From Trichoplax sp. H2 (Eukaryota), in assembly GCA_003344405.1 (NCBI GenBank), contig NOWV01000143.1, positions 124,001-188,000 on the forward strand: 64,000 nt of DNA, in the 5' to 3' direction. The notes under the pieces were generated by a model, which did not search any database, was not told the origin of the DNA, and saw nothing but the letters and a program-made list of their open reading frames with translations. How positions within the stretch are numbered: the first letter of the stretch is position 1; each line of letters starts with the position of its first letter. Below, one piece after another: positions 1 through 64,000 of the stretch. A program made the translations under genes and the position numbers.

Positions 1-1319
1 CTCAGTTAATCATTACAATTTGAATTATTCTCTTTCAATTCCCTGTTATGAAGGCGTGCACGTAGTGTTTTTATCCCACTTTTTCTTACGGAAAACATCG
101 TGCAATACAACTTTGTTATTACACTCTCATAATGCTAGCGTCGAGCTTGTAGTACACGAATGGATGGCCACTACAGTAAAACATAGCTGAAACAAAGTAA
201 CACCTCGATACAGTAAGAAGCAAACTACTGCTACCACACGCTAGAATAAAGCAAGGGAAAAGGTGGAAATAGAGCAGACTATGGAGAAAAAGTCTGCCAA
301 TTGGCAGATTGGGCTAGACTACCAACAAATTGAATTGCCATTTTAATTGAATTGAATTTACTGGAGTCATTTGATAATAAAAATGGGACAGCCAATGTCG
401 TTAATATACGTTTGTGTGATCTCTACGTATGTATGCGTGTTTCTACAGATGGCTGGAAAAGAAAGCCTGCAGTAAATACTAGCTGGATATTTGATTACAG
501 ACAGTAGAGGAGGCAAAAATCAATGTACATTGTTCCATTTCGCCATGCACAATCGCATATTCTAAACATTGCATATCATTATTTTATTGAATGAAACCTA
601 GCGGACTACGATGTTTATTTTTAACCTCTTTATGTTGAGATATTTCCTGGATAGATTAGAACGTATGAACATTTTTATTGATACAGTATAGCTTGTGCAG
701 TTGTAAGCTTGACTAATTTTCATGGAGATATTATGCAATGAATAAGCCAACCTCCTCTAGAAGCCTATAATTATATACAAATTGGTAATGATATCATTTT
801 ATTTCATAGCCATTCCTGTAGTAAGAAAGTGGCCGGCCATTGCTATACCGTTGGCTTTGCCTGCAAAATCAATGTCTCTACAGTAATGATAATAACCAAT
901 CTGCTGCGGCTGACGTCACTACTTTCATACAGTTCACCATGGCTGTACTACGCCGTGAAGTTAGTATGGGTACCAAACTGCGTTTCCGTCATAGTATAGC
1001 GCACCACCCCCATACTTGCTTTACACACCGAAACGGCCAACCCACCAATGAACTGTGTGTTGACGCATCCTGTACGTTGTACAGTATACTGTACAATGTA
1101 CGACCACTCGTGCAGTACTGTGACTGTTGGCGAGGGCAATGGACTACGCCAACGCGTTGTACCCTAAGGTCTGCCTACCTGGGCACTGGGCCAGGGACTC
1201 GACACGAAGTAAAACCGCCGTACGGAGAAGCCTTGAGTGTCTGAAATCGCATCAATCAATCGGCCCAAGACAAACCACTCAATAACGGTATTAGATTTGC
1301 GTTTTGGCCTTACAACACG

Positions 1320-4300
1320 ATGGATTACCTACAAACAACTAAGGTATGTTAGCCAAGAATAAAATCGAGACCACACGATCATGCTATTCCAACTGATTTT
1401 CAAATTTCCCTTCATGTCTGGCGTTATACAGTCCATGGGATTGTGAAGAATTGATCAAAATGTTGTCATACGGGTCCAGTTGAGACTGGTTGAGGCTAGT
1501 TGAGACTGGTTGAGACTAGTTGAGACGGATGTGTTGTCTTCCCTCTAGGTTGTATCTGGCTCTAGTATCTGCCTTTGGATAGATCGTTATACAGTCCATG
1601 GGATTGTAAAGAATTGATCGAAATGTTATCATACGGGTCCAGATGAGGCTCGTTAAGACTAGTTGAGACTGGTTGAAACTAGTTGAGACGGATGTGTTGT
1701 CTTCCCTCTAGGTATATCTGCCTTTGGATAGATCGTTATACAGTCCATGGGATTGTAAAGAATTGATCAAAATGTTGTCATACGGGTCCAGTTGAGACTG
1801 GTTGAGGCTAGTTGAGNNNNNNNNNNNNNNNNNNNNACCTACAAACAACTAAGGTATGTTAGCCAAGAATTAAATCGAGACCACACGATCATGCTATTCC
1901 AACTGATTTTCAAATTTCCCTTCATGTCTGGCGTTATACAGTCCAAGGGATTGTGAAGAATTGATCAAAATGTTGTCATACGGGTCCAGTTGAGGCTGGT
2001 TGAGACTGGTTGAGACTGGTTGAGACTGGTTGAGACTGGTTGAGGCTGATTGAGACTGGTTGAGGCTGATTGAGACTGGTTGAGGCTGATTGAGACTGGT
2101 TAAGACTAGTTGAGACGGATGTGTTGTCTTCCCTCTAGGTTGTATCTGCCTTTGGATAGATCGTTATAGTACAGTCCATGGGGATTGTGAAGAATTGATC
2201 AAAATGTTGTCATACGGGTCCAGTTGAGACTGGTTGAGACTAGTTGAAACGGATGTGTTGTCTTCCCTCTAGGTATATCTGCCTTTGGATAGATCAGCCA
2301 GCGATGATGAGTTCTAGAGGGGAGGGATTATTTTCTTCCTTGATTTAAAATGGCTGTAATCAAGTCAACATTCGATGGCTAAAGTAGTGGTGTAGAAGGA
2401 TAGCTGTACAACGTATCAGTAAATTAGTGATCGATCAATGATACGGACTACGATCAAGGGGTAGACTACTGATGATAGCATGCCATCACGCCTAACGACG
2501 ATTAGCGGCTGCTAGCTTCTCTCTTCACTCCTTACATTCATCTCGCTTACATAAATCCATATTCTATCCAATGTATATAGATATACACTCATGTAGATTT
2601 GCCTTTTAAATCAAACGAAAGTAACAAGCTAAGTAATGATCAATAAAATAGGTTAAATATGGTCCCGGTGATCGATGAGATAGAATAACAAGCTCTGTTT
2701 GCAAGGCACAATGTATTTACAACAGTCGTTATTTCTTTCCAATAATCTATCGTATCAACCTTGATGGTTTAACGTAAGCGGCAAGCTCCAACTTTCATTT
2801 TTTGTATTTGGACATGTTGATTGATGACTTGCATACTGTAATTCACTTCAATTAAATCGACTGGCTATGGTTCGTAAGTTGCTAATGCAATAAAATCGTC
2901 AAGCTTACAATCTGTTATCAGGTTAGGAAGACTAGCTAGGAGCGACGGCCCGGCCTATAGTGCAGTACTGGCGTGAAAATAGTCACTGATTCAATGATGT
3001 GGTGACAGAGAAAGGATTATGTTATCCACAGTACATAATGGATTGAAAATAGATTAATTGACAAGGTTAAATACGTTTATCCACTGCAAACAGAAATCTT
3101 TCGGCGTAATTTATCGCTAANNNNNNNNNNNNNNNNNNNNACGGATGTGTTGTCTTCCCTCTAGGTATATCTGCCTTTGGATAGATCGTTATACAGTCCA
3201 TGGGATTGTAAAGAATTGATCAAAATGTTGTCATACGGGTCCAGTTGAGACTGGTTGAGGCTAGTTGAGGCTAGTTGAGACTGGTTGAGACTAGTTGAGA
3301 CGGATGTGTTGTCTTCCCTCTAGGTATATCTGCCTTTGGATAGATCGTTATACAGTCCATGGGATTGTAAAGAATTGATCAAAATGTTGTCATACGGGTC
3401 CAGTTGAGACTGGTTGAGACTAGTTGAGACTGGTTGAGACTAGTTGAGACGGATGTGTTGTCTTCCCTTTAGGTATATCTGCCTTTGCATAGATCAGCCA
3501 GCGATGATGAGTTCTAGAGGGGAGGGATTATTTTCTTCCTTGATTTAAAATGGCTGTAATCAAGTCAACATTCGACGGCTAAAGTAGTGGTGTAGAAGGA
3601 TAGCTGTACAACGTATCAGTAAATTAGTGATCGATCAATGATACGGACTACGATCAAGGGGTAGACTACTGATGATAGCATGCCATCACGCCTAACGACG
3701 ATTAGCGGCTGCTAGCTTCTCTCTTCACTCCTTACATACATTCATCTCGCTTACATAAATCCATATTCTATCCAATGCATATAGATATACACTCATGTAG
3801 ATTTGCCTTTTAAATCAGACGAAAGTGACAAGCTAAGTAATAATCAATAAAATAGGTTAAATAGGGTCCCGGTTATCGATGAGATAGAATGACAAGCTCT
3901 GTTTGCAAGGCACAATGCTTTTACAACAGTCGATATTTCTTTCAAATAATCTATCCTATCAACCTTGATGGTTTACCGTAAGCGGCAAGCTCCAACTTTC
4001 ATTTTTTGTTTTTGGACATGATGATTGATGACTTGCATACTGTAATTCACTTCAATTAAATCGACTGGCTATGGTTCGTAAGTTGCTAATGCAATAAAAT
4101 CGTCAAGCTTACAATCTGTTATCAGGTTAGGAAGACTAGCTAAGAGCGACGGCCCGGCCTATAGTGCAGTACTGGCGTGAAAATAGTCACTGATTCAATG
4201 ATGTGGTGACAGAGAAAGGATTATGTTATCCACAGTACATAATGGATTGAAGATAGATTAATTGACAAGGTTAAAATACGTTTATCCACTACAAACAGAA

Positions 4301-7300
4301 ATCTTTCGGCGTAATTTATCGCTAATGAATGCTCACACACACTGACGACAATACGCTGCAGTATGCCTTTCGTGGCATAGAATTAGTAATACTTTATGGA
4401 TACTATCACTAGTTGGAACGATTAAAATCTCACGTTATCAGGTTCAAATAGGTACATAGACTATAAATCGTAATCTTACCAAGCAGTTATCACCAAAGAG
4501 TATTGACATCCTACGTGATACAATACCAGTGAGTATGCTATGTTGAACATAAAATGAGTCATACTTTACAGAAACTATTACTAGCTTTCGAAAGAATAGC
4601 ACATTACATTATACAATCATCGATAGTACGATTCTTAGATTCAAAATTATCAAAGAATAGACAGTTAAGATGGTCGATCAATGTGATTTTATCGTGGATG
4701 ACTCACTGGTAAATGCGTTACGAGATCACTTCATTTTATTGATTGATTACTTCCAGACGCTGCTTAATATTACGTATTGATCGAATATATTTTGACAGAC
4801 GCATAAAATGTAAAAACGATTGGCTATAAACGTACTATTATTAACCTTTGATGGATTATTTACTTGTACTCATCTATCGTCCTTTATACACCAAGAATTG
4901 TGATTTGATTTCAAATTTGTATGTACCAGTACTTTGATTTTTGCTCATGATATTGTACAGCATAAATTGAGATAATTTCCTGTCCTGATTTTCTCCTTGT
5001 GATTATCTTTGCAACATCAGATTCTAATTCTTGCGTAATTTATTGCAATTTGCTCATTTCGTATTTACAGGTAGATAAGGTCACATTGAAAGATAGATTT
5101 AATCCAAGCTTTGAAAATAACGGAACGCTTCATTTAACAGCAACCCATCTAATTTTTATTAATCCTGCAGTTAATCCAGAACTATGGGTAATTACAATGC
5201 TAATTAAGAAATGCTTTATGTCAAATATTCTACAGTATATCTTATATTCAATTGCAATGGATGAAATTGAATACAAACTCCATATGTACGGTGGTTACTG
5301 TTGGAAGCAATTAGTCTAATACTCTACTAGCTTAAATATATTGAGCTTAAATTTCATCTTATGTGTACTTCTGTTGAATACTTGTCATAAATTAGATTAA
5401 TAGCAACATTAGTTTTAACTTATTCATTTTTGGATCAATTATATTAAATAGACCTTTGAGTGATTGCTAAAGTAAAGTTTTAGTGCAATTTTGGTAAATC
5501 AGATTTTTCATCATGGTATCAGCCAAACTGATCCAGTGATAATTTTCTTATATTTTTAGTTATCTTACTCGCATATAGCTACTGTGGAGAAGCAGCAAAT
5601 TAGTATTAAAGGAGCACCACTAAAAATTGTCTGTAAAGATTTTCGTGTCCTAAACTTTGTCTTCTACAAGGAGCCTGATTGTCAAGACGTTTATGTCTCA
5701 CTACAAAATTTAACAAAACCAGGTATGTTTACAAATGTAGAAATATTAATTGAAATTAGGCTTAGTAATTACTACCAATTCCTAAAATTACTTGTTTAAA
5801 ATTATCGTCCTCAGTAAATTATGCGGAATTGCACGCCTTTACTTACGAACCTCCTGGTAGTAAATGGCCTAGATCTGACGGATGGAATATTTTCGAATTC
5901 GAAGCTGAAATGACTCGCTTAGAAGTACCGAGTGATTTGTGGAGGAAAACAGATATTAATAAAGATTATAAGGTAAAATTACGATCATAAATCTATTTAA
6001 TGTGCACACGTTGTTGTTCCTTAGCTACTACCATATGTAGAGTTGATTCTTCGCTTATGATCTAAAAATATTACCGTCGTATTATATTAGCAATCGCTAA
6101 ATAACATGATTATGTAATGGTGTTGTAAATACTCTGTGTAGCTATGTCCAACCTATCCTGAAGTCTTGTATGTGCCAGCGACAGCTACAGAAGAGACTCT
6201 AACCGGTAGTGCATCTTTTCGTAGCAGAGGTAGACTACCCGTTCTGACTTATTACCATAAATACAACAAGGTAGAATTTTGTTTTATTATTGTTAAAGCT
6301 ATCTAAACTAATAATTAGCGAGTACTAGACTACTCGATCTGATAGATTTGATAGACAATTTATTCGTAAGGTTATTTTTCAGTACATGTTAAATTCTTGC
6401 ACGTAGACTGCCTTATGCCGCAGTAGTCAGCCATTAACAGGAATGCGGGGAAGAAGCGTAGATGATGAACAATTATTACAGGCTGTAATTCAATCAAATC
6501 CGAAGTCTCCTGTTATGTATATAGTAGATACCAGACCTAAGGTAATTCGACCAATGTCATTTACTTATATTATCATTTATTGATGTCTATACTTATTTAA
6601 GAATTGCATTATGGACTGAATTTAGATTAATGCTATGGCGAATAAGGCTGCTGGCAAAGGTTATGAAAATTTGGACAATTATCCTAATGTTCTATATCGA
6701 TTTCGTGGAATACAAAATATTCATGTTATGCGAGAGAGTTTGCAAAAGTTATCGGAAGGTTAGCCAATTACTCCACGATCATGTGAATATCATTAATTTT
6801 TTATGCTAATCAATCGCTAACTTGTAATTAATGTGTCTTCTAGTTATAGAAAATCCTGCGCTAAATGCTGGCGAATTTTTCGATTCTTTAGATAGTAGTA
6901 GTTGGCTTAAGCATATTAGATCAGTAATTGATACGTCTAGATTTATTGCCCTGGTTAGTATCGCGTCGGTACAAGACGAAATTCAGATTTAAAGGATTAC
7001 CTTGTTTTTTAAAGTGACGTAGATTGTAATGTTATACTTTTTAGGCAATGCTAATGGATAATGCATCAGTATTATGCCACTGTAGTGATGGATGGGATAG
7101 AACTGCTCAAACATGTGCTTTAGCATCGTTATTTCTAGACCCATATTACAGAACAATTAAAGGCTACCAGGTACAGTAAATTGGCTATTCCAATATAGTT
7201 GCCAGTCATTCTATAAACAATATAAATTGACGCTTTAGATATTAATTGAGAAAGACTGGCTTGCATTTGGCCATAAATTCAACTGCCGGTAAGAGATTTA

Positions 7301-8566
7301 CTTTTAGATATCGGTTTATTTCAAAATTAGTTACTAACTATAGTATTATTATGAATTCTTTGACGAACTTGATTTAGTTGTGGATTACTACGCCGTGAAA
7401 ACCGCGAAGTTTCGCCTGTATTCACACAATTTATAGATTGTACATGGCAGATAATGCAACAGTTTCCGTTCGCATTTGAATTTAACGAACAATTTCTTTT
7501 AACTATACATGACCATGTTTATTCTTGCCAGGTTAGTTACTATTAGTAAGACTATTCCTGAGATCTTTAAAATTGATATGTGCTAATATTAGTAAAATAT
7601 CAGGAATATAGTCTATCTTCTTTAAATTCTATCAATTTTTCTATAGTTTGGAAATTTCTTAGGAAACTGCCAACAGGACAGAAGGAAGGAGTCGTACGTA
7701 ATATAGCTGACGTATTAATTTATGTTTCAAAATTGGGTTTCATCTATCTCTGTTTAGTGAAATACTAAATCTTTTACCAATTATACGGATAGACTTTCTG
7801 AAAAGACCTATTCATTGTGGGGTTATATGTGCAAACAGTTGGCAACATATTTGAACCCTTACTACGACCCAAACTTTAATGCAGATAAAAGAGGAATAAT
7901 TATTCCATTGATAAATCCTCAGTGTATAAGGTAATCATTAAAGTCAGTTCATAATGTTATTACTATATCAATACACAACTCAAATAGCAGCATTTGAAAT
8001 TGATGTAGGCATTAATTGTAGTATCCTTTCATATAGATTCTGGTCGGGTATGTATAATAGACATGCTTTGGCTCATTCTAAGTCCGAAACAATAGAGGAT
8101 CGAGCTACCAGAATTTATGCTGATAATAAGAAATTGGAGAAAGAAATCTCAGCTATATCCGAAGTAAATTATATTGTTACTATATAATTGATGCATTTTA
8201 GCTTTCTATAACTATAAAGTTTACCCATAAGCGCTTTCAGTACAGTATATGTGATGTGTTCAATTTGATGCACAGGAAATTGCACTTTTAGAAAATAAAA
8301 GCGCTGAGGGTCAAGTAAATGGATCAATTCGCGAAAATCCAGAGGATGAAGATGAAAATTCTAATTTACAACTAAATCATGATCTGAAGACGATGGATAG
8401 CTCTACTACCGAAATAGATGTACAGCAAGCTACAGAAATAGTAGACAGCAATACTCTTTCAGAATTTGAGCAATTAGCTGTCCAGGATTCTATTAGTGAC
8501 GGAAACGAAGTAAAAAACACAGAGATGACTAAAGATGTAAATTATACTATTTCCGATGAGGCTTAG
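1320..8566 (+). CDS. MTMR6/7/8: Myotubularin-related phosphoinositide 3-phosphatase, MTMR6/7/8 subfamily (15 coding exons, ~633 aa)
   Basis: Hand-spliced GT-AG exons: 1320-1343 (MDYLQTTK), 5071-5187, 5560-5722, 5815-5972, 6142-6270, 6407-6541, 6626-6758, 6844-6953, 7045-7170, 7239-7288, 7378-7531, 7647-7693, 7793-7930, 8037-8163, 8276-8566. Total 1902 nt, frame kept throughout. Contains the PH-GRAM start ([25 protein letters not shown]), [36 protein letters not shown], catalytic HCSDGWDRT (7078-7104), [23 protein letters not shown], then a likely coiled coil and an acidic tail. Confidence 0.95.
1421..2295. repeat. Compound tandem repeat (~125-190 bp units with an embedded 10-bp GTTGAGACTR minisatellite) in MTMR intron 1
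   Basis: Repeated unit: cgttatacagtccatgggattgt(g/a)aagaattgatcaaaatgttgtcatacgggtcca + (gttgag[a/g]ct[g/a])n + cggatgtgttgtcttccctctaggt..tatctgcctttggatagat. The decamer count varies between units. Interrupted by the N gap at 1817-1836. Confidence 0.92.
2296..4325. repeat. Near-identical ~825-bp duplication (2296-3120 vs 3496-4325) straddling an assembly gap; probable uncollapsed haplotype
   Basis: The two blocks align at an offset of ~1200 with scattered SNPs and small indels. Copy 1 ends exactly at the 20-N gap. Confidence 0.85.
3141..3495. repeat. Further units of the same compound tandem repeat
   Basis: Same unit sequence resumes directly after the N gap at 3121-3140. Confidence 0.9.
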
Positions 8567-9430
8567 TGAATACAGTTTAAATAATAATTATGCGGCAGGT
8601 GGCTGACAGCTAGGAATAGCAAGTTCGATCTAATTATACATTAATATGTTTAGTTTAAAATTGTGTATTAAATGCAACTATCACACTGATGTTTATTCAA
8701 AAGTATACCTTGAGTATTTTGTATAAATAGGTAGAGAGCTAGGGTTACGAACAGAATATGTCACTTGATTGTTTACGCATCCTTTGGATGTTTTTAAATG
8801 ACGTTTTGTAGGAATTATACTGTTTCAGAATGCTACTGTTAACTCAATGATAGTCAATTTCTGCATATGTACAATATTCGTTTCTTGGACACTACTTTTA
8901 TAACTCTCTACGTACTGTTAAGTTTTATCTTGTAACTCGTAAAGTTATATCTTTTATCGATAACAAATACTCCGTAGTCGAAAATATTAAGAAAAGCATC
9001 AACTAAGATGCTATCTTATCATATGAGCTAGTTCATTTTCAGTTGAAAGTTTTATTTTCTGAACCGTCAATCGAAATCCTTGTTGGATGATTGATAGGCC
9101 ACTTTACTAACATCAAGGGATATTTCTACAAAAATTTAGCTTTTCAATTCACTTATATATTATTGATTGATATAGTTAAATATCATAGAGTAGTCATAAA
9201 TAATTAATACAACGCTACATGGGAAATGAATTTGTTAATGATACTATGGACATTGTTAAACGATTACACACTAGCACCTCAAAATGTAATTTCAGTAAAA
9301 TTATCAGAATAACTATTGCAGTATCCTATTTGGCGTCTGTTATAATATTTGAACATATAAAACTTATATAAGCGATCAATTCGTATTGTGTAAAAATATA
9401 AAGGAAAATATCCTAGTTGATATTCCAAAT

Positions 9431-11491
9431 TTATGCTTGTGCCAACGCGATAATACTAAAATTTACTTCTGTTGGATCACGCTGCATAAGAGATTGACAC
9501 ACTTTAGCGGCATCCTAAATAGTAAGATATTAAGAGCAAGCATATTCGTGAACAGATATGTTTGCCGTAAGAAGAATGGTATTAATTAGTGATACGTAGA
9601 TAGGCTATTGCTGACGCTTGTAATATGAAAGCGTGAATAGCAATGAACATTACCTTTAGAAATGATTCGGGGCTTGAGGAGCCATGATTGATAGGGAACG
9701 GTTTGCGTCCATCTACATGAATTAAATCTTAACTTGTAAGAATTTATCGTACTATCAACGGCTTTCTTGCAGTATAGGTGGTGTACAACGTACCTAACTC
9801 ATATAAATGGCCACCATTTTGGACGAGAGCAACGTAATGCAAGTTAACCTCCTCGTTAACGCTTGGAGCCTAACACAACGAATAATTTTATTCATTCACC
9901 GACGATATAGCAAATTGCAAATGTCACAGTTTAGTAACTTGAGGATACAATTATAACCGGACGTACGTTCATACATATACTGCACATCAGCTAAATATTT
10001 GTACTGACGCTATTTACTGTAAATTAATAAAAGACTGTAATGTACTGTAGATCGCAATCATAACTGCTGGAAAATGATAAATTGTTATTTTCTATATATT
10101 GCCCATTACATCGGTGTACCATGAAGATTTAAGTATTGCTTTTAGCCTGTAAGATAGTCAAGTAATAATAATTATTGACAGTTACCTGAGTTTGCCCTTC
10201 ATGAGCGCATGCTTCGTGAGCAGAAGTAATTTCCTGATAGAGATTAATAAGAAATATCATTGATTTCGTGCAATCATTATACTGTAGTCGCATTCTCTAT
10301 TGTGAGGTTACAGTAGAATTGGTAGATGGTGAAATTTTAAAGATATCCTAGGTATACTTACATTATCATTTTCAAGATAGGCTGCTCTTTCTACCGCATT
10401 CATGTTAGCTGTAGCTTGTAAAAATTCCTTTAGGTAGCCATTATCGAGCTGAACATTTGCACTGTTGTTGCCGAATGCATGTATAAGTGCGATTGTACCA
10501 CAAGCGTTGCCAATCGTTTGCTTCATAAAATAGACATCGTCGCCAATAAACTACAGTACATCAGGCCAATACAATATACACTTACAATTTGTTACCAGAT
10601 TAATTAAATTTATGGTTATGGTTATAATTTGCTGTATCTGTAGGCACATATAAACAAATACTTAACTACTGCAAAATTAGATGTACTCGTATATTATAGC
10701 AGTACAATAAACTTTGTTCCTTTGCAGGATAACGAGTAGTTAGTTAGATAGACACTACAGTCCATGTAGACCTAATATTAACTCACTTATCGATTGATAC
10801 TATTTCTTAGTTTTTACAGTTACGAATGTTCGTATCTAGCTGACCTGGCCTTGAGTACCAAGTCGATTGACTTCATCAGTTATGTAATTTTCGTACTAGA
10901 TAAATTAATAAAACACGTAAACGCATTAGCAACTATAATTCCAACGACTATCATAGTGTTAAGGGAAATAGAAAGGTAAAAGAAAGCTGATATCAATCAC
11001 CTTCGATGTTATAGGAAATAGAACTAATAAGGCTACGACAGGTTGAGGTAAGAAAGCTAGTAATTCATCGTCTAATCCGAAAACATCGACAAACTGCCAT
11101 GCTTTGGGGACCCCTAAAGCATAAGCAAACTATTCCCTCGATATGAGGTTGATCACATCAAAATTAATAAACAAGCAGGCATTGCATCAATGACGTCTAT
11201 CAACTTGTAGTCTATCGATACGTTCTAATTCTTGGATTTCTTATTGGACGCTATGAGTAATACCTTGTTTATAGCCTAGCATAATAAATAGAATTATTTT
11301 CAAATTAGGATCATCTACACGTCGCACTGAATTCCATTGTACAGTATATATAGATCGCTTCTCACGTATGATTTGATCGATTTTCTATGCAGTTATGATA
11401 AGTAGGCTTCAATTTATAGCAATCTACGACGATTATGCAATACCTCTGGGTTGGATTCAAGCGGCAACCAACGTGATGTTTGACCGGACAT
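9431..11491 (-). CDS. UCHL3: Ubiquitin C-terminal hydrolase, UCH-L3/L1 family (peptidase C12), 9 exons, ~231 aa
   Basis: Exons (minus strand): 11491-11444 ([16 protein letters not shown]), 11275-11264 (AINK), 11129-11001, 10895-10845, 10550-10362 ([13 protein letters not shown]), 10233-10186, 9869-9794 (LHYVAL..HLYEL), 9712-9654 ([11 protein letters not shown]), 9514-9431. Total 696 nt, all GT-AG. Oxyanion Gln and the Cys/His/Asp triad are intact. Confidence 0.96.
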
Positions 11492-12171
11492 GTTTTCTTC
11501 CGCTTGCTATTGGAAAGTTAATAAATGACTGAATGAACTAGTTATACTTCAGGACTGAGCAATGAGTAGAGCGCAAGTCTATTTCTACTAAATTTGCCTT
11601 GCGACTTTAGTACACGAACTGGTTTGATACCGTAGTCTGTGCACCCTGCTACGGTACTGAATAATGCTGTACGTTGCCATTGCTACCGTATTACGATAGG
11701 CCACAGCAAGAGTACTGGATGATCGTCTGTCCGCCAATTCTATAGCAGTATTTTATTGATTGGTTTTATTTTTGGATGGACTCGAATTTTAGCGGCTATC
11801 TTTATAGCCCATTAGGCTGAGATCTTTTCCTGAAGAACTATTTACCGTTCTCCTGGTATATCAACGATCCAAGCTAGCGCCGACATACTTGATATTCATT
11901 ATACAAGGCCGATATACAAGTATCCTACTGGATGCAGGATAGTCAGTGGATACTAAGATATGATCGCCAAGCAATTTTCAAGAGGAAATGACAGACTTCC
12001 TTCTATGCAAGCAATAATTTTATAACGGGAAATTACAGACCTTTTAATTAATTTTATGATACTTTTGAATTTACACTGAAATGATTGTATTTTATAGATA
12101 GAGGAACAAATGGAGACAGTACTTGCACGTGCAATGCATCATTTTCCATAGCCTTTTATCACGCGCCTAGT

Positions 12172-13315
12172 CAGGAGTAAAAAGTTGATCTCGAGCCTCT
12201 GCTATTGTATAAAATAGTGTAAACTTATGGTATCCGAAAGAATCGGTTAAATTGAAGAGGAATTTTACATACAGTAAATAGCGGTGAATGACTAAATTGA
12301 ATCCATGCAGACTTCCTAGGAATACATGAAATATTGGCTATTTATGACGTACGTAAATTGGCTATTTTTGACGTACGTGAGGCATATTCGAAATTTAAAA
12401 ATTATTCACTTATTACAACAATAAATGGGTCTGATTGCCAGTTCTGGCAGCATTAATCAAGAGTAAAAAGTTGATCTCGAGCTACTACTACTATATAAAA
12501 TAGTGTAAATTTATAGTATCCGAAAGAATCGACTAAATTGAAGTGGAATTTTACGTAAATAACGGAGAATGACTAAATTGAATCCATGTAGACTTCCTAG
12601 AAATACTGTACATGAAATATTGGCTATTTATGACGTACATAAATTGGCTATTTTTGACGTACTTAAGGCATATTCGAAATTTAAAAATTATTCACTTATT
12701 ACTACAATAAATGAGTTTGATTGACAGTTCTGGCAGCATTAATCAAGAGTAAAAAGTTGATCTCGAGCTACTACTACTATATAAAATAGTGTAAATTTAT
12801 AGTATCCGAAAGAATTGGCTAAATTGAAGTGGAATTTTACGTAAATAACGGAGAATGACTAAATTGAATCCATGTAGACTTCCTAGGAATACTGTACATG
12901 AAATATTGGCTATTTATGACGTACGTACATTAGCTATTTTTGACGTACTTAAGGCATATTCGAAATTTAAAAATTATTCACTTATTACTACAATAAATGA
13001 GTTTGATTGACAGTTCTGGCAGCATTAATCAAGAGTAGAAAGTTGATCTCGAGCTACTACTACTATATAAAATAGTGTAAATTTATAGTATCCGAAAGAA
13101 TCGGCTAAATTGAAGTGGAATTTTACGTAAATAACGGAGAATGACTAAATTGAATCCATGTAGACTTCCTAGGAATACTGTACATGAAATATTGGCTATT
13201 TATGACGTACGTACATTAGCTATTTTTGACGTACTTAAGGCATATTCGAAATTTAAAAATTATTCACTTATTACTACAATAAATGAGTCTGATTGCCAGT
13301 TCCGGCAGGGTTAAT
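12172..13315. repeat. Tandem repeat, 4 x 286 bp
   Basis: Units start at 12172, 12458, 12744 and 13030 (ca[g/a]gagta[a/g]aagttgatctcgagc...), exactly 286 bp apart. Units 2-4 are near-identical and unit 1 is more diverged. Confidence 0.95.
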
Positions 13316-14441
13316 CATTAAGCTTATTCATGGATATACAACTGCTAAGTAGACGTTTTCCAAATATCATTTATACTATGGTATAATCGTATAAACCGAA
13401 GGGGCCTAATGAATCAAGCGTGTTCAATATATATAAAATAATAAATAAATATAATCCACATCAAGAAATGTAAACGTATTGGCTGAAGCACAGTACAATA
13501 CAGTATACAGTACAGTACTTTACGCGTATAGGCAGTAATATAATAATATCATTAATTTATTTATTTATGTATGAATTTGTTCCACTTGGTTCTAATACAA
13601 TACAGTACTGTATATCTGTCAGGAGATATCTATCCATTACGATGCAGGGACTGCTGAAAGGAAGCGATTTCTTCTGGATACTAGTATCTAGAATCGAGAT
13701 GGTAGAAGGGCAGTTTTTTTCTTCCCCAAGCTCATGGGTTGATGTCTGTCTCTCTTATTAAGGAGTCATTAGGAAGAAACTGTTGACACTTATGATCACG
13801 GTAAAGTTAAAGTTTAAGAGTTGTTTCCAAGGCATCGCAAACCTCGACTCAACCTAGAGATGCTTTGGTTGTTTCCCATACTGTGTACAGTACTATAGAA
13901 CCGAGGCGAATGAATCGAATTCAGTAAGTCTGTCCCATCCGATGTCTCTGACTGCTATTACTGTACTGTACAGTGTACAGTCTATGTACTGTACTGCTGA
14001 GGTGAGTATGGGATTCCTGCCATTTCGAAATTGGGGATCTCGAGGAATTTAGCATCGTGTTTAGTGCGGTAGTTTCAGCCAAGTAGCAGTAAGAACTTTT
14101 TACTTATAATAACTGGCGGGAATGTAATGGGATTCGTAAGGACCATGGACTAACTGTAAAACAGTACTACAGTAATTGCAGTTGTTCAGTAGCATGGCCT
14201 ACTTCAACACTGGTGTTAGTCCGGTCACGCTACACTACAGTACAGTATACTGTAGAGTACTGTACTCTACACTGTGTCCAATTGACTGTTGAAAAATGGT
14301 CCACTTGTACGACTGCGCATGTTCTACCTCACATGACTGTACTGTACGTACAGTCATGTGTGGTACTGTGCTCGACGTGCACACAAACCAGTAAGACCTG
14401 TAAGACCTGCGCTACCCTTCAACGCATGAATAAAAACAAAG

Positions 14442-16169
14442 ATGGCTGCATGCAGACTGCAGGTAATCCGATGGAGAAATTTCCATTCAATGCTAGGTGT
14501 ATCTTATCGATATTTAAATAATAGAGGTACAAGCCATCATCCGAGCTTTTGTAGATATCTTCATTTTAGCTCGATCAAGTATGATAACAAAGAAATGGAT
14601 GAGAAAGGAGAGAATAAAGCAACAGCTCCAAGCCTGAATACCACGGCTGGTCGTTTCGGATCCAAAATTCGACCTACCCCATTGCAGTTACCTTTTGAAG
14701 AATTTATCACATTTCGTAAGAAATTAAAAGTCAGAAGTAGGATTGCCGGAGTTCCTTTTGGCCTGTTAGGTTTAACAGCTTCATCAATGGTATCAGCTTA
14801 CATGCTTCCAAACATGTTTGATACACCACCGGATGAGATTCAACCGATACTGTAAGTGCTAGCAAATGCTACGCTTGCAAATTATATTACTGTACAGCAG
14901 TCGATGAAACTCATTTCTTGACTCGTACAATCGTCGTCACACAGATAGATTCCGTATACAGTACATTGAAATTAGTCCACTCTATTATCAATCAATTGCA
15001 TCTTAATAACGGCACACTTCCATTATAAAATACTGCAATGATAGCCTATAAATACTATCGATTAAATAGGTAGCTTACAGTATACTACTATACCAAGCCA
15101 CTCATTGAATCCATGGTATACATTCAACATGATGCAAAACTACTTATAAAGGTTTCTACAGTTCTAGAAATCAATGCTATGCGCAACTGATCAGTTATCT
15201 CATACAATGATTCCATGTCATTCGATATCGCGATAACTCTAGCTTAACCTCGTTTATCATTGGAAGTTACCTTCAATTCTTGGCTTGCTACTTTGAACTA
15301 GACGCGTATTAGCATTCTGTACATTGCAATTCACTGACTGCATACTATAATACTAGAGAATCAATCAATCTTCAAAATCAACGGTAGGATCTATACAGCT
15401 GGCATCGAACATCGTTGCCAACATGCAGCTGCATACATCGTGTGAGAATCAAACTTGCAAGATTTCAATAGATCTACTCTTGTCTACTTCAGTCAATTAA
15501 AATAATAGTTTTATGATATCATCAATCTTTTTACTTGAAGGGCTTCTCTGTACTTGCAATAATTCAAGCTATTTATTCATACGAGCACAGTCAACCACAA
15601 CTATATTAATCATCCATTGTACATTTATACTATAGAGGAATGGATCCAATCATATTTTGCGCTTCAGCTGGTGTTTTAGCTAGCTTGTGCACTTTTGTTG
15701 GAGGGTCTTCGCTGTATCGCTTTTTCTGGAAGATTTCTAATAGAGAATTAGCTAAGAATATAGATGAGGTAAGATTACATTACAGATTACTACCTAATTT
15801 TATATAGGTACCGCTACTGCATACGGTATCTATTCTTGAAAATATATATTTGCAATCTTGTCCGACTGCTTGGGATACTATTATGTTAACAATGCAGCTA
15901 TTTGCAGAAATAATACTGAAAGATTGTAATAACATCAGCATTGATATAGTCAACTATACCTTAAATGTTGTTTCTTCACTAATGTCAAATAGCGTGAGAA
16001 AGATTTCTTGCAAAGAATAGAAGCCAATCGTGTTTCAAGGTCGTATGGTACGAGCAAATATGAAGATGATTATTATGGTGATACTATCGTTACGTTAAGT
16101 GATTATCGACAATGGTTGAGAAAACAACAACAAAAAGCTCAAGATGTTACTAGTTCAGATAAATCGTAA
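14442..16169 (+). CDS. PAM17: Pam17-like mitochondrial presequence translocase-associated motor subunit (3 exons, ~239 aa)
   Basis: Exons 14442-14851, 15636-15768, 15993-16169 (720 nt, GT-AG, in frame). Arg-rich, acid-free N-terminus resembling a presequence, then LPFEEFITFRKK, TM1, PILGMDP, TM2, REKDFLQRIEANRV and DYYGDTIVTLSDYRQWLR. These match the yeast Pam17 motif order as I recall it (LTWSDFFKLRK, FGFDP, KEFLKHIINNRV, PDYYGEKIGSLKEYKQWLR). Confidence 0.85.
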
Positions 16170-19100
16170 TTAAACTTTCTAGGATGTGTTTTCAATAATT
16201 ACTGTTCTTGCAATATTAATATTTTTGAATTATCATATAAGACCGACTCGAATATTATCCATATAAGCTAAGAATGGAATTGCTAAGAAATTGCATCATT
16301 AGCCATAATCATTGCTACTATCTCCACAACTGTAAATCTACTATTTAGTTTATCCTACTTTGATTATTTGCATTTGTGATTTTGCTAAACTTATTTCATT
16401 CCTTAGCAAAGATGTATAATGTCCGTTTTATTGCAGCTTACTCAATATATAAGCATGAATTGGTTAACACTCTTTTAGGTACTGTATTTATGTTTCAGTA
16501 TCCGTGATAATACATTCTTTCTAGATGCAGGAATCAAATGTCAATAAGTCGTTTAAGCTAATCATATTATATTGTAATGTAAAACAAAAGTGGTAGACTA
16601 CTATATTACTCTAACTAAATCCAATTATGTTTAAGTTGTGCTCGCATTGTTTATGTTACTATTGATAGATTTCAGGCATGATACATTGTTTGTCAATTGG
16701 TCTGACCTCACCAACTGAATGAGAATAAATATGGCGCTAGATAATATTTAGAGTCTAGAAAATGCTTGATTCTCGATAGTAGAATTCTCGTTATGTTCAG
16801 TCGCAAAATATTACTGATTTACAATGCAAGTAGTAAACAAGGTGTAGCTCTTATTTCAATATCTTGTGCGTATAATTGTAAACGTCCTCGAGGATATTTC
16901 TTTGTGATTAGTAGTTAGTGTTATTTAAAATGTTTACGATTGACAGCATATAAGTAGTTGTTACAGTACACCTTTCAGCTTACAATTGTTACGATCATAA
17001 GCTGAGTGGTGCCCTATAACTTGACGCGAAAATATCAAAGTTAAGGCGTCCAATCAAGAAAAAGTCTTAAATAAATAAATTAATGTATTAAAACTGCATG
17101 GTTACGATTTAATGTACGAACAGACTTAACAGGGATATGTAGAAATAATGAACTATATATAATACTGCAATCTGAATTCTGTTCTTTAATAGACTATAAA
17201 CAATAACTTTTACTATTTTATAAAGACTTTAGTTTTCACTCTGACAGTAGGTAGAGACTATCTTCGCTAGTCCTCGCAGTAACTTTCAATCCTCAAAGAT
17301 TGTTTATAGTATCGCGAAATTTGTAAATTTTAGCCAAATGAATATGAATCAATAAAATATACATAGAGGATAAAAAGTCACAAAATCGTGCCTTATTCTT
17401 ACAACAATATGCAACAAATCATTTCGATGTCAATACCAAAAAATTAAATACAGAACAGAGCAAACCAAATTCTAGTATCCGGTTAGTATAAATCTCAAAT
17501 TGTTTCCTTGTATGAGTTCAGCTAATTTACTGATAGCATTTAGTTTTTTTTCACCTGGTTACAATTGTATATTAAAATTGCCAATTAATTGACGTGATTT
17601 AATTTCAACGTCAGCTTTGGATCAATGTTGCTATCGTTTACATTCAGTTCTAGGTTTTGACCTCGAGGCAATAACTAGCTTCGATCAGAATATTTCTTTG
17701 GTATCACAGCCGAATCCTTTGTTTGAAATTATTTTTCAGAATGGTGTATCGGTGTTGACAACATCTTTGCTTTTCGTATGGTCTAAGTTACATAAATTTA
17801 CTAAGCTGATTTGATATTTATTGCAGTATACTTGTATTGAATAGATTTATTTATTTACGCCGGTGAACACTCTTGCCAAAACAGCAGAATACGACATACC
17901 TACAAATTTGCTGATAAGACTTAGCAATTACTTTGTATTTACAACACAGGTAATCTTAGCTATCATTATTATTTTCCATAAACCTTCTATAATTGTACGA
18001 CCATATATATCATCGTACCTTGAAATTTAGCAGATAAAGTGTTTAACTTAAGCTTTTAATTGCATTATTAATCGCTTCAGGTAAGCTAACGACTTTCTTT
18101 TCGCTTATTAAACAATTTGTATAACATGAAAATGTCACACTACTTCAGAATTCTTGTGCACTTCAGCTTTTTAAGATTAAGATTTTGTCTAGATTTAGTA
18201 TTTAGATTTTGATTAATAATCCTAGTCGTTTCACTGTTTCAGTAAATCTTTTAAATGCATTACAAAGTTTACTTTAGAATAAATATAGTGCAGCAGCTAT
18301 GTGCGCCCAAGCACTGTAATGTATATTCTATCGCTTTATTCCATCGTAAGATGATTGATCATTTAAAAAATTTTCTAGTGAAATAGAGCTTTTACGATAC
18401 TGAGTTCAGGACTTTAGGCATACTCTTTCATAGTTTAATAGAATATTAAATTCTTTGATTATTTTCAGACCGCTGTTACTAGTGTAAGTCGATCGAATTT
18501 CTAATTAAATATAAAGTATCATGTAGTGAAGTATCATTCTTGATATATTTCTCGTGCTTATGCAACAATTTTCGTACCGTTTGAAAGCTACATAAGGGCG
18601 ATAATCTGATTTCAGACTATTCTGTTATACCTTAATATGATCTTTAAATGTCAATATCCATTCCGATAATTTAATGGCTATTAATATTGATAATCACTTA
18701 TAAGACACCTTCAATGTTGCAAGCAGGCTGATATTTAATGGTTGCAATTTAAAATGCTAATCGTTTAATTAAATATCTATCTGGTACTTCCGTTTATAAT
18801 GCTAACAGATATCTAGACATCACGTGTGTAAAATTAAAAGTTGTCTTCGTTATAATATTCTATCAATTTATGCCTGGAAATTTCATCTTAAGCCATGGCA
18901 AATCAATTTTGATCTGTTATGGACTGATAACTGTATAGTATGCAATACATTACAAAATACTTAGCAATTACTGAAATTCCACTGACTAGTCGTTACTCAC
19001 AATGGTCTGGATTGTCTCTAGGCTTGACAACTAATCATCTGAAATAATCAGTATTTTTCTTTCACGAAAATTCATAGCATGAATAGTATTATATCCGTCT

Positions 19101-19920
19101 TTTATCTGTTCTTGACGAGTACTTTCAATATACCCAAGATTTTACCATCAGTTTCTATTCGAATAGACCTTAAGAATGTTATGTACGGTAGCTATTTTAG
19201 TTGTATAGATTTAGCGGAAAAACTGTACCGTCCAAATATCATTTGTGTACTTGTACTAGAAATCGATCTTCGGTATACCGTATTTCCATATACATGAAGT
19301 TTTATTATTGTAGTTTTCGAAACAGTCAAATATACTTTCTTTAGGGATGAAGTAGGCCTTATAGATTGAATTATCTTAAATATTGCTTAATCACTTCAAA
19401 TTTATCTTGGTAGCGAGAAGATCCAGATATACTTCTATCATAAGCAAAAAATTTACTGCTTGTTCGCTATCAATATCCATTACTTATATTCGTACTTTTA
19501 GTACCGATATGTTAGCATGTGTAAGCATTCAGTCTGCTAATTTTTCGCCTTATTCTATTTGCAATAAAACATGATCAAAAAATTAACTAGAAGTAAATTC
19601 CAGGACATTTACTAAATGCGATATTTAGTGTATCTTAAAAATTAATACTTATGACTTCAAAGTAATTTTTTTCTATGCGTTGAATACTTGAAATTTAGGT
19701 ATTTCACTTATTATAACAGAACAAGGATAATTCAGTATCAATTATTGTCTTGGGAATACTCAGCAACAGCTTTATTTTGACGAATTTACTGTAATTTTGT
19801 TTATTTCCATTCATTCCTCGTAAAGAAATTGGTATCGATCTTTTGGTATTAGCCGTTTCGGTTTTCAATTAAGTGAAAACATTGGATAAATTGAGTATAC
19901 ATATTCGTTATTTATTCATC

Positions 19921-22236
19921 ATGTGGCATGATTACAAAAATAATTCTTTCCAAAATAATCAGACTGTTTCTAAATTTTCGTCTCAACTGCCATTTATTAT
20001 CATTTCATGCACTGCAGTTACTCTTTCACTTATTAGTAACGGAATTTTAATTAGCATTGCTATCGCCTATCGCAAATATTTATCTCCGACTGAAATAATA
20101 ATTGCCAACCTATCCGTTTCCGACGTCATCTTTTTGATATCCACGTAAGTTTATCAAGTCAATATTTGTTACATATCCGAATAGACGAATAATTCATTTA
20201 TATAAATGGATAGTTTGAAAAAATATAGTGCACGAAATAAGATTATATATTACGAACTTATGTTTTAATAGAGATAATTATTGCTAAATTATTTGGTGAA
20301 ATATTTACTGTTATACGTTTATTGGACAGGCACTATATTGATGTTGTTTCTTTTCTTGTAGTAATACGCGTATACTAATAATTTATTATTGATAAATTGA
20401 AAGATGCAAAAACTGTAGTCAAAAATATCATGATAGCCTTTCAACCGACAATTACTTCAGCTAAGTCTCAATCATAACTGCTTAGACGATGGCAGTATAA
20501 AGCCATTAGCAAAGCCCATTTCAGAATGAATTTGATGGAGTATCATAGTATTTGAAAATTTCAATTAATGTACAGTATATGCCTGGAGTATTTTACTGGT
20601 GTATTGTGCGAATAGCTATATTTCAGTAAAGATGAAAAGAGATTTAAAATCTTTATTTAATCGTTTCTAAGACTTTAGTTCTATAGTCTAGACAGCCTGA
20701 GGTATCGTTACGACTTCAAAATAATCACAGTTTGAGCTTAATCTAGGAAATATGGAATAGAAACTAATTTTTGAATAGTTTAATGTATAAATTTAATATG
20801 TGTAACTATTAAAATCGAACGATAGTATTATAGTCACAATTATCATGCCAAAGATTTATAATTGAATGCTTGACTTCATATAAACATGTCAGTTAATATA
20901 CTTTAGCCGTCAATTATATTATTTAGCTAAATAAATGCAGTGAAACATTACGACGACTTTAAAGCTAGGAAAATAAGATCGAAAGCGTTTCATAGTCTGC
21001 AATATGCTATAGAAAATACAAAGATATATGAAGGAAATTATGCAGATGCTGAAATTAATAGACTACAATATCAAACCCAAATTTTTGAATGAGATGATTT
21101 AAATCATTAATAGGAGTTGTTCCCAGCTTTAACTATTAAAATATTATTCCAAAAACTTCATGCAACAGATATAGTTAAAGTAGTGAACTTGAGAGATTTG
21201 TTAAAGGTAATAAACAGAAGTTTAAAATTAGACTGGGAATTTTCAATATCTAGCATATACTCGTATATTACTTAAGTCTGCCTTTAGAATTTATTTGAGT
21301 GTCATAATAACTGCATGAATCATATACACAACCTGATTTTGTTAATAAAGTAATCTTTGTAAAGTCCTCTTAATCTTTGATCTTTAATTTTCTCATAGGG
21401 TAATCAATGCGCTACTAGTGATTTTACCAATTCCTAAACCCATTTTTCCAAACAATTCATTGCTTTGTCGGTTAATTTTTGCGCCTACAATTGTTTGTAC
21501 GTTTGTTAGTTTTACAGCTTTGATCATATTAACTACGACACGATATTATAAGATAACCTACCCGCAAAAAAATCTTCATTGGTTTTCAACAGCGACCGTT
21601 AAAATAGCAATTTCATGCCTATGGTTAGTTGCTACTATTGCGGTAATACCACCAGTGGTTGGTTTTTGGGGAAAATTAGATTATTTTCCAAAGACTGGTG
21701 TATGCTGGCCAACATTTAATCCCTACCAAACGCCGTCATCCTTAAGTTATATCATCTTATTCGGTGGATTTGGCTATCTGATAACGACCATCATTATCAC
21801 CTATTGTTATACCAAGATTTGTATAACCGCATTTAAAAGTGCAAGTAGAGCACACGGACGATGTTATAACACAATTAGTTTATTAATTACTAAAAAACGA
21901 CGGCGTATTCCTACTAGTGTTATATTACGTCAAAAGGAAAGGAAACTATCTATTACCCTATTTATGATTGTCATAACTTATTTTATCTCTTATTCCCCAT
22001 ATGTTATAGTACAGTCGTTTTATTTATTTCGTCGACGTCCATTACCAATTCAAACTATTTTGACATTGTGCATGATTTCATTTATAAATGGTATTACTAA
22101 TCCTATTATATTTATTAGTCGCAGTCAAAAATTTCAGTCCTTCTTATGTCGGCGAACTGATCGTCGAAATACTATTATACCGTCAATAAGTCATATGAAG
22201 TTGCAGTTGATTAGAAGTCGCACTATGACCTGGTAG
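19921..22236 (+). CDS. Class A (rhodopsin-like) GPCR, array member 1 (2 exons, ~353 aa, intact)
   Basis: Exon 1 19921-20144 (N-glycosylation sequons, TM1, PTE..ANLSVSD) with a phase-2 gtaagt donor. Exon 2 21399-22236 after tctcatag: TM3 Cys, TRY, GFWGKLDY..GVC, SYSP, NPIIF. Confidence 0.9.
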
Positions 22237-22631
22237 TTGAATATAATAATTTTATACGGTAAGTGTCACGTTCTGTAATAGTTACATAATTAGTATGTTA
22301 CCTTCTTTCTATATATGGTTAAATATCACGATGTTATCACGTCAGGCGTATATAGATGTAGTTATGGTACTATATTAAGGTTATCTATATATGTATTCTC
22401 ATGTTGCCATACTTGGCATGATAGTCTATTTGTAATGACTAAACTAGGGAAACCTTTCTGTTAGTGATGATCTTGTGATCTACGTCAGTAGATCAAAGGT
22501 CACAATAAAGAAAGTATATATAAACTCTTCATTTTAACAATAAAGTTAATTCTTCAACTTAATTACTGGGTCTCCTTGCTGAGTGCAGATCTAGTACCTG
22601 GTAGTTGAATATAATAATTTTATACGGTAAG
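22228..22631. repeat. 36-bp perfect direct repeat (22228-22263 / 22596-22631) flanking a 332-bp insert
   Basis: acctggtagttgaatataataattttatacggtaag occurs twice. The first copy contains the last codons and stop of GPCR 1. Confidence 0.85.
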
Positions 22632-25600
22632 ATAGCAAGATTAAAAGTAATAAAATTCAATTAAATTAGGTAAACAGAATTTTTAATTAATTCTATGCTG
22701 TAGTATAGATACGTAGCATAATTTATTAAATCTTACAAATGCTTAAGAATAACGTATCGGTAAATCTTTAGCATTCTTCTTGCAGCATTTTAAAAATAAA
22801 TTTTCCCACCTATTCGGCTGTATTCTTAATATGCATATTATTACGCAAGCTAGCAAGTTAATTTGCTACATTTAGTTCGAAAGGCACTTCAATTTCAATA
22901 TTCCTTGTAGTTATAATATTTTCCATATGAGATATCAGGTCTGTTTAATTCAGAATAAGTATACTTTTTGAATTTGACTGATAATTACTATTATTGGTAA
23001 TTGCTTGAAAATTCACGTACCATAAAGTACGGAGCAATAGCCTCTACCCGAGCAAGCTTCCCTCCCCCTCTAGAAAAATCAGCATCGTGAAATGCTATGG
23101 TAACAACTTAAGGTTCAGTATTAATCATTAATCCAATAAATTTAGCACTTTATGGCATTTTACACTAGCAATATTTACCGTTACAGTATTTTACACTACG
23201 CAATATTGGATCACCTTACAACGCTAAAGTCATTAGATGAATAATATAGATTTGAAGATAGGCGTGAAGACGATCACCTTTCTACCTATGTAGCTGATAG
23301 CTTAATTAAATTATTGTCAGGGCGCTAAATAAATACCCAAATTGGAAAGTATGGAGTATCCACTGCCCCTAAAAATTTTTTCTTCGAAGTCCATAAAAGG
23401 AGAAAGTGCTTGATCGGTGCTTTATGGGATAACTATTGATGTGAATCAATAAAAAGTTTGGAAAATGAATTCGAAATTCAAATTCATTTAGAACCGCTAG
23501 ATTTAATCTGTGGTCAATATTTATGCCTCAGAATCAGTTAATACACTGCAGAAGCATGTTTAAAGCCTGAATTTAGCTTTAAATTTTTTTAAATAATTAT
23601 TACTAATGTTTAATTTAAAATTCATCAATAAAAATCAACTGCATGGCAATGAAATTTAAACAAAGTATTCACGGTTTAGTATGTTTTGTATACGATAATA
23701 TTACTACTCATTTTCGCCTTGACATTTAAATTCCAATACTAGGTTTTACCGGAAAGAGAGAAATCAGCTTCTCTAAAATAGTTAGAACTGTAATTATTTC
23801 GCGCTCCTTTTGATTATATCAGCTTTTATTTGACAAGTAAATACAGTAGAAGAAGTTAAAAGGAGATTTTCATATTGTTTCTACAGTAGATGAGAAATAT
23901 TCCTAAACTTATAAGTATCACTCAATAGCTATTTATTTGAACTAGTATGTAGACTAAACCTTAAGGCTATTTATTGATCGTTCCTACGTGCGTTTATGTT
24001 CTGAAATATAATCTTTTTCATAGCTTATAGCGTTAATTGATCCCCTTATAGCTACTTTAAAAGTTTTATTTAATGTGTATAGGCTTTCATTATCAACTTT
24101 TGATGGTGCTCATAAAATTTAAGGAATTATAAAAGCTTTATAAGATCTTTTTGATTTAGCCAGAAAATACTTAAATGCATAAAGGAACAATCCCTTGCTT
24201 AAAGAAGTGGAATAGTGTACTGCGAAAAAGCTTAGCTAAAATATATGTTCTATGTGCAGCATTGTTAAGATTTGTTAGAATAGCCACACAGTTATACAAT
24301 TGAGTTTACGTCCAAACAAAACTTTCTATCTATGCATCTACTTTCATGATATCGTTTGCTATTAATACGGATTGTCCGAAAACGTATAAAAGCATTTAAA
24401 ACTCTTTATTAGGAAATCAATTATATTTAGTGCGGCCTATTTTGGATTGCACAATTTGCCTAAAAGTTTTCATTCAAACTTGAATACTTAGAAATTTAGG
24501 AGTTATTATCGCTTTCATAACTTTGGTAAGATAGATACGAAGAAGAAAGGAGTCCAGGGTTGTAATGATTTATTAACGATTAAAATGAGAGAATAAAGAA
24601 TGCAATAGGCATTATATCAGAAATTTTTTAATAGGATACAGATACTTTTACAATGTACAAAACACATAACCAACACAGTAGAATCGTTCAGCTATAAACA
24701 AAATGGATAAGCATACTTTTTTTACAACAAGTTAAAAAACGTAGAGATAGAAAAGAAAAATAGCTGAAATATTTTGACATTCTTCATTATATTTCTTCTC
24801 TAAGGCAGCGTTTGTAATAACTTCAGTGCTATATATATCCTTTTCATTCACTCTAATTTTTAAATCTTTTATTTTCATATATCTTATAAGAAAATAACCT
24901 ATCCGCTAAAAATAGAAAAACGTAAGAACATGCCTGTTGGCAGTTCCGAAATGCCCAATAGGTTAATGACCATGTCACTTAGTTTCATGGTATTATTTGC
25001 ATGCTATACTTGGTTAATATTATTCCGATTTCTTATCACGTTACGCAATCTTTGATTTATGAGCATATTATTATTGAGGGCCAGCGAGATCAGTTTATAT
25101 TTTAATGAGACTAGTGTATATTTATAATTTTATTATCTCTCTTTTAGCTCTCCAATATTTATATATATAATAACTTGATATTAAAAGTCTGAAAACTAGG
25201 TCAAATTTAGTCTATTGCTAGTAATTTATTTCCATTGAGGTTCTTTAATATCTCGCAAATATTCGAACTAGGTCTCGATCACTTACACAATAAATTGCCT
25301 AATTTTTAATATAAATAGTTGATAGAGGGTAGTAGTGCAACATGATGCAAGCTAAGATTTTACTATTTATTCTACAAAAGGACGTAAAAGTGGTACAAGG
25401 TTCCATTATGTAATTGTTATTTGAAATATCAGTTATTCTAATAAATGGCCGAGAAAACTCCAAACTTTATCTTATGGCTAGCAACTAATTATTTATTTCG
25501 AAACGCTATTCACGGAACAGCAATGCATTTGAGATATAGAAATTGCATAGTCTCCACTATTTGACGACAAATCGTTGCAATATTCTGAATACTACAAATA

Positions 25601-26536
25601 AGGCTAATACAGTTTTCATCGTAATTATCTGGTTACTAATCTTATACTGAATTTAGCAAAACATTGCTTAATTATGTGCAGGCTACTCGTATATTTTAAT
25701 TTACATTGTTTTCGTGATTAGCTGAAATCCATGAATAATTTCCTACTAACAGGATCAATTTGAATAGTTAGCATCCATTACATAATACAGATAGCTTATA
25801 AATAGAACACGGTAATTAATATGAAATTCTGCTTTCTATTGCAAATTTTTCCGTATAGAATAATCTGCTATTGAAATAGGAATACATGTAATTATTCATT
25901 ATTACATAGGTAATAGTTGTATTATCATCGCTTTATAATACAACTTGGGCCTTTAATTCAGTTTCACTTGGGTAACAAACTTCACGAATATGTGTATTGC
26001 CATCAATTTCATTCTAAATCTTACCCTCGTTAAATTTAAATATTCTATCAAATTTTATTATATGTAAACTTAATTCAAAGTGATCTTAATTCTAATCTAG
26101 TGCAAGGAAAACTAGTTATGACTTTGATCTGAGGATATAAACTCTAATTCTGATACTGGAAAAAGTTTAAACTTAAATACTTTCAGTTCTATCTATCTAT
26201 ATCTATTTCAAGAAGAAATTTATTAAGTTTTCCTAAAAAAATTGTAACTCTTTATAGCTGAATGCGTGTCAATATTAATAAAAGTAGCTCAGTAATGGAT
26301 TTATCTCGTACGAACAAGATAATATTTTTAGTAATATGGGCTTTCTCCTTCTTGCTATCATTAACTGGAACTATTATCATTCTTATATTGCTATATCATC
26401 GATACAAAAATAAACTATCACCAACAGAAGTTTTTGCATATCAAATTTGGTATTTGCCGATTTTATATTTGTTGGAAGTGGGTAAGTTAACTCCTTCAAG
26501 TTATTCATTTTAAAGTATTTCTGAACCACTTAGTGG

Positions 26537-26785
26537 TTTCAAATAAGGATGAAGTCTTAGCTAAAATTAATAACTTACTGCTACAAAACAGTTATGACTA
26601 TTTTTAAATTAATAATTGACAATACTATTCAGGTTTCAGATTTTCGTTATGTAGTTTTAATTACTCAGAGGCTTCAAATAAGGATAAAGTCTTAGCAAAA
26701 GCTGATAAATTGTTCCTAAATAACAATTGCGACCGTTCTTAATGTAATAAACGAGAGCACTATTCCAGTTTCAGATTTTCGTTAA
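26537..26785. repeat. Diverged two-copy direct repeat, ~135-bp period, in the GPCR 2 intron
   Basis: ttcaaataaggat.aagtcttagc.aaa ... actattc..gtttcagattttcgtta present twice. Confidence 0.75.
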
Positions 26786-27919
26786 GGATTTGAACAGGAT
26801 TGTAGCTCTTAGACTGGTTTAAAACCTATCTGACATTTTAAAATAGTGAAGAAGTAATAATGACAAGATTTTAATCATCGATAACTTAATACAACCTATG
26901 TGAATTGAAGAATTTTTAACTTTAGTGTAGCTACAGTAGTGCAGTTTACTTCAAAATAGAAAAGCAAATTTGATCAAAACCAAGTAAAATAATGCGAATT
27001 ATTTTTATCTGGTGAAGAAGCTTACCTTCAATATCTTTAGCACAATATAATGCAATAATGTAAATTAAACATTCAGTCACAGGTTAGGGTTGTGATGAGT
27101 TCTTCAGAACTAATCATAGGATTTATGCGTTGCAGAGTGTCATTATTCAGTTACAATATTTAATTTAGCATCGAGATGCTTATGATGTGGAAAAGGTATC
27201 GTTGTGGTAGATCGCGATTGTTAAATGAGATTATTACTCAGAGAATGTGTAATATCTTGAATCGATATTGAATTTCTTGAAGTGCTACGTCGTGGAATTC
27301 TTAACCAAGAAATGACTTTGCAATCATTGCGGTATAATATATTTTTGTATGAAACTTGGCTTTAATACCCATTATACATGTGATATTATTTGGTATCTCT
27401 GAACTAACAATGCTTTCTTAATACCAGTAAGGTATAGATTTTATACGGCTTGAATCAATTTTAAAATACTTGCTTGATCAGAAATAAATTATAAGTACTT
27501 CACTTTTCAGTTAAGCTTTACCGCAAATGAAAGGTTAACCTTAATTATATTTACTGGCTATCTAGCTTAGTGGATACGCAGTAAAAAGGTAGACAGATCG
27601 AGATTTAGAGCCGCTATCTAGAAAATTTAGTTCTACTTACCTATTGTTGGTAACTGTAACACCGATTGGTATATTTGATACAGCTATATGTATGTTACGG
27701 TACAAACTACCGTGAAGAAATAGCCATCTAGATTTGGTTAATATAATATAGTGATAATATGTTACAAATAGTTACTTAAAGTAGGAATTACTCTAATTAT
27801 AAATGTGTTACAGTAAATTTAATGCTATGTAGTAATGTGCACTGAAATGATTCTGTGAATGGACATGTTGTAATCCGACTGTGAAAAATTAGTTAGTAGA
27901 TGTTCTCACCTAAGTATTT

Positions 27920-28135
27920 TTATAAGATGACTCATGAATGTTAGCTGCTGTAGAAAGGTATATAAACCCGTCAAATAGCTGAATAAAATAGTTCTCAATT
28001 GTCTAGTTGAGTTTAACGTAGAATCAAAAGGCGTCTAAATTCTTGTGAGGTAGTTAAGGGATACTGAATCCCGAAGACTATAGTAATTTAGAGATTTGTT
28101 TTACGTTATCTTTGTCACGAAGCTGGTTTGTGACA
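27920..28135 (+). mobile_element. Dispersed repeat, possible solo-LTR relic (copy A)
   Basis: Aligns in reverse complement with 55634-55840. Contains tatataaa followed by aataaa and ends in tgtcacgaagctggtttgtgaca (..CA terminus). The 5' boundary is uncertain. Confidence 0.55.
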
Positions 28136-28189
28136 ATGTATTAATAAACACTAGGAATGTACACGTTTTTGTATTTCATGCACTGATTC

Positions 28190-28510
28190 AAGAATAGATG
28201 GCCGACCAGAATGAGATTATAAATACCAAACTTTATTAAAGAGCTTTTCAATGAGTTGAGCATTACATATATAGCGTATTGCGACTGTATGTATGTTATT
28301 AATATATACCGCGGAAGTACAAGATTTTATACTAGATAGATTGATTTCAGAACAGACATCTGGCTAGAATCGAATTATAAATACTAAGCTATTTTAATTG
28401 AAGTATATTAATAAATATCACAAAAGAATAGATTTCACACTTTAGAAATTGATTGAAGAATAGATGTTCTGCCAGAATCAGATTATAAATGCTAGATACT
28501 TTTAAAGAAT
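28190..28510. repeat. Three degenerate copies of a ~40-bp motif
   Basis: agaa[t/c]aga......[c/t]agaat..[g/a]attataaat[a/g]c at ~28191, ~28349 and ~28457. Confidence 0.6.
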
Positions 28511-31500
28511 ATTACGATGAGTGAGGTATTACTTACCCGCATACGCCAGTATATATCGTTTTGGTTTGCTAAATTAAAAAAGTATGATGTTATGCAAGCG
28601 TAATATTGACTTTAACTCTGAAAAAGGCATGATAATCCATGCGTTATTTAATTAAGGTTCGATCAAATTACAGTAGCTACAGGCCGCTAGATGGACACCC
28701 CTCTCTTTATGTTTATTTTGCATCCAGCTATTTTAATCTTAAGATAATCGAAATTTATCCTGTATTGACAAGACTATTATAATGAGTTGAAAAACATGTA
28801 AAGAAAAGATTTTTTTGTAAATAAATACAAAATTCGCGTACAAACGGAGCAAAGTAATGTTTACTGCAAATTACATATGGTAATGTTTCGTTGGCTAATT
28901 TTATATTTCTCACGATATCAAGGGTAATTTCGCACTGTTAAAGTTAGTGCTATTAAAGTTGTAGCTCTTCGTAATTTTTAATTAATTTGTTTGCTAAGCC
29001 TTTAATAGAGAAAATTTGTTACGAAATCGTTACACAATCAGTGGCAGTAAATAGTTGCTTTCGGCAAAAAAGAGATATTTTGCATTGTCTGCATTTTGAG
29101 TACTTGCTTAAAATAACGCATCTTTAGTAATTGCTATTCTGTTCAGCTTCGAAACGCGATCGTTACATTAGGTGTGTCTAGAATGTACGAAAAAATAACA
29201 ATTTCGCCTAATTCTATAGGAAGCTATAAAGTTATGATAGATTGTTAGTTTTAAATTGCTGAATAATATAGGAATTATAACACTAATTTTAATTACACTT
29301 TGATAAAATCAGAAGAAAAACAGTTTGGTCAATATTATTGTGCAATACTGGTTCCTACTCTTAAACTTCAGAAGATTGCTATTGCTATTCTTTATATCAA
29401 TTCAGCAGAGCTTACATTGCTGAGCTACTCCGATTAGTCAGTATTCTGAGAGAGACACTCGGGTAAGAAAATTCTGACGGGTTGCAAACCTAAATCAGTA
29501 CGTCGAAAACAATAAGTGTTAACGATTTCTATATTGGTAATATATAAAGTTACAGGTAATATATAATGTACAAATTTCGTATAAGCTATTAATAGCTAAG
29601 CCATTTAAATCACCTTACCTTGGAAACCTCATCAAATATATCGAAGCTGTGTGACTATTATACTAGTTCTTCTTTATGATTTTGTAAATTAAAAGTATGA
29701 AAATTAATACTTTGATACAATTATTTATTATATTGAGTTGATTTAGAGACGTATGGGAATAAGATATACTTTCAAAAAGCTTTAAAATTAAAGTCTATTA
29801 CCTGTAGAATTGCAAGTTTTCGAAATTACTTGTTTTGCACGATATAATGTAATTATTACTGTAATTGTTAAATATTGCGTGCCATCTTTATTAAGATAAT
29901 TTAACACTAAAGACATGCCTCAACGAGCATTTTATATATTTATAGCATTGTAAATGGAATAGATCATACTTAATAATAACTAAATAGTAACTCATAAGCT
30001 CGCTAAACGTTCATTTTCGTTTAAGATAGTATTGCTTTCATGCTGCTATGAGTAATTGAAGCCATACCTCGGCCATTATTTACAAGCGATTCTGGATGGT
30101 GTCGTCTGTATTATGGTCCTATCCTTATATCTTCTTACAGCTGTGCAATCATTCTAGTTGCCTTAGCCATTATTCGCTATCTAAATATAGCCTGTTATCA
30201 TCAATATTTCTATTATGTAACGCGTAAAAGTATGTTGATAGCGACGTTGGCTGCATGGATTATTGCCGCATTATGCACTGGTCCTACAATTATTGGTTTT
30301 TGGGGTAAATTGGATTATGACAGTCATTACGGGTTATGCTCATCTTCTTATGGTCCAAAAATGGATACCAATCATTTCACATATAATATAATTATTTTTA
30401 CTACCTTCTCTTGTATTTTCCATCTTGTCACTAGTTATTGTTATTGTCAAATTTATCAATGCTTGCGATTAATTAAATTTAGAAAAAGTTATAATCCAGC
30501 TAATGATGTTCGTCATCAAACTTATACAATTGCCATTAATGATAGAGTTTCATCGTAACACATTCCTTGGGCACAACGAGAATACAGAATCACCTTGATA
30601 TTATTTATTATATTTATGGGCTATATTATAACATATGGTCAAACCGCAATTGTTATTATTTTTCAAGTTGCTGGTATCGTTACGGCAAGTAGTCTTCGAT
30701 CCTGCATCCTATTCACTGTGATGTGCTCTAATAGTGTTGTCAATCCGTTTATATTATTACTGAGTAGTCGAAATTATCGCAGTATTTTCATAGCAAAATT
30801 ACATTCTCTTCTACGTTCATATATTTTGTTAACTCGTCGACGAATAGCAGTTAGAGGTATTACTCCAACATATACACAATACAAAGAATGAAGCTGTTTA
30901 CGACCTAAATTTCTGGTAGCAATTACCAGCTATTTTCTTTAAGATAAACAGCCATTTTAAAATAGCTGATTAAATATGTAACGAAAGCTTATCAGCACAA
31001 AAACTCTAATTTGGGAATGGAATAACAACAAAACAGCCTAATATTTCACTAACAATGTAACCTGATTGGTGATCATTATTAACCCAAACAAGGAAACATC
31101 AAAAATGGAATCCGAGATAAAATATTAATACTCAGAAAACGGTTAATACTTTCCTTCCTTCAATAACTTAACTATGCTACCGATAGAACGTCTAAGAAGT
31201 GCTAACGTTTTGCATATATAGAAATATTTACTACGTGTATCCATCAATAGTAATACCTAACTTGAGTTATATTAATACGAAAGTTTATCGATTCTATATC
31301 AGATATAATTATAGTTTACGAAATATCTCGCGAAAGCTCTTAGTAACAAATTGGTGTAGTAGCATTCAATTTACATACTGCTCTGAAAAGAACTGCACTT
31401 TGTATAATTCAATTAGCGTTCCAACTTTCTTATAGTAATTATCAGTAATTTCGTACCAGAGTTAATCTTCCCCAAATACATAATAGAATAATTCAATGAT

Positions 31501-34500
31501 TTCGCAAATAGTTAATGACTTTGACTACGCGGTTGGTTCTCCTACAGTGTAATCTACGAGCTATTTAGGCCACGTCACGTTTATAAATTTAATCTTTAAA
31601 GCCTAAATTCAATGACCTTTTATTACTTGAATAAAATACTACAAAACTAATTATAGCATTACAACATTGTTCAAAATTTCGAAAGAATAATTATTTACTG
31701 ATTTGCCTGTTTGATATAGATAGAATTTCCGTACATAAATGCTTGATACTGACATCTTGTTCGAAAATTTTGCTATCACAAAACACTAATTTGGTGTTAC
31801 TGTTCATGGCGGACAGCATGAATATCAAACTTACAATAGAATGTTTAATTTATGCTACTTGGCACTGAAGTTTGATATTTTCATCTGTTTGCATTCGGTA
31901 ATTGGTAATATTCGTTATTTACCCTAAACGAATAATATGCTAGCGTTTTGTATAACAAAATGGATTAATTACCATATTTATCAAATTGTCGTTTTAATAT
32001 GCTCAGTTAAACTGAGTTGACTCTTTATTGAACGTTAACTTATAAGTAAGCGTCTTGATTTTATGGTAGAAGAGTAGCGTTGAAAATTAAACTAATTAAA
32101 ATATAATTAACTAAAATTGTTTGTAATTTGATGATGTAGCAGTTATCGGTAGTGTATGCACAGTTTAAGTATAAGGTTTAGAATAAGCAGTCGGAAGTTA
32201 TATAGTTCTAGATTAGGCTTTATGTAAAGTGATGATCTTAAAATGTATCACTTTGTTATATTAACGGTCTTGCAGTAGTTTTTGGAGTCCTCTCTTCCGA
32301 TCATAATCGATTCTTTAACATTTAATATTGATCCAGTTTTATTCAAAATATTTGTAAAAATAAATATAATTGGCCAGTTAATTAATATATCTGTAATGAA
32401 TTGCATTAGCTTCTGAATGACTTGATAAGATGAAACTGGTACCTCGTTATTTGAGAGTAAAAATTTCGGCTAATTATTGTAGTAACATGAAGTAAGGTAG
32501 CGTTAGGAAAAAATAATCTGACATACTTAATAAGGTAATTCTAAGATGGCTAGCATGATGAACGGTATCACTGTACTATTTGTACTATGGATGCATAAGG
32601 CAGTAGCTAACAAAGGTATACAGTTACAATTTTGTGTAATTTACTTATGTAATTCCTAAATTGTAAGTAATTGCTGTTTTAGTAGAGGCTAAAGTCGATT
32701 ATCCGGTTTATTGTGGCCACTTTCAACTGTTATTATGAAGGAAAGAAAAATGAATTTATATCCGTCAGGGTTGCCATAAATACATGATACTTTTAAAGTT
32801 AAGCACGGTGTTAACCAAATTGTGTCACGTTGGAGATTTACTCCGTTTAAATAACTTAAATTTTTAGTATTGATTGTAAACTTAAATGGTTATAGAACCC
32901 ATTAACTGCAATAGGCTTATGAGCATACATTAATTATACACCGATACGGTTAGAATTTCCTCATAACTCGCCTTGTATCTACATAAATTACGCTCATCAT
33001 TTATGCTGCCCATTGATAAACTGATTTTTATACATTATATGTATTATTTTGATACTTTATTATATATAAGTTAGGTGTTGGGCTCTAATTTATTGAAGGT
33101 CAAATGCTATACTGTAGGTTATACATTAGGAAAAATTAGTGCCGGCTGCTTACTTATTAAAAAGAAGATTGTTTTATAAGCCGTAAAGAAAATGAAATGT
33201 TTAAGAATATTTAATTTTCAAACAACTTAGTATTTAATAATTGCAAATATCCAACACAAGAACAGTTTTAGTAATAAAATATCGATCAATTCGGTTTAGC
33301 TATTTTGCTGGAATTAATTTTGAAGCAGATAGTTATTTTAGTAAACCTTGTAGGTTAGACATACGTAGTGTAATTTATTATTTTAGTTCCATTTCGACAT
33401 TCATGATGTTCTTCAATACTGACCTACTTCATGATTTATATCCTATACTTCTTCACATTGCAAGTACTTATAACACTCTTCTCCGACTATTTTGATATGC
33501 GTATTCATGGAGAGAATAATAGCTATTGCAAGGAAGTTGTGTGATTTATTTGCTACCATTTGCAATACTTTAATGAGTGTACAAGGTGTACAGTAATTTT
33601 TCTTCTTTTGAAAGAGTTTCAGATAGAAATATTGGAGCCAAATCAAAGATATTAAGAAACTCAAGACTAATCGAATATTTAGCTGTCTTATCGCTGAAGG
33701 CTAACTTTTATGGCCGTTATTTCAATACCAGCATAGCGTGACTTTTATCGAAATTAATTATCTTGTCTTCTGGGTTTATTGTAATAAATAGAGATCACAC
33801 GACATCTGGCAGTTGAGTAATGTTTGAAAAACTTTCTGACATCTGGCTAAAGTAATTAAAAAGCTTTTATTTTATGAATGCATCACCGTAAATTAAATTA
33901 ATGAAAGTCAAATTGGTGGCTGATTAATTACTGATGTTCTTCCATAGTCTTATGTATTTGCTAATTTCTATCTCTATTCTATTTTTAATTTATTATGTTT
34001 TAATACCAAAGTACTCCTTGGTTTATTGTCATTTCGGCATACTGAAGGTTTTATTAATTAAGGAAGCTTTATTGAATAGCAATAAGCCGATTAATCATTG
34101 ATATTTACTGGAATTTAAGCTAAATGTAAATTTTTTATTTATATATTTATTATGATCAATTAAGACCTCAACTGACTACAGGTCTGCTTATCGTTATTAT
34201 TGTATAAGGTATACTGGCATTAAATTAATAGATTTGTGTAGCTTCGATAATCATTAATTCCTGTTTATTATAGAAATTTTTTTCTAACTTTCTGATTTAA
34301 ATTATATGACGATATATGTACTGCAAATCGTATAGTAAAGCTTAAACGCAGTTCACGTTTATATTAGTAGCAATCTATTACATGAGTTAGTTAGCATTAA
34401 TTATCTTCAATATGATATTATGTAGCACTTAATTACTATGATGACGGTGCTGTATTTGGATTTTACCAAATATTTTAATGCCGTTAGTAGTTTCTAATTA

Positions 34501-34647
34501 GCGTTTCAATCAAATTATTTAATTTTACATAAGTAGTCTATTTATTCTGATAGTTTTTGATTGGTATATTGATATATGCGGATTCAATACCTGATGGCTA
34601 AACGATATTTTCGGCAATGATGGTAAAATGGCATGAAAACTTACGCC

Positions 34648-37393
34648 ATGAATATTACTGATAATGCAACAAGAAGTAATTTTAATGTTGAAGACATTCC
34701 CCGAAAGGTGCAAGATATATTATCCCTCGTTTAGATTATTTCTCTGATTATATCCAGTTTAGGTACGGTTATATCCTTATAGACTATATGGAAATGAAAT
34801 AAAACCAAAATTTCACCAATTGAAATTGTCATAGCGAATCTTTTAGTGGGCGACTTTTGTTTTGTCGTATCTTGGTAAGTTGGTTTGTAACAATAGAAAA
34901 TCAAATTGGAACGATAGCTGAAATTTTACAGCCTAATTTTGCCAAACATGATTTAATCTGATTTTATTGCTTCTTGACTGAAATATGTATTTAATTACCG
35001 ATCTTTAGTTTCACATAATGCATAATCTCTTTCTATCTGAGTGTAGACTATTTTATTTACTGTAATTGCTTTATCATATTCAGTAATCCATATGCTGTAA
35101 ATATCGTAATACGCTGTGAGGACTTTTAAGATAGTTGGATGCCGTAGCTACTGCATCATAAGCTATTAATACTAGAAAGCAGTTCAGGCAATAGAAATGA
35201 GGTGATATATCCTGAAAATGTAAGCAAGATAAGAAAGAGAATAGTTATGTTGATGGAATACTTCATACATTTAAGGTATAAAAATTGTGACGATAATTAG
35301 TTCCTAATAATTGTAATATAAGTTAATATTGTGCACACTGTACAATACTGATCTTACTAAAACAGATATCCTAAGCACTCACTATTTTTTCTATACAACA
35401 TCCGTAAATAAAATTGTTGTTCCCAGCTAATGGATAAGGTAAAATTTATGAAGTTACAATTGGAAATATTAGGAGTGCTTTTCACCCTATTCGACAAATT
35501 ATCAAATGTTTTTAGTTAAAAAATAAGTTCTAGCTCTATTCTAGTTTCCTAACTAAAATAAAATCTAAGAGTAGAAGTGAGCAAATTATACAATAATAAA
35601 TAGATTGCAATCATTTGTGTAGTGTATTTAGAATATACTGTAACTATATTCTACTCTTAAATATAGACATGTTGTATTGCTCTTATATTTAGACAGATCT
35701 ACAGTCCGCTTACTCTACATTCATATATAGACTACTGTATTTAGTTATTACGGTACTCGCTGTTTTCTACAATCATCTGCTATTTTGTAACCTGTTATGG
35801 TATATGTTGTATCTAATTCCACAATCCTATTCTCTGCATGTGCTCTATCTTTAAAACTATAAATACCGGCGATTTCTACCTCAGAGTTCATTAGCCTCTC
35901 AGTTAGTCTTCTAGTTAGTCTCTCACAGTCTAATACTTCTACTCGTTACTCACGACAGCTTGCACGCTGATCTACCGTAACTACCTCACTGTACTTCACA
36001 TTACTAACCTACAATAAAGCATAACTTTTATAAACCCTTTGTTGTAATAATTGTAAATGGCGACTAAATCTCAATCCTCTGAGATATCGNNNNNNNNNNN
36101 NNNNNNNNNGAAATATTAGGAGTGCTTTTCACCCTATTCGACAAATTATCAAATGTTTTTAGTTAAAAAATAAGTTCTAGCTCTATTCTAGTTTCCTAAC
36201 TAAAATAAAATCTAAGAGTAGAAGTGAGCAAATTATACAATAATAAATAGATTGCAATCATTTGGTTGCATCTATTATTAGTTTGATTAATTATAGGTTG
36301 ATAAGTCAGATCAGAAATATTCCAATTATAAGTAAAAGCTGTATCGATTTTAACAAATATATAGTAGAAACTCCTCAGTTTAGCTTATAAATTTAGTGCT
36401 AAAAATATAAGGTTAGACAGTACAGCAATAAGATAAAAAATGATCAAAATATTACAACTAGTTTAGAATGGGTATTAAAAATTCATTATATTTTGTCTTA
36501 GTATCATTTATCTTTTACCTGTTGGCACCAGTATCATCCCAAAGCCAATATTTTCGAATGATTCGTTTTGGTGTAGACTACATTATGGCCCTATTATGGC
36601 GACTTCATTTGCTACTGCCATGCTATTGGCTGTAATTGCAATTTTATGTTACTTGATTATGGTAAAGAATCGTAATGTTCTTCATTTATTAAATTCTAAA
36701 CGCCTTTTCGTAATTATTTCTGCCATATGGTTTATTGCAATCTTAAGTTCAGCTCCTGCTGTTATTGGCTTCTGGGGTAAACTAGTTTACGATCCTTATT
36801 ATGGCATATGTATACCCGATTTTTACTTTACAAACAACCTTAATCATCTAACATACTACATCTTGATTACAATTATTTTCTTTTGCTGTATCAATTGTAC
36901 TAGCGGCTACTGCTATTATTCTATCTATAAACACATTCTTTCAAAAAAGCGGAGAGCTATCAAACCTTTAAAAGCAAAGAAACAACAAAAGCATGCTGGC
37001 TCACGATTGGGTAATCGCTGCAGTTATAATCCTCAAACAGTGCAAACCTTGTGGAATAAAAAGCAAGAAAGAGTTAATTTGGTGTTGCTTATGATATTCT
37101 TAGGTTATTTGATTAGTTACAGTCCTGCAGCAATTGCTACTTTTTTGGAGATAACCAATACTATTAATTTGAATATATTGCAATATAGTATCTTGCTGAT
37201 TTTGATGTATTCAAACAGCGTTTTAGATCCTTACATAATACTATTAAGTAGCCAACGATATCGTAACTTCTTAAGGAGCAGGATGTACCAGTGCGTTCTA
37301 GACATGTCTCAATATAGCAATCCTAAACTAAGTCGAACTAAAATTGTTAGACTAGCACCTATTCCGTCAAAAGTGTCTCATGACATTTTCTGA
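34648..37393 (+). pseudogene. Class A GPCR, array member 3: exon 1 disabled, exon 2 open
   Basis: Exon 1 34648-34874 (MNITDNAT..SPIEIVIANLLVGDFCFVVS, donor gtaagt) has in-frame stops at 34732, 34780 and 34795. Exon 2 36502-37393 is an uninterrupted frame (WCRLHY, LCY, GFWGKLVYDPYYGIC, SYSP, DPYII). Confidence 0.82.
35463..36263. repeat. ~155-bp duplication (35463-35617 vs 36110-36263) around an assembly gap, with divergent sequence between
   Basis: gaaatattaggagtgc...gattgcaatcatttg repeats exactly after the N gap at 36090-36109. Confidence 0.85.
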
Positions 37394-40300
37394 TTCTACG
37401 ATATACCTACTGATATAGAGGCAAGAACAATATCAAGATACCCACTTTACAGGATTTGGCGACTATATAAGAAAAGACAAAGATTAAAGTAATCATATAT
37501 TAAATTATGGCTATCAATTATCTTATTAGTGGATTGATTCGTACTGGAAAAATGGTGTATTTGTCTTAATTCATATCTGAAATTATAATGATATAGAGGT
37601 AATAGTTTGACAGTAAATTAATTATTTTCCATTCGAGCAGCAACTTTAAAACTGATAATTTATACTTATTTTATACCTACGGTACATAAATACAATAACT
37701 ACGTAGAATATTAGGGTAGTCATCTTTAATCAAATAAAGTAAGATTTTATTTAATTTATGATTTAATTTTATTAACATAATTTAATTCCAGAAGATTTGT
37801 TACGCCAGTTTGCCGGTGAATGACATGATATGCATATCACGAATAAATATAAATATATTGGTTATTCATTTAATTTGATATGAGTAAAAACGTGCTGACT
37901 TATAAGTTATAAGCCAAACTCTCGATTACAGGAAGGAAGTGCTACCGACACTTTCTGGATTGGTATATTGCCAAGCTCTTTCGTAATTTTTTAATCAATG
38001 GATTTAGCAGTGAGTTATTCGCTTAAAGTGACAAACTGAACATCAAATTGTATTAGTCTGCTAAAATTTCAGAAAATGTCTAGGCTAATTTGTCACTGCT
38101 TAGCAGAAAGGTTAGTTAGAATAGCTACGGTAATTTTAACTTTTGATTTAAGTTAGTCTACTTAAAAATTAAGTCCCTACGCATACACATTTTATAGAAT
38201 TAGTTGAATAAGAACTGATTTTATAATATTCGATATTAGTGGCAAGGTCCTTTCTCAGGCTACATTACGTGAGTCTTGTAATATATCAGCTAGCTTGAGT
38301 AGTTCAATGTAGTTGAAAAATTACTATCTCATAATGCAATATTACTCAGATACTGTGGTGGTATTCAGTTTATACTAAATCTGACTGAATTAGAAGAATT
38401 TTCGTTAAGGTTTCTCAAGCTTATATGGTATTAATTGTTTGTATAGTACGGTAGCAATATCTTGCAACGGTTTGCTACCTATTGATTTGCTTTAAAAGTA
38501 TGATTTGATTAATCGTAATTCTGTGGACAGTTGCCAATTTTTACAGTTTATGATCTAGTAATAATAAGCTAGGTCCTTTATTTACTTAAAAACATATTAC
38601 CGTTAAATAGTGAATTGCAGTAGAGATTTTGCGCTTTAATTATACTTTGCAACTCTTTAACTGTAATCTCAGTTCTACTGTGTAAAATAAACTAATAAAG
38701 CTACCAGTTTAGTAGCGTAGTATATACGTTGATTATAATGTTATCTGTAGAAGAAAATAAAGAGTAGTACCGATTGTATCTGTACAGAAACCAATACATG
38801 AAGAATAATTCTACTTAATATTAAGCTGCGAGGTAGTTTTACCGTAACAACGAAGGTATAGTATCCTCATTTAATATAGTATCCTCATTTTACACTATCT
38901 TTTTATGCGACAACCTCGGCCGTGCTAAGCTAATATTCTTAGCTTAGCACAAAGATACTTGATGTCGTTTCATTCCTTTGATAATTTTTCATTTTGTAAG
39001 CTCCCTTTTTGACTGTTAAAGAATCATTGCCCTCAAACTGTTTACTCGCTAGATTAAAGACTTATAATACAGTGTTATGTACATTATTGGATAATTAATA
39101 TCTGTAGAGAAGAATAAAAACTGTAATCTCAGTCAATGGCACAAAAAACATCAACAGTTTAGAGATAAACGCTATAATATTGTATACATTAAATATTAAA
39201 ATGACGTGATGAATACAAAGCTCATTTGTTCTTTTAAGGTTTCTAGGAATTTCGAATAATTAACAATTATAATTAAAATTTTATAATGCTAGCATGAGTG
39301 TAAGATTTTTAAAATAGTTGTTATAAATAATGATATCAATTAGTCAATCAAACTATAAAATGCATTACTTGATATGTTACAAATTACTTATTATCTATCC
39401 TCTTGTAGAAGGATGTTTAATGTGACTTAAGTTTTAAAGAACGTAGTCTTTATTAAGAGGATATTATTTCATGTTTTCAATTAGTATAATCCTGACTTTG
39501 TATATTTTTGAAAATGTCGACTAACCACTATTATCTTATAGAAATCCACAATATTTTATTAAATTGTTTGCTTTCGTAAATTCTAATTATTATTATATTT
39601 TTAGCTCAAGATACGTACCGTCCATAAAACTAATAATAATAGAAAAGAAAATTTTAGAATCTTACTACAATACTACTTTGCCCCTGTGTTATTTAGGGGG
39701 AACACCTCTTCATTTTAATCTAAGGCCAGAAACGCACAAAAGCGCTAAAAGTAGTACCAGAAAATACTAAATACTTATAATTGCACGAAAAAATATTTTT
39801 TGAACTACTGCAGAATATGCTACTTCAATTCCTTCTCTACTTCTGTTTTTTCGAACCGCCTGACTAGTCAGCAACGCTGTCTTTTACTTGTTACGTACCG
39901 AAGTTGGTAGCACCTTAACTTTAAGATGACAGCTTTATTTTTATACTAAATTAATCGTGATTGGATTATTAAAAAAATAATGTAAGTACTGACAGATTTT
40001 ATTTTATCATTCTCTTTGAAATTAACCGCTAATCTTCTCATGCATCAATTTTCAGCTGTATTTAAAACTTAAACGGGCGTATAATTTGCTAAATATATCG
40101 GTCGATTATACTTTGTACTTGAAGTCCATCGAATAAACATCGAAAGTTTATGTCAATCATCTGCTACAATGAATTAATAGTAGACATGAGGAAAATTATT
40201 AAAGAAGAGATGTTATTGATAGCTCAAAACGCTTTATAGAATGGTCACATTATACAATGCAATCTAAAGTAGGATACGCACTGTAGAAATATATTGTATG

Positions 40301-42593
40301 ATCAAAACTATAGATAGTAAATAGTTTTATGCACGTATATCCTTGTCAACTGCTGCAGGAAGTAATACATTAACAAATCAGAAGAAATAAGACAGCATTG
40401 GTTATCAATATAGTTTACGTCGTTTAATCTAACTGAAATAGGGGATTTTACTAATACTTTCCGTACTGAACTCCTATGCACGGGGCCATATTATTAGAAT
40501 CGTTCAAGTATTGATTGCTACGAAAGGTATAGATTAGTCGGATTGCATTTGTATAGAAGTAGCTATAGACAATCACTATAGTGCCATAGTAGGTGCAGCA
40601 TTGGAGCTGATACCTATGTGTGAATGTGTCAAATTAGTATCCCCCTGTAATCTTTAAAGCAATGTTACTGACAAGGTACATTTAGTTTAAAATATAAAAA
40701 CAGTTTCATCTAGAATGATTAAACCCAACAATAAATGCAAAAAATTACGATTTATTATTGCAAATCAGTTTATTTACTCTTGTAGGTGAATAAAAGATTT
40801 CAATTTTAATGTTTGCGGAGAGGTATACAGCGGTAATTAAACAATGAAATAAATTGAATGTGTTAGTTGAATGGAGTAAAATGTTATCGTAGTTTAGTCA
40901 TGAAATTCAAGCTAACGGACTACCGTACTCTATTATACTCGTCCGTATATTAATTAATACGCGATTTTATTGTTACGTTAATTAATGGCTAGCACTTGAA
41001 TTTATTTGTAATCAATGCCAATAATGGTAGTTGATTATTGAGCGTTTATCTATAGGCAAAATACCGTCATTGACGTCAATATTCAATAAGACGAAAGTTA
41101 TAGAATTGAAATTCTCGTCCAAGTACTTTTCAGTTGATGTTAGATCATACATAATGGGAGTATCGTCTCATTAAACTACAGTGACCGCATCAATCAAGTT
41201 TTTCAATGCTATTAAGCAGAATTTTAAAACCGTTTTATTAAAAATACTTTAATTAATTTTTAGCCCTGAAATGTAATCTATTATAAATTATTAACGTAGT
41301 TAAAAAAGGAAATGACGATAATTACTGAATTGATACTAGCACTTAAATTGCAGATATTATTTTAGAATTAAATATGGTAAAAGGGGAAAATTCTTGGTAT
41401 CGGTGACTGGAGCATCAAAGTTGATTACCAATATTTCTACTGATTAGATATATTAATCCTGAATTCTTTGTCAAGAATGCTTTCGACAGCTTATTTTACA
41501 TAAAATTACGAGAACCATTGTGCTCTTTAATGCGTTACTGCTGTAGTCAGCTATCAGAACTGAACTATTACTTTGTTAACCGGAAAATTAATAAATGATA
41601 GTTCATTAAAATGGCCTTTAAGGTTGGAATTGAATTATATTGCTAAGTATTTCAAACAGAAACTTTGAAAATTAATTTCTATCATAGCTCTATCACATTT
41701 ATCTGATCCTTAAGTGGTGCTAATCAAAGTTAATGCCATTATATAATTCCTATTACAACATTCTCTATAAGTAAAATATTTCAAAATGATTATTGGAATT
41801 ATTTTTAAAGCTGTGAGAAACAAAGGCAAAAGATTAGATGATGATTAAGGGAAAGCTTGCATAATACTTATAATAGCGTCTTTATTTTCTTTTTCCCCTT
41901 CTATTCCGGCTTGATTAACCAGTTTTATTAATTTACTCAATCTTATTATTTAAAATATGCAGGGGCTTAAACAATAAGTGGCACACTCTATAATACTAGA
42001 TCATAACTAGAATATAGTGTATTTATTACGATATTTTTGATTTGAACAAATTAGTTGCAGCAGATAAGGTTCAATAATTATTGTGAAGAGAATGTTTTAT
42101 ATTTCATGTTCACATCAAGAAATACACCAACTCACAATAAGTAAGAAAGGCTTCACTTGCTTCAAAAATGACCAACTATCATTACTAAGCGTAAAATTTC
42201 GGTATATCATTTGTATAAGGACTAAATTTAAGAAAAATACCTTAATTTAGAATTAAATTTCGATTCTTTATTAATTTCAGTGGATTTTGTTATTATGACG
42301 TATTGACAAGATAATTCAATGATTTAATATCAACATTACAAGGCAGGGAATTTAAAGTTGTCAAATTTCTTCTCCTTTTATATTGTGACCATCACAATTT
42401 GTGATCAGATTCTAGTTATAAATATTGGTTCTATTAGGTTTTCTTTATTGTTTTTGAATCGAAAGCATTAGAGTTACACGTATGCGTGAAAGGAATCGGT
42501 TATAGTCTGATTGTCACAGATCCCCACGATATTGAAATAAAACTACCATTTAGAATTTGATTTATCTGGCTAACCACAAATGTTTTCATAGGA

Positions 42594-43977
42594 ATGTCGT
42601 CTCTATCCGATAAAGCAACTAATCTCACAGAAGTTACTGCGACGTTGTCTCCCGTTTTAGCGAATATTTTCTTAATTATATGGGCTCTCTCCTTAATAGC
42701 GTCTTTTATTGGTAGTTTATTAATATTTCAAGTTATCGTGACCAAATATTTTCCTATGATGCCAGCAACAGAAAAAATGATTATTAATTTGTTAGTTGCG
42801 GATTTTTTGTTCGTTTTCTCCTGGTAAGTTATAATTTTATTAATATTACTATATAGAAACATCGATACGAAATTTCAGAAGCAAGTATTTATTGTATAAT
42901 TTCACTATTGTGAATATGAATATAAAATGAAGCAGTTTAAATTTGTGTTAACGGCTAATATAATAGTATAGTGCTTGTGAATATTTATATGTTGTTGCAA
43001 TACTTCTAGTGATCGTCGAAATGTTTTGCTTTCCTTTTCATCCTATTATGATTTGAAAGGATTTTTTAACAAACATTTTTCTGATATCTTAAGAAATTAC
43101 TTCAGTAAAAATTTGAAATTTCACTTATAGTTTATTTTATACTATTACAAATTTTAAAATTTATCACCTCGTATATCTGACTTTATTTCTTTGATTGGAT
43201 AGTGTTGCTTACATGCTGCCCATGGCTATCGAAAATATTCCGAAGCCCGTTTTTAAGGCAAACACATTTTTGTGCCGATTTCATTATTCTCTAATCATGT
43301 TGTCATCATTTGCAAGTGCACTAATCCTGGCGATTATTGCTTACATGCGTTATATCAAGCTAGCAACTCTGAAATTTCAACGTTATTTTACCGTTCACAA
43401 TGTCAGAGTTATTTCCTTTTCCATTTGGTTCATAGCAACTTTAGCTACTCTGCCAGCTTTGTTCAATATTTGGGGTGGCCTTATTTATTATTCTAAATTT
43501 GATGGACTTTGTGCACCATGGTTCGATAGCCCAATGGATTTAAATCATCTTACTTATAATATTCTAATCATGGGCTTTTTTTTCGGTGTCGTAAATGTTT
43601 TAATTTTTTTCTGTTATTACCGCATCTACAAATGCATTCATTTTGCTTTCCGTCGTATCGAAGTTTCTAGAGTAAACAATTCTGATGGGAAGGTGCTAAA
43701 TTACCGAGAATTACCATCATTACGCAAGCGTCATAAGAAAGAGATCAAATTAAATATAATATTATTTATCATTTTTTTGGGCTATGTTCTATCTTATGGA
43801 CCAGCTGCGGTTATTATAACATTTCGAATGATAGGGTTGATTAAAGTAAACTCTGATATTATTGTAGTAATTACAACAATCATGTATTCTAATAGTATGT
43901 TAAATCCGTGGATTATTTTACTAACTAGCCAACACTATCGCCGATTTATTAAGGATAAATATTTTAAGAATCGATAG
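42594..43977 (+). CDS. Class A GPCR, array member 4 (2 exons, ~334 aa, intact)
   Basis: Exon 1 42594-42823 (NLT sequon, TM1, INLLVAD) with a phase-2 donor. Exon 2 43203-43977 (LCRFHY, MRY, WGGLIY..GLC, SYGP, NPWII). 1005 nt in frame. Confidence 0.9.
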
Positions 43978-46900
43978 ACCCTGAAGCAATTCAAATCTAG
44001 TAGTTGAAAAAACGATACGATAAATATGCTTTTAGACTGACAGGAATAATTTAAGCAATTTGTTAATTCCATTTTTCTACGTTACGTCTAGATTCAATAA
44101 GCTGCAAACTGGTTGTGGTGGATAACACATAATGTATTACTGTAAAGGATTGCAATATTTAAATATAGCTTTTTATTAATATTTCATGGTTAATCAATGT
44201 TAATAGCATTACTTACCATGAAATGCTTAAAAATCTGTGACATTAATGCTTCTGAGAAATTATAAGTAGTAATATTTTGATTGAGATTTTCATTTTATCG
44301 AAGAAGTTATCATTTACGCTAAAATTGATATTCATTTTGATGTAAACTGTCATTTATTATGTTAGAGGATGTTAAAAGTTTTACACAGAGAGTTTTTAAA
44401 TTTTATGTTGGTAATTAAAATCTACTGCCAACGTTGAAAATTAAACTAATCGCAAAATAATTATTCTGGTATTTAAGATTCAATTGCAGCTTATTAAACT
44501 ATTTGTCATTGTCTTTTCTCTTCTGGTGTGAGGGTTATTTTTGAACTATGATGCGAATTGTTATATTTGTTGAGATTATTGCTTGGATTGCGGTATTGCA
44601 AGATATTATTTTCTTTTGGCGCAGCAACAACTCCGTAGCAAATAAAAGTTGCTAACAGACTATTAAAATTAGCCTACTATCAGGCATGTCCGCGACGGTT
44701 GTCTCTAGTGGGACTTTAAAAATATTAACTAGATAGTGATGTTCCTTTATCAAGAGGTTACAATAGCTAATACTATCTGAATGCTTACCCAGATCAAAGA
44801 TCGAACTCAAGTTGGTTATTTATAGCAACCGTGCGGCCCTAAAATTCACTTTAGATAAATCTTATAATGCTAATTGGAAACAGTTTAAGTTGTTTATTTG
44901 ATAGCAAGATTGCCTACGTACCTTACAGAATATTTGCGGTACATATTACAACCTTTTTACGGCAATGATGGTTCTTGTGTTAATATTTTAAAGGCGCTTA
45001 TTTGCAATTGTATGGTAGTGTAGACGTCAATTGCCTGCCGCTTAAACAACGTAAATAGATATATTTATCATGCAATTATAGACATTATTACCCAGTTAAT
45101 TCGATATAGGGCCTTTCAATTCCTGAACGATATACACCAAATATGATGAAGCTGTTAATTTGTACGTCGTGAGCACATAATCGGCTTTATAATTAAATGC
45201 ATAAGTGATTAAGGGATCTAAAGCAGTTTTAATTAGATTCTTGAGAATATGCTAAGTATTCGAGCGATTCTTAGCTTCTGGGTCATTGTAACGAAAATAA
45301 CAAGATTTATTACAAGAATAGATATATACGGTATGCCTCGCGGGATAAATAGTATCTAAAGTGTTTTTTATTCCTACTAGCATACGGTAGGCTGTTACTG
45401 TAATTTGTAGGCGGCTATCATTGCGATTTGTTAGGGTTATCAAGCTAAATAAAATATATCATTATTAGTACGTTATACTTGCATTAGATGAGTATTCGAT
45501 AAAACTTCAAAATAGCTTTTATTTTGTTGCATTGATGGCGTCTTTAGTTTGACTACTTTAGCCATTGATAATAATAATGTTGACCATTTTACTTTGGGTA
45601 AGGCCTTTATTTATCAGGCGTAACTGGACTATGGCAATTATAAGATTTAGTGATGCTGATTGATAACGATTGCAATTGTTACGGTGCATCAATATCCCAG
45701 TACACTACATCAATTAGAATAATAGGATATACTTGCCATGTTAGTCAATATTATAGCGCTATTGATTAAGAATTATTTATCACGTAAACAAGTTGAAATT
45801 AACTTCCTCCTTTTGTATCATTGTCTAAAATTTTACTGAAGATGGTAGCCACATAAAAAAAATTCAAGGCTTTACTTATCAGTTAATTATTATGATGTTC
45901 TTAAGATAAATTTTATACAACTGTAGTGCCAAGAAATTTTGGACATGCCATCATCACTGATTTACTCGTGCTTGATGATGTTATTTTCTGAAAGTAATAG
46001 AATATTTAGTATATTAACTTGTCTTAATTTCAGTAGTAAAGTTATACACTACTACAGTTCTATTTCATTTCTTGAATCCCAGGTACTCACTCATAGCATG
46101 GGATTAATTTTAAGGTTTAATTGACATTGTAATGATATGGATAGTAAAATGGATTCGTATACCTATTTTTAATTTTATGACTTTACTTTTGAATAGATTT
46201 TAGCTGCTGTTTGACTCATTATTGGTATGATGTTTGCTATTTGCTATAACTGTCTCTGTTCTTATTTCATAAAACTTTCAGAGATGGTCATAAAATTAAA
46301 AATCAACCTACTAATTCTTACTTTTCTTAAGAATTATGTTTAAAGTTTTCAAATCAAGATATTAAATAGCAATTAAGCTGATTGTATTTAAAATTTTCAA
46401 ATAAAGATATAAAAATAACAACTAAGCTGGTTGTATTTAATAATCTTGATTAGGATAAAAATATCACTTGATGGTGAAGAAATTGATTCATGAAAAAATA
46501 TCTTGAAAGAGTTACTTGAACAGATTGTTACCATCATGGAATACAATGCAAGAATATTACTTACTGTGGCAGTAGATTTTATTGATAGTCGAATAATAAT
46601 GTTGATACCTTTATAAACAGTAAAGGGAACTCTACTGTTCTACATAATATGAATACATAGGAGTCAACTTTAGATGTTGCTGCAATCTTTCCGCTTTTTG
46701 CTGCACGAATAAAGCCAATCCATGGACTATTATAATACAGTCTTTATTTGAACTTTCTAGTATAATTGATTATTCAATTCTAGCAGTGCTAATCTTTAAG
46801 AATAGCATAAATATAGCCCTATTCATTTTGGTAAATAAATGTTGTCTACAACCTATAAAGGGTCTAAATCAATGCATTTGAAAGATTCTATAGAAGATAT

Positions 46901-47305
46901 TTATGGGATATTCTTTTATCAGCTTAGATTCAAACCATAACTGATATTTTTTAATCGTCTATATGATGAACCGAATTAGACATTAAAGATAATCGAAGCG
47001 CTGCAGGACTTAAAGGCATTAATTAAACTAAAACTGTGTTGGTTATTAAGTACTCTGGAGAATAATTTAATATACAGAATTATTGTTTCAGTATAGCGTT
47101 ATTTTTTTAATACCACAGAAACCTCTTGTCTAAGTCTACTTGTAAATATCCCATGAGGTATTTCTTGGTATTTTTTCAAGCTATTTTATAGAATATATCA
47201 ATATACCTGATGAAAACCATTACTTACTACGACATGTATAGATGAACAGCTTGGGGAGTAGTAAGAGCATAAGAGGATAAGAGTGTTAAATTATATGCTA
47301 TCAAT

Positions 47306-49503
47306 ATGATAAATAGTACATTTCCTTGCCCCATCCATACCGAATGGAACATAACTGTATTTTCTTACAGTGTTAGAATTATTTTTCCTATCATATGGGC
47401 TATTTCGCTGTTACTCTCATCCATTGGTAGTGGACTGATTCTTAATATTATTTTTGGACGTTTTAAAAGGTTACCTCCAACAGAAGTATTGCTCATTAAT
47501 TTGGCTTTGGTAGATTTTTTTTTCGTTCTTTCAAGGTATGTAAACTTCGACTTCAAACTTCTCGATTGTCATATATGTTAAGCTATTAAACGTTCTTTTT
47601 TCCTACCGAATTATAAGCATGTATTACTTCCACAGCTTAATTTATTACTGGCAAAAGCATTGATATAAGATTTGATTATTGAAATAAATAAGTTAATCTA
47701 GTGCATTTGTTGTCACCACAGTAATAGCACTCAACATACATTAGCTATTCAGTAACATGTTAGCATACTTGAAGTTATCGCAATCTGCAGTAAAATTAAA
47801 GTATATTTCCTACAGGATTCGATTTTAACATTGACTGTGAAATATTGCTATAATTTTGTAACATACTTTTATTCAACAAATAACCGGTTTTCTTAGTTAT
47901 TAGCTACATTTAGACGAGGTAAAAACTAGATTTTGAACTTCACGTTACAGATCGATTTCAAAGCTCAGCAATATTTATTTTGAATTTATTAATTTCTTGC
48001 CCAAATGAATCCACGTTAAAATTTTTAGCATTAATACATAGTGGTACTATTAAATAAATTATTAGTTATAGCGTTTCATCTTGAAAGAGTACCTTGCATT
48101 TCTAATATAAATTTGATCAAGTTGCGGCATTGACTTGTTCTGAAATGTTGCCGTTTCAAAGAAAGTTAAATGCTAAATGTTACAAAAATCAGTTAGACGT
48201 ACTTTTGCTATTAGTTTCTAGCTGTTATTAATCTATGTCTAGCAATTGTGATCCAGTTCTAACTAACTATTTATCGTATGAAATTAATAATTAACTAATT
48301 AACTTAATATGAAAATGCTCAATCTAATAGATTTATTCTTAGTAGTAATCGTGAAGTCGACTAAACAATTTTTGTGCCTAATTTTAATTTTCTTTATTTT
48401 ACAAACAAATATGCATAAAAAAATGCTAGTATGTAGTAGTTTTGTCGTGAATGAATTAAAATTGATTAGGGAAAATGTAGGTTTTGTTAAAAATTGCTCA
48501 TACGAGCAAATTAGGAAGAGATAGAAATATTGATTTTTTAAATTTTGTATTGCTAATTAAATACGAATATGCTGTGATATGATTTGATTTTTAAACTGAT
48601 TTGTAGCCATGTACACATTAACTTTATTGCCTAGCAATAATTTTCTATTCTGTTATCTCATTGTTTAGTATCGTTTATATGATCCCGATGGTGGTATATG
48701 AAAGTCCAACATCGCAACCATTGTTTCCTGAAAATACTTGGCAGTGTCGGCTTTTTTACGCTCCAGTTATGATCACTTCCTACGGTAGCTGTTTGACGTT
48801 GGCGGCTTTAGCAATGATTCGTTATATTAAGATAGAGCATGATCATGTATTTCTTCGTTACATTAATCGCTCTAGCATGATTGCTGTTTCGATCGGTATA
48901 TGGACATTTTCCACATTGTGTAGCCTCTTTCCGATCTATGGTTTCTGGGGTAAACTAAAGTACAGCTCATTATCAGGCCTATGCTCACCTAATTTTGGTC
49001 CAATTTTAAGCCCTAGCCAAATTACGTACAACATCTTTATTGTTGGTTTATTCTACTGCGTTTTCAATTCTACTTGTGGTTGGTGTTATTTTAAGATATA
49101 TAAAATACTGTCCGCTGCAGGAATTAGAAAACAATATCATGATTTTTGTAAAAATCACTCTAAAGATAACAGTAGAATAAATCATCGCAGAAATTATGTC
49201 TGGCTAAGGCGAGAGAAAAATATCGCATTTACTTTATTTATCATCTTTATAGGTAATTTAGCTACTTATGGCCCTGCGGCAATAGTTATGTTCCTACAAA
49301 TGATAAATGAACTTCAATCTTCTGCTATTCTTTCTTGCATCTTATTAACTGTAATGTATACTAACAGTGTGATCAATCCGTACATATTAATAGGAAGCAG
49401 TAGCAATTACCGACGTTACTTAATTAAAAGATGGCGTCGATGTTTACTTTGGTGCTGTTGTGTGACTACCAATAGAGTTATTGCCGTAAAAGCAATGCAG
49501 TAA
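47306..49503 (+). CDS. Class A GPCR, array member 5 (2 exons, ~354 aa, intact)
   Basis: Exon 1 47306-47535 (NST and NIT sequons, PPTEVLLINLALVD) with a phase-2 donor. Exon 2 48669-49503 (QCRLFY, IRY, GFWGKLKY..GLC, TYGP, NPYIL, C-terminal CLLWCCC). 1065 nt in frame. Confidence 0.9.
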
Positions 49504-52500
49504 TTTTACAGTATTTTCTTAGAAATATTACAGTTAATTATTTCTTTGGCTTTCTAAACCTTAATACATTTATACTATTTTTATACTCTCTATTTAAAAC
49601 TAATATATAATATATACGATAATAGTAATCAATTACGTAATCGAATTATTTAAAAAATATTGATTAGGTGGAGGAAGATTAGCAATCAGTTTTGTGCAAC
49701 ATCCTGATCGAATATCGTCTAATATTGAGTAACATTCCTTATGTACACCATAACATGGTTATTGTTAATCGCATTTATAGAATTTGCTGATGATGATCTA
49801 ATCTGTGATGCGACATATAGTTGTAATCGCCACTGTATGTCGCGATACGTAGTACCTGGTATAATATTATGAATGAGTATAAAATATTATATACTGTGTA
49901 ATGGATTCTCACGTAAATTGTTAGTTGTTAGTTGATATTAACTTAGAATTTATGAAAACTTAAAATCTTTATAATAAGTATAGTAAACCCTATTAAAGAT
50001 GTTTCATAGTTTTCCATATAAAGAAAGTTGAATCAGATTGCATTCTGAATGGCTATTTTTATCTAGAATATGTCAAATCTTTATTATCGGAAGTGTATAT
50101 TGATGGATGACCATATAAAAGAGTTAGTTAATAATAAAGCTAGACTTTTTTAAGCTAGGAACTAAAATTTTGTTACGATTGATGAGATCAATAATGCAGA
50201 ATTTACAATTTTATCCAAATATTGTTAAACAAGATTACGTAGCAGTACTGTAAGTTCATTGACTACTCTATCCATAAAATGGAGGTTTCATAGTGTAATG
50301 AAAATATGTAGTCTATATGAACTCCTAATGATAGGAATTCATCAGTATGTAATGCTTTAAAGCACCTATTAAAGGCAGATTTGGAGCCAGACAAGAAGGA
50401 ATGAAAAGCATTTGCGTAAATCATTGAACCCTGAATGAAACTATTATAAAGATATGTAATAAAATCAAAGTACGTGATTGCTGGTAAGATCATTTCCAAC
50501 GGTTGGCTAGCCGATGACTTAAGCAATGAGATATAAATAAATAAGTTTTAGCTTATATTTATTAATTACAACTTATGAGCGATAAAATAATTATATCTTT
50601 ATTAAAGTATTTTAAGCTCCATTTTCATACTGAACTAAAGAGCACGATGATAAATAGTAATCTAGAAAAGGAAATTGAATGGCAACGCTTTTTTAAATTT
50701 AGATTTATATCTTAGCAGCTATGTTAGATGTAATTTTAATATTCGACATTGAGAAAGATCAAAATGATACTATTTCCTTAATTACCCGGTCAAAAATAAA
50801 AACTTTTCTTTTAAAGTAACTATATACTTAATTACGATCGTTACCAATCAGCTCATTTAACAGATATTAATAATCTAATATTCGTAACCAGACGTTGGCA
50901 TCATTCGTTCTTCTAAGTAGAATTAAATATTACTAAAAAGGATAATATCATGCTTAAATGATTAAAGATTTTGAAATTAGCTTTATTGGATGGCTAAATA
51001 TCAATTAAATCTATTTTTACAATCATCGCTTCATTGGCATTTAAACGGAGTAATTATTGCTATCATGCCGTGTCACAAAATAGCTTTGCAACAAGATAAC
51101 GTAATGTACGATCAATAAGTCAATTCCTTGAACCACGCATCAAGAACGATATCTGCACTATCAGAAACACTTTTGCTCTGCTAGCAGATGTTAAGCTTTC
51201 TAGTTTATCGTAACAATAATTCAATAGTCCAGTAGGGCTTGAGTACTGAACAATCACGAGTCCAATAGAGCTTAAGTACCGCGCTAACTTTATTATGCAT
51301 TAGGAGCCGTTATATATAGAGACAATTACCAGTAATGTGCAATAACGGACATACCATGAATGTTAACGACAATCTTATCTTATTCATAATAAGATAACAA
51401 CTTATTTTCTTAGATATGCTATCTAGGACTTAATCGTCATCATTACAGAACAACTGCAGAAATATACTGTAATAAACAGGCTTATTCAATACGATAGATC
51501 TTAGCGATACTATGTCTACAACATCTATATTATTTCGTAACAGCAGACCACACAAAGACTTAAACGCCTCGTATTTTACGTTAAACACTAAGTTTGAGAA
51601 TCCACTTTATTACACGATATACTGCATTTATATACTCTTCCTCAATAGTTCATGAGTCATAGTTAGTACGATTAAGTTTGGAATCATTTACTAAATTAGA
51701 TATTAATTTTAGCTACTGCTCCCTTAATGCAGACAACAGTATTTACGAACATAGACATCTGATGAGTAATACAGAATAGTCGGATTACGATTTGTCCTAT
51801 CACGGAACATTTCCACGATAATTTACAATGTACCATAAGTAAGTTACAACCACAATGATTCGAACTGTAAGTAGATGATTTACATTCCCTATTATAACTA
51901 TTAATTCAGTATGTGTACATGTGTCTCTGTCATAAAAAGTCAGTGCTATATTAAAATACAGTATATCCAAATCAGAAGTTAACTAAATAAGGAGAGGCTA
52001 ACAGAATTTTCCTAACATAGATATTTCTACTCTAATACAGTATATAACACTGTCACATACCGCTACGTGGCTAGATTCTGCTGAAACATTGGTATGAGGT
52101 TAGACTTCTAGTCTATAAATGTAGCCAACTGAAAATGAGCTTTTGATGAAAGTAAGAATAGAATAATGTATCGTTTATTAGCGTATGGAAGATCAATGTC
52201 AATCGTAATTAAAACTGCTGCTACAAATTTTTTTTAATAGAAATTGATCGACCGTTTGCTAGATTTTAATCTGCATGAAGGATATTTAATTTAGTATCAA
52301 AGACTATTCATTCATTTTTGGCTTTCTTTACTCGATCAGAACTATCCACGGAGATGTTTTTGAAAACATAAAATGACTAGACAATAGCTTCCGACAACCA
52401 CACCTACGTTATTGTAACGGACATCTTGGTAATTGGGTGCGAATGGCGTTTATTATACTACTATTGTTGCTTACAATTTATAGTGTACTTAAGTTCAATA

Positions 52501-55500
52501 AATCTTTGAAAGCTACTCTCTATAAAATCAACACTTTAAAATGTTATTTTTCATACGGGTACTAGGTAGTACTTTTATATTTTTTAATTAAATGGCCAGT
52601 AACTTTATTTTTATTATGATAATATATCGGAGCATTACTATAATATATTCTATTCAGTTATGATGTATAGAGCTATAATTTCATTCGAATGCCTTAACTT
52701 TGGCTTGTCCACTAGGAAAGCCCCTGCTAGAATTATCTAGGAAGAGATAGGGCATCTCACATATTCTAATGACAGACTACGATTTAAAATTATCCAGTAA
52801 TGATCATCGATTCAAAATAACAGTTGTAATACTATAAGATTTAATGACATTAATTTCTGTATTTATTCCATTATTGCAGCAATAGCTTTGTTCCATTAAA
52901 TCTTGTAGAAAATGCAAATCTGATTGTCGATATTATCAATGATTGATAAAATGTGATTTCATTTTTTTGTATGCTAACTTATTTTTTCAATTTTAATGAA
53001 GATTTTACAACTTTGGTATATTGTTCTACCGGTAATTGATAGCAGACATGATCGAATGGTGGTACCATAACGTTTGATAATTATTAATTGAACCTACTGT
53101 AATTTGTAATAGCATTATATTAAGTTTAATTAATAATTGACAAACGCAATAGTTCGATCATATTATAGTAAATTGTACGTGTATGTGAGGCCATTGCTAC
53201 TACTTTAATAAGATAATTTAGATTAATTGGTCACAGTCCGAACCGCTATGAATAAAATTCTGATTAATTAAGGGCTATTCACTACGGCATGCTGTAAAAG
53301 GCTTTAGAAATAGAAATATTTTAATTTGATGTTTAAAATTATTTATCATAAGCTGGTGTTGCCACGTGCTACTTCTTGAATGAATTAATTGGACTAATAT
53401 CAAGAGCTTTCTTTGAGCTGCTTCCACAGATTTCTGCACTAACCTATGGCAAGGGCTAGTAAGAAGACAATTAGTCTTACTACTATAACATCGAAGTACT
53501 GTCCTTCGAAAGGTTCAATTCGGTACCGGTAGTTGCAAAGTATGATAATAAAATGAACAACATATACTGTAGGTAGTAACGCTTGCATTTTAACTCAAAT
53601 CAGCTGGTATAAACCCATAAATATAGCTACAAATTAATAATTTTCTAGCAGCAAAATATGAAATTAAAAAATTATAATTATTTCAATTATATATTTGAAC
53701 CAATTAGCATCATAAATACTGTATTACTGTAATTAGATATGAGGATAGATTAATTTATGAACTCTGATCTTACCTAAATTATATAAAAAGCCTTATTGAC
53801 TGGTAGTAGTATCATGTCACAAGTAATGTTCATAAATTACATTTTTCCGACGAAGCACAAGTTATATTGGAATGCTATAGCGTATTAATTCGTAAACTAG
53901 TAGGTGAGATACTTGTATGGTTTTTCTTATTCAATAGAATTCAAACACTATAACAATCGAGATTTCTTCAAAGTCTATAATAATAGGAACGGTATGCCGA
54001 AGTATTCCTCTATAAATAGTAATTTGCTTATAATACGTAAATTCAAAGTTTTGAATTTAAATGAAAATTTCTGTTCCTGTCGTTTTCAGCTACTATTAGA
54101 AGAGAATATGATTTGGGCAGCTAGTAAAATGAATCAATTCCTTAATTTTTTAGTTAATTTAAAATAAAAGTTTTCTGGGCTATTGTACGATTTACAAGTT
54201 ATAGATTTTAAGCTGAGTAAATATATAGAGTATTTCGTGGTAATTCTAATTGCAATCTATAACGTTAGAAAATAATTCGGAAATATGATAATATGGGCTT
54301 GTCACGGTAACAAATTACCGTAAGTGGTTATTTCATGCAAATATGTAGATTTACGCTTTATTAGGGGATGGCGACTGTCATCAACGTTCTTATGTTATTC
54401 TATTACTGAATATAGTGTAAATACGAGCATTAGGAACAAGATTGGTCAAACTAATGTTTACGTTATAAAGCTGTAATCTAAATAATTATTCAGTTAAGAT
54501 GGAAATTTTAAAATTTAGCGGTAGCCTTTAAATATAACTGTTGGGAATTGGTTTAACTGATACTGTTGCCATCTGCCGATGTATTATAAACCTGATTGGT
54601 AAACTTGCATATGCTAATGTATACAGATTTTGGATATTCTAAATTTAAATTTCATACTAAATAAGTTCGATAAGAAGTAATGAAAATCGGGGATATTTCG
54701 TATATTAGTGCTGTATTCAACACTACAGTAAGATAAGAGAAGTCTTAAACGGAAACATTTTGGTAGAAATATTACCTATGAATGGTCACATTGTAAATCT
54801 AAAAGGGGTTGAACAGTTTAACTATTTACGCCATTAAATTATCTGTTTAAGCAGTTACCGATTAATAAATTTGATTTAAGATTTCATTTTAAGTTGAATA
54901 CTTAACTTGTTATCTAGAATAGTCGATTATAGCTCTGACTACGGAAAACAGTTTCAGTACAGTAGATCGCCTTGTGATATAACAGTATATAGTAATTTCA
55001 ATTAGTTGGTAGTGACAATAAATAGCCGAAATTATTTTCTCAACCCGTATTGCTAGTCTTATAGTAAATGGAGGTCTGTAGCAGGGCTATACATCAGTAT
55101 ATATAGATATGACCGGTAGTTAATCAGTTAGAGCTATTGTCGTTATTTCTAATTTAGATTTCTGCGTGATCTAATGGGATATTTCATGCTAAAATCAGTT
55201 AAGAGAACGTAAATTTATCGTAATTATATAAGTCGATCTTTAACCGAAGTGCCTTGAGATATTAGTAAATACTGTAATTCATTCAGTAGATCTAGATACT
55301 TGCTGATCCATACATTTACTAACTACAAGCTACGTACTACAGGCTTAAGAATTATACCAATAGTATAAGTTATACTTTTGATAATGAACTTGTACAATTT
55401 GCAGCATTTTAAAATGATGAATATGTTACGATTTCTAAATATTAAAAGGTTGCACTAAGTAATTTAGTGGTACAAAGAATCCACTTCAACGCTTCAAATT

Positions 55501-55633
55501 AAATGCTATGATTGAGAACAGATCGTGAGAAAGTAAAATTTAGTTTGATCTTGCGGCTTGATTGCAAGATATGATTAGTAATAGTAGATGAGCCAAAATT
55601 TTTTTATAGTAAGCCAAGTTTTACTAAAAGTAC

Positions 55634-55840
55634 TGTCACAAACCCGCTTCGTGACAAGGATAACGTAAAATAAATCTCTAAACTACTAAAGTCTACGGGA
55701 TTCGGTATCACTTAACTATCTCACAAGAATTTAGATGCCTTAGTTTCTAAGTTAAACGAATACAGAATTCCGATTTTACTCAGCTATCCACCGAGCTTAA
55801 TACCCTCCAGCAACAGCTATCATGAATGAGTCATCATAAG
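55634..55840 (-). mobile_element. Dispersed repeat, possible solo-LTR relic (copy B)
   Basis: Reverse-complement homologue of 27920-28135. Begins tgtcacaaacccgcttcgtgacaagga on the + strand. Confidence 0.55.
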
Positions 55841-58800
55841 ATTATGAAAGTTAGTTCATACTGGATAGCTAAATTAATACACAGATATTTATAATCGTAA
55901 ATATGTACCGAATGATTCTAGATAACTAGATGTCGTGATGTATCCGTATTGGGTTATACTAGGATATGTATACTATGCAGTGTAAGTCGCTATGTCAAGA
56001 ATAATCACAAGTGCACCATCGGCGTAGGCCAAGACTGTAAAAGCCGAGCACTAGCTTAGCTGCTCAGTTCCATTTAGTCACTTGCAGGGTCACTTGACTA
56101 CTATTGCTAAGAATATTCTTATATTTTTCTTTAATACATTTTACGACTAAGATTAACGTAAATAAAGTGAAGTATTTAAACCTATTAATCATAAGTAACT
56201 TATTTGTGTAGCTGAGAGTTAGTTCAACTACGATAGGTCCCTAAGTTAGTTGGGAACACGAGTACTAGTGAAGTTAGTGTTTAAGATCCGTTTTCGAGTT
56301 ACAAAGGAGAATTGTAACAATTAGATGATTGCTAACTACTGTATTAGAAATTGTTGATGACTAATAAAAGCTAGTTTAATAATTACGGTACAAGATTTAT
56401 ATAGCTAGAAACTTAGTAGTTGCTAAGATTCCCTTCGGAGAAAAGGGCCTAGATGTTAATAGAAGAGTAGTGACATCTTAAAAAGAATGATTTAGATTAT
56501 AGAAAATAATGATGTACCATTAGAGAAAAGTATTTTATTTGATGACTCGTATCTGATTATAGATTAATCAAGTTGTCATAAATGGATTTAACGAAATGCA
56601 TACAGGAACTGCAGAGATGAGCTCATGGAGAGAAGAGACTTCACTTCGCTTTGAGCTCCGAAAGCTTTAGATTTTAGAATAGATTCTTGTAGTAATTAAT
56701 TCTTGCTCTACTATTCCTAAAGCCTTGTAATAAAAGCCTTTTAGAAAATACTATTTGACTAAGATAGTTATTGTGAGACGCATTTATTAAACTAGATTAC
56801 AGATTTACATTCATAGAGTTATTTATGGTATCGACTATAATTGAATATCTTCAAGATATTAATCACAAGCGTCACAAGACATGACATTATAATCAATTAA
56901 CATCAGCTACCATATAAGAACTCTTACTACCGTGCGGTATAATATAATGTAACCAATAATAACTATCATGGTTCTTACTATAAGCTATTAATAGTTATCA
57001 CTATATATAAGTACTAATTCAGTAAATTTAGTCTTTTATTTCTATACAGAAGTTCGTACGGTAACAAATATTTATTTGTCATGTTTTAAAGACGCTGTAC
57101 CACTTTAATTAATTTATTGCTCTAAAAATAAATAACAGTGCATGTGTAATAAATCGGTGTCATGATCAATAGTCCGTAATATACTGTGCAAAGGCTTCAG
57201 TAAAGAAACATCTTGAGATCAGTAACCTCATTACTTAGTAAGTAACATCATACGCTTTATCTACTTTAGCGATTGAAGTGATTATCACCTATTTCTTCAA
57301 ATCTTAATTCGTTTCATCCAATAGTTTATATTTCTATCAAGCAAGTGCTCAACGTTCTCTTACGGGTTGGGGTAATAGTCTTCAGAGGATTTTGCGCCTA
57401 GAATTGCTTTATTACGGATAATTTTGCATAAGTATGATACTAGATTAATTGTGTAAGAATCGGATGCCTGCCATATTGTGACTCTTTCTCAAAGTTCATA
57501 TTCGATTACGATTACATTTGCAATTACCAAATACCGCTTAACAATTTATTGTAATAGAAAATTTCAACACAAGATTTTGTAAATAGCGGAAATATGTATA
57601 ATATAATATACTGTATTTCTATTATTTAGCGAAACTCGTAGAAATTTCACTGTATGTAACAGATTAACGCACATTTATTCGCATAAATATGATTTGATAG
57701 CACTTACTGATTAAATATCTTTTCATAGCCGTAGTGTTTCCGTATCCAAATCATATTTAGTGTACATTATTTTTGCTCAAACTTGAGCGTGAATTTTAAG
57801 CCTATAGTGCAGCCCGAAGTATAGCTTAAATATTGATTGTATGATTGTATGAGTATTGTAACCCACGTGTTAATTAGTCAGATAGATACCCTTGTAAGTT
57901 CCAAATTGTAGAATGTAAGATTTTATAAGTGAGCATTCGTGTTAGTAGTTACAAAGTAGCTTGTAGTAGTTGTTAGAGATGCTGTATTGGGAGATCTTCA
58001 TACCTTAAGATACGCTAGTAACGAAATGCTAATCTAATTAAAATAAATATTGATCCCTATTTCCTCGTGATACTCTGTAACTAAATGTATATAAACAGGA
58101 TATTTTATCTCCGAAGTTTAGTTAGTTGTAGCTAATCTAGCCCTTGGTAGAAGACGTAATTTATACTCAAGATACGGAAGTCTTGCTTAAAGTTAGACAC
58201 TTTATCACAAAGTCAAATTGGTCATCATATGAGTTGCATCGTTTCTAAGTTTATAGTATATTACTTAGACTTGTGTCACGAAGTAGCTTTAACTTTATTT
58301 CTAATATGAACAGTTTGCATTTACTATTAAAGTAATCATTCATTTTTCGTAACTTCCATATTTATAAAGCATTTGAAACCATTTTACACTGCAATACTCA
58401 CCATATCAGCAATAGAATTCTAGATTTATGCTTGGCGATTAGCAAACTTTATTCTATAGATAACGATATTCCATATACGGATCAGTTATACACTTTTCCA
58501 AGCATATTATGGATATAGTAAGCCTCTTATCTTCGTTTAAGACATACTATATGCAATAAACAATACCAGCTGTAAGTTTATTAAATAATAAAACTAGTAC
58601 ATCTTGTTAACTTTAATTTAAGAACAGTTAGAAAATGTAATAAATTATATAGGCGAATTTGTTTCATAGTTTAAGTTAGCGGCAATGCAATAGTAATTAA
58701 GGATGAGAAACTTAATACGGGTACATCACTCTTATTTTATTTTTTAGCCTTTTAGCTTATGTACGAACTATAAGTTTAGCTATAAACTAGCATACAGGTT

Positions 58801-58870
58801 GAGGTTAAATGTCCACATCTAATAATATAGTATTGGTCTTAATACTATTTCGTTGAGCCGGTGAAATCAA

Positions 58871-59926
58871 CTATTTAGTCGATGTTTTCCGCAAGCAGCC
58901 GCCACTATCACGAATAATAAATAGTGTTGATGTTCTGCGAATAGGAATAATGGTAGAAGTAAATTTTATCGATTTAATACTTTGACGAAAAGATGGACTT
59001 GATGCCATATATATAAAAGGATTCCACACCGATGAAGAATAAGCAATCATTCTAAATACAAATGAGATATTGGCCATGATAAAATACAAGGATGGATCTT
59101 GTTTAAATCTTGTACGAAGCGCTACATCCATAAATAGTAGAGTATAAAATCCAATACTAGATAAAATATAAACTAGCAGAACAATAAATGCCGTCTTTGC
59201 GCGACGTTTAGCGTAACAAAGTTGATGTGCATTAGGCTGTAGATGGATAGGTAATTGATTTAATTTTCGTAGTACTTTACCAATGACAATATAAGAAACG
59301 ATTCCAGAAATCAAAGGCATAAAAAATTGTATTATCATACCAGAAATTAAATAAGTTATAGAAGACTGTGCTTGCATACGGATATAGCAATATTGATAGG
59401 GTGTTAAGGTCAAAAAATGAATTTGAGGCGAAGCGAAGGTAAAGCTGAAAATCCAAATTAGACAAATAACTAAACCAATAGCTTTAGTACTACACCAACG
59501 TTCGAAAAAGAACGGTTTTGCGATAGCTAATGAACGATCAATACTAACTACGACTAACGTTAAGGCAGAAACGATAATAACCGTTGTTTGGATTACAGGT
59601 ATAGCTTTGCATAAAAAGAGACCATAATAAAAATAACCTTTATTTAACATAATTGTTCCTGTAAACGGAATGGTAATGGCTAATAGAAAGTCTGCGGTTG
59701 CTAAATTGCAAAATAACATAAACATATTAGTGGATCGTAAGCTACGTGATAGCAGAATTACTATAATAATAGTACTATTAGCGATAAATCCGCCAGCAGC
59801 TATGATATAGCTTATGATAGCATGCATCACAAAAGGGATTGGTGCTATAGCATCCGAAGATCGTAAATTCGCTGAAGTGGTTAATAAAAATGATCCATTG
59901 CTGTCCGGTAGAGATGTCATAGTCAT
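58871..59926 (-). CDS. Single-exon class A GPCR, peptide-receptor-like (351 aa)
   Basis: Complete 7TM ORF: N-terminal NGS sequon, TM1 AN, LRSTNMFMLFCNLATAD, LCK, SALTLVVVSIDRSLAI.KP, TM4 W..S...P, FFMP, AYSSSVWNPFIY..S..FR. Confidence 0.92.
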   Translation of the reverse strand: MTMTSLPDSNGSFLLTTSANLRSSDAIAPIPFVMHAIISYIIAAGGFIANSTIIIVILLSRSLRSTNMFMLFCNLATADFLLAITIPFTGTIMLNKGYFYYGLFLCKAIPVIQTTVIIVSALTLVVVSIDRSLAIAKPFFFERWCSTKAIGLVICLIWIFSFTFASPQIHFLTLTPYQYCYIRMQAQSSITYLISGMIIQFFMPLISGIVSYIVIGKVLRKLNQLPIHLQPNAHQLCYAKRRAKTAFIVLLVYILSSIGFYTLLFMDVALRTRFKQDPSLYFIMANISFVFRMIAYSSSVWNPFIYMASSPSFRQSIKSIKFTSTIIPIRRTSTLFIIRDSGGCLRKTSTK

Positions 59927-60470
59927 TTTTTCTCTTCACCGTTAGTATAGATGAAATAATTTGATTAGGGTAACTTAATTGATGCTATTTCTGAAAATAA
60001 GATTAAATTTATTATAAGATAGCCAGACTATTAACAATTTAATAAGGAATCAAGAAAACTGCAAATTATAAATGATTTTAAAGTACTGAATACATAAATA
60101 ATATTAAACTTTTCAAACGTAAGGCTAGAATCTACTTTAAGTCTTAAAGGTTTTACTAACTGTTATTACAGAGAAAGCAAAATGCATGCATTAAGAATGA
60201 AGTATATGATTCACTGCAACGATTTTCCTATTATAACTACAGGTTTAGATGCTATTCGAGTAAAAATTCATATAAGAACTTATAATTTGATAATATATAG
60301 TAAGAAAGTCGGCGCACTTCTAAGTTTGCTTCTGTTTTTCCTATAGTATATTATATTGATAAATTCTGATTATTCTAAAATTCTTTTCAAGGTTTTATTT
60401 ATGTTAATAATGGCTCATAGGTACCGTTGAATGCTTTTTTTATTTTCCAGTAAACTTGAATAGAAATTGT

Positions 60471-61715
60471 TTTTCTTTATATTTAGTGCTATCGAATCGC
60501 ATTACTGTTGTCCATGTAAGTGTGTCTATGATGGGTGCTATTCATAAATAGATAATGGTAGTTGAGATATCTTGAATATTTACTCGCTAAAATTTTAATA
60601 TAATATCATTAATGGCATGTTCGAAATGGGATTAGGCTTCATTATTTAATTAATTAATAAATACATTTATATGTATATGATTATATTATAATTCGTGACC
60701 GCTAGAAACAATGGCCTCTTGAATAGTACTAAAAAATATAGCGTATTAGATTGTTGTAATAATGGCGTATACGAAGATTATCTAATATACTTACAAGTGT
60801 AATATACTTCGAGAAACGATTCTAATTAATTTCTCTTAAAATTCTCTTTCGCAAATAGACTTAGGGTTATTTTATCTTATCGTCATTTTGGCTATCTTTA
60901 ACCAAATATCTTTACTATCTATCAAAAAATAGAACTAAAGGATCAAATTTCTATTTTATAGATTAACAATAACGGTAAGTGATCGTGAAATTTTTAATTT
61001 TCAAATTAATAAGATCTAAAATTGTGTTTATACTGTGTCTTCGAGTAATTCTAGCGCTTAGTTTCAAATATTAGATTACGAGTCGTGGTTATTTAATCTG
61101 CAGCCCATAATTGACTTCGCCAAGGAATGCTTTTAGTTAGAATTTAAGATATCCATTGATAGTGGCTAAACTAGTATTTACAGTATTATTCAAATTTTGG
61201 GACGATTGATGAAGGATTAGACTATCTTGATATAATTGGGTATCAGACCAACAAGTTACTGACGTTTCAAAAATATTAGAAGCAGACACGGAGGTTTTAC
61301 AGTCAACTTATTATTATACTCGTATAATGCATGTGATATTCTAAAATTATTGTATATTATAAAATTTGCACGGGGGTTATTAAAGTTTTGACTAGTCATA
61401 CGAAAATTTAATATATTCGGCTATTTCAATAATTTCTTGCCAATGTGTTAATATGATCTGTAATTATTTTCCTTTATATTTGGTGCTATCGAATCGCATT
61501 ACTGTTGTCCATGTAAGCGTGTCTATGATGGACACTATTCATAAATAGATAATGGTAGTTGAGACACGGATACCTTTCAGTCAACTTATTATTATACTCG
61601 TATAATGCATATGATATTCTAAAATTAGTGTGAACTTCTACATAATAAAATAAAATAAGGTTTGACTGGTCATACGAAAATTTAATATCTTCGGCTATTT
61701 CAATAATTTCTTGCT
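60471..61715. repeat. Local duplication with structure A..B-A'B'
   Basis: A 60471-60567 matches A' ~61467-61564. B ~61284-61445 matches B' ~61562-61715. Confidence 0.8.
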
Positions 61716-64000
61716 GATGTATTTATATTACGAGAAATTACAGTACTCATAGAGTGGCAACTTATATATTTGGAACTGTCAATATGCGATTTGAAGTTGC
61801 GTAGTTAACCTTAATCAATAAGCAGATGTTCAGTAAACTAATTATTTAAATTTTTATAAACAGGAAGAATCAATGTCATGACTACTTGAATATTTTACCC
61901 GTAAGCCACCTTTAGTCTGAAATGATTTAATATCTAATTCATTAGAAATTTTATACCCTTGAGCTCCAATAATATGGTTATAAGAATCAAAAATATAATA
62001 TTTTGTGGGCGAAAATTATCATACATGGCCTAAAATTAGAAGCTCTGCGGCCTTACCGGATATGATATGTTATCGTGATGTCAGAAGTTGACAGTGAAAA
62101 GCCCGCATTGATTATAGAGTACAGTTATTTCCTAAATTACTTTACGATTTTAATTATGTTCGAAAAATTAATTTCATCATCACCTGAATGTTTATAACTG
62201 TTATCATATTGTATAGTTAAGTAGACTATTCCAATAATCTGTCATCTATATTTCATAATAAGTCTATGTGAATAATTATATAAAATTAAAGTTAATACTA
62301 CACATTAGCATGATATTTACAACGTAAAATTTCAGCACGCTCATTTAATCCCTGTGCACTAGAATCGTAAGTAAATTTAATGAAGATCTTTGTATTCTAC
62401 AAATTAGATTGTTTAAAACTTTCATTCTGGTTCAAATTGAAGCCTTGTAAATTCCTTACGTAATAGATTGTAGATGAAAGTTGTTACTACAGAAATTAGT
62501 TCATATGTTTTTATCCTAGTATACAGTACTGAATAGGATAAAAAATAGCACATATCAGAAAATAATAGTATATACTAGTTTCTATCAGTCATAGAAATAT
62601 GTATGTATTACCTATCCATATATAAAAGTAGTTTCAAGATACCATGTGCAACGATAAAAAGTCTGTAGGTAAAGAAGATTGTTGAAACTGTGAACAATAG
62701 CTATCGTTGGATTAATAGATAAAGTTCGTTATTATAGGGCTTGAATGACAGTTAAATATCATTTTTCAATGTTGTACACTAAATAAAATGAAATAGTCAT
62801 ACAATTGAACTTTGTTATTTAATAGATGTTTAATTTATTTGGCTAATATCTAATAACTTATATTATTTCTCTAATAATGTTCATGTTCTAAACGTATTGA
62901 GAAAGCCTAAATACGACGATGTCATTCGCAAGCATTGTAGAATAGATGCTATAGAAGAAAATTTGTAAATTTAGATTAAAAAAGGAATGAGAAGTAAACT
63001 AAAAGCATGCTAAGCTTGCTTTCAAATGATGATGATAAAATTCATAAATTCGTAATGCTGTCATAATTACAAACATTAGTTATCCCTTTTTAGTTATTTA
63101 AATCAGGTGATATTATATGAAATTATAGTTCTGGATATTTATTGTTGATGTTATGGAGATACAGAGGTAAAAATTTCGTTGCAATCCAAATCAATCATAT
63201 AATATTACATATTTACTACTGAAAACGATTACATTATAGTTCTTAGATAAATCGTTTTGTAATCGTACACTCATCAGGGTAAGAATCGTAAACCGTTAAA
63301 TTCTTCTATATTATTTGGCTGGTAAATTTATAATTGCAATTTATGTGATACCGGTACAAAATTTACTATAAATCCATATGGAGGCAAGATTGTATATATT
63401 TTGGTACTATTAAAATTTTTTAGAAGGTAAAATAAATGCATTATGATGGCTATTTCGTCAAAGAACTGAATACATACCTAGAAATTTACGTCATAGAAAG
63501 TTTTTTGATTATTTTTTTTACCAACTTTTACATTTTATGAATAATTTAATTATAATTAAAAAGTGGCATAAAATTGTTGCCACCATACCAATTATGATTC
63601 GCGATCAAAGCTGAAAAAAGCATATATTTTGTTTTGGTTGATTTCAGATTTTTTGATATCAACTGTGTTGTAAATTACCTTGGATAGGGATGATCACATT
63701 TATTGTAGCTATTGTTGAGAATATTCTTACAGCATTTCTCGTTAACCTTAAATGACGTCACGAAGGCAAAATAGACATATTCGAATGGCTTGATTTGTTT
63801 AATTTTGGGCTTTAATCCGATTGCATGATATCAAATTTAAAAAGCAGCAATATGCAAGCATTATTATAATAAAACAAAGGCTAAAATTGCTTTCGTTGCT
63901 GGATGCCAGTAAACTTTGGATAAAAGATTGATGCGCAATTCGCACCATATGTGAACATTCTTTGTTGCGTATATTACAGATACTTGAAGTAATATTTTAG

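What the first reader, a model, noticed from the sequence alone, without database searches (positions are those of the whole stretch)
14442..16169. Pam17-like TIM23 import-motor subunit in what appears to be an animal genome
Seen: a three-exon gene encoding a presequence-like N-terminus, two hydrophobic segments joined by PILGMDP, and a C-terminal KDFLQRIEANRV...DYYGDTIVTLSDYRQWLR block. The ORF track shows only exon 1. Established: yeast Pam17 has this layout, modulates Pam16-Pam18 association with TIM23, and is commonly described as having no homologue in mammals or other well-studied animals. Inference: canonical introns and a position beside animal-type UCHL3, MTMR and GPCR genes argue for vertical retention in an early-branching animal rather than contamination. 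That implies a more fungal-like mitochondrial import motor, with later loss in other animal lineages. The segment before DYYG (SYGTSKYED) differs from the fungal SFSNPVP as I recall it.
Basis: partly seen in the sequence, partly recalled or inferred. Interest (0 to 1): 0.85.

Follow-up and report, generated by a model that had tools for sequence, protein, structure and literature searches.

The report
Pam17 import-motor gene in Trichoplax
This is a real, expressed three-exon gene for Pam17, a helper of the mitochondrial protein-import machine usually called yeast-specific, sitting in a placozoan (Trichoplax) genome; public databases already name it, so it is a tidy confirmation rather than a discovery.

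Summary
Exons 14442-14851, 15636-15768 and 15993-16169 (+) join through two GT..AG introns into a 239-aa ORF. RNA-seq contigs from three runs of one study carry both junctions. All three exons hit Pfam Pam17 (PF08566) in collinear order. The 99%-identical database protein scores 120 bits, E 1.1e-34.

That protein is Trichoplax adhaerens TRIADDRAFT_56126, which UniRef already names PAM17. Cnidarian orthologues are named pam17-like in RefSeq or PAM17 in UniRef. At database level the finding is therefore already known.

New here:
- The deposited 188-aa model lacks 51 N-terminal residues. These have a presequence-like composition and are conserved in two related exon-1 ORFs.
- In trees the protein sits with cnidarians and a sponge inside Holozoa, apart from fungi. 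An AU test rejects a fungal placement, p 0.0017.
- Many unnamed ORF fragments end or start at the window's exon boundaries.

Reviews still call Pam17 yeast-specific. Whether any bilaterian keeps it was not resolved. Its role at TIM23 is inferred from homology only.

The parts
14377..14441 (+). 5' leader (minimum extent). It holds an in-frame TGA at 14427-14429 and one out-of-frame upstream ATG at 14426 in a weak context.
   Evidence: RNA contig X11 record 3 begins at 14377. Leader ATGs and contexts: ACAAAGATGG for 14442 against CAACGCATGA for 14426.
14442..14851 (+). Exon 1 CDS (aa 1-136 plus 2 nt of codon 137). It codes the presequence-like N-terminus, a conserved basic helix and the first hydrophobic segment.
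   Evidence: Pfam Pam17 HMM 14-54. The exon is 54-58% identical to two unnamed exon-1 ORFs, P0002 and P0003.
14442..14594 (+). N-terminal 51 residues missing from the deposited 188-aa model. This is the presumed mitochondrial presequence.
   Evidence: There is no acidic residue before aa 48, and 5 K/R lie in the first 30 aa. The region aligns with P0002 and P0003, which have V, not M, at the deposited start. It is transcribed. Amphipathicity was not above shuffles.
14742..14807 (+). First transmembrane segment (about aa 101-122, IAGVPFGLLGLTASSMVSAYML).
   Evidence: Hydropathy windows. Nearly invariant among the placozoan-like ORFs. Lies within AlphaFold helix 34-70 of P0001.
14852..15635 (+). 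Intron 1, 784 nt, GT..AG, phase 2.
   Evidence: Joint 14851 to 15636 in RNA contigs of X11, X12 and X17.
15636..15768 (+). Exon 2 (aa 137-181): GMDP turn, second transmembrane segment (core about 15646-15705) and the start of the matrix helix.
   Evidence: Pfam Pam17 HMM 67-109. Hydropathy maximum 1.97 at aa 142-160. AlphaFold helix 90-120 of P0001.
15769..15992 (+). Intron 2, 224 nt, GT..AG, phase 0.
   Evidence: Joint 15766 to 15991 (cut +2) in RNA contigs of X11, X12 and X17.
15993..16169 (+). Exon 3 CDS (aa 182-239 plus TAA): the conserved matrix-side C-terminal block. DDYYG...SDYRQW lies at 16065-16115.
   Evidence: Pfam Pam17 HMM 111-161, E 4.5e-15. D156, Y157, Y158, G159, Y168, R169 and W171 of P0001 are invariant in 18 sequences.
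16170..16300 (+). 3' UTR (minimum extent; the RNA contigs run past the end of the stretch laid).
   Evidence: X11 record 6 and X12 record 8 reach 16300. No AATAAA or ATTAAA lies within 16170-16700.

Best explanation
The locus is the placozoan orthologue of Pam17, inherited vertically from the opisthokont ancestor. It is transcribed and spliced from three exons into a 239-aa precursor.

Inferred architecture:
- A basic, acid-free N-terminus of about 50 residues serves as the mitochondrial presequence.
- Two transmembrane helices joined by a short loop (PNMFDTPPDEIQPILGMDP) insert as a hairpin in the inner membrane.
- The conserved C-terminal helices (REKDFLQRIE...DDYYG...SDYRQWLRKQQQ) face the matrix.

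Inferred function, by homology with yeast Pam17: it binds the Tim17/Tim23 core of the presequence translocase. There it supports an early, membrane-potential-dependent step of matrix-protein import, before the Tim44/Hsp70/Pam16-Pam18 motor takes over.

Shown here: gene structure, expression, family membership and phylogenetic position. Inferred only: mitochondrial targeting, membrane topology, TIM23 binding and the import role.
For: - Gene model and splice sites. Both junctions and the 5' leader appear in RNA contigs of 3 of 3 RNA runs (one study); the DNA-like run is unspliced.
- Family: PF08566 hits all three exons collinearly. P0001, which equals aa 52-239 with one substitution, scores 120.1 bits, E 1.1e-34, over HMM 14-161 of 165 in one stretch.
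- Relatives: an exhaustive phmmer search gave 294 relatives at E<=1e-3, 62 at E<=1e-10 and 6 at E<=1e-30. The best organism-named ones are a sponge, corals, Nematostella, choanoflagellates, Sphaeroforma and Pigoraptor.
- Trees: fungi and holozoans split at 100/98. Trichoplax plus fungi is rejected, AU p 0.0017. Animals form one clade at 91/91, in 92% of 200 bootstrap trees.
- Exon boundaries: 30 of the 150 listed hits are ORFs that end exactly after the Q-P-I-L-type triplet, where the window's donor CT|GTAA makes a stop. A further 14 exon-3-like ORFs have Q directly before R-E-x-D-F.
- Structure: AlphaFold with an 18-row alignment gave mean pLDDT 80.6 and pTM 0.66. Helices 34-70 and 90-120 of P0001 span the two hydrophobic segments, followed by helices 122-142 and 165-187.
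- N-terminus: no D/E before aa 48. The conserved F-E-E-F motif lies at aa 85, as in cnidarians (78-86) and unlike the deposited model (34).
- Yeast function, from passages read: a two-TM inner-membrane protein with both termini in the matrix, recruited through Tim50 (PMC8346121). Loop 1 of Tim17 crosslinks to Pam17 (PMC5773037). It supports import of membrane-potential-sensitive matrix proteins (PMC12998175).
Against: - No functional or localisation data exist for any animal Pam17.
- The crude amphipathic-helix measure on the first 40 aa was not above chance: 1774 of 2000 shuffles reached it. No dedicated targeting predictor was available.
- S. cerevisiae Pam17 itself could not be obtained. 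Reciprocity to the yeast protein was not tested, and no ascomycete is in the trees.
- Support for the animal clade is moderate (91/91). With unnamed rows included, the animal part of the tree is unresolved and holds the Sphaeroforma group.
- All RNA support comes from one study and from assembled contigs, not raw reads.
- Whether Trichoplax has the partner subunits was not checked, because no genome was held.
Confidence: 0.8

Rival explanations
1. The gene is fungal contamination of the assembly, or a horizontal transfer from a fungus into Trichoplax.
For: Pam17 is described as yeast-specific in reviews (PMC11675802 and PMC8346121, passages read). The nearest large ESM Atlas clusters are fungal.
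Against: - The near-identical protein lies on an 8.57-Mb scaffold.
- The gene is flanked by MTMR, UCH and rhodopsin-type GPCR genes.
- CDS GC is 0.38 and intron GC 0.30-0.35, like the neighbouring genes (0.34-0.38) and the window (0.31).
- The closest named relatives are corals, Nematostella and a sponge, at 41-55% identity across.
- Fungi are separated by a 100/98 branch.
- The AU test rejects a fungal placement, p 0.0017.
Confidence: 0.02
2. It is a true Pam17 homologue whose role has drifted in animals. For example, it might be a general small inner-membrane protein not attached to TIM23, or attached to another complex. The import motor of placozoans would then be no more 'yeast-like' than that of mammals.
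For: - Holozoan proteins differ consistently from fungal ones in the loop before DYYG.
- They are only 24-35% identical to the fungal rows.
- Pam17 is non-essential in yeast (PMC5773037, passage read).
- No Pam17 homologue has been identified in humans (PMC11675802, passage read).
- No animal experiment exists in the library searched.
Against: - The whole architecture is kept: pre-TM basic helix, two TMs, the GMDP turn and the C-terminal DYYG..YR.W block.
- 14 columns are invariant across 18 holozoan sequences.
- The protein gives a single full-length match to the fungus-dominated Pfam model.
Confidence: 0.15
3. It is a decaying or non-functional relic, transcribed but not needed.
For: The deposited gene model differs from the one here at the N-terminus. 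An out-of-frame upstream ATG lies in the leader at 14426.
Against: - The 239-codon ORF is intact with canonical splice sites.
- Spliced RNA contigs appear in 3 of 3 RNA runs.
- The TM1 region is invariant against ORFs that are only 54-58% identical overall.
- The ATG at 14442 has a strong context, A at -3 and G at +4.
Confidence: 0.03

Closest known systems
Trichoplax adhaerens TRIADDRAFT_56126 (NCBI; UniRef name 'Presequence translocated-associated motor subunit PAM17'), 188 aa
   Same: It is the same gene. It is 99% identical over the shared part, with the same exon 2 and exon 3 reading.
   Different: The deposited model starts at the internal Met (aa 52 here) and so lacks the 51-residue presequence-like N-terminus. 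It has N where the window has D (G/A at 14598). The A variant is seen in run X1.
Cnidarian 'presequence translocated-associated motor subunit pam17, mitochondrial-like' proteins: Orbicella XP_020619846.1, Acropora XP_015777476.1 and KAK2563493.1, and the Nematostella 245-aa protein
   Same: Similar length (245-249 aa against 239). The N-terminal extension before the conserved F-E-[ED]-[FY] motif is 77-85 aa, as here. They share PILGMDP and EDDYYG..SDYRQWLR. They are the nearest rows in both trees.
   Different: They are 47-51% identical over the shared part. Trichoplax has a 3-4 residue insertion (RS-YGT) before SKYEDDYYG.
Fungal Pam17 (Pfam PF08566; the yeast protein is the studied one)
   Same: One full-length Pfam match. 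Shared features: two TM segments, the GMDP-type turn, the C-terminal [DE]F..R...NR...D[FY]YG....YR.WLR.Q block, and an N-terminus free of acidic residues.
   Different: The fungal rows listed are 24-35% identical. Fungi carry a longer N-P-x-P-D-[FY]-YG loop where holozoans have K-[FY]-E-D-D-YYG. Fungi form a separate, strongly supported side of the tree. The yeast sequence itself was not compared.
Solved structures
   Same: None. No PDB chain matches the profile; the best hit is E 0.6 to an unrelated dioxygenase subunit. Foldseek against the PDB gave 0 matches at E<=0.001.
   Different: There is no structural reference for the family, so topology rests on hydropathy and an AlphaFold model.

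Membership tests
Pam17 (Pfam PF08566) | A significant match to the family HMM, above the gathering score, over most of the model | tested here: met
   Exon 3 alone scores 56.4 bits against the 25.4 cut-off. Exons 1 and 2 add collinear sub-threshold hits. P0001, which equals aa 52-239 with one substitution, scores 120.1 bits, E 1.1e-34, over HMM 14-161 of 165.
Pam17 (Pfam PF08566) | Two hydrophobic transmembrane segments joined by a short loop | tested here: met
   Hydropathy windows above 1.0 at aa 99-126 and 132-168. AlphaFold helices 34-70 and 90-120 of P0001 have block pLDDT of 81-97. Membrane insertion itself was not shown.
Pam17 (Pfam PF08566) | Conserved C-terminal matrix block (D-[FY]-Y-G ... 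Y-R-x-W) | tested here: met
   Invariant columns D156, Y157, Y158, G159, Y168, R169 and W171 in 18 holozoan sequences. The same block is in the 5 fungal rows.
Pam17 (Pfam PF08566) | A cleavable N-terminal mitochondrial presequence | tested here: inconclusive
   Composition fits: no D/E before aa 48 and 5 K/R in the first 30 aa. The extension is conserved in P0002 and P0003 and is transcribed. However, the maximum helical hydrophobic moment was reached by 1774 of 2000 shuffles. TargetP and MitoFates were not available.
Pam17 (Pfam PF08566) | Reciprocal best match to S. cerevisiae Pam17 | not tested
   The yeast sequence could not be obtained through the tools. Proteins that NCBI names Pam17 or 'TIM23 complex component' in Lentinula, Kickxella, Spiromyces and Coemansia are hits at E 1.4e-19 to 1.4e-12.
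Pam17 (Pfam PF08566) | Physical association with the TIM23 translocase and a role in matrix-protein import | not testable with these tools
   This is known only for yeast (passages read in PMC5773037, PMC8346121 and PMC12998175).

The most novel reading that the evidence does not exclude
Pam17 is not a yeast or fungal invention. It is an ancestral opisthokont subunit of the presequence translocase, still kept with conserved intron positions in placozoans, cnidarians, at least one sponge and unicellular holozoans. It was lost on the line to bilaterians, or at least to vertebrates.

Non-bilaterian animals would then run a yeast-type import motor. The point of loss would give a comparative handle on the open question of what does Pam17's job in human mitochondria.
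Probability: 0.45. Interest if true: 0.45.

Novelty: already known. Interest (0 to 1): 0.28.

Why it matters
Reviews of mitochondrial import still call Pam17 'yeast-specific'. They note that no human counterpart has been identified (PMC11675802 and PMC8346121, passages read).

The sequence databases show otherwise for early-branching animals. This window gives one clean, RNA-supported, vertically inherited example. Its practical value is modest:
- It corrects the deposited Trichoplax model by adding the 51-residue targeting region.
- It shows that the holozoan proteins form their own branch, with a recognisable signature (K-[FY]-E-D-D-YYG).
- It points to cnidarians and placozoans as animal systems where Pam17 function, and its later loss, could be studied.

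It does not reveal a new kind of protein or mechanism.

Tried and rejected
- **Whole-genome search** for Pam17 copies and partner subunits: no genome is held for this window. Presence of Tim44, Pam16, Pam18, Tim21 and Mgr2 was therefore not checked.
- my first exon coordinates were off by one or two bases. They were corrected.
- **Word-indexed profile search** with the 18-row alignment returned only 15 proteins among 6517 candidates. It added just Nematostella and P0204. It is not a survey of animals.
- **Names.** Of the 30 clusters looked up, 15 carry an organism name. Adding Trichoplax, Nematostella and the EukProt row Seg985.1 gives 18 organism-labelled clusters, and none is a bilaterian. 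Half the clusters are unnamed, so this is not evidence of absence.
- **An unplaced group.** P0008-P0011, plus many exon-sized ORFs with N-P-R-M-F-E-M-T-P-E-E, could not be assigned to a taxon. It groups weakly (89/85) with Sphaeroforma.
- **ESM Atlas**: only large fungal PAM17 clusters came up, with nothing on animals.
- **PDB by sequence** and **Foldseek against the PDB**: no relative.
- **Rfam** on 14000-16700: no match at E<=1. The RNA contigs inside intron 1 are thus not a known RNA family.
- **RNA cover.** Parts of the introns have no RNA cover. I draw nothing from that.
- **Amphipathic-helix test** of the N-terminus: not above shuffles.
- **Earlier findings of the scan:** nothing on this genome or this protein. 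The two notes returned concern bacterial Pam18-like J-proteins and do not bear on this.
- **Literature.** Searches for Pam17 together with Trichoplax, Nematostella, metazoa, opisthokont or 'eukaryotic lineages', plus 'motor subunit pam17' and PF08566/IPR013875. I found no paper in the held library that reports an animal Pam17. The broad searches were poorly specified and mostly listed papers without Pam17.
  - PMC3097184 says only that Pam17 was 'found in opisthokonts' (passage).
  - The main text of Fukasawa et al. 2017 (PMC5455965) has no occurrence of 'Pam17'.
  - Supplementary tables of these two papers could not be seen and may list animal occurrences.
  - The original Pam17 paper (PMC1190294) is not held.
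- **Complex prediction** was not used. No partner sequence from this organism was available.
Full report
**1. What is in the sequence**

Reading 14000-16700 and translating the candidate exons gives a clean three-exon gene on the + strand.
- Exon 1: 14442-14851.
- Exon 2: 15636-15768.
- Exon 3: 15993-16169.
- Intron 1 is 784 nt (gtaagt...tatag, phase 2). Intron 2 is 224 nt (gtaaga...aatag, phase 0).
- The CDS is 720 nt: 239 codons plus TAA.

My first coordinates were off by one or two bases and were corrected. The ATG at 14442 follows an in-frame TGA at 14427-14429 and sits in a strong context (ACAAAGATGG). The only other ATG in the transcribed leader, at 14426, is out of frame and in a weak context. 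Hydropathy shows two hydrophobic stretches, at aa 99-126 and 132-168. The quoted motifs (PILGMDP across the first junction, and the KDFLQRIE...DYYG...SDYRQWLR block in exon 3) are present.

**2. Is it expressed and spliced as proposed?**

Yes. Twenty of the 22 public runs listed hold the stretch or a part of it. I laid four of the 22: the three on record as RNA (X11, X12, X17, one study) and the best holder, X1.
- All three RNA runs contain contigs that join 14851 to 15636 (GT..AG).
- All three also join 15766 to 15991, which fits equally as 15768 to 15993, GT..AG.
- One 1109-nt contig of X12 carries both joints and runs on past 16300.
- A contig of X11 starts at 14377, upstream of the ATG.
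- X1 covers the whole stretch without joints, as DNA would.

These are assembled contigs from a single study. They show that the spliced form exists, not its level.

**3. What family**

Pfam PF08566 (Pam17) matches each exon in collinear order:
- Exon 1 matches HMM 14-54, E 0.02.
- Exon 2 matches HMM 67-109, E 0.0012.
- Exon 3 matches HMM 111-161, E 4.5e-15, 56.4 bits against a cut-off of 25.4.

The exon-1 ORF is 99% identical to P0001. NCBI calls P0001 'uncharacterized protein TRIADDRAFT_56126 [Trichoplax adhaerens]', UniRef calls it 'Presequence translocated-associated motor subunit PAM17', and it lies on a contig of 8,573,113 bases. P0001 as a whole scores 120.1 bits, E 1.1e-34, over HMM 14-161 of 165. 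So the window is from Trichoplax or a near-identical placozoan, and the gene already carries the Pam17 name in public databases.

**4. A correction to the deposited model**

P0001 is 188 aa and begins at the window's internal Met 52, with N for the window's D at the next residue. The G/A difference at 14598 is seen in run X1. Four results favour the longer 239-aa reading:
- The upstream part is transcribed.
- Two unnamed exon-1 ORFs, P0002 and P0003, are 58% and 55% identical overall and 72-81% over the conserved part. They align from their own MAA... start and have V, not M, at the deposited start.
- The conserved F-E-E-F motif then lies at aa 85, as in Nematostella, Orbicella, Acropora and the EukProt row Seg985.1 (78-86). 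In the short model it lies at aa 34.
- The first 47 residues have no acidic residue, and there are 5 K/R in the first 30.

Against a firm presequence call: a simple helical-moment measure was not above chance, with 1774 of 2000 shuffles reaching it. No dedicated predictor was available.

**5. Relatives and descent**

An exhaustive phmmer search of 1.84 billion representatives with P0001 gave 294 proteins at E<=1e-3, 62 at E<=1e-10 and 6 at E<=1e-30. I looked up 30 clusters, and 15 carry an organism name.
- Animals: Oscarella pearsei (sponge). Orbicella and Acropora (corals), which RefSeq names 'presequence translocated-associated motor subunit pam17, mitochondrial-like'.
- Unicellular holozoans: four choanoflagellates, Sphaeroforma arctica, Pigoraptor chileana, and 'Clim_', which I recall as Corallochytrium.
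- Fungi: Kickxella, Spiromyces, Coemansia, Lentinula and Geosiphon.
- Other searches added Nematostella and the EukProt row Seg985.1/GoldUCD, which I recall as Aurelia.

None of the 18 organism-labelled clusters is a bilaterian. Half of the clusters are unnamed, so this is not evidence of absence.

Trees:
- **35 rows** (the window protein, 17 named and 17 unnamed full-length hits; fragments and the remaining hits were left out). The five fungi plus two unnamed rows are separated from the other 28 rows by a 100/98 branch. The window's nearest rows are the four cnidarians. The animal part is unresolved and includes the Sphaeroforma group.
- **AU test.** Holding the window with the five fungi costs 31.6 log-likelihood units and is rejected, p 0.0017.
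- **18 named rows only,** rooted on fungi. The tree follows the species tree. Animals form one clade of 6 rows at 91/91, in 92% of 200 bootstrap trees. Choanoflagellates have 92/91 support, and a Pigoraptor-Sphaeroforma-Clim group 92/92.
- **Limits.** Only five fungi are included and no ascomycete. The alignment is short (about 240-250 columns) and several branches are long.

**6. Intron positions**

Among the 150 hits listed:
- 30 are ORFs that end exactly after the Q-P-I-L-type triplet. That is where the window's donor (CT|GTAA) creates a stop.
- 28 read through into G-M-D-P. These are spliced transcripts or intronless genes.
- 36 lack that junction but carry the exon-3 block. In 14 of them a Q stands directly before R-E-x-D-F, as a CAG acceptor read in frame would give.

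I did not see the DNA of these records, so shared intron positions are an inference. They fit long vertical descent in intron-rich genomes, not a recent transfer.

**7. Context**

The gene sits among typical animal genes:
- Myotubularin-related exons (MTMR6-9-type GRAM domain and phosphatase domain) at about 4966-7543 on +.
- A UCH family-1 (Peptidase_C12) gene on - at about 10311-11129.
- Downstream, a row of rhodopsin-type GPCR ORFs from about 19873 to 59935.

GC of the CDS (0.38) and introns (0.30-0.35) matches the neighbours. Contamination is not a tenable reading.

**8. How it probably works**

AlphaFold with the 18-row alignment gave mean pLDDT 80.6 and pTM 0.66. In P0001 numbering the model shows:
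- a long helix, 34-70 (basic pre-TM part plus TM1);
- a loop of about 20 residues;
- helix 90-120 (TM2);
- helices 122-142 and 165-187, bracketing the invariant DDYYG turn.

No solved structure resembles the family, by sequence or by fold.

By homology with yeast, from passages read:
- Pam17 is a two-TM inner-membrane protein with both termini in the matrix, recruited via Tim50 (PMC8346121).
- It is crosslinked to loop 1 of Tim17 and is non-essential (PMC5773037).
- It supports import of membrane-potential-sensitive matrix proteins before the ATP-driven step (PMC12998175).

The placozoan protein most likely does the same at its own TIM23 complex. That step is inference. The main rival is that the holozoan branch has drifted in function.

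**9. Comparison with fungi**

All 13 holozoan rows have a short, mostly acidic run ending in D-Y-Y-G; in the six animal rows it reads K-[FY]-E-D-D-Y-Y-G. The five fungi have a longer N-P/T-x-P-D-[FY]-Y-G. Trichoplax adds a small insertion (RS-YGT) of its own.

**10. Novelty**

Reviews still call Pam17 yeast-specific and say no homologue has been identified in humans (PMC11675802 and PMC8346121, passages). PMC3097184 says only that Pam17 was 'found in opisthokonts'. I found no paper in the held library that reports an animal Pam17. Supplements could not be read, and the original 2005 paper is not held.

The databases, however, already name this very protein and its cnidarian orthologues. What remains is a corrected N-terminus, RNA-confirmed splicing, a tree showing vertical descent, and an untested proposal that the loss happened on the way to bilaterians.

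Noticed in passing
window 14442-14594: The deposited Trichoplax protein TRIADDRAFT_56126 (188 aa) starts at the internal Met 52. It therefore lacks the 51-residue presequence-like N-terminus, which is transcribed and is conserved in two related exon-1 ORFs.
   Followed up: yes
window 14598: A G/A difference changes D53 (window and the RNA runs) to N (deposited protein and DNA-like run X1). It is probably a strain or haplotype difference between placozoan lines.
   Followed up: partly
window 15195-15600 (inside intron 1): All three RNA runs have a separate contig here: X11 15217-15392, X12 15208-15503 and X17 15195-15600. In X17 its depth is about half that of the exons. There is no Rfam match. 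It could be unspliced precursor, a retained piece or an unannotated transcript. The strand is unknown.
   Followed up: partly
window 13950-14365: Just upstream of the transcript start, the motif TACTGTAC recurs in direct and palindromic copies (for example 14231-14264, and arms 14325-14342 / 14348-14365 at 94% complementarity). It may be a promoter-proximal element or simple repeat typical of this genome.
   Followed up: no
window 14426-14521: An out-of-frame upstream ATG at 14426 opens a 32-codon ORF that overlaps the main start. Its context is weak, so leaky scanning is expected.
   Followed up: partly
window 19873-59935: A row of rhodopsin-family (7tm_1) GPCR ORFs, mostly single long exons. 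Six lie on +: 19873 (weak, below the Pfam cut-off), 21388, 30052, 36479, 43195 and 48622. One lies on - at 58874-59935. This looks like a tandem GPCR cluster.
   Followed up: partly
window 4966-7543 (+) and 10311-11129 (-): A myotubularin-related gene (MTMR6-9-type GRAM domain plus phosphatase domain) and a UCH family-1 deubiquitinase gene flank the Pam17 gene.
   Followed up: yes
proteins P0008-P0011 and exon-sized ORFs such as P0116, P0120, P0126, P0133, P0143, P0147: A diverse, unnamed Pam17 subgroup is marked by N-P-R-M-F-E-M-T-P-E-E. Its ORFs end at the same exon-1 boundary. It groups weakly with Sphaeroforma and could be further animal phyla or ichthyosporeans. Its identity decides how wide Pam17 is in animals.
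   Followed up: partly
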